A stretch of DNA of 32,000 nucleotides from Psychrobacter sp. HD31 (GTDB lineage: Bacteria; Pseudomonadota; Gammaproteobacteria; Pseudomonadales; Moraxellaceae): assembly GCF_051097895.1 (NCBI RefSeq), contig NZ_CP142525.1:300001-332000 (forward strand). Reading direction: 5' to 3'. The position numbers and the translations under genes are program-made. The notes beneath the pieces were generated by a model. That model was not told where the DNA came from. It did no database searches and saw nothing but the letters and a program-made list of their open reading frames with translations. Each line of letters opens with the position of its first letter. Positions within the stretch are counted from its first letter, which is position 1. Shown piece after piece: positions 1 through 32,000 of the stretch.

Positions 1-190
1 CTGGCTTTAATAGACTTACTTAAATAAAGATAAGATTAAAGATGGTTTGATAGAGAGAGAAAAAGATGAACAATATAAAAATGGCACTAGAACTAGAAAC
101 GGAAAACACAGAATGGGAACAAGAAGAATATGAAGATGCCATGGAAATGTAGGCTCAATAATTCTTTAAAATATAAAAAAGTAATCGGTT

Positions 191-220
191 AAAACAAAAA
201 GCCAAGCAACTGCTTGGCTT
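191..220 (-). terminator. Rho-independent terminator downstream of the DAHP synthase gene
   Basis: Inverted repeat aagccaagc (199-207) / gcttggctt (212-220) with a 4-nt loop. On the minus strand it is followed by a T-rich run (complement of aaaacaaaaa, 191-200). It lies 18 nt past the stop at 238-240. Confidence 0.7.
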
Positions 221-237
221 TCATATTGAGTGGCTAT

Positions 238-1335
238 TTAACGGTTAGCCAAATCATCTTTAACCATATTACGCAAGTTACGTAGGGCGGCAACGGTGCT
301 GTCCCAATCCAAGCAACCATCGGTAATAGACTTGCCGTATTCTAAATCTTCAAGGTCATCTGTTAAATTTTGGCGACCACCTTTTAAGTGGCTTTCAATC
401 ATTAACCCCATAATAGACTTGTTACCATTTTGGATTTGCTCTGCCACGTTTTGGATAACCATTGGCTGCAAGTATGGATCTTTACCTGAATTTGCATGGC
501 TGGCGTCAATCATGATTTTGCCGTTAACCGTGCCTTTGGCTAAATCATTTTCTGCCTGTGCTACCGAGGTTGCATCATAGTTAGGACCAGCTGAACCACC
601 ACGCAATACAACGTGAGCGTATTGGTTGCCTTTTGATTTAATGATGCTTACTTTGCCATCAGATGATAGCCCTAAAAAGCTGTGACCAGACTGAACTGCC
701 TTCATGGCATTAACCGCAACGGTCATTCCGCCGTCAGTACCATTTTTAAAACCAACTGGGCAAGATAGGCCAGAGCTCATTTCACGGTGTGTTTGGCTCT
801 CGGTTGTACGTGCACCAATGGCAGACCAGCTAATTAAGTCTTGCATATATTGAGGTGTATTTGGATCGAGTGCCTCAGTTGCACAAGGCAGACCACGCTC
901 GTTTAAATCTAATAATAACTTACGGGCAGTGTGCAAACCTTTTTCTATATCAAAGCTGTCATTCATATCTGGGTCATTGATTAAACCTTTCCAGCCTGTG
1001 GTTGTACGAGGTTTTTCAAAATACACACGCATCACAACAAAAATGGCATCATCAATTTCTTTAGCCAGTTCAACCAATTTATCGGCATATTCATTAGCCG
1101 CTTTAACATCATGTATTGAGCAAGGACCGACAACCACCAGTAAACGTTTGTCTTTGCCATCTAAAATATTTTGGATGGTTTCACGCCCATATTTAACAGT
1201 ATCATGTGCAATGGGCGTCAGTGGTAAATCTGTTTTTAGCTCTTTTGGTGTTAACAAAGGGATGAACTTTTCAATATTCAAATCATCAATATCAGGGTTA
1301 TGAGTGGGTAATTCTTCTAGCGGTTGGCTTGTCAT
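238..1335 (-). CDS. aroG: 3-deoxy-7-phosphoheptulonate (DAHP) synthase, class I (AroF/G/H type)
   Basis: 365-aa ORF with class-I DAHP synthase motifs (VVVGPCSIHD, YFEKPRTTTGWKGLINDP, IGARTTESQ, MIDASHANS). Length matches E. coli AroG (350 aa). The feedback isozyme (Phe/Tyr/Trp) cannot be assigned from sequence, so the symbol is nominal. Confidence 0.93.
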   Translation of the reverse strand: MTSQPLEELPTHNPDIDDLNIEKFIPLLTPKELKTDLPLTPIAHDTVKYGRETIQNILDGKDKRLLVVVGPCSIHDVKAANEYADKLVELAKEIDDAIFVVMRVYFEKPRTTTGWKGLINDPDMNDSFDIEKGLHTARKLLLDLNERGLPCATEALDPNTPQYMQDLISWSAIGARTTESQTHREMSSGLSCPVGFKNGTDGGMTVAVNAMKAVQSGHSFLGLSSDGKVSIIKSKGNQYAHVVLRGGSAGPNYDATSVAQAENDLAKGTVNGKIMIDASHANSGKDPYLQPMVIQNVAEQIQNGNKSIMGLMIESHLKGGRQNLTDDLEDLEYGKSITDGCLDWDSTVAALRNLRNMVKDDLANR

Positions 1336-1505
1336 AATTATCTTCCAGTTTTTTATAAGTTAGATTAAAACACGTTACCACAATTATGCTTGCCATAGTT
1401 TAGATTTACAAGTGATTTAAGGTGAATTATTGTCGAATAACTTTAATAGCAACTAAAAAAAATAGTTATGTAAATTTGCTAACATAAAATTATGCCGTTA
1501 ACTTT

Positions 1506-2822
1506 ATGTTAAAATTTAGCGTGATAACCAACTCTTATTATAAACCACTTGTAATGATGGATGAACTGATGAGCATCGATAAGCGAATACTAAAAAAGCT
1601 TGAAGGAAGAAACAAACCACTAACGATTGGTATTGTGGCAGGAGAAGCTTCAGGTGATGCATTAGGCAGTGATTTTATGCAAAAGCTAAATGCCATACAT
1701 TCAGACATTAACTGGGTTGGCGTTGGTGGTACAACTATGCAAAGACAAGGGCTTAAAAGCTTGTTTCCTTTATCGCGTTTGGCCGTGATGGGACTGGTTG
1801 AAGTCATTAAACATTTGCCAGATTTATTTAAAGCACGAGATGAAATTTTGCAAGCCTTTGATAAGGCAAATATTGATATTTTTGTTGGTATCGATGCCCC
1901 AGATTTTAACTTACGGGTGGCAAAAAAACTTAAACCTAACGGTGTGTATTGTGTGCAATATGTTAGTCCATCGGTTTGGGCGTGGCGAGAGTCACGCATA
2001 CATGGGATAAAAAAAGCAACCGATTTGGTACTGTGTTTATTTCCATTTGAATTGCCTGTTTATCAAAAACATAATCATCCAGCCAAGTGTGTTGGGCATT
2101 CATTGCTTCATTCAATAGACGATTACTTATTAAATACACCCAAACTTGATTTAAGGACTCAATTGGTATGGGATAACCAAGGGTTACAGCAGTTTTTTGT
2201 TAATCGTTATGATGAAGTAAGCCAACTGGTTTGTATGATGCCAGGATCTCGCCGAAGCGAGATAAATGCGATGCTACCATTGTTTTTAGATAGCGTCCAT
2301 AGATTGCTATTAATTGATAAAAATTTGTGTTTTATTATTCCTACGATTGATGAAAACCACCAATACATAGTGCAAGAATTGTTGGAACAAAGACCAAAAC
2401 ACGTGCAAGAAGCGGTAACCGTGGTGTTTGATGCAAGTCAACCTAATTTTAGTCAGTTGGCAATGGCAGCCAGTGATTTGGTTGTACTTGCCTCGGGTAC
2501 AGCAACATTAGAGGCGATGCTTTTAAGCACGCCAATGGTTGTGGTTTATCAACTAAACAATTTAACTTACCAAATTGCAAAACGTTTGGTTAAAACACCT
2601 TATGTTGCTTTACCCAATATTTTAGCTGGCAAGCAAATTGTGCCAGAGTTGATACAAGCAGAAGCAAATACTGATAACCTTTGCCGTTTGGTTAATCAAA
2701 TGCTGCAACCAAATAGTGCAGATAAGCAGATTAATTATTTAATTGAACAAAGTAATCTATTAAGGCAGCAAAGTAATCAATCACCAGCAGATTGTGTCAT
2801 TGAGCACTGGCTAGCTAATTAA
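1506..2822 (+). CDS. lpxB: Lipid-A-disaccharide synthase
   Basis: The N-terminal PLTIGIVAGEASGDALG matches the LpxB signature (E. coli PLTIALVAGETSGDILG). GT19-like length and conserved lpxB-rnhB synteny. The ORF start at 1506 is probably too far upstream; ATGs at 1554, 1557 and 1569 would give about 417-422 aa. Confidence 0.9.
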   Translation: MLKFSVITNSYYKPLVMMDELMSIDKRILKKLEGRNKPLTIGIVAGEASGDALGSDFMQKLNAIHSDINWVGVGGTTMQRQGLKSLFPLSRLAVMGLVEVIKHLPDLFKARDEILQAFDKANIDIFVGIDAPDFNLRVAKKLKPNGVYCVQYVSPSVWAWRESRIHGIKKATDLVLCLFPFELPVYQKHNHPAKCVGHSLLHSIDDYLLNTPKLDLRTQLVWDNQGLQQFFVNRYDEVSQLVCMMPGSRRSEINAMLPLFLDSVHRLLLIDKNLCFIIPTIDENHQYIVQELLEQRPKHVQEAVTVVFDASQPNFSQLAMAASDLVVLASGTATLEAMLLSTPMVVVYQLNNLTYQIAKRLVKTPYVALPNILAGKQIVPELIQAEANTDNLCRLVNQMLQPNSADKQINYLIEQSNLLRQQSNQSPADCVIEHWLAN

Positions 2823-2940
2823 ATATCGACTATTAATTTTATTATTCTTTAGTTTTCACTTTTGCTTTGTTTATTCTCACATGCTACAAAACATGTCTTT
2901 AAAGTACCTTTTTATTTTTTATATAAATTAAGCCCACATT

Positions 2941-3822
2941 ATGACAACAAAAAAAATTGTTTTATCTGATTTAATTCATCATTCTTATAATAACTTTGGG
3001 TTAGGAGAAAAACGCCAAGCTGTATTATTTGAGCCTGATACCATTAATGTAAACACGCATATTAATTGCAAGCAGTTAAGTAAACAGTTCGATAGCATGG
3101 TGGAATCAGATATTAGCAATGTATCAAAGGATAAATTACAAATAGGCATTGATGAGGCAGGTCGAGGTCCATTACTTGGTAGTGTGACGGTGAGTGCGGT
3201 TATGTTACCATCAGATTTATCTGGACTGTTTAGTGAGCTAGATTTATCAAACACGCCAATTAGCAGCATTAATGACTCAAAAAAAATTAGCGAAAAAAAA
3301 CGAGAAGCACTGTTTGAAATTATCCCTAAAGTAGCCATTGGGTATAGTATTGTAGAAGTACCTGCCAGTGTCATTGATGAAATTAACATTTTGCAAGCCT
3401 CCCTTTTGGGGATGCGAATAGCAGGCGATGAGTTGCTTGCTGCATTAATGTCTGAGGTAAATAAAGCTGGTTTATCAACAAAAAACCAACCAATGCTTTT
3501 TTTATATGATGGTAATAAGGTGCCACAGGTTGATACAGAGTTTTATCAAACACTTGGATTGCATGCTAGTCAAACGACACAGCAAGCAGTGGTAAAAGGG
3601 GATGCAACCGATAGCAGTATTGCCGCTGCGAGTATATTGGCAAAGGTTAGCCGAGATGCCTTAATGTATGCGCTTGCAAAAAAACACCCTAACTATAAAA
3701 TTGAGAACCACAAAGGTTATCCAACCAAAGCACATATAGAAGCAATACAAAAACATGGCGTATTGGCTGAACATCGCCGTAGCTTTGCGCCTGTAAAAAG
3801 GGCATTAGAAGGACAGGAATAG
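2941..3822 (+). CDS. rnhB: Ribonuclease HII (long form)
   Basis: IGIDEAGRGPLLGSV catalytic motif, C-terminal KGYPTKAHIEAIQKHG...HRRSF, and position directly after lpxB. 293 aa versus 198 aa in E. coli. The start is uncertain (alternative ATG at 3097). Confidence 0.88.
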   Translation: MTTKKIVLSDLIHHSYNNFGLGEKRQAVLFEPDTINVNTHINCKQLSKQFDSMVESDISNVSKDKLQIGIDEAGRGPLLGSVTVSAVMLPSDLSGLFSELDLSNTPISSINDSKKISEKKREALFEIIPKVAIGYSIVEVPASVIDEINILQASLLGMRIAGDELLAALMSEVNKAGLSTKNQPMLFLYDGNKVPQVDTEFYQTLGLHASQTTQQAVVKGDATDSSIAAASILAKVSRDALMYALAKKHPNYKIENHKGYPTKAHIEAIQKHGVLAEHRRSFAPVKRALEGQE

Positions 3823-3870
3823 AGTAGCTATTACTAGCAAACAAAAAAATTTATCGTTTACTTGTACAGT

Positions 3871-6033
3871 TTACTTTTTAATGGGATGTGCTTTTAAATG
3901 TGTGTGCAAAATTTTGCGTAAAACGACCACTGTTTTTGGGTTGGTATGGATATCATGCCCACCTGAAATAATGGTCTCTGATTTTGCTCCCTCAAGATGT
4001 GAGCTTTTGTAAGGCACAATACCATCCGAACTTTGATTATCTTCAAATACTTCTAAGCGCGATACCAGTTCATCTTTCGCATTTCCCATAATGCTGTGGT
4101 AACTAACTCTTGAGTTAATCTTTACATTATTGGTGAGCTGCATAAAAGCAGATTTATCACTTAATTGGCTTGCACCGTTTCTTAACAGTAATGCACCTAA
4201 AGAGGTATTAGAAATTTTTTGTTCTTCATTACCAATATCAAGTCGTACAATCTCTGCGGGCAGCTTTATAATTTTACGTAAAGCTTTAGTAAACCATAAA
4301 TCGGCAAACTTAGTCCCTCTGTGAGGAGACGAAATAAAAATAGCAGTATCTATTTGTGGTATGGCATTGAGTTTAAAACGCCCTGCTAATGATGGCTGAT
4401 GGTAGGTGTTTAATAAAAAGTTGTTTAATTCATTATTTTGTATTGCTTCTGGGTCGTTGGGGCTGTTAACAAGGTCATTAAAATTTTTGGTTAAATCATT
4501 GTCTGACAGCATCATGCGAGAAATCACCCCTCCCATACTATGACCAATAATCACACTGTTTTTCCCAGCAGTCGTTGTATTGTCCGCATCTATCAATTTA
4601 TAAGCTGCTAAAATCAACCGCTGCACTTGATAGCGTGTTTCTAACATAGGCATGTTGGTTGGGTAGAAAACCTGCCAAACTTGATAGCTTTCTTGTAATT
4701 TTGGGTCATTTAAAATATCGTTGGTTAGTCCTACCCAAGTTGTGGGGCTTGAAGCAAGCCCATGCATCATAATGATTATTCGTTTATTAGGGTTGTAGGG
4801 TTCCAGCATAAATAAACGAGGTAGGCTTTGATGCTGTTTTTGGTACAACATGTTTAAATAGCCAACTTGAGATAGTTGATTTTCTACCAGCCAGCTGGCA
4901 TAACTTGCTGTAAAGTTTGCAGCTAATGGGTATTCATCACCCAATATGTTAACGGTTTTATCTTTAAATGGACTGTAAAGGTGTATGTTAAATGAATGCG
5001 TAGATAACACAGTATCTAAATTTTTACCTTTTGGTAGGATAACACTGGTTAAAAGCAAGTTTCCTGTTGGGTAGATACGAGTATGTGGGTCATCAGTTTC
5101 GTATTGTGTTTGGTTGTTATTAGAAGACTCCAACTCATTAAAGACACTGGTTTTTTGGCGACCATGCAGTTGGGCTAGATAGCTAGTGCCAAAGCCTGCT
5201 CTTTTACTGATGGTGTTTAAGCCAGAAAGCTTTAAGCTTGCTGTTGGGGTTAAGTGTTCAATATCTGCATATGATCCCGCTTTATTAAACGATGAGCTGG
5301 TGAGTTTTTGATCGTTGGGCACAAAAACGTTTAGTTGGTTATTGGCAATTGTACGGCTCATTAACCGATACTGTTGATTAGCGTTAATTTTTTTGTTGTC
5401 ATGATTGATAGATGGCTGTTCATTGGCACTTTTATAAAGGCTTTCTATAATATTATTGCTAGCCGCATTATAAATATCTTGCGTTTGAAAATCTAAATCA
5501 TTTGCCAGCTTTGCTTTTTTATAGTTTTGATTAGTTAATTGATCAAAAAACAAATAAGCATAACTATAGCGTATAGCACTCAATAAGTTGCTTTGGTAAT
5601 CAATAATACAGGCTTGAGTTTGATTGACTGCCGGGGCAATAATTTGTCCGTTTTTATTAAAAAAGGTTTTACATTGCTTTTTTTTGGTAATTTTTAAAGC
5701 ATGGTCGTAATGGAGTTCAGCCAAAATAGATAGTTGACGGGGGGTGTAAGCCGTCGAGTATTGACTGTCTTTAATTTGTGTTAGGCAATCATTAAAGTCA
5801 CTAAAACAGCTTTGTTCATCCAGCCCTGCTGTATGTAAACTAGAATAAGTGTTTGAGCTGAGATTTTTTGAGGTAATGACGTTTTCACGTTGCTTGACTA
5901 ACTGCTCGATCGGGTCTTGTGATTTGACAGAAATAGTACTACAGCCTGATAAACTGAGGACAACTGCACCCGTAATCGCCGTAAAAACGATTGTTTGTTT
6001 TAATACTGTTTGTGTTTTACGAGCGCCAAGCAT
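3871..6033 (-). CDS. Lipoprotein with C-terminal alpha/beta-hydrolase (lipase/esterase-like) domain
   Basis: Lipobox VVLSLSG|C near the N-terminus. C-terminal third carries IIMMHGLASSP (oxyanion HG), nucleophile elbow GHSMGG (Ser codon at 4537-4539), then SSDGIVP and GGHDIH as candidate Asp/His. The N-terminal ~400 aa have no motif I recognise. Confidence 0.72.
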   Translation of the reverse strand: MLGARKTQTVLKQTIVFTAITGAVVLSLSGCSTISVKSQDPIEQLVKQRENVITSKNLSSNTYSSLHTAGLDEQSCFSDFNDCLTQIKDSQYSTAYTPRQLSILAELHYDHALKITKKKQCKTFFNKNGQIIAPAVNQTQACIIDYQSNLLSAIRYSYAYLFFDQLTNQNYKKAKLANDLDFQTQDIYNAASNNIIESLYKSANEQPSINHDNKKINANQQYRLMSRTIANNQLNVFVPNDQKLTSSSFNKAGSYADIEHLTPTASLKLSGLNTISKRAGFGTSYLAQLHGRQKTSVFNELESSNNNQTQYETDDPHTRIYPTGNLLLTSVILPKGKNLDTVLSTHSFNIHLYSPFKDKTVNILGDEYPLAANFTASYASWLVENQLSQVGYLNMLYQKQHQSLPRLFMLEPYNPNKRIIIMMHGLASSPTTWVGLTNDILNDPKLQESYQVWQVFYPTNMPMLETRYQVQRLILAAYKLIDADNTTTAGKNSVIIGHSMGGVISRMMLSDNDLTKNFNDLVNSPNDPEAIQNNELNNFLLNTYHQPSLAGRFKLNAIPQIDTAIFISSPHRGTKFADLWFTKALRKIIKLPAEIVRLDIGNEEQKISNTSLGALLLRNGASQLSDKSAFMQLTNNVKINSRVSYHSIMGNAKDELVSRLEVFEDNQSSDGIVPYKSSHLEGAKSETIISGGHDIHTNPKTVVVLRKILHTHLKAHPIKK

Positions 6034-6070
6034 GTTATATCTCTTAAAATTTGCTTTAAAATATAAACTA

Positions 6071-6102
6071 AAAAAATAAAACCCAACGGTTAGCTGGGTT
6101 TT
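6071..6102 (-). terminator. Rho-independent terminator downstream of the 264-aa lipoprotein gene
   Basis: Stem aaaaccca (6078-6085) / tgggtttt (6095-6102), 9-nt loop. On the minus strand a T-rich tract follows (complement of aaaaaaataaaa). Confidence 0.6.
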
Positions 6103-6167
6103 ATCTTAACATACAATCATAGAAAACAGAGAGTACAAAGCATGAATGCTTTATTGAGAATTAAAAA

Positions 6168-6962
6168 TTAATAAATGTGTTTAACGTTAATGTTTGGTGC
6201 AGGAATATCCCAAATATAATATTTACCACTTTCTATGATGGCAATTTGCTGATCTAAAATAGGATCCACCGGGTGTTGTAATTTTAATTGTTTTAAACGT
6301 GATAAAGCGGAGCTTCGTCTATCTCTCATTAAATCTGTTTGTGCAGCGCTCTGAATGGCTTCTTTTGAGCCAAGTGCAATGGCACGATCGAGATATTTTT
6401 GCCCTTCTTTAAAGCCACCACCTTCGGCAAGTAAAAAACCATAAAGCGTGTTTGCTTCAGGCGTGCTTTTAAGTTTTAAGGCCTTTGCAACATAATTACT
6501 GGCTCTAACCGCATATTCTGAACCCATGTCTAAGTTGCGAGCCATACCGTTTAGCTCCGCAGCACGTATTAGCACATCGTAAGAGGCATTGGGTGCCATT
6601 GCATGCTCATCAATCCAATTAACATAATGTTTGATAGCGGTGCGTGTGTTGTAGCGTTGCTGTTTGTTTGGAAAATTTGGTGGGTAATGACGGGCATTTG
6701 GCGAGGCTTCGGCAATAAAAGCATCAACATTTGTTACATCTAATTGTTCGCCCATTAGGTTTTTTGCAATGCTAACGCTTGGCACAAACTCGATATCACT
6801 AATCGATACAGTCGGGGTGGGTGCTTTACCCGTAGCGTTAGAAATTGTTGTTGATGAGCTTCCCATACCAGAAAAAGGGTTGGAGCCATCTGTTACACAA
6901 CCAGTTTGTGTTGTTAAAATAGATGCTGCAAGGACAGATCCAAGAAGTTGTGTTTTTTTCAT
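6168..6962 (-). CDS. Putative lipoprotein of unknown function (possible Sel1/TPR-like helical C-terminal part)
   Basis: Signal peptide plus lipobox (ILTTQTG|C), a Ser/Thr/Gly-rich linker, then a helical region (YGFLLAEGGGFKEGQKYLDRAIALGSKEA). SD-like aaggt sits upstream of the ATG. Confidence 0.6.
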   Translation of the reverse strand: MKKTQLLGSVLAASILTTQTGCVTDGSNPFSGMGSSSTTISNATGKAPTPTVSISDIEFVPSVSIAKNLMGEQLDVTNVDAFIAEASPNARHYPPNFPNKQQRYNTRTAIKHYVNWIDEHAMAPNASYDVLIRAAELNGMARNLDMGSEYAVRASNYVAKALKLKSTPEANTLYGFLLAEGGGFKEGQKYLDRAIALGSKEAIQSAAQTDLMRDRRSSALSRLKQLKLQHPVDPILDQQIAIIESGKYYIWDIPAPNINVKHIY

Positions 6963-7129
6963 AATTTTAAAACCTTGTTTTCGTTAGTTCCATGTGTCTA
7001 TTTGTTTTGTATAGCCTAGCAAAAGTTATACAAATTACTCAGTAGTAAGATTGTTAAAAGTGTTGCTCAATTTTTTATAAAGTCTCAATGCCATTTTTTA
7101 AGTTTTGACATGATGCCTTGCTTTTACAA

Positions 7130-8443
7130 CTAGTCGTGTGTTTGGATTGTTAGACTATTTTCATGTTTTTTTAGGTTGGTGTATAAAAAGAAACCATAAA
7201 ATAAGTTTAAAATGCCAGTTACTAAAAATAGCTGAGGTAAGCTTAGTTTAACGACATTAAGCATAATAATAGCAAAAATTGCAGAAGTTACCATATATAA
7301 CGCATTAAAAATATTATTTGCGCCAACTATTCTGGCACGGTGGCTTTCTGGTGAATATGCCTGCATGTAAGCATATAAAGGTACAATAAATAAACCGCCA
7401 CTAAAACCAAGGAAAAACAAATCAAAAAATATTCGCCAGATACCGTCAACCATAAATATGCCAGTTAAGTCATAAAGGTGTTGGCTGTTAACATTTAAGC
7501 CAGAAAGAGAAAAGTATAAATCTACTGCAAAAAGGCTAAGCCCACCAATGCCAAAGGGTAGTAAACGCAAGCTGATTTGGTTTTTTGTTAAGGTTTTGCA
7601 CAAAACAGAGCCAATTGATACGCCAACAGAAAATAGCATGAGCATAAAGATAACGACAGATTCATTACCATGTAAGATTTTTTTGCTAAACTCGGGCACT
7701 TGAGTTAAAAAGGTTGCGCCATAAAACCAAAACCAACTGTTGCCTAAAATAATGAAAAATAGTAAAGGAAGTGAATATAAGTAGCGTACGGTTTGCCAAC
7801 TGGTTGTGATAATGTTCCAATTAATATTTAGTTTTGGTTGCATCGCTGGTGTGTTAGGTATTCGGGTAGAAGCCAAATATCCTAAAATAGCGACAAGCAT
7901 AACGGTGCCACAAATCCAAACAGTTGGGTTGGTTTGTTGCGTTAAAATGCCGGCAATAATCATACCAAGCAAAATGGATAGAGAGGTTCCCATTTGGAAC
8001 AAACCATTTGCACCAACCAGCTCATCGCTATGCATGGCTTGTGGTAAGTAAGAATACTTAATGGGACCAAAAAAGGTTGATTGTGTCCCTAATAAAAATA
8101 ATGCTAAAAACAGTACCCAGTACCACTGCATAAAAAAACCAACGGTTGCTAAAATCATGATAATGATTTCAAGTATTTTTATATAGCGTGTTAGTTTTGA
8201 TTTTTCGTATTTATCGGCTAATTGCCCCGCAACGGCTGAAAATAAAAAATAAGGCAAAATAAACAGCATGGCCGCAAGGTTATTTAAAATACTTATTTCT
8301 ATCCCCATTTGACTAGCCGCAGAATAAGTAAGTACCAACAGTAGCGCTTGCTTAAACACATTATCGTTAAATGCCCCTAAAAACTGGGTAGCAAACATTG
8401 ACCTAAACCTTTGTAAACCAAACAGCTGAAATTGGTTAGACAT
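7130..8443 (-). CDS. MFS transporter, LplT (lysophospholipid transporter)-like
   Basis: 437 aa and highly hydrophobic with a multi-TM profile. From memory, TQFLGAFNDNVFK, AGQLADKYEKSKL, PIKYSYLPQ and VPLYAYMQ parallel E. coli LplT segments (AQFLSAFGDNAL, VGQVADSFAKGRV, PAKYGILGE, VPLNALLQ). SD aaagga upstream. Confidence 0.8.
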   Translation of the reverse strand: MSNQFQLFGLQRFRSMFATQFLGAFNDNVFKQALLLVLTYSAASQMGIEISILNNLAAMLFILPYFLFSAVAGQLADKYEKSKLTRYIKILEIIIMILATVGFFMQWYWVLFLALFLLGTQSTFFGPIKYSYLPQAMHSDELVGANGLFQMGTSLSILLGMIIAGILTQQTNPTVWICGTVMLVAILGYLASTRIPNTPAMQPKLNINWNIITTSWQTVRYLYSLPLLFFIILGNSWFWFYGATFLTQVPEFSKKILHGNESVVIFMLMLFSVGVSIGSVLCKTLTKNQISLRLLPFGIGGLSLFAVDLYFSLSGLNVNSQHLYDLTGIFMVDGIWRIFFDLFFLGFSGGLFIVPLYAYMQAYSPESHRARIVGANNIFNALYMVTSAIFAIIMLNVVKLSLPQLFLVTGILNLFYGFFLYTNLKKHENSLTIQTHD

Positions 8444-8727
8444 GGGGGATCCTTTAAATATATAGAATTTATTATTGTTTTGTGTCTATTGTGTCAAAAA
8501 AAATAACAAAATGAGATGATTTCTCACTAGGTTTTTTCATCTTTGCACGCTATCATAACAATAATTTAGGGTTAATGTGAATAAAACCATACATAACATA
8601 AATGAATAAATGGGATAAATGCAAATATTTAGATATCTAAATGACTTAGCAAGGATTTCTAAAGTCAGCGTGACAGTTCAACAGCCCCAGATTAATAGAT
8701 TCAGATAAAGACGAAAAGAGTTATATT

Positions 8728-11700
8728 TTGAAATTACAAAAATTAAAAACAAATGCTCATATATCGGTGCTCTCAACTAAGAAAAGTTGTGTCAAGCATT
8801 TTGTGAGTCATGAAGTGCCTAATATTTCTCATATTGCAAAAATCAAAAAGTTATCTACTGCTATTTTTATTGCCCTCTCGTGCTATCCTGCTTTTGCGTT
8901 TGCAACAGAAACCCCAAAAAGTAATGAGGTGACTGATAACGAAGGTAGTAATTGGGTTGATTTATTAAATAAAGGTAAAAAAGTTAATGATAAAAAATTA
9001 ACTGAACTGTCTGATACTGAAGTACAGCAAGCGTTGGAAATTGTACGTTTAAAACAAGCGGTTGAGGCTGGGTTAATTTCTGAAGTTGCACTTGAAACCT
9101 ATGCACAGGATCTTGTACAAAAAAACTCAAATTTATTTAACCGAATTCATCAAAAAAATGAACTGAACAACAATAATACAGCAACCAGCTTTATTATAGG
9201 CAATGCAAAAGATGTATTGGCTGACCTTAATGGACAAAGTCAAAAATCAACCTATCAAATGCTAACAGAAAAAGAGTTGCAATCCCAATTAGATGAAACC
9301 AGTAGACAGGCAGAAAATAATGCACAATTTAATATGCCTGTTGCAAAGCTCGGGAGTACGACACAGCCAATAGGTTTAGATATTACCGCTGTGGATTCGA
9401 TAGTCGAGCCAGCGCAAACAAAACCTACAGCGAACCTAACGAATGCGCTTGAGCCTATTATTTTACCTACTGACCAATCACCGGTGTTATCAGAAGACAA
9501 TAATAGTTCAACCAATATCAGTTCAACTAATAATAGTGCTCCAACAAATAACTCATTCATCAATGACACTTTAAATAGCCTTGAAAGCAATCAAGATAAA
9601 GATGATGTAACGGAATCTTCGCAAAAAGGTAATTTATTTGAACAGGTATATGCAAACTTGTTTAATGATGGGCAATTGCCATTAGCACGTGTTAATTCTA
9701 ATATTTATATTCGTTCTGCTACCCAAGCTAACGGAGAAAAAGGCAAATTAATTACGGTTGATACCGACAAGCAACCGGCAAAAAATATTAAAGCTGCGAT
9801 AGATAACTTTCCTGTTGATATGGTAACCGACTTTATGGCGGCTTTGCCACTCATACGCACGGCTGCAAAAGATGCTGCTGAGGCGGTTGGTTACTATGAT
9901 GTCAAGATGAAGTTTACCCAACCAGATAGTAAGCAGATAGATGTGGTTATCGAATCACTGGGTGAACCTGTGGTTGTAGAAAACCGAGTCGTTAAAGTAG
10001 GTGGCGAAGGTGAAAACTTTGAACCTTACCAAAATGTCCGTGATAAAGCCCGCTTGCAGGTGGGTGATGTGTTTAATCATCATCAATATAAGCAAACAAA
10101 AGGTGCGATTGAGGCAGTGAGTAGCCAATATGGCTATTTTGATGGTGACTGGCTAGAAAGATCGGTTGATATTATCTTACCAGATAATGTTGCTGATATG
10201 AGTTTGGTGTATGAGTCTGGAAACCGTTATGCATTTGATGATATTGTGTTTTTTACCCGTGATAAAAAAACAGGAGAGTTAACCAGTGATCCTGATAAAT
10301 TACCAGTAAAAAAAGAGTTATTAGAGCAACTGGTCAGTTATCAAGTCAATGAAGGTTATGATAGCTCTAAAATTGTTGAACTAACAAATGACTTATTTGC
10401 TACTAGATATTTTGATGGTATCCATGTTGAAAGTATATTGCCAACAAAAAAATCAGCAAAAAATGCGGATGAATGGTTAGATTTTGAAGACTCTGCTGGT
10501 ACAGAGCCTAGTGAGCAGCCAGATGAGAATGCTTTACTTGACGAGGATACAACTGAAGAAGAAATAGCACCACTTGAATTTAGTATTGATGAAACCACCA
10601 CCCAAAAGCTGGAAGAAATTCAGGCAAAAGCGGACAGGCTTTATAATGCACCAGACGACGCCGTGCTAGATGAAATCCCTTATGAAACCAAAAGCATCCT
10701 TGGTAAGTTAAGTAATGCCATTAGCGATGTCGCTACTAAAATATTACCGGATGAGGTCAATCAACCATTACTAGAAACGGATGGCAAGGCAGAGCTGGCA
10801 GGTAAACAAACGCCAGAAGATGTTGAACAAAGCAAAAAAGTTCCAGTTTATGTTATGGTCACAGCAGATAAGCCGAGAGATGCCGAGTTTGGTGTGGGCT
10901 ATGGTACCGATACAGGGTTTCGGGTAAGGTCAAAATTTGACAATAATCTGCTTAATAGAGATGGGTATAAAGCAGGGGTTGAAGGTTTTTGGTCAAATGT
11001 TGAAAAGGGGGCAACTGCTTATGTCAGCAGACCTTGGAAACACCCGCTCAATGATACTTTAAATGGCAGTGTTAGTTATAAAGAAGAACAAATTGATCAA
11101 GGCAAGGGGAACTTTGATTTAACAACTCGCTCCTATCTTGGTAGCGTGTCTCGTAATATTATCTCTGATAATGGTTGGAATCGTAATTATTCACTCCGTT
11201 ATCGTCGAGACGATTTGCAAACGGGTGTTGAACAATCAGAATATGAAAATCTACCAGTTAGGTTTACTTCAGGCAACCCAAGACAAGAAGCCCTGTTATT
11301 AGGTTATGCACTCAACAAAACCGTGGCTGATAGTATTACTAACCCCAAAAAAGGTTGGAAGCAGCATTATTCGTTAGAAGTAGGTGCTGAAGGTGCATTA
11401 ACAGACACCAACTTAGTCATAGCAAAAGCGGGCACGAGTGGCATATACAGTTTTGGTGAAAGTGACAAACACCAAGTATTGGGTAAGTTAGATGCCGGCT
11501 ACTTGTGGTCAAACAACTTTACAGATGTACCTTATCAATTAAGGTTTTTTGCCGGTGGTGACCAAAGTATTAGGGGCTATGATTACAAGAGCCTATCGCC
11601 ACTTGAAAATGGCTACCTAACCGGTGGTGAAATTTTGGCAGTAGGTAGTGCAGAATATAACTATGAGTTTATTCCTGGTTTACGAGCTGCCATTTTTACT

Positions 11701-11871
11701 GACGTTGGTAATGCTTATGATAAAGACTTTACCACAGATACAAAAGTCGGCACTGGTTTAGGCATCCGCTGGGCATCGCCAATTGGACCAGTTAGATTAG
11801 ATGTTGCTGCTGGGGTAAGTGAAGAAAACAAACCGATTCGCTTACACTTTTTTATAGGCTCACCACTATGA
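8728..11871 (+). CDS. tamA: Translocation and assembly module outer-membrane subunit TamA (Omp85 family), greatly extended
   Basis: C-terminal Omp85 barrel (FGVGYGTDTGFRVRSKF, RFFAGGDQSIRGYDY, GIRWASPIGPVRLDVA, terminal HFFIGSPL), POTRA-like region upstream, and position immediately before tamB. Signal peptide KKLSTAIFIALSCYPAFAFA|TE. The ORF-track start is TTG 8728; in-frame GTGs at 8803 and 8815 fit the signal peptide better. Confidence 0.85.
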   Translation: MKLQKLKTNAHISVLSTKKSCVKHFVSHEVPNISHIAKIKKLSTAIFIALSCYPAFAFATETPKSNEVTDNEGSNWVDLLNKGKKVNDKKLTELSDTEVQQALEIVRLKQAVEAGLISEVALETYAQDLVQKNSNLFNRIHQKNELNNNNTATSFIIGNAKDVLADLNGQSQKSTYQMLTEKELQSQLDETSRQAENNAQFNMPVAKLGSTTQPIGLDITAVDSIVEPAQTKPTANLTNALEPIILPTDQSPVLSEDNNSSTNISSTNNSAPTNNSFINDTLNSLESNQDKDDVTESSQKGNLFEQVYANLFNDGQLPLARVNSNIYIRSATQANGEKGKLITVDTDKQPAKNIKAAIDNFPVDMVTDFMAALPLIRTAAKDAAEAVGYYDVKMKFTQPDSKQIDVVIESLGEPVVVENRVVKVGGEGENFEPYQNVRDKARLQVGDVFNHHQYKQTKGAIEAVSSQYGYFDGDWLERSVDIILPDNVADMSLVYESGNRYAFDDIVFFTRDKKTGELTSDPDKLPVKKELLEQLVSYQVNEGYDSSKIVELTNDLFATRYFDGIHVESILPTKKSAKNADEWLDFEDSAGTEPSEQPDENALLDEDTTEEEIAPLEFSIDETTTQKLEEIQAKADRLYNAPDDAVLDEIPYETKSILGKLSNAISDVATKILPDEVNQPLLETDGKAELAGKQTPEDVEQSKKVPVYVMVTADKPRDAEFGVGYGTDTGFRVRSKFDNNLLNRDGYKAGVEGFWSNVEKGATAYVSRPWKHPLNDTLNGSVSYKEEQIDQGKGNFDLTTRSYLGSVSRNIISDNGWNRNYSLRYRRDDLQTGVEQSEYENLPVRFTSGNPRQEALLLGYALNKTVADSITNPKKGWKQHYSLEVGAEGALTDTNLVIAKAGTSGIYSFGESDKHQVLGKLDAGYLWSNNFTDVPYQLRFFAGGDQSIRGYDYKSLSPLENGYLTGGEILAVGSAEYNYEFIPGLRAAIFTDVGNAYDKDFTTDTKVGTGLGIRWASPIGPVRLDVAAGVSEENKPIRLHFFIGSPL

Positions 11872-11921
11872 TGATATAAATAAGTAATAAATGGTGATTT
11901 AATCTGAGCATGATATTGTTT

Positions 11922-11953
11922 AAATAAAGCGATTTGTTTAAATCGCTTTATTT
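11922..11953 (+). terminator. Perfect 14-bp inverted repeat between tamA and tamB (possible attenuator or weak terminator)
   Basis: aaataaagcgattt (11922-11935), loop gttt, aaatcgctttattt (11940-11953). AT-rich stem with only a short T tract after it, so a stem-loop function is inferred, not shown. Confidence 0.4.
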
Positions 11954-12001
11954 GATTAAAATGGTTTAACTATTAAAATTTAAAAAAGATTTGTTGTTAC
12001 T

Positions 12002-15000
12002 ATGGCTGAAAACACTCCTGAGCCAAATTCTAACCAAACTCCTGCCGAGCGCGATGCAAAAGCATTAAAGCGCCATTATCCTTTATCATTTTTATTGAAG
12101 CTATTAGCATTTGTTTTATTGTTAATGCTATTAATGTTTGTCATTTTTTATATTGCAATTGGTACAGATAGAGGCACAGAGTTTTTTTTAGATAAGATTG
12201 CACAAGAAACTGGGCTAGAAATTAACTATGGTAAAGGTAACCTACGTGATGGCATCTGGATAACAGACCTACTCATTCCAAAGGATGATATGGTAACAGA
12301 GGTCGATAAGGCTTATGTCAAAATTGGTTGGCGTGCGTTGTTTGTTGGCGAGTTACACCTAAGCGATGCAGATATTAATCATATAAAAATTGTTAATTCA
12401 AAGTTGCCAGATGGCAAGCCATACGACTATAAAACTTTACAACTGCCAGTTAATATGCGTTTAGATAAGGCTAAAATTGGCAAGATTAGTTATACCCAGC
12501 CTAAACGAAGTGAGTTTGTATTATCAGATATTGATGCTAAAAACTTAACATGGATTGGTCCCAAAATAACAGTTGGTCGTGCTAATGTTGTTTATGGTAA
12601 TGACCTCAATATTAGTCAGGTAAAAGGTGATATAAGTTTAGAGGGTGATTATCCGCTTAATGTTACCGCTGTTGCCTCGGCAGAGTTTCTTAAAAAAGCT
12701 TATATTGACGATTTGCAAATTGACGCGAAGGGGAGTTTAAAACGCACGTTTGGTAAAGTTAAAAGTCGTTATAACGACCATAAAGTGGATGGCGAGTTTC
12801 ATATTCAGTCACTGGATTCTAATGCACCCTTTGAAGCAAAACTTGTGTGGGATAAAGTAATGCTACCTTATTTTACCTCACAAGAAGTTGGCTTAAGTTC
12901 TGGGATTGCCAATTTTTCTGGGATAACGTCTGATATTGAGATGAGAGTGAACACTGATGTTTCTTCAAATACTAGCTTGATACCAGATGGTCATTATCAA
13001 GGTAGAGCACGGATTAAACCATCGAGTGAGCTTGATATTGAATACTTAGCTGTGGATACACCAAATGGTGAGTTAAACGCAACGGGTCTGCTGGATTGGG
13101 AAGGTCCTTTTAAATCAGAGCTTGTTTTTTCTTCACAAGACTATAACCTTAAAAAACTGATTCCAAACGATTATGCCAATTATCAAGGTTATTTACCGGA
13201 TCAACTAAAAGGTGAATTAGCTTTTAACTTTGATACCAAAAATTTACAAGATCAACCTCAATACGACTTTTTATTAAAACAAGATGATGGTGAATTAGTA
13301 GATGTTCAGGTTGCCCGTGGTAAACCAAATAGACGGCAACCAACAACGCCTTGGTATGTAAAAGCAAATTGGAAAAACTATTATCGTAAAAATGCACCAG
13401 ATGGACTGGGTGTGGTTGACAGTGCCTCTGGTGTCGCAAATGTTGTGGTGCAAGGTAGCCGTATCAGCATAGACACGCAAGCCAATATTAATAAGTTAAG
13501 TTTTGCACCCATTGGTGATTATGACACCAAGCTTATTATAAAAAACAATAAAGTATGGGTGAATGACCTTAATTATAAGGGTCAAGTCGGTGATTTAAAA
13601 GGTAAAGGGCATGTCTTATTAGCCACTAAAAAACGTCCTCTAAGTTGGCAGTTTGATGTTAACACCAATGAATTTTTGTTAAAAACTTATCAAGATAGTG
13701 TGCCAATTGAGCGTATTAGCGGTCACGTTTTGGCGAGTGGTAAATTAGAAAACATAACGGCAAATAACAATAAAAAAGTTAAAACTGTGCAAAAACACAC
13801 GGTTGAGTTTAAAGATGCTGACTTAACTGCTTGGTTTGATGACAGCTTGGATAAACGAAAAATTCAAGCTAATGGTGCGCAAGGAACGGCAGCTGTATGG
13901 ATGGCAAATGATGGGTTAGATAAGTTTGATGTCCAAGCCAATGCAAAAGTTGAAACCAGCGGCTTGCCAAAAGGAAGCTGGCAAGTGGATGTTGCTGGCA
14001 CACCAAAATCGATGCAATTTGACAAGCTTGCCTATACAGGTGATGCTGGTACTTTTTCTGCAACGGGTAAGCTCGATAATGACCAAAAACTGGCTTGGGA
14101 TATTAACGCAAATTTAGCTAAATTTGATTTAAGTACGTTATCGGCTGATAATCCTGCTGTTATTACCGGTAAATTAAACACGCAAGGGGTGTGGGACTCT
14201 GTCAATAATCATGGCGGTTCAGGTTCGCTGGCTAATTTGGCTTTAAATTTTGATGGTAATGTCGAACACCCTAACTTACCCGCTGGCAGGTTGCAGGTAG
14301 ATGGTTTTACCAAAAACAACGTTTTGTTTATCAATCAATTAAAGCACAGTGGTGATGCCGGTATTTTAAATGCCAAAGGTAAAGTGAACCTGAAGGATGG
14401 GTATCAATGGCAAATTACCGGAGATATGGATAAGTTTAATTTAGGTTACTTTAGTAAGTCTTATCCTGCCATTGTGTCTGGAAAAATAGATACAACCGGT
14501 ATCTTGCATACAAAAGATACCCAAGCTAAAACTCAATCAATCTTTAGTCAGATCGGAGACTTTACGCTTAATTTTGCAGGCAACTTATTGTCTCAATCAC
14601 CTACCAATCAATCACCTAGCAATAAAGTGCCATCTGGTCAGTTAGTGGTGAATGCTTCGGGTAATGCAAAAAAATTAATTATTGATCGCTTGTTCCATCA
14701 GGGGGAAGCTGGGTTAATTAATGCTAAAGGGCAACTGGGACTGGCAAATGGTTATCAATGGCAATTAAACTCTGATATGAAAGATTTTAATCTAGGTTAT
14801 TTTGTTGCTGATATGCCAAGTAAATTATCCGGTAATATACAAACCACAGGTAGCTGGTCAGATAAGTTACAAGTTTTAAATATCCAGAATATAGATATCA
14901 CTGGGCAATTAAAGAATAAGCCATTAGTGGCAAAAGGTGGTTTAGATGCAAGGTTAAGATTACCAAAAAACATACAAGCATATATGCAAAGTTTGCGTGG

Positions 15001-17332
15001 TAATAAGCTGCAAAATCAATACCAACAGGTGCAAACTTTAGTAGAAAAGTTGGATGCTCAAAACTTGAATATCCATTGGGGTGATAATCATATTACTGCC
15101 AATGGAGATAAAAACAATCTACAAACACGTGTTGATATTGAAAACCTTGTACAAATATCAGACAAGTTAAATGGTGATATTGCTGGTGGGTTGACGATTA
15201 TTCAAAAAGATAAGCAAGCGTTACCAACCATTTTGGTTGATATGGTTGCAAGTCGTGTCGCATTACCAAACCTATTGTTAGCAAAAGGGCATATCAAAGG
15301 TAAATTAGAAAACTTTGGTAACAGTAATAGCCAACTTGTTTTGACTGCAAGTGACCTAGAATATGGTAATAAAAAGTTTGACAATATAAATGCTGTTTAT
15401 AGTGGAGAAATGTCCAATCATACGGTTAATTTTGCTGTAACTAATCCAAAAGTAACCGTTTCTGGCGTTTTAAAAGGGGCATATGACAATCAAACGATGC
15501 AATGGGCTGGCGTGCTGGGCAATGGTAAAACCATTAGCAAGTATACAACCCTTGTACAACAGCAGCCTGCAGAGCTTAAGCTAAATTTACAGAATCCAAA
15601 AGTTGACGTTGCCGCGCATTGTTGGCGAGCCGATAAATTTGATGGCAAACTTTGCTTACGTGAAGATATGATGGCATCGTCCACTAAAGGTAAAGTAAAC
15701 CTTGCTATCCAAAAAATTGATACAGGTATTTTATCGATTGTGTTACCCAAAGAAATGTCTTGGGAGTCGACGGTTAGTGGTAATGCTAATGTTGATTGGC
15801 ACAAAGGAGGCAACCCAAACGTAGATGCCATTTTATATTCTGATAATGGGCGCATTGGGCTGGTTCAAGAAGAAGATAACACCACTTTAACCGTCCCTTA
15901 TGAACGTGTTTCTTTAATTGCTAAAACCCAACCTGATGGATTGCGTATTCGTACAAATATTAAAAGTGGTGGAAGAGCAACTGGCTATGCGGATGTTGTC
16001 ATTGATCCATATAAAGCTGCCAAACCTATCTCTGGTAAGCTGGTACTAAATCAACTAAATCTTGCAATCTTTAAACCTTTTTTTCCAGGTATACGTACTT
16101 TAAAAGGCAATGCCAGCTTGGTTGGTGATTTAAATGGCTCGCTAAGTAAGCCTCTATTTAATGGTGATTTTAAACTAGAAAATGGTCAAATTTCTATTCT
16201 TGGGTTGCCAATTAACTTAACAAAAGTGAATGCCAATGCAAAAATAGAGGGCGCGCAAGCTAATTTAACGGGGCGTTTTAATAGTGGCGAGGGTGTTGGA
16301 AAAATTGGCGGTACGATAGATTGGCAATCAGATCTACAGGCTAAATTAAATCTGTCTGGCGAAAACTTATATGTCACACAACCACCACTGTTGACGGCAA
16401 AAATTAATCCAGATATAGAAATCATTGTTAAGCCGTTACAAAAAATTCTGGATGTTGAAGGTATTGTGACCGTGCCAACTGCCACCATCAGACCGCCAGA
16501 AACCACTAAAAACATTGTTACTAAAACGCCAGATGCTGTGGTACTTGACCGCCGTATTATTGGTAACCTGAATGAAGTACTTGCCACTTCAATACCTTGG
16601 CTAATTAATGCAAATGTTGGCATAGACCTTGGTAAAGACGTTAACTTTAAAGGTTTTGGTGCAGAACTTCCATTAACAGGGGCATTGGTGGTGTCTCAAA
16701 AAGATCAAGAACCAATGCGTGCCAAAGGTGCGGTTAAAGTAGCGCGCCGTACAAAAGTTGATGTGTTTGGTCAGAGTCTTGGACTCAATTTTGCACAGTT
16801 TAAATTTAATGGCTATTTGCAAGAGCCTTTGGTAAGTATTGAAGCAGCAAATGAAATTGAAGGTAGGACAGTTGGCTTACGGGCAAAAGGTAAATTATCA
16901 AGCCCTGATATTACGGTATTTAATAATGCAGGACTAACTGAGCAACAAGCGATGAATGCCTTGGTAACAGGTAGGATATCTAACCAAGCAGCAACGCAAA
17001 TTAACGAAGAGGGCTTTCGCTCTGAAGTGACTAACAATATTACAGCAGCTGGTTTAAGTGTTGGATTAAGTGGCACACGTAATATCACCAATCAAATTGG
17101 TAGGGCAGTGGGGTTACAGAGTTTAACCTTAAGTGCCTCGGGCAATGGTGATGACACTAATATCAATGTTACCGGGTACATAACCCCAGATTTATATTTG
17201 CGTTATGGTATTGGTGTGTTTAGTGCACAAAGCATATTGTCGGCACGTTATCAATTAACTCGCCGTGTGTATGTTGAGGCAACCTCCTCGGTAGAAAACT
17301 TTGTTGATGTGGTCTATAGTTGGAGCTTTTAG
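12002..17332 (+). CDS. tamB: Translocation and assembly module inner-membrane subunit TamB (DUF490 family)
   Basis: 1776 aa. N-terminal membrane anchor (LLKLLAFVLLLMLLMFVIFYIAIG), long beta-rich body, and a DUF490-type C-terminus (YITPDLYLRYGIGVFSAQSILSARYQLTRRVYVEATSS...YSWSF). Lies adjacent to tamA. Confidence 0.9.
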   Translation: MAENTPEPNSNQTPAERDAKALKRHYPLSFLLKLLAFVLLLMLLMFVIFYIAIGTDRGTEFFLDKIAQETGLEINYGKGNLRDGIWITDLLIPKDDMVTEVDKAYVKIGWRALFVGELHLSDADINHIKIVNSKLPDGKPYDYKTLQLPVNMRLDKAKIGKISYTQPKRSEFVLSDIDAKNLTWIGPKITVGRANVVYGNDLNISQVKGDISLEGDYPLNVTAVASAEFLKKAYIDDLQIDAKGSLKRTFGKVKSRYNDHKVDGEFHIQSLDSNAPFEAKLVWDKVMLPYFTSQEVGLSSGIANFSGITSDIEMRVNTDVSSNTSLIPDGHYQGRARIKPSSELDIEYLAVDTPNGELNATGLLDWEGPFKSELVFSSQDYNLKKLIPNDYANYQGYLPDQLKGELAFNFDTKNLQDQPQYDFLLKQDDGELVDVQVARGKPNRRQPTTPWYVKANWKNYYRKNAPDGLGVVDSASGVANVVVQGSRISIDTQANINKLSFAPIGDYDTKLIIKNNKVWVNDLNYKGQVGDLKGKGHVLLATKKRPLSWQFDVNTNEFLLKTYQDSVPIERISGHVLASGKLENITANNNKKVKTVQKHTVEFKDADLTAWFDDSLDKRKIQANGAQGTAAVWMANDGLDKFDVQANAKVETSGLPKGSWQVDVAGTPKSMQFDKLAYTGDAGTFSATGKLDNDQKLAWDINANLAKFDLSTLSADNPAVITGKLNTQGVWDSVNNHGGSGSLANLALNFDGNVEHPNLPAGRLQVDGFTKNNVLFINQLKHSGDAGILNAKGKVNLKDGYQWQITGDMDKFNLGYFSKSYPAIVSGKIDTTGILHTKDTQAKTQSIFSQIGDFTLNFAGNLLSQSPTNQSPSNKVPSGQLVVNASGNAKKLIIDRLFHQGEAGLINAKGQLGLANGYQWQLNSDMKDFNLGYFVADMPSKLSGNIQTTGSWSDKLQVLNIQNIDITGQLKNKPLVAKGGLDARLRLPKNIQAYMQSLRGNKLQNQYQQVQTLVEKLDAQNLNIHWGDNHITANGDKNNLQTRVDIENLVQISDKLNGDIAGGLTIIQKDKQALPTILVDMVASRVALPNLLLAKGHIKGKLENFGNSNSQLVLTASDLEYGNKKFDNINAVYSGEMSNHTVNFAVTNPKVTVSGVLKGAYDNQTMQWAGVLGNGKTISKYTTLVQQQPAELKLNLQNPKVDVAAHCWRADKFDGKLCLREDMMASSTKGKVNLAIQKIDTGILSIVLPKEMSWESTVSGNANVDWHKGGNPNVDAILYSDNGRIGLVQEEDNTTLTVPYERVSLIAKTQPDGLRIRTNIKSGGRATGYADVVIDPYKAAKPISGKLVLNQLNLAIFKPFFPGIRTLKGNASLVGDLNGSLSKPLFNGDFKLENGQISILGLPINLTKVNANAKIEGAQANLTGRFNSGEGVGKIGGTIDWQSDLQAKLNLSGENLYVTQPPLLTAKINPDIEIIVKPLQKILDVEGIVTVPTATIRPPETTKNIVTKTPDAVVLDRRIIGNLNEVLATSIPWLINANVGIDLGKDVNFKGFGAELPLTGALVVSQKDQEPMRAKGAVKVARRTKVDVFGQSLGLNFAQFKFNGYLQEPLVSIEAANEIEGRTVGLRAKGKLSSPDITVFNNAGLTEQQAMNALVTGRISNQAATQINEEGFRSEVTNNITAAGLSVGLSGTRNITNQIGRAVGLQSLTLSASGNGDDTNINVTGYITPDLYLRYGIGVFSAQSILSARYQLTRRVYVEATSSVENFVDVVYSWSF
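14018..14863 (+). repeat. Three tandem ~105-118-aa protein-level repeats inside tamB
   Basis: Repeat cores are YTGDAGTFSATGKL..WDINANLAKFDLSTL..PAVITGKLNTQG, HSGDAGILNAKGKV..GYQWQITGDMDKFNLGYF..PAIVSGKIDTTG and HQGEAGLINAKGQL..GYQWQLNSDMKDFNLGYF..PSKLSGNIQTTG. Copies 2 and 3 are about 55% identical over the ~52-aa core by hand count. Confidence 0.75.
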
Positions 17333-17410
17333 CAACCCGATTTTTTAATAATTAGCTAGGGCAGTGCAACATAGATAATAGATATAAGCGCCATTGCCTT
17401 TTAATGATAT

Positions 17411-17458
17411 AAAAAAAAGAGCAACCCGCAGTAGTTTGCCAAGTTGCTCTTTTTTTTA
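17411..17458. terminator. Bidirectional intrinsic terminator between convergent tamB and hemP
   Basis: A8 run, stem agagcaac (17418-17425) / gttgctct (17443-17450), then a T7-8 run. The loop is long (17 nt), so the stem is modest. Confidence 0.55.
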
Positions 17459-17474
17459 TTGTTTATTGTTATTA

Positions 17475-17639
17475 TTATTTTGTAAGAATAAGTTTGTTAT
17501 TACGGGTTAAACGTAAACGATATTCTTCACCTTCATGCTCAATACGTACTTCTTTAGTCATCGCAAATAAATGGTTAGACTGTAAAGTTGGCAAACGTGG
17601 TGTGCGGTTAGAAAAGTAGTTAGCGATTGACATTGTCAT
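17475..17639 (-). CDS. hemP: HemP/HmuP-family small hemin-uptake protein (54 aa, not in the supplied ORF track)
   Basis: Hand translation gives MTMSIANYFSNRTPRLPTLQSNHLFAMTKEVRIEHEGEEYRLRLTRNNKLILTK*. The C-terminus matches the HemP signature (I.H.G..Y.LR.T..GKLILTK, recalled from Yersinia HemP). SD aggag lies 6-10 nt upstream (complement of 17646-17650) and Fur boxes sit in the promoter. Confidence 0.7.
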   Translation of the reverse strand: MTMSIANYFSNRTPRLPTLQSNHLFAMTKEVRIEHEGEEYRLRLTRNNKLILTK

Positions 17640-17735
17640 TTTTGGCTCCTTGCTAGTAAAGCATAGCTATGTTTATGTGTTAGTTTATTACCCAGTTAGC
17701 AAGTTAAAAATGAAAATTTGCTTTAACTGCTTAAC

Positions 17736-17791
17736 TGATAGATATTATCATTTAAATTAAAAAATAAATCAATAGATGAGAATCAATATCA
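17736..17791 (-). promoter_or_regulatory. Putative Fur-regulated promoter of hemP (two Fur boxes, -35/-10)
   Basis: tgatagatattatca (17736-17750) and tgagaatcaatatca (17777-17791) each match 12/14 of the 7-1-7 Fur consensus TGATAATnATTATCA. On the minus strand, TTGATT (17767-17772), a 17-nt spacer and GATAAT (17744-17749) form the promoter, and the -10 lies inside Fur box 1. Confidence 0.55.
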
Positions 17792-17894
17792 TTTACTATT
17801 TATGTAACCTTTTGTAACAAGCAGGGGTTTTTACTTCTGAAATGTTTCTATGGCAAGGTTTTTATAAATAAATAGCGTAATACGAGTATAAAAA

Positions 17895-18362
17895 ATGATG
17901 AATAATAATCCACTAAATGTAAATGAAGAAACAAACATGAAAATCACGCAGGTTGCCATTGCCGTAATTTATTATCAAGATTTGTATTTATTAGGCTATC
18001 GATCAGCTGATCAACATCAAGGCAATAAATATGAGTTTGTTGGCGGCAAAATAGAAGCAGATGAAACCGCAACGCAATCTTTGATAAGAGAAGTAGCCGA
18101 AGAGGTTGGGTTAGATGTGAGTGGCTGCCAAATAGAGTCATTAGGCATTATTAGTCATGAGTATGCTACTAAAACGGTTAAGTTACATGTATTTCATGTT
18201 GAAGTCGATGATGTTCAATATCGTCAGTTTTCAAATATCACCGTGGGGCGAGAGAACCAACCAATGCGCTGGGTATCTAAAGCTGGCTTAATTGCTGGTG
18301 ATTATCCATTACCAGATGCAAATAAACAAATTTTACAATGGCTAGCAAAACTTACCAGTTAA
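17895..18362 (+). CDS. mutT: NUDIX hydrolase, MutT-type 8-oxo-dGTP diphosphatase
   Basis: Perfect Nudix box GGKIEADETATQSLIREVAEEVGL (Gx5Ex7REUxEExGU). KYEFVGGKIE parallels E. coli MutT KLEFPGGKIE. The likely true start is ATG 17937 (MKITQVAIAV), giving 141 aa. Confidence 0.85.
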   Translation: MMNNNPLNVNEETNMKITQVAIAVIYYQDLYLLGYRSADQHQGNKYEFVGGKIEADETATQSLIREVAEEVGLDVSGCQIESLGIISHEYATKTVKLHVFHVEVDDVQYRQFSNITVGRENQPMRWVSKAGLIAGDYPLPDANKQILQWLAKLTS

Positions 18363-18407
18363 CAATCTTGTATTTGATAATGGTTTTTTATGCTATGATT
18401 CTGCATT

Positions 18408-19202
18408 ATGTCAAAGCAAATGTTACAGTCTAAAACTTCTCCTATAAATCAGGTTGGGCAGCCATTAAGCCAGCAGCACAAACAATTTGCGCAGGCTATT
18501 CAGCAGCGTCAAATATTGGCACAAATGGGGGTTGATTGTTGGGTAACTCACAATACGCAAAAAAAGTTTGTCACCATAGATGAACTGCTTGATTTGCTTG
18601 ACGTCAATCAACTGGTTAAAAACAAGCAGACTATAAACTTATGTAGCCAAGCAGATACTCAGGCAAATAACCAGATAAATAGCCAAGTACTAGATGTTGA
18701 CCAAGTTAACACCGCTGTTGATGCGACGGACATTGCTCAGCCATTACCCGAACATAAGGCAAGCACAGAGTTAAATTTAACAGCGGATTTAGCTAAAACA
18801 GAACAAAAATTAGTGCCACAATCTACACAAGAGTCAAAGTTGGTTGTGCCTTTTGAACTACAAGGTGTGAGCTTTGCCAATTGGGTATTGTTGGTAGATA
18901 TGGAAACAATAGCAGAACAAGAGCTGACCTTATGGAATAACATATGTCGCGCACTACAATTGGATATCCAAACTATTAAGTTTCCTTTAATAAGCAACCA
19001 TAATACAGTTGAGGTTGCAAATGCTGCGTTAACAGGTTTTATATTTAGGCTTGCAAAGTCAGAAAAAATTAACATAGCCAATTTAACTCAATTGCCAGAT
19101 GGCGTAGAAGATAAGCGTTTAACAAGTTTGCCAACACTACAGCAAATGCTTGGTAACCCTGCAAACAAACAGGCATTTTGGCAAGCATTAAAACATAGTT
19201 AA
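18408..19202 (+). CDS. holD: DNA polymerase III psi subunit (HolD)-like protein with a long Q/N/T-rich insertion
   Basis: Three segments align by eye to E. coli HolD (recalled). QRQILAQMGVDCWV aligns with RDWQLQQLGITQWS. WVLLVD...LTLWNNICRALQLD aligns with LVMVAND...PLVSDVLRALTV. LPTLQQMLGNPANKQAFWQAL aligns with SPALTDLRANPTARAALWQQI. 264 aa versus 137 aa in E. coli. Confidence 0.5.
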   Translation: MSKQMLQSKTSPINQVGQPLSQQHKQFAQAIQQRQILAQMGVDCWVTHNTQKKFVTIDELLDLLDVNQLVKNKQTINLCSQADTQANNQINSQVLDVDQVNTAVDATDIAQPLPEHKASTELNLTADLAKTEQKLVPQSTQESKLVVPFELQGVSFANWVLLVDMETIAEQELTLWNNICRALQLDIQTIKFPLISNHNTVEVANAALTGFIFRLAKSEKINIANLTQLPDGVEDKRLTSLPTLQQMLGNPANKQAFWQALKHS

Positions 19203-19322
19203 AACGGGCTATTTAGCTTGTGCCATTAAATGATTTAGCTATAACGATTTAACCCTATTATATCAGTCGATAAATTAACATTTAAAAAATATGTCACTAA
19301 TTAAGCTATAAGGATAGCAAAT

Positions 19323-20438
19323 ATGAGTACCACACCAGCATATAAGCGTTTAGCAAACTTTTCTGCAGGACCAGCCAGCTTGCCAACTGAGGTGCTAAAA
19401 CAAGCACAGGCGGAGCTATTGGACTGGCAAGGTACGGGTATGTCCGTAATGGAAATGAGCCACCGTAGCCAAGAGTACATCTCTATTGCAGATCAGGCGG
19501 AGCAGGATTTACGAGCGTTAATGGACATTCCTGATAACTATAAAGTATTGTTTTTACAGGGCGGTGCAAGTTTACACTTTTCGGCTATTCCTTTAAATTT
19601 GTTGGCAGGTGGCACGGCAGACTATCTTGACACGGGTGCGTGGTCTACAAAAGCAATTAAAGAAGCAAAACGATATGAGGCACTGGGGCTGGGTAACATT
19701 AATGTTGTCGCAAGTGACAAAGCAAACAATTACACCAGCGTACCAAAACAGGGCTCATGGCAGCTAACCAAAGGTGCCAGTTATTTTCATTATTGTGCTA
19801 ATGAAACCATTCACGGCGTGCAAATGTTTGATATACCAGAGCTAGATTCTGATGTGCCAATTGTTTGTGATATGTCTTCTTGTATTTTATCTGCACCAGT
19901 AGATGTGTCAAAGTTTGGGATGATTTATGCAGGCGCACAAAAAAATATTGGTCCTGCTGGTTTGGTCATTGTCATCATACGTGACGATTTATTAAATCGT
20001 GCAAGTGACTGGTGCCCAAGCCTTATGAATTACTCAATTCAAGCTAAAGCAGACTCCATGCACAATACGCCAGCAACTTATTCTTGGTATTTAGCGGGCT
20101 TAGTATTTAAATGGTTAAAACAGCAAGGCGGGCTGATGGCAATAGAAAAAGTCAACCAGCAAAAAGCACAGCTTTTATACAATACGATTGAAGAGAGTAG
20201 CTTTTACCAAAACCCTGTTGATAAAAAACACCGTTCGATGATGAATGTCCCTTTTACTTTGGCAAATAGTGAACTAGATGCTGAGTTTTTAGCACAAGCA
20301 CAGCAAAAAGGTTTGTTGAACTTAAAAGGTCACCGTAGTGTTGGGGGTATGCGAGCCAGTATATACAACGCTATTAGCCTTAATTGGGTAGAACAGCTGG
20401 TTGAGTTTATGAAAACGTTTGAAGAGACGCATCAATGA
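19323..20438 (+). CDS. serC: Phosphoserine aminotransferase
   Basis: 371 aa. Motifs FSAGPA..P, GMSVMEMSHRS, LFLQGGAS, YAGAQKNIGPAG (PLP-Lys region), KGHRSVGGMRASIYNA. SD aagga upstream. Confidence 0.95.
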   Translation: MSTTPAYKRLANFSAGPASLPTEVLKQAQAELLDWQGTGMSVMEMSHRSQEYISIADQAEQDLRALMDIPDNYKVLFLQGGASLHFSAIPLNLLAGGTADYLDTGAWSTKAIKEAKRYEALGLGNINVVASDKANNYTSVPKQGSWQLTKGASYFHYCANETIHGVQMFDIPELDSDVPIVCDMSSCILSAPVDVSKFGMIYAGAQKNIGPAGLVIVIIRDDLLNRASDWCPSLMNYSIQAKADSMHNTPATYSWYLAGLVFKWLKQQGGLMAIEKVNQQKAQLLYNTIEESSFYQNPVDKKHRSMMNVPFTLANSELDAEFLAQAQQKGLLNLKGHRSVGGMRASIYNAISLNWVEQLVEFMKTFEETHQ

Positions 20439-21211
20439 TTAAAATAACCCCATTGTATGCTTTTTCTGATAATTATATCTGGGCATTATTAAATGAAAAT
20501 AATAAACAACTGATTGTGGTTGACCCTGGTCAATCAGAACCTGTTGAATCATTTATTAACGAGCATAATCTTGAGCTAACCGCGATTTGGATTACTCATA
20601 AACATGCTGATCACACTGGTGGGGTTAAAAAACTTAGAGAGATGTACCCTTTAGTGAATGTGATGGCTGATGAGCGACACGGTGTAAAAGCTGATTATAC
20701 GGTAAAAGAGGGCAGTAGCTTTAGATCGTGGGGATGTAACATTGATGTGTTGAAAGTGGCAGGGCATACTCAAGACCACTTGGCATATGTTTTAAATATT
20801 GGTGAAAATAAACATGTGTTTTGTGGTGATACCTTGTTTAGTGGTGGCTGTGGTCGGGTGTTTACTGGCGATATGCAGGCAATGTACAACAGCCTGTTAA
20901 AGCTTAACAGTTTTGAAGCAGACACACTTTTTTACCCTGCTCATGAGTATACCGCAAGCAATTTAAAATTTGGTTTATTTATTGAGCCAAATAATGCGGC
21001 AATGCAACAATGGCTTGAAAAAGTTAATCAACTAGCTTTAGATAAAACGCCGTCTTTGCCAACAACTTTAGAGATAGAACGATTAATTAATATATTTTTA
21101 AGAGTGAATGAGCCTGCGGTGGTTGAGTCGGTTTCGCAAAAATGTGACTTAATTGATAAAGCGCCATTGACGGTGTTTACGGCACTAAGAAAGCTAAAAG
21201 ATGATTTTTAA
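20435..21211 (+). CDS. gloB: Hydroxyacylglutathione hydrolase (glyoxalase II)
   Basis: 258 aa metallo-beta-lactamase fold. Motifs DNYIW, THKHADHTGG (HxHxDH), VAGHTQDH, CGDTLFSGGCGR, PAHEYT. The start overlaps the serC stop (ATGA at 20435-20438). Confidence 0.93.
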   Translation: MIKITPLYAFSDNYIWALLNENNKQLIVVDPGQSEPVESFINEHNLELTAIWITHKHADHTGGVKKLREMYPLVNVMADERHGVKADYTVKEGSSFRSWGCNIDVLKVAGHTQDHLAYVLNIGENKHVFCGDTLFSGGCGRVFTGDMQAMYNSLLKLNSFEADTLFYPAHEYTASNLKFGLFIEPNNAAMQQWLEKVNQLALDKTPSLPTTLEIERLINIFLRVNEPAVVESVSQKCDLIDKAPLTVFTALRKLKDDF

Positions 21212-21241
21212 ATTTTTATCTCATAAAAATGAAAAAAGTGC

Positions 21242-21269
21242 TTGACGAATTTTAATACTTTGATAGAAT
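21242..21269 (+). promoter_or_regulatory. Putative sigma70 promoter of tRNA-Asn with extended -10
   Basis: TTGACG (21242-21247), a 16-nt spacer ending in TG (21261-21262), and TAGAAT (21264-21269). A GC-rich discriminator-like cccagcac follows, and the site lies about 38 nt upstream of the tRNA 5' end. Confidence 0.55.
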
Positions 21270-21306
21270 ACCCAGCACTTAAGGCGAACACCTTAATAAA
21301 GCTTAT

Positions 21307-21382
21307 TCCCCAATAGCTCAGTTGGTAGAGCATCGGACTGTTAATCCGTGTGTCCCTGGTTCGAGCCCAGGTTGGGGAGCCA
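21307..21382 (+). tRNA. tRNA-Asn (anticodon GUU), CCA encoded
   Basis: Hand-folded cloverleaf of 76 nt. Acceptor tccccaa/ttgggga, D arm gctc-agttggta-gagc, anticodon loop ct-GTT-aa, T arm cctgg-ttcgagc-ccagg, discriminator g plus cca. Close to E. coli tRNA-Asn from memory. Confidence 0.96.
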
Positions 21383-21387
21383 TATGC

Positions 21388-21424
21388 AAAACCCTCATAC
21401 AATATGTATGAGGGTTTTTTATTT
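21388..21424 (+). terminator. Rho-independent terminator after tRNA-Asn
   Basis: Perfect 14-bp stem aaaaccctcataca (21388-21401) / tgtatgagggtttt (21405-21418), 3-nt loop, then a T-rich tail. Confidence 0.85.
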
Positions 21425-21623
21425 GATTAAGTTAATTGATTAAGGCAGTTTCAATCGACTCATAGAGATTTATCAAATAAACACCATGTTTGTTTATGAG
21501 CAAACAAATATATTAAAACCCTATTTTTTCAAATGAGGTTTTAACATATTTGTGGTGTAATGAAATCTAAACTAATAACTTTAAGTTAATTAGTAAGTGC
21601 AGTTAACTTTTTACACAATCATT

Positions 21624-23333
21624 TTACATTTCTGCCATCATAGCAATTAGCTTTTCAGCACCTTCAGTAATGCCTTGTTGCATTTCATCAAGCTTATCTC
21701 GGCTTATATCATCGGCAATTAATACAAACTCATAAAACTGTTTGTCCATGCTGTAGTTAACGCCAAATCCACCCTGTGAAGTTGGAACAAACACATAACG
21801 ACGAATTGGCGACTGACCACCCATAGTGGTGGTTGATAAAAAGTCTTTGCCTGCAAAAGCGTTCACCAATTCAAAAAACTGTTGGGTAACGCTATCTTCG
21901 CTAATTTCATTATCAGTTTGGCTTATTTGTTGTAAGGCATATAAATGGCGGTCTATGCCTTGCCCTGTTTTACAAGCAATTACCCAAGACTTATGCTCAG
22001 CAAAAGCATTGGTTAAATCTTTTGTCGTTGCGGTATTTTGCAACAGTTTTTCTGCCAATAATTTGGCTGATGGGGTGTTTGGACGCAAACACTCGGTTCT
22101 ACCAGCTAAATAGCTACTGGTGTCTACCGCCTCGTAAGTATTTTTTAATTGACCAAAGACTTTTAACTGAGCATATGCCAAACTAAATTGGAACAAAGCA
22201 TCATGGCTTACTTTGGTGTTAATGGCAGAATAATCGACAGTAAATTGTTGTACTTTAAAGGTTTTGGCATTGTCTGCAACAGGTTTTAACAACTCAGAAA
22301 TAGCTTGTGTTTGTTCAGAAGACAACTCCCAGTCCATGGCTGTAAGTTGAGTGTTGGCAGCCGTTTCGGCTTCGGTTGACTGTGCAAATGCATCATTGAG
22401 CAACAAACTTAGTGTTCCGCCATCAAGCCCCGTGTGCTCAACATGCACAACCATAAAGTCTGAATCTAAATCCATTTGATAAGTAAATGGTTTATATTGC
22501 CATGAGTGAGCAGGCAAAAAGGTTTGTTGTTCTAACTGTGTTATGTCATCTTCGCCCGAATGAAACAGAGAAATACAAAATAAACTATCTTTTAATGCCG
22601 AATATACCTCAGCATTGTGTGCATTTTGGCACAAATCATCCAGTTGGGTGTAAGCGTTTTCACTCGGTAAAGCACTAATTGCGGTAAAAGGTAAGCTAAC
22701 GCTATTTTCGTTGTTGGATAGTGTAGCTAATGCGCTTTCAATCTCCTCTATAGCAAATACATTGCCTTGCGAGTCAGTGACTGGAAGTAAATAATGTGAG
22801 CCCTGCCAAAATACATTGATATGGCGGTTATCCATGCCTTTATTACTATAATAATAGTCATCACAGCTTTTGTTTGGCAAACGCATGGCACCTTTTAGTG
22901 TATGCCAACCGTCCATTGATAATGGGTTACCTCGGTTATCTGTAGGAGCTTCAATTCGATTATCGATAAAATTGCGGTGGGTTTTGGTAATGCGGTGTAT
23001 CCACTCGGCAGCGCGCGTCAAGCCAGTGGATTCTGTTTGATAATTTATTTGGAATCCTACGTTACTCACTAAGGCTTTAGATTGCCTTGAGGCTAAATAC
23101 GCTGTTAGCCAAAAATCAGAAATCCAGCTTTTGCCCACTTTTGCTTGTGTTTCAGCATATTCTGATAACTGCTGTTGAAGTTTTTTACCATGAGTTTGTG
23201 CAAATTGTTGGGTAATTTTTTTGGCTTTATGGTTTGATTCAGCATCAAAAACAGGTTCGATGGCGGTTAAAAACTTATCTAATGTTTGTTCAAGTGCTGG
23301 TAATGGAAGCGGTTGTTGTAGGGTTTGTGGCAT
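21624..23333 (-). CDS. Choline/carnitine O-acyltransferase family protein (carnitine-type motif set)
   Basis: 569 aa colinear with eukaryotic carnitine acyltransferases. Shared segments are N-terminal LPLPALEQTLDKFL, catalytic VEHTGLDGG (the EHxxxDG His, codon 22434-22436), SHDALFQFSLAYAQL, NTYEAV...GRTECLR, GQGIDRHLYAL (Arg codon 21948-21950), LSTTT and GGFGVNYS. SD tggag upstream. Confidence 0.85.
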   Translation of the reverse strand: MPQTLQQPLPLPALEQTLDKFLTAIEPVFDAESNHKAKKITQQFAQTHGKKLQQQLSEYAETQAKVGKSWISDFWLTAYLASRQSKALVSNVGFQINYQTESTGLTRAAEWIHRITKTHRNFIDNRIEAPTDNRGNPLSMDGWHTLKGAMRLPNKSCDDYYYSNKGMDNRHINVFWQGSHYLLPVTDSQGNVFAIEEIESALATLSNNENSVSLPFTAISALPSENAYTQLDDLCQNAHNAEVYSALKDSLFCISLFHSGEDDITQLEQQTFLPAHSWQYKPFTYQMDLDSDFMVVHVEHTGLDGGTLSLLLNDAFAQSTEAETAANTQLTAMDWELSSEQTQAISELLKPVADNAKTFKVQQFTVDYSAINTKVSHDALFQFSLAYAQLKVFGQLKNTYEAVDTSSYLAGRTECLRPNTPSAKLLAEKLLQNTATTKDLTNAFAEHKSWVIACKTGQGIDRHLYALQQISQTDNEISEDSVTQQFFELVNAFAGKDFLSTTTMGGQSPIRRYVFVPTSQGGFGVNYSMDKQFYEFVLIADDISRDKLDEMQQGITEGAEKLIAMMAEM

Positions 23334-23630
23334 TGTTGAACTCCAAAAATATTAGGGTAGATTTTTTATCGTGTTAATAAATTGCAGATTAAGATTATTG
23401 TAGCACTCAATGCCGAGTTATTCTTACAATTATATGACCTATTAAGCTATTAAAATGGTTAAATGAGCTCATGAGTAGTGGCATAATAATTCTTTTAAGC
23501 GCATTATCATGACTATCGTAACTGAGATTAAAAAGCCCTACTAAAAAGCCCTTAAAAGTAAGGGAGTGAAAATGTACAAAATAGTACCTTTTGCGAGTTT
23601 AATACTATGATGCAAACTAAGTTCGGTTAC

Positions 23631-23668
23631 TATAAATTTGGTTTTTATAAATTTGGTTTTTATAAATA
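23631..23668. repeat. Tandem 15-nt direct repeat (2.5 copies) upstream of the PPTase gene
   Basis: tataaatttggtttt at 23631-23645 and again at 23646-23660, then a partial tataaata at 23661-23668. It lies 53-90 nt upstream of ATG 23721. Confidence 0.8.
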
Positions 23669-23720
23669 TGAAATGTGGGCTTAAATGATTATATTTTAAT
23701 TAACAGATGGGTAAAAAGGC

Positions 23721-24383
23721 ATGGTTATCTATTTACGTCATATTGATTTTCCTGTCAGGCGCAGTGTGTTAGCTACTTTAAAACAAGATGTCAGCCCGAG
23801 CCGTTTGCAACGTGCTGAGCGTTATCATCACCTAAAAGATAGCGTACGTTGTTTGATGGCTGGGCAGTTGCTAAATCATGCGTTAACTCAGCATGGGTTA
23901 CCCAGTGATGATAAACATATTGTGCAAAACCGTTTTGGCAAACCTATGTTTAAGGCTGATGGTTTGGGCTATTTTAATTTATCTCATTCTGGTAGCTGGG
24001 TCGTTTGTGCTGTTGATAAGCAAATGGTTGGTATTGATGTCGAGCAATGCCGTACGGACATAGATTTTGAAGTGATGAGTTTATTTAGCCGTGCTGAACA
24101 AATTTACATTAATAATGGCAGTGATAAAAATAAGCTTGCCCGTTTTTATCGTATTTGGACGTTAAAAGAAAGTTATTTGAAGGCATTAGGGGTAGGGGTT
24201 TCGCAACCACTCAATAGCTTTACTATCCATGTTTTAGATGGCAATCATGCTTGTATAGAAATTAATCAACAAAGGCAAACAGATTGGTATTTTTACTATT
24301 GCGACTTGGATGCCAGTCATGTTTGTGCGATTTGTACAAAGCAGCCCATTTCTACAAATGACTTTCAGTTTTGTACTGACTGA
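23721..24383 (+). CDS. 4'-phosphopantetheinyl transferase, Sfp type
   Basis: 220 aa with FGKPMF, FNLSHSG, VGIDVE and WTLKESYLKALG, the canonical Sfp/EntD-family motifs. It lies directly upstream of the carrier-protein-containing megasynthase. Confidence 0.92.
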   Translation: MVIYLRHIDFPVRRSVLATLKQDVSPSRLQRAERYHHLKDSVRCLMAGQLLNHALTQHGLPSDDKHIVQNRFGKPMFKADGLGYFNLSHSGSWVVCAVDKQMVGIDVEQCRTDIDFEVMSLFSRAEQIYINNGSDKNKLARFYRIWTLKESYLKALGVGVSQPLNSFTIHVLDGNHACIEINQQRQTDWYFYYCDLDASHVCAICTKQPISTNDFQFCTD

Positions 24384-24509
24384 CCATTACCAGATTAACG
24401 GGTTTTGTCATAATTATTCATGTTATAGTGATGATATAAATCAGTTAATTTAAAATATGAACTAACCCAGAATTATTAACTCACCCACAATAAAAAGAAC
24501 CTTCTTGTT

Positions 24510-27500
24510 ATGTCTTCAAATTATACAGTATCTCCTTGGTTAACTTATTTCACACCTCGTCCACATGCCAAAGTGCGTTTATTTTGTATCCCTCATGGTG
24601 GCGGCGGTGCGCAAAATTTTAAAGATTGGGCAGAGTCATTGCCAGAATTTATAGAAGTGGTTGCGTTAAGCTTCCCTGGTCGGGGTAGTCGACACGCTGA
24701 GCCCGCCATTCACTCAATGGGTGAACTTGTTAATGAGATTGTTAATGCAATCACGCCGTTTTTAGACAAACCTTATGCCTTTTTTGGGCACAGTGTTGGT
24801 GCTTTAGTGGCATATGAGGTTGTTTGCCGTATTGAGCAAGCAAATCAAACAGAAGGCACAACCTTAAAGTTGCCCATGCGTCTTATTACCTCAGCGCATG
24901 AAGTGCCCGCAGAGTCGCATGCTGATACACCCATGTATCAATTATCGGATGCTGAGTTACTCAACAAAATTGGTGAACTTGGTTTGGTGCCAGACGAGGC
25001 ATTGCAAAACAAAGAGTTAGTCGATTTTATTTTACCGCCTTTACGGGCAGACTTTGAGGTGTCAGAAACTTATCAATGGCAAAAGGCTGAGCCATTAACC
25101 GTACCGATTACCGCAACATTGGGAGATAAAGATACCTTATTAACCGAACAAGATATGCATAGCTGGCGTGCTTATACCTGTCGTGATTTTGCTTTTAAAT
25201 GCTATGAGGGTGACCACTTTTATACAGTTTCTAAAATGTCTGAGCTGTTAGCAGATATCACCGGTGAGCTAGAGCAAGATTTAAACAATCAACCGTTATC
25301 TATGATGATGGGTGATAGCAGCCAGTATCCAGAAAAATGCTTGCATGAACTATTTAGAGAGCAAGCAAAACAACATCTAGACCGTATTGCCATTTGTGAC
25401 CCAGCTCAATCGCTCACCTTTAAGCAGTTAGATGAGCAAACCGATATTTTGGCAAGGGAGCTGCAAAAACGTGGGGTGGTGGTTGATAGTTTGGTTAGTA
25501 TCTTTATGGAAAGCTCTGTTGAATATGTGGTGGCGTATTTAGCCATCTTAAAAGCAGGCGGTGCTTATATGCCGTTAGAGGTTGCTTACCCAACAGATTT
25601 GCTAGAAAGAGTCTTAACCAAAACTCAACCGATTGCTATTTTAACAACGTCTGATTATGCACCACAGCTGCCAAAACAGTGGTTGGATGATGAGTGTGCG
25701 GTGAATTTAGATGGTGATTGGGTGTCGCCAATTTTAAATAAAATAGACGCTGGCGAATTGCCAGAGCTTGATAAAGACAGAGCGTTACCAACGCTTGATA
25801 GCTTGGCGTATTGCGTGATGTCATCTGGTACAACAGGTGAGCCTAAAGGCATTTTGTGTCCGCATCGGGGTGCTGTAAATTCTTATTATTGGCGTTATCG
25901 CAATCACCCTTATCAAAATGGTGAGAGAGAAGCGGCCAATGTGTTTTTTGTGTGGGAAGTGGTGCGTCCACTATTACAAGGCTATCCTGCTTATATTATT
26001 CCAGACAGTGTGATTTATGACCCTTGGCAATTGGTTGATTATCTTGAATCAAACGACATTACACGGGTGCTATTTACTCCATCATTGCTTGAGCAAATAT
26101 TAAATACACCAGACTTAGATTTAAGCAATCGCTTAGCCAAGTTGCAAATAGTTTGGCTAAATGGTGAGGTGGTACCAAGTGCCTTGTGTAAACGCTTTTT
26201 TGAAGTATTGCCAAATTGTCAGCTTATTAATGATTATAGTATCTCTGAAACCCACGATGTTTGTACACATGATTTAGCCACCTTAAATGATATGCACTCG
26301 CCAAAATTTGCACCTTTGGGGTTGCCAATGTCTAATGTACGCATTTATTTATTAGATGATAATTTGCAGCCTGTACCACAAGGTATCCCTGCAGAAGTTT
26401 ATGTGGCTGGCGACTCATTGGCACGTTGCTATTTGGGTGATCCTGACAAAACGGCCGAGCGATTTTTGCCTGACCCATTTGCTAAAAAATCAGCAGAGGA
26501 ATCTAATGAGCCGATTATGTTTAGAACAGGTGACATGGGGCGAATTTTGCCCAGTGGTGAGTTAGAAATTACTGGGCGTGTCGAGTTTATGATTAAACTA
26601 CGTGGTTATACCATTGTATTGGGGGCAGTTGAAACCTCAATTAATGCCCATGAGGGGGTGCATTCTTCTGCCGTTATTACCAAAGATAATGAGCAAACTG
26701 GTCAGCCAGAGGCATTGGTGGCTTATATTGTGAGCAATGCCACCATGGCAGATGATGCGCTAATTGCTGCTTTAAAAACGCATTTAAAAGGGCATTTACC
26801 ACAGTATGCCGTGCCCAGTTATTTTATGCCTATCAAAGCCTTGCCTTTGCATGCGGTAACGGGCAAGCTCGACCGAAAACAGCTACCTGAGCCAACAAAT
26901 ATACAAGCGACAACTTTAAATAATGATAGCAATGATACCGTTATGATGATGGCAAGCCCAACTGAACAAGTGATTTTGCAAGCGTGGCAAAAGCATTTGG
27001 GTGTTGCGGCCAGCTCATTAGCTGATAATTTTTTTGATTTGGGTGGGCATTCTTTACTAGCCATTCAGGTTTGTCGATCAATTTCTAATGAACTGGGCAT
27101 AAATGTTTCTGTCATTGATATTTTTACCAATCCTACCATTGCGTCTTTGGCAAGTGAGTTGGATGCAAAAATTAATCATGATGATAACGAACTAGAAGAA
27201 GCTGATATAACCGCCAACTCATTTAATGAAATAGGCGATACCTCAACCGAACTTGCTATTGTTGGTATGGCAGCACATTTCCCTGGGGCGGATAATATTG
27301 ATGAGTTTTGGGATAACTTGCGTAATGGGGTCTGCTCGATTAGAGAGCTAACCGATGAGGAGTTAGACAAAAACGGAGTGCCAAAGTCGGTATATAGCGA
27401 CGAAAACTACCGCAAAGTTGGTGCGGTGCTTGATAATGTGGATTATTTTGACCCTAAGTTTTGGCAACTAAGCAAAAAAGAAGCCGAAATCATGGACCCA

Positions 27501-30500
27501 CAACACCGCCTGTTTTTAGAAACCTGTTGGCATGCACTAGAACACGCTGGTTATGCCCCTAATGAAAATGGTCAGCGTACTGGTGTATTTGGTGGCTGTT
27601 ATTCACCTTTATATTTATTGCATAACCTAGCTGGTGGTGGCTTTATGGATGCCACCGACCCAATCGGTTATCACATGACCGAAACCGGCAATGATAAAGA
27701 CTACTTAACCACACGTGTGTCTTATTTATTAAATTTGCAAGGTCCGAGTATTGCGGTGCAAAGCTCTTGCTCAACAGCGTTGTCTGTGGTGGCAAGTGCC
27801 TGTGAATCTTTACAGACTCGCCACTGTGATGTTGCCTTGGCTGGCGCATCGAGCATTATCTTCCCACAAGCGGGCTATCAATATGTAGAAGGACATATCA
27901 ACTCAAAAGATGGCAAGATACGCACCTTTGATGCAAAGGCTAACGGCACGATTTTAGGCGATGGCGTTGGGGTAGTGGTTCTAAAACGCTTGGATGATGC
28001 CATCAACGCTGGCGATACAATTTATGCCGTGATTAAAGGTTATGCAAACAATAATGATGGTCATGATAAAACGGGTTATTCTGCTCCTAGCGTTAAAGGG
28101 CAAAAGGCAGTTATCACACGTGCTTTAGAGTCTGCCAAGGTTACAGCCGATAGTATCTCTTATGTAGAAGCGCATGGTACAGGCACCTTGATTGGTGATC
28201 CGATTGAAACCAAGGCTTTAACTGAGGTGTTTAGGCGTTATTCATCAGCGCAAAATTTTTGTGCTTTGGGGTCAGTCAAACCAAATATTGGGCACAGTAA
28301 TATTGCCGCAGGTATGGCAAGTTTAATGAAGGCAACATTAAGCTTGTATCACAAGCAAATACCACCAACGCTCAATTTTGAGTTGCCGAACCCATTAATA
28401 GATATTGAAAACAGCCCGTTTTACATCAATAACACATTAAAACCATGGCAAACAACACTAAATATGCCAAGGCGTGCAGGTGTGACTTGTTTGGGGATTG
28501 GCGGTACTAATAACCATTTTGTATTAGAAGAAGCACCGCAGTCACAAACTGGCTTAAATGATGATAAATTGCCTGATACTGCTATCGTAGAGGAGGCACG
28601 TAATCATCATTTATTGGTTGTGAGTGGCAAAACAGCGGCTGCTTGTCAGCGTAATCTGCAAAATTTAGCTGATTATTTGCAAAAGTACCCTGAGCTTAAT
28701 TTGCAAGATGTTGAATTTACGCTACAACAAGGGCGTTATCATTTTGAATATCGACGTGCTGTTTCTTGTATCAATGTTAAAGATGCCATTGCTAGTTTAC
28801 GTTTAGCAGCTAAGCAAACGTTAAATACGACTATCAACTTTGCTGTTAAAAAGCCTAGCGACAAGCAAGCGGTATCAGATATTAACACGGTATTTTTATT
28901 CCCCGGTCAAGGCTCGCAACACCAAAAAATGGGATATGACTTATATCACAATGAGCCTGTTTTTAAACGCCATTTTGACGAGTGTTGTCAGCTTTTACAG
29001 CCATTACTAAATATAGACATTCGTACACTTTTATTTGCAGATGATGATTCAGCCAAAGCAAAAGAAACCTTTAAATACGCTTATTATACCCAGCCAATGA
29101 TTGTGGCACATCAAATTGCGATGGCACGCACTTTAATGGATTGGGGCATTAAACCTGATGCGGTCGCAGGTCATAGCATTGGTGAATATACGGCTGCCTA
29201 TGTGGCAGGCATTTTTAGCCTAGAAGATACTTTAAGTTTGATTGTTGCCCGTGGGCGTGCCATGGAGCAAGCTGGCGAAGGGCGTATGCTGGCGGTTAAA
29301 ATGAGTGAGGCTAAGGCACGTAACTGGCTAATAACTCATCCAGATATTGCTTGTGATGTGGACCTTGGTGTGATTAATACACCCGAAAATGTGGTGCTAT
29401 CTGGCACTACTGAAGCCATCGAGCAAGTAAAAACTGCCTTGCAAAATGACGGTGTTGTTTGCCAAGCGGTGAATGTGCGTCAAGCGTTTCATTCAGCGAT
29501 GATGGATGAACCGTCAAAAGCACTGATTGACGCAGTAGCACCGCTAACTCGTAATATGCCAACCATCCCCATTATGTCAAATGTGACAGGTGTTTGGATG
29601 ACAGAACAGCAAGTGCATGATGATGCTTATTGGGCAGAGCACATGCGTGGCACGGTCAACTTTGCCAGTAATATTACCAATTTATTAAAACAGTCACCAA
29701 GTACCATTATCGAAGCCGGTGCCAGCACCATTTTAACCAAGTCTTTGCAGGCGTTCACAGCGGATATGCCAGTAGAAGAACAGCCCATGGTAACTGCGTG
29801 TGCCAGACACCCTAAAGATAATAGTACCCTAGACACTAAAGCATTAGATAATGCAATCAGTCAGTTGTGGATAGCAGGTCGTTATATAGATTGGTCACAA
29901 TATCGTGGTGATAAGGGTAACTATAGTGATGATGCCAACAGCCGACGCCCTGCACGCCGCATTGGGTTGCCTGGCTACGCCTTTGAGCCTGAAAGCTATT
30001 GGGTTAATGAAGGTGCCTTGGTTGCAGATAGTGCAAACAATATGCCAGTGGATGATAACGCCATGATTACCGATATGAGTCATCGAGGCTTTATTCCATC
30101 TTGGTCTTGCAGTGCTTTTGCGGTTGCTAATCAAGATTTATCAGACCAACGCTGGTTGATTGTGAGTAGCAATCAATCACAAAAAATTGATGAGTTGTGC
30201 CAATATGTGGTTAACCAATTACAGCAAGCAGGGGCAAAAGTGCGGGTGGTTGACCCAGCTCAGCTGCAACTGGATTCAGCCGTGGCTTATGCTAACTACT
30301 TGAACCAGTTGTCGGATAGTGGTGAGTTCCCTAATCGTGTGTTGTATTTAAACAGTTTAACGGCAGGTGACACCTTAGAGCTTACACAAGATGATAGCAA
30401 TGATAAACAAACACAGCTAGATGCAACTTATTACCCTACACTTTATTTTGCGCAAGGCTTGGCAACACAAGCTTGCCTTGATCCAATTGATGTGTGGATG

Positions 30501-31907
30501 CTGACGGATAGCACATTCCAAGTTAGTGATGAAGCTATTGACCCAATAAAATCAACCATGTTGGGCGCTGCCATTGTGTTGCCACAAGAGTACCCTCAGA
30601 TTGCGTGTCGTACCATTGATATCCGACCACAAATGATGGATAGCACCGCAGTTAAAAAACGTATTTTGGCAGAAATAAGTACAGCCAAGCCTGATAGCGA
30701 GCCATTTGTTGCTTTGCGTGGTTCAAAGCGTTGGGTTAAACGTTATGAAAATGCAACGATTCCTGCTGTCTCTTCAAATTGTGAAGAGGATAATAATGGG
30801 CAAGGTGCTATCAAAAAACAGGGCACGTATCTAATTACTGGTGGGCTTGGGCGTATTGCTCGTGAACTTTGTAAACACTTGGCTACACATAATACCAACC
30901 TTGTACTCACCACAACCAGAGAGTTCCCTGAAAAATCATCATGGCATACCCTTGCTGGTTTAAACGAGCAAGATGCTAATTTTAACCCACAAATGACACA
31001 AACAATTAAGCATTTGCTTCAGCTAGAGCAGGCTGGGGCAACTGTAAAAGTGGTTACCACAAGGTTGCACGAGCTAGACGCAGTGCAAGCCTTAGTTGAT
31101 GAAACGGTTAACGAGTTTGGTGGGTTAGATGGGGTTTTCCATTTGGCTGGATTGGCAGATTTACGCTATTTACCAGAAATTGATGTCGCTATTTCACAAA
31201 AAGAGTTTGAGCCAAAAATTGCTGGGCTACTCAATATCTCACAAACACTAGCAAGAGGTATTGAAACGCATCAAATCCAACCTGATTTTGTGATGTTGTT
31301 TTCATCTTTGGCATCCATATTAGGGGGCTATAGTATGACGGCCTATACCGCTGCCAACCGTTTTATGGACTCTTATGCGGCAGCTAACCCTTGGCGACAT
31401 GGCATCCGCTGGTTTTGTGTGAACTGGGATGATTGGGACTTTGACTATAGCAAAGAGCAAACAACCGCTTATGAGCAAACAGTTGCAAAATTTGCCATGC
31501 CAATAGCAGAGGGTATCGAGACCATAGAACGACTATTGGCGATGCCTGAACCACAACAGTGGCTGATATCTACCCGTCCATTATCACCAAGGGTAACCAA
31601 GTGGCTTCAGCAAAATAATCAAAATGAACCAGCCGATAATATGAAGCAGCTCGATGATGAACATCGAGAGATAGATGAGCGTGATTTATTGCTCCGTGTT
31701 TTGGCGGTTTATTGTGATGTGCTGAGCATGCCAAGTTACCAAGCAACAGATAACTTTTTTGCTGCTGGTGGTGACAGCTTATTGGCAAGTCAAATACTGT
31801 TGCAATTGCAACGAAACCTTGGCGAGTACAGAGAAAGTTTGACGCTGGCGAGTATATTCGATAATCCTACTCCGCAAGACTTAGTGGACTTTTTAGAGAG
31901 TAAATAA
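24510..31907 (+). CDS. Hybrid NRPS-PKS megasynthase, domain order TE(II-like)-A-T-KS-AT-KR-T
   Basis: Single 2465-aa ORF. All core motifs were read directly from the translation (see the domain sub-features). There is no condensation domain and no C-terminal release domain. Confidence 0.95.
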   Translation: MSSNYTVSPWLTYFTPRPHAKVRLFCIPHGGGGAQNFKDWAESLPEFIEVVALSFPGRGSRHAEPAIHSMGELVNEIVNAITPFLDKPYAFFGHSVGALVAYEVVCRIEQANQTEGTTLKLPMRLITSAHEVPAESHADTPMYQLSDAELLNKIGELGLVPDEALQNKELVDFILPPLRADFEVSETYQWQKAEPLTVPITATLGDKDTLLTEQDMHSWRAYTCRDFAFKCYEGDHFYTVSKMSELLADITGELEQDLNNQPLSMMMGDSSQYPEKCLHELFREQAKQHLDRIAICDPAQSLTFKQLDEQTDILARELQKRGVVVDSLVSIFMESSVEYVVAYLAILKAGGAYMPLEVAYPTDLLERVLTKTQPIAILTTSDYAPQLPKQWLDDECAVNLDGDWVSPILNKIDAGELPELDKDRALPTLDSLAYCVMSSGTTGEPKGILCPHRGAVNSYYWRYRNHPYQNGEREAANVFFVWEVVRPLLQGYPAYIIPDSVIYDPWQLVDYLESNDITRVLFTPSLLEQILNTPDLDLSNRLAKLQIVWLNGEVVPSALCKRFFEVLPNCQLINDYSISETHDVCTHDLATLNDMHSPKFAPLGLPMSNVRIYLLDDNLQPVPQGIPAEVYVAGDSLARCYLGDPDKTAERFLPDPFAKKSAEESNEPIMFRTGDMGRILPSGELEITGRVEFMIKLRGYTIVLGAVETSINAHEGVHSSAVITKDNEQTGQPEALVAYIVSNATMADDALIAALKTHLKGHLPQYAVPSYFMPIKALPLHAVTGKLDRKQLPEPTNIQATTLNNDSNDTVMMMASPTEQVILQAWQKHLGVAASSLADNFFDLGGHSLLAIQVCRSISNELGINVSVIDIFTNPTIASLASELDAKINHDDNELEEADITANSFNEIGDTSTELAIVGMAAHFPGADNIDEFWDNLRNGVCSIRELTDEELDKNGVPKSVYSDENYRKVGAVLDNVDYFDPKFWQLSKKEAEIMDPQHRLFLETCWHALEHAGYAPNENGQRTGVFGGCYSPLYLLHNLAGGGFMDATDPIGYHMTETGNDKDYLTTRVSYLLNLQGPSIAVQSSCSTALSVVASACESLQTRHCDVALAGASSIIFPQAGYQYVEGHINSKDGKIRTFDAKANGTILGDGVGVVVLKRLDDAINAGDTIYAVIKGYANNNDGHDKTGYSAPSVKGQKAVITRALESAKVTADSISYVEAHGTGTLIGDPIETKALTEVFRRYSSAQNFCALGSVKPNIGHSNIAAGMASLMKATLSLYHKQIPPTLNFELPNPLIDIENSPFYINNTLKPWQTTLNMPRRAGVTCLGIGGTNNHFVLEEAPQSQTGLNDDKLPDTAIVEEARNHHLLVVSGKTAAACQRNLQNLADYLQKYPELNLQDVEFTLQQGRYHFEYRRAVSCINVKDAIASLRLAAKQTLNTTINFAVKKPSDKQAVSDINTVFLFPGQGSQHQKMGYDLYHNEPVFKRHFDECCQLLQPLLNIDIRTLLFADDDSAKAKETFKYAYYTQPMIVAHQIAMARTLMDWGIKPDAVAGHSIGEYTAAYVAGIFSLEDTLSLIVARGRAMEQAGEGRMLAVKMSEAKARNWLITHPDIACDVDLGVINTPENVVLSGTTEAIEQVKTALQNDGVVCQAVNVRQAFHSAMMDEPSKALIDAVAPLTRNMPTIPIMSNVTGVWMTEQQVHDDAYWAEHMRGTVNFASNITNLLKQSPSTIIEAGASTILTKSLQAFTADMPVEEQPMVTACARHPKDNSTLDTKALDNAISQLWIAGRYIDWSQYRGDKGNYSDDANSRRPARRIGLPGYAFEPESYWVNEGALVADSANNMPVDDNAMITDMSHRGFIPSWSCSAFAVANQDLSDQRWLIVSSNQSQKIDELCQYVVNQLQQAGAKVRVVDPAQLQLDSAVAYANYLNQLSDSGEFPNRVLYLNSLTAGDTLELTQDDSNDKQTQLDATYYPTLYFAQGLATQACLDPIDVWMLTDSTFQVSDEAIDPIKSTMLGAAIVLPQEYPQIACRTIDIRPQMMDSTAVKKRILAEISTAKPDSEPFVALRGSKRWVKRYENATIPAVSSNCEEDNNGQGAIKKQGTYLITGGLGRIARELCKHLATHNTNLVLTTTREFPEKSSWHTLAGLNEQDANFNPQMTQTIKHLLQLEQAGATVKVVTTRLHELDAVQALVDETVNEFGGLDGVFHLAGLADLRYLPEIDVAISQKEFEPKIAGLLNISQTLARGIETHQIQPDFVMLFSSLASILGGYSMTAYTAANRFMDSYAAANPWRHGIRWFCVNWDDWDFDYSKEQTTAYEQTVAKFAMPIAEGIETIERLLAMPEPQQWLISTRPLSPRVTKWLQQNNQNEPADNMKQLDDEHREIDERDLLLRVLAVYCDVLSMPSYQATDNFFAAGGDSLLASQILLQLQRNLGEYRESLTLASIFDNPTPQDLVDFLESK
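24567..25274 (+). other. Domain: N-terminal thioesterase, type-II-like (PF00975-like)
   Basis: LFCIPHGGGGAQNF, GHSVGA (Ser95 codon 24792-24794), GDKD and GDHFY. This is the typical TEII motif order. Confidence 0.8.
25332..26894 (+). other. Domain: adenylation (A), non-canonical specificity pocket
   Basis: A1 LTFKQLDE, A2 LKAGGAYMPLE, A3 LAYCVMSSGTTGEPKG, A5-like NDYSISETHD, A7 FRTGDMG, A8 GRVEFMIKLRGYTIVLGAVE, A10 TGKLDRKQLP. The FDxS (A4) position reads NVFF. Confidence 0.9.
26952..27164 (+). other. Domain: thiolation/PCP (T1)
   Basis: FFDLGGHSLLAIQV, Ser848 codon 27051-27053. Confidence 0.9.
27246..28538 (+). other. Domain: ketosynthase (KS), Cys-His-His intact
   Basis: IVGMAAHFPGA, EAEIMDPQHRLFLE, QSSCSTAL (Cys1087 codon 27768-27770), VEAHGTGT, NIGHSNIAAG, GIGGTNNHFVLEE. 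Confidence 0.92.
28887..29789 (+). other. Domain: acyltransferase (AT), malonyl-type motifs
   Basis: FLFPGQGSQ, GHSIGEY (Ser1556 codon 29175-29177), a downstream Arg (ARGRAM), and QAFHS at the HAFH/YASH position, which is closer to the malonyl signature HAFH. The post-AT linker LPGYAFEPESYW follows. Confidence 0.85.
30117..31559 (+). other. Domain: ketoreductase (structural plus catalytic subdomains)
   Basis: Rossmann YLITGGLGRIAREL (from 30831) and the catalytic region FSSLASILGGYSMTAYTAAN. HLAGLADLRYL sits at the LDD-motif position with no Trp at the A-type position, a tentative B-type call. No DH or ER motifs (HxxxGxxxxP absent by eye). Confidence 0.8.
31677..31904 (+). other. Domain: C-terminal carrier protein (T2/ACP)
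   Basis: NFFAAGGDSLLASQIL, Ser2423 codon 31776-31778. The protein ends 42 aa later. Confidence 0.88.
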
Positions 31908-31977
31908 TTTGAGCTAAATGTTTTTTTATTAATGACTATATAATTTTTACATCAAAAAGGTGTTAAGGTTATTTATC

Positions 31978-32000
31978 ATGCAGTTGATAAGAAAAATACT
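31978..32000 (+). CDS. 5' end of a further ORF (MQLIRKI...) truncated by the window edge
   Basis: ATG at 31978 preceded by aagg (31965-31968), 70 nt after the megasynthase stop on the same strand. Only 7 codons are visible, so the product is unknown. Confidence 0.3.

What the first reader, a model, noticed from the sequence alone, without database searches (positions are those of the whole stretch)
24510..31907. Unusual megasynthase architecture: type-II-like thioesterase fused at the N-terminus, no C domain, ends in a carrier domain
Motif order read from the translation is TE (GHSVGA, GDKD, GDHF), A, T (GGHSL), KS (C-H-H), AT (GHSIGE, QAFHS), KR (TGGLGRIA, YTAAN), T (GGDSL). Release thioesterases normally sit at the C-terminus, and type II editing thioesterases are normally free-standing, so an N-terminal fusion ahead of a loading A domain is atypical. 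With no condensation domain, the A-T pair acts as a starter module for the KS. If the fused TE releases product from T2, this one protein would be a complete minimal assembly line.
Basis: seen in the sequence. Interest (0 to 1): 0.7.

Follow-up and report, generated by a model that had tools for sequence, protein, structure and literature searches.

The report
Likely betaine-to-carnitine megasynthase
This single 2,465-residue enzyme is a relative of the Burkholderia gonyol synthase BurA that lacks BurA's product-release domain, and it most likely extends glycine betaine by two carbons to make carnitine, a bacterial route to carnitine I could not find described.

Summary
Window 24510-31907 (+) is one ORF with the order TE-A-T-KS-AT-KR-T, no C domain and a type-II-like thioesterase at the N-terminus.

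The architecture is not unprecedented. BurA of Burkholderia (DMSP to gonyol) has the same N-terminal TE, shown there to be dispensable. More than 100 homologue clusters from many phyla share the layout.

The window protein differs from BurA in two ways:
- It lacks BurA's essential intramodular release thioesterase, TE-B.
- Its A-domain pocket is different. It has no Asp235, an aromatic F/W/W set and Asp322/Asp330, which matches by residue spacing the glycine-betaine pocket of fungal ATRR.

Across this pocket clade the gene repeatedly sits next to:
- glycine-betaine synthesis genes (GSMT/SDMT, 17 loci);
- betaine-type transporters (OpuA, BCCT);
- carnitine-type enzymes. A carnitine O-acyltransferase homologue occurs in 19 loci including the window. 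CaiB-like and gamma-butyrobetaine-hydroxylase-like genes also occur.

Best reading: glycine betaine plus malonyl, then ketoreduction, gives carnitinyl-S-T2. The invariant N-terminal TE hydrolyses it, and the neighbouring acyltransferase O-acylates the carnitine. Substrate, product, release step and stereochemistry are inferred, not shown.

I rate it a new variant of a known kind. It is a candidate for the unexplained betaine-to-carnitine flux seen in seawater.

The parts
24510..31907 (+). Megasynthase ORF, 2465 aa, TE-A-T-KS-AT-KR-T
24576..25259 (+). N-terminal type-II-like thioesterase (aa 23-250). Triad Ser95/Asp208/His236.
   Evidence: Pfam PF00975 3e-38. RifR 1e-41 with triad motifs aligned. 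Ser95, Asp208 and His236 are invariant in 106/106 family sequences.
25353..26852 (+). Adenylation domain (aa 282-781). It has no Asp235, and a 2-residue-shorter loop in its place. Pocket residues: F479, W482 (position 239), L (278), W549 (299), N551 (301), D575 (322), D583 (330), V (331), K (517).
   Evidence: Spacing match to ATRR F201/W204/W270/E304.
26967..27155 (+). Carrier domain T1 (aa 820-882, GGHSL, Ser848)
27249..28382 (+). Ketosynthase (aa 914-1291) with Cys1087, His1222 and His1262
28890..29798 (+). Acyltransferase (aa 1461-1763) with GHSIGE and QAFHS. The AFHS type indicates malonyl by the established motif rule.
29799..30821 (+). AT-KR interdomain and KR structural subdomain (aa 1764-2104). 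This is the place where BurA-type proteins carry TE-B. No hydrolase is present here.
   Evidence: There is no GxSxG motif between AT and KR. The TE-B of the BurA-like L055 protein matches only the N-terminal TE of the window protein.
30822..31436 (+). Ketoreductase catalytic subdomain (aa 2105-2309) with TGGLGRIA, Lys2236, Ser2266 and Tyr2279. It has HLAGLADLRY in place of the LDD motif and no A-type Trp.
31692..31889 (+). C-terminal carrier domain T2 (about aa 2395-2460, GGDSL, Ser2423)
   Evidence: (second PP-binding stretch)
23721..24383 (+). Sfp-type 4'-phosphopantetheinyl transferase, immediately upstream on the same strand
   Evidence: Pfam ACPS 1.7e-18 and AASDHPPT_N. The same gene is in the same place in L001, L083 and L087.
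21624..23333 (-). Choline/carnitine O-acyltransferase homologue, 569 aa, divergent from the PPTase-megasynthase pair
   Evidence: Pfam PF00755 1.3e-90. Alignment to CPT2 keeps the catalytic EH, TYE, GRTE and GQGIDRHL motifs. A homologue lies next to the megasynthase in 19 loci.
21307..21382 (+). tRNA-Asn(GTT) at the boundary between housekeeping genes and the three-gene cluster. It is a possible island insertion site.
   Evidence: GC shift.

Best explanation
The protein is a one-polypeptide NRPS-PKS of the BurA type. This type is primed with an 'onium' acid, meaning a carboxylic acid that carries a permanently charged ammonium or sulfonium group.

Proposed steps:
1. The neighbouring Sfp-type PPTase converts T1 and T2 to their holo forms.
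2. The A domain adenylates glycine betaine and loads it on T1.
3. The AT loads malonyl on T2.
4. The KS condenses them to 4-trimethylammonio-3-oxobutyryl-S-T2.
5. The KR reduces this to 3-hydroxy-4-trimethylammoniobutyryl-S-T2, that is carnitinyl-S-T2.
6. There is no BurA-type TE-B, so the N-terminal type-II-like TE (Ser95/Asp208/His236) hydrolyses the thioester and frees carnitine.
7. The divergently encoded carnitine O-acyltransferase homologue esterifies the 3-hydroxyl of carnitine with an acyl-CoA.

Shown here by computation: the domain anatomy, the intact catalytic motifs, the absence of TE-B, the pocket residues and the conserved neighbourhoods.
Shown elsewhere by experiment: the same chemistry with DMSP in BurA, and betaine activation by an F/W/W/E pocket in ATRR.
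Inferred: betaine as the substrate, carnitine as the product, the TE as the release catalyst, the role of the acyltransferase, and the configuration at C3.
For: (1) Relationship to BurA. Noviherbaspirillum locus L055 carries bur-type genes: an aldehyde dehydrogenase, a PLP decarboxylase, a KARI (the family of BurG) and a TauD (the family of BurC). The window protein is collinear with the L055 megasynthase over aa 14-1833 at 38.5% identity. BurA turns DMSP plus malonyl-CoA into gonyol on its own in E. coli.

(2) A-domain pocket. Asp235 is missing and positions 235-236 fall in a 2-residue gap. This fits the 'shorter loop carrying hydrophobic residues' reported for BurA-A and ATRR-A. F479, W482, W549 and D583 reproduce the spacing of ATRR's F201, W204, W270 and E304. 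The offsets are 3/3, 67/66 and 101/100. ATRR activates glycine betaine.

(3) The 8-residue pocket code reads WLWNDDVK. It belongs to a clade with N301, D322 and D330. The bur-type protein reads WIFTMDVK and the Mesorhizobium clade WLYS(Y/H/N)DVK.

(4) Neighbourhoods in the N-D-D clade. GSMT and SDMT genes lie next to the megasynthase in 17 loci. GSMT scores 479 bits on NF051855 against a cut-off of 350, and 6e-118 to PDB 5gwx. SDMT has NF041675 as its top hit and 2e-63 to PDB 2o57. These genes occur in three different arrangements: divergent upstream, co-directional downstream (L018) and fused (L024). Other neighbours are OpuAC-type betaine ABC transporters (L006, L008, L084, L086), BCCT transporters (L050, L083), CaiB-like CoA-transferases (L012, L086) and GBBH-like dioxygenases (L013, L054). 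In total 34 of 48 N-D-D loci have at least one such gene within 10 kb, against 1 of 19 loci in the Mesorhizobium clade.

(5) A Carn_acyltransf gene adjoins the megasynthase in 19 loci, from gammaproteobacterial MAGs, Arcobacter, Magnetococcales and Hyphomicrobiaceae. The catalytic EH and the TYE and GRT motifs are kept in all. The Arg of DRH is kept in all, with ERY in L007.

(6) The AT has the malonyl-type GHSIG/AFHS motifs, and the KR has its Lys, Ser and Tyr.

(7) The TE triad is invariant in 106/106 family members down to 33% identity, and none of 65 other family loci has a TE-B.

(8) Labelled glycine betaine is converted intact into carnitine by marine communities, and the enzyme responsible is unknown (PMC9321204).
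Against: No biochemical data exist for this subfamily.

The 32-kb window itself has no betaine synthesis or betaine transport gene. Only the acyltransferase and the PPTase support the assignment locally.

Pocket position 299 varies within the clade (W, Y, I, V), and no validated rule links these codes to betaine. The ATRR match is by residue spacing, because I could not obtain the ATRR sequence.

OpuA and BCCT transporters also carry choline, carnitine, DMSP and proline betaine.

In BurA the homologous N-terminal TE could not replace TE-B: the S2023A mutant abolished product formation. An ability of this type of domain to release a beta-hydroxy onium acyl chain is therefore unproven.

The KR has neither the LDD nor the Trp signature, so the product could be D- or L-carnitine.

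Fourteen of 48 loci in the clade show no marker gene nearby, although four of these are short fragments.

The loci are phylogenetically related, so the counts are not independent events.
Confidence: 0.55

Rival explanations
1. It is a functional equivalent of BurA. The A domain loads DMSP, or dimethylsulfonioacetate, and the product is gonyol or a sulfonium analogue used as an osmolyte or building block.
For: BurA is the only characterised relative, and it loads DMSP. The shortened 235 loop and Asp330 are shared. ATRR also accepts a sulfonium analogue of betaine, about ten-fold more slowly. BCCT and OpuA transporters can carry DMSP. Several carriers are marine.
Against: The pocket differs from the bur-type protein at positions 278, 299, 301 and 322 (WLWNDDVK against WIFTMDVK). 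No bur-type genes lie next to any N-D-D locus: no SET methyltransferase, PLP decarboxylase, KARI or BurC-type cluster. Glycine N-methyltransferases, which make betaine and not DMSP, are adjacent in 17 loci. The carnitine-type neighbours fit a C4 trimethylammonium product. The KR lacks the LDD motif present in the bur-type KR.
Confidence: 0.12
2. The starter is a different small cationic or non-amino acid, such as dimethylglycine, sarcosine, beta-alanine betaine, proline betaine or gamma-butyrobetaine. The product would then be a carnitine homologue rather than carnitine itself.
For: The pocket code has no validated predictor. Position 299 varies within the clade. GSMT/SDMT also produce sarcosine and dimethylglycine as intermediates. 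The transporters are promiscuous.
Against: SDMT is always present with GSMT, which points to the fully methylated end product. The F/W/W plus acid arrangement matches the one A domain known to need the full trimethylammonium group. The acyltransferase keeps the residues that align with CPT2's TYE, GRTE and DRHL carnitine-site motifs.
Confidence: 0.15
3. The N-terminal TE only proofreads mis-primed carrier domains, as proposed for BurA TE-A. The chain is taken off T2 in trans, for example by the carnitine-acyltransferase homologue transferring the T2-bound acyl chain to an alcohol, or by another hydrolase.
For: BurA TE-A S90A had no effect, and BurA without TE-B made no product. The domain is closest to editing TEIIs such as RifR. 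Fungal PKSs use fused carnitine-acyltransferase domains to offload ACP-bound chains onto polyols. Hyphomicrobiaceae clusters also carry an Abhydrolase_3 lipase directly after the acyltransferase.
Against: Many family loci have neither an acyltransferase nor another hydrolase nearby, for example Desulfopila L008 and Gephyromycinifex L085. These still need a release step. The TE triad is invariant in 106/106 sequences. TEII-fold enzymes can be true release catalysts: a stand-alone medium-chain fatty-acid-synthase thioesterase (4xjv) is among the hits. The acyltransferases keep the residues that align with CPT2's carnitine-site motifs, as expected if free carnitine is their acceptor.
Confidence: 0.3
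4. It is an ordinary amino-acid-primed hybrid making a gamma-amino-beta-hydroxy acid or a pyrrolidinone.
For: A-T-KS-AT-KR-T modules that extend amino acids are common in NRPS-PKS hybrids. NCBIfam gives partial matches to amino-acid adenylation models.
Against: Asp235, which binds the alpha-amino group, is absent in the whole family. No NCBIfam model reaches its cut-off. None of the neighbourhood evidence points to amino-acid chemistry.
Confidence: 0.03

Closest known systems
BurA (MalA) of Burkholderia thailandensis/pseudomallei, the gonyol synthase of the malleicyprol pathway (PMC7496086, PMC9428774)
   Same: Both have an N-terminal type-II-like TE, an A domain without Asp235 and with a shortened loop and an acidic residue at position 330, then T-KS-AT-KR and a C-terminal ACP. 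There is no C domain. The chemistry is onium acid plus malonyl plus ketoreduction on one polypeptide. The window protein is 38.5% identical over 1,800 collinear residues to a BurA-like protein from a bur-type cluster.
   Different: The window protein has no intramodular TE-B, which is the domain that releases gonyol in BurA. Pocket residues differ at positions 278, 299, 301 and 322. The KR lacks LDD. The neighbours are a carnitine acyltransferase and a PPTase instead of DMSP-synthesis and cyclopropanol genes.
ATRR, the fungal NRPS-like glycine betaine reductase (Hai, Huang and Tang; bioRxiv 10.1101/559534)
   Same: The A domain lacks Asp235 and presents an F / W / W aromatic set plus one acidic residue, with the same spacing as F479/W482/W549/D583 here. 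The substrate is a quaternary ammonium carboxylate.
   Different: The architecture is A-T-R-R (reduction to choline), not a PKS extension. It is eukaryotic.
Type II thioesterases (RifR, RedJ-like, TesA, surfactin thioesterase subunit, YbtT)
   Same: Same fold family, with the Ser-Asp-His triad motifs in the same positions as in RifR. E = 1e-41 to RifR.
   Different: Those enzymes are free-standing. This one is fused in front of a loading A domain, and in this subfamily it is the only TE.
Carnitine/choline acyltransferases (CPT2, CrAT) and the cAT release domains of fungal HR-PKSs (Tv6-931, luteodienoside LtbA)
   Same: The neighbouring gene is a full-length PF00755 protein with the catalytic His and motifs that align with CPT2's TYE, GRTE and DRHL. 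It is genetically linked to a PKS, as in the fungal cAT cases.
   Different: It is bacterial and free-standing, and only about 25% identical to the animal enzymes. Whether it acylates free carnitine or offloads an ACP-bound chain is unknown.
Reverse carnitine dehydrogenase / BKACE route proposed for betaine-to-carnitine conversion in seawater (PMC9321204)
   Same: Same overall conversion: a C2 extension of glycine betaine to dehydrocarnitine, followed by reduction.
   Different: That route uses free CoA esters and enzymes known only in the degradative direction. Here the chemistry would be thiotemplated and driven by malonyl decarboxylation.

Membership tests
BurA-type onium-acid-primed NRPS-PKS | Collinear A-T-KS-AT-KR-ACP single polypeptide without a C domain | tested here: met
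   Pfam domain order. Collinear 38.5% alignment to the bur-cluster protein of L055.
BurA-type onium-acid-primed NRPS-PKS | N-terminal type-II-like TE (TE-A) | tested here: met
   PF00975 at aa 23-250. RifR 1e-41. Conserved in 106 family members.
BurA-type onium-acid-primed NRPS-PKS | A domain lacking Asp235, with a shortened loop and an acidic pocket residue for a cationic head group | tested here: met
   2-residue gap at positions 235-236 and Asp at 330, plus Asp at 322. The feature is described for BurA-A.
BurA-type onium-acid-primed NRPS-PKS | Intramodular TE-B between AT and KR that releases the product | tested here: not met
   L055 TE-B (aa 1908-2149, GMSYG) has no counterpart. It matches only the N-terminal TE of the window protein, and the same holds for 65 other family loci.
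BurA-type onium-acid-primed NRPS-PKS | DMSP as starter and gonyol as product | not testable with these tools
   The pocket code differs from the bur-type protein at 4 of 8 positions and the context points to betaine, but substrate choice needs an assay.
BurA-type onium-acid-primed NRPS-PKS | Location in a bur/mal-type cluster (DMSP synthesis genes, BurC dioxygenase, BurG KARI) | tested here: not met
   The window neighbours are a carnitine acyltransferase, a PPTase and housekeeping genes. The bur-type set is seen only in L055.
Type II (editing) thioesterases | Alpha/beta-hydrolase of the RifR type with a Ser-Asp-His triad | tested here: met
   The alignment to RifR pairs GHSMGA, GDHD and GGHF with the window's Ser95, Asp208 and His236 motifs.
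Type II (editing) thioesterases | Free-standing protein acting in trans | tested here: not met
   It is fused in frame to the A domain in one ORF, and in about 100 homologues.
Betaine-activating A domains (ATRR type) | Aromatic cage F/W/W plus an anionic residue in the pocket, and no Asp235 | tested here: inconclusive
   F479/W482/W549/D583 match the published ATRR residue numbers by spacing. No direct alignment or structure was available.
Betaine-activating A domains (ATRR type) | A-T-R-R architecture reducing betaine to choline | tested here: not met
   No reductase domains. A PKS module follows T1.
Carnitine O-acyltransferases (neighbour gene 21624-23333) | PF00755 fold above threshold with the catalytic His | tested here: met
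   305 bits against a cut-off of 22.3. VHVEHTGLDGG aligns with CPT2's VHFEHSWGDG.
Carnitine O-acyltransferases (neighbour gene 21624-23333) | Residues that bind the carnitine carboxylate (Tyr and Thr of TYE...GRTE, Arg of DRHL) rather than the choline-type substitutions | tested here: met
   TYEAV...GRTE and GQGIDRHL align with CPT2's TYESC...GRTE and GQGFDRHL. They are conserved in 18 neighbour homologues. Which residues bind the carboxylate, and that choline acetyltransferase has Asn instead of this Arg, I recall from the literature (Jogl and Tong 2003; Cronin 1998). Neither was re-checked here.

The most novel reading that the evidence does not exclude
This family, TE-A-T-KS-AT-KR-T with an N301/D322/D330 pocket, is a thiotemplated 'carnitine synthase'. 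It would make carnitine de novo from glycine betaine and malonyl-CoA in one polypeptide. As far as I recall, bacteria have not been shown to make carnitine de novo. Partner acyltransferases would convert the carnitine to acylcarnitines. The family would be the missing enzyme behind the direct betaine-to-carnitine labelling seen in ocean communities. It would also give the otherwise enigmatic N-terminal TE of BurA-type enzymes its ancestral job as the release catalyst.
Probability: 0.5. Interest if true: 0.85.

Novelty: new variant of a known kind. Interest (0 to 1): 0.7.

Why it matters
Carnitine is made in eukaryotes from trimethyllysine. To my knowledge, bacteria are described as importing it or converting close precursors, not making it de novo. 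I did not re-check this in the literature.

A betaine-primed PKS would be a second, chemically unrelated route to carnitine. It would add glycine betaine to the very short list of onium starter units for assembly lines; DMSP in BurA is the only one shown.

It would also give a concrete, searchable gene for the unexplained glycine betaine to carnitine to gamma-butyrobetaine flux measured in the North Pacific (PMC9321204).

It bears on an open point in the BurA literature: why a 'non-essential' N-terminal TE is conserved in all homologues. Among the 66 family loci examined, 65 lack TE-B, so the N-terminal TE is the only release candidate in cis.

Several carriers are cultured, which makes the hypothesis directly testable: Desulfopila sp. 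IMCC35008, Gephyromycinifex aptenodytis, Piscicoccus intestinalis NBRC 104926 and Mixta mediterraneensis.

Tried and rejected
- I looked for a solved ATRR A-domain structure to align the pocket directly. None appeared among the PDB hits, which were only canonical NRPS A domains, so the ATRR comparison rests on published residue numbers.
- I tried to reach the B. thailandensis BurA sequence itself. I used the Noviherbaspirillum bur-type cluster (L055) as a stand-in after confirming its bur-like neighbours and its two TEs.
- Six of the nine literature searches looked for a carnitine-forming PKS. They found only the fungal cAT offloading domains and the BurA work. The library lacks most subscription papers, so absence is not proof.
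- A bacterial choline acetyltransferase paper concerns hexapeptide-repeat enzymes and is irrelevant.
- The EMBO J paper on choline acetyltransferase structure (PMC424412) is not held, so the Arg/Asn carnitine-versus-choline rule stays a recalled fact.
- KR stereochemistry could not be predicted. The KR has neither the LDD nor the Trp motif. I first read 'LAD' as B-type and withdrew that after aligning to the LDD-bearing KRs.
- The Rfam scan of the window found only a tRNA, with no riboswitch upstream of the cluster.
- Structure prediction of the whole protein, to ask whether the TE can reach T2, is not possible within the 1200-residue limit and was not attempted.
- NCBIfam gives no equivalog for the megasynthase or for the acyltransferase.
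Full report
**1.

Window 24510-31907 (+) is one uninterrupted 2,465-codon ORF with an ATG start.

Pfam calls the following domains:

| Domain | Residues |
|---|---|
| Thioesterase | 23-250 |
| AMP-binding, with its C-terminal subdomain | 282-781 |
| PP-binding (T1) | 820-882 |
| Ketosynthase | 914-1291 |
| KS-AT linker | 1293-1434 |
| Acyltransferase | 1461-1763 |
| KR | 2105-2309 |
| Second PP-binding (T2) | C-terminal end |

No condensation domain is found.

The N-terminal domain is type-II-like. Its best solved relative is the free-standing editing thioesterase RifR (E = 1e-41), followed by other stand-alone thioesterases (RedJ-like, TesA, the surfactin thioesterase subunit, YbtT). The RifR alignment pairs GHSMGA, GDHD and GGHF with the window's Ser95, Asp208 and His236 motifs.

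The fusion is real. About 100 of the 120 best homologues, down to about 36% identity, have the same length and the same N-terminal GHSxG at about residue 95.

**2. The architecture has a characterised precedent**

The literature search led to BurA of Burkholderia thailandensis.

- BurA's A domain lacks Asp235 and loads the sulfonium acid DMSP. The module extends it with malonyl and reduces it to gonyol. BurA alone suffices for this in E. coli (PMC7496086).
- BurA's layout is TE-A (Ser90), A, T, KS, AT, TE-B (Ser2023), KR, ACP (Ser2746).
- The N-terminal TE-A is type-II-like, and its S90A mutant has no phenotype.
- The intramodular TE-B is essential and hydrolyses gonyol delivered 'backwards' from the C-terminal ACP (PMC9428774).

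**3. How the window protein differs from BurA**

One of them, Noviherbaspirillum L055, is a bur-type cluster. It carries an aldehyde dehydrogenase, a PLP decarboxylase, a KARI (the family of BurG) and a TauD (the family of BurC). Its megasynthase is 2,724 aa and has two thioesterase domains.

- The window protein aligns collinearly with the L055 protein over aa 14-1833 at 38.5% identity.
- L055's TE-B (aa 1908-2149, GMSYG) has no counterpart in the window protein. It matches only the window protein's own N-terminal TE, at 26% identity.
- The same holds for all 65 other family loci examined. No GxSxG motif exists between AT and KR in the family.

Among these 66 loci the TE-B-less form is the rule and the BurA form is the single exception. 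In this majority form the N-terminal TE is the only hydrolase in cis. Its Ser95, Asp208 and His236 are invariant in 106 of 106 sequences, down to 33% identity.

**4. The A-domain pocket**

I aligned the family to GrsA-PheA, whose sequence I recalled from memory. The alignment recovered the textbook code DAWTIAAICK, which supports its accuracy.

In the family, positions 235-236 fall in a 2-residue gap. This fits the 'shorter loop carrying hydrophobic residues' reported for both BurA-A and the betaine-activating ATRR-A.

The remaining eight positions group as follows:

| Group | Pocket code (positions 239 to 517) |
|---|---|
| Window protein and its clade | WLWNDDVK |
| Rest of the large N-D-D clade | WL(Y/I/V)NDDVK |
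| bur-type protein (L055) | WIFTMDVK |
| Mesorhizobium/Sinorhizobium clade | WLYS(Y/H/N)DVK |

A neighbour-joining tree of the A domains places the bur-type protein as the earliest branch of the family. The Mesorhizobium clade and the N-D-D clade form separate groups.

The ATRR preprint names F201, W204 and W270 as an aromatic cage, and E304 as the counter-charge, for the trimethylammonium group of glycine betaine. In the window protein F479, W482, W549 and D583 have almost the same spacing: 3, 67 and 101 residues, against 3, 66 and 100 in ATRR. This is a match by spacing only, because I could not obtain the ATRR sequence.

**5. The neighbourhoods point to betaine in and carnitine out**

In the window, the megasynthase is preceded by an Sfp-type PPTase (23721-24383). 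Divergent from that pair is a 569-aa choline/carnitine O-acyltransferase homologue (21624-23333; PF00755, 1e-90). The same trio occurs in the 96% and 85% relatives.

I clustered all ORFs of the family loci. A PF00755 gene was the most frequent neighbour, present in 19 loci from gammaproteobacterial dolphin-oral MAGs, Arcobacter, Magnetococcales and Hyphomicrobiaceae/Filomicrobium.

The next most frequent neighbour, in 17 loci, is a pair of methyltransferases:

- One is glycine/sarcosine N-methyltransferase. It scores 479 bits on NF051855 against a cut-off of 350, and 6e-118 to PDB 5gwx.
- The other is sarcosine/dimethylglycine N-methyltransferase. NF041675 is its top hit and it scores 2e-63 to PDB 2o57.
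- Together they form the glycine-to-betaine pathway.
- They occur in three different arrangements: divergent upstream, co-directional downstream (L018), and fused into one 573-aa protein (L024). Linkage kept through rearrangement argues for functional coupling.

Other members of the clade carry these genes:

- OpuAC-type betaine ABC transporters: L006, L008, L084, L086.
- BCCT transporters: L050, L083.
- Family III CoA-transferases of the CaiB type: L012, L086.
- Gamma-butyrobetaine-hydroxylase-like dioxygenases: L013, L054.

In total 34 of 48 N-D-D loci carry at least one such gene within 10 kb, against 1 of 19 loci in the Mesorhizobium clade. The loci are related to one another, so these are not independent counts.

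The acyltransferase homologues keep the catalytic EH. They also keep the TYE, GRTE and DRHL motifs, which align with the same motifs in CPT2. I recall the carnitine-carboxylate-binding role of these residues, and that the Arg of DRHL is Asn in choline acetyltransferase; I could not re-check either point.

**6. Mechanism proposed**

Step by step:

1. Holo-T1 and holo-T2 are made by the adjacent PPTase. This is inferred from the neighbourhood.
2. The A domain adenylates glycine betaine and loads T1. This is inferred from the pocket and the context.
3. The AT loads malonyl. Its GHSIG/AFHS motifs are the established malonyl signature.
4. The KS, with its Cys-His-His set present, forms 4-trimethylammonio-3-oxobutyryl-S-T2.
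5. The KR, with Lys, Ser and Tyr present, gives carnitinyl-S-T2.
6. The N-terminal TE hydrolyses it. This is inferred from the absence of TE-B and the invariant triad.
7. The acyltransferase makes O-acylcarnitine from acyl-CoA (inferred).

Steps 2 to 5 are the BurA reaction with a C2 ammonium acid in place of a C3 sulfonium acid.

The weakest step is release. In BurA the homologous TE-A cannot substitute for TE-B. The fungal cAT domains show that PF00755 enzymes can themselves offload ACP-bound chains. I therefore keep trans-release as a serious rival, with confidence about 0.3.

Stereochemistry is open. The bur-type KR and a DH-containing relative carry LDD. The N-D-D clade has HLAGLADLRY and no A-type Trp. 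By my working through the priority rules, BurA's (3S)-gonyol has the spatial arrangement of D-carnitine. The motif difference is therefore worth noting, but it predicts nothing by itself.

**7. Comparison with the known, and novelty**

The protein works like BurA and belongs to the same superfamily. It fails two defining BurA features, TE-B and the bur context, and has a different pocket. I file it as a new variant of a known kind.

I found no paper describing a PKS route to carnitine, within a library that lacks most subscription journals.

Independently, Boysen et al. saw 13C5,15N-glycine betaine converted intact into 13C5,15N-carnitine, and then gamma-butyrobetaine, by North Pacific communities. 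They could only suggest a reversal of degradative enzymes (PMC9321204). This family offers a thermodynamically driven alternative and a gene to search for.

**8. Verdict**

The main value is the evidence that this is a betaine-primed, carnitine-forming member of the BurA superfamily in which the N-terminal TE is the only release candidate.

- Confidence in betaine-to-carnitine chemistry for this protein: about 0.55.
- Confidence in the TE as the release catalyst: somewhat lower.
- Interest: 0.7.

Noticed in passing
window 21307-21382 (+) and 21383-31907: A tRNA-Asn(GTT) sits exactly at the boundary between a housekeeping block (TamA/TamB, NUDIX, aminotransferase, GloB) and the three-gene cluster. 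GC rises from about 0.34-0.39 to 0.40-0.45 over the megasynthase. The downstream flank differs between the 96% relative (L087, photolyase) and the 85% relative (L001, WG_beta_rep). The cluster looks like a horizontally acquired islet.
   Followed up: partly
L029, L033-L049, L059-L061 (Mesorhizobium, Sinorhizobium, Aminobacter, Azorhizobium): A large rhizobial clade has the same TE-A-T-KS-AT-KR-T architecture but a different A pocket (Ser301; Tyr, His or Asn at 322; NHYGATEVHDV instead of NDYSISETHDV). It has no betaine or carnitine genes nearby, and some members are on plasmids. Its starter acid is unknown and probably different.
   Followed up: partly
L017, L020-L023, L026, L032, L036, L056, L057: In Hyphomicrobiaceae/Filomicrobium the cluster is longer and highly conserved: GSMT, SDMT, megasynthase, carnitine acyltransferase, hormone-sensitive-lipase-type esterase, pirin and a PlsC-type acyltransferase. 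This hints at a carnitine-containing lipid or an acylcarnitine cycle rather than free carnitine as the end product.
   Followed up: partly
L086 (15783-21084), L012 (17554-21559): In a 10-Mb ENA contig and a Chloroflexota MAG the megasynthase is followed by a double CaiB-like CoA-transferase. In L086 an Oxidored_FMN/Pyr_redox flavoprotein follows that. The arrangement is reminiscent of the carnitine to crotonobetaine to gamma-butyrobetaine (Cai) respiration genes.
   Followed up: no
window aa 2190-2290 of the ORF (about 31080-31380): The KR of the whole N-D-D clade has HLAGLADLRY where bur-type and DH-containing relatives have LDD, and Leu where A-type KRs have Trp. Its catalytic residues are intact, but it fits neither stereochemical class.
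   Followed up: partly
L011 5544-6422 (Mixta mediterraneensis): An IS-type integrase (rve) gene lies directly upstream of the megasynthase, consistent with mobility of the gene.
   Followed up: no
L009, L022, L024, L051: The megasynthase is split into 2-4 ORFs in several MAG loci. These are either assembly frameshifts or decaying copies.
   Followed up: no
window 3871-6033 (-) and 6168-6962 (-): A 720-aa protein has only weak PGAP1/DUF676 lipase-like matches, and a 264-aa ORF has no Pfam match. They sit between RNase HII and an MFS transporter and are unrelated to the cluster.
   Followed up: no
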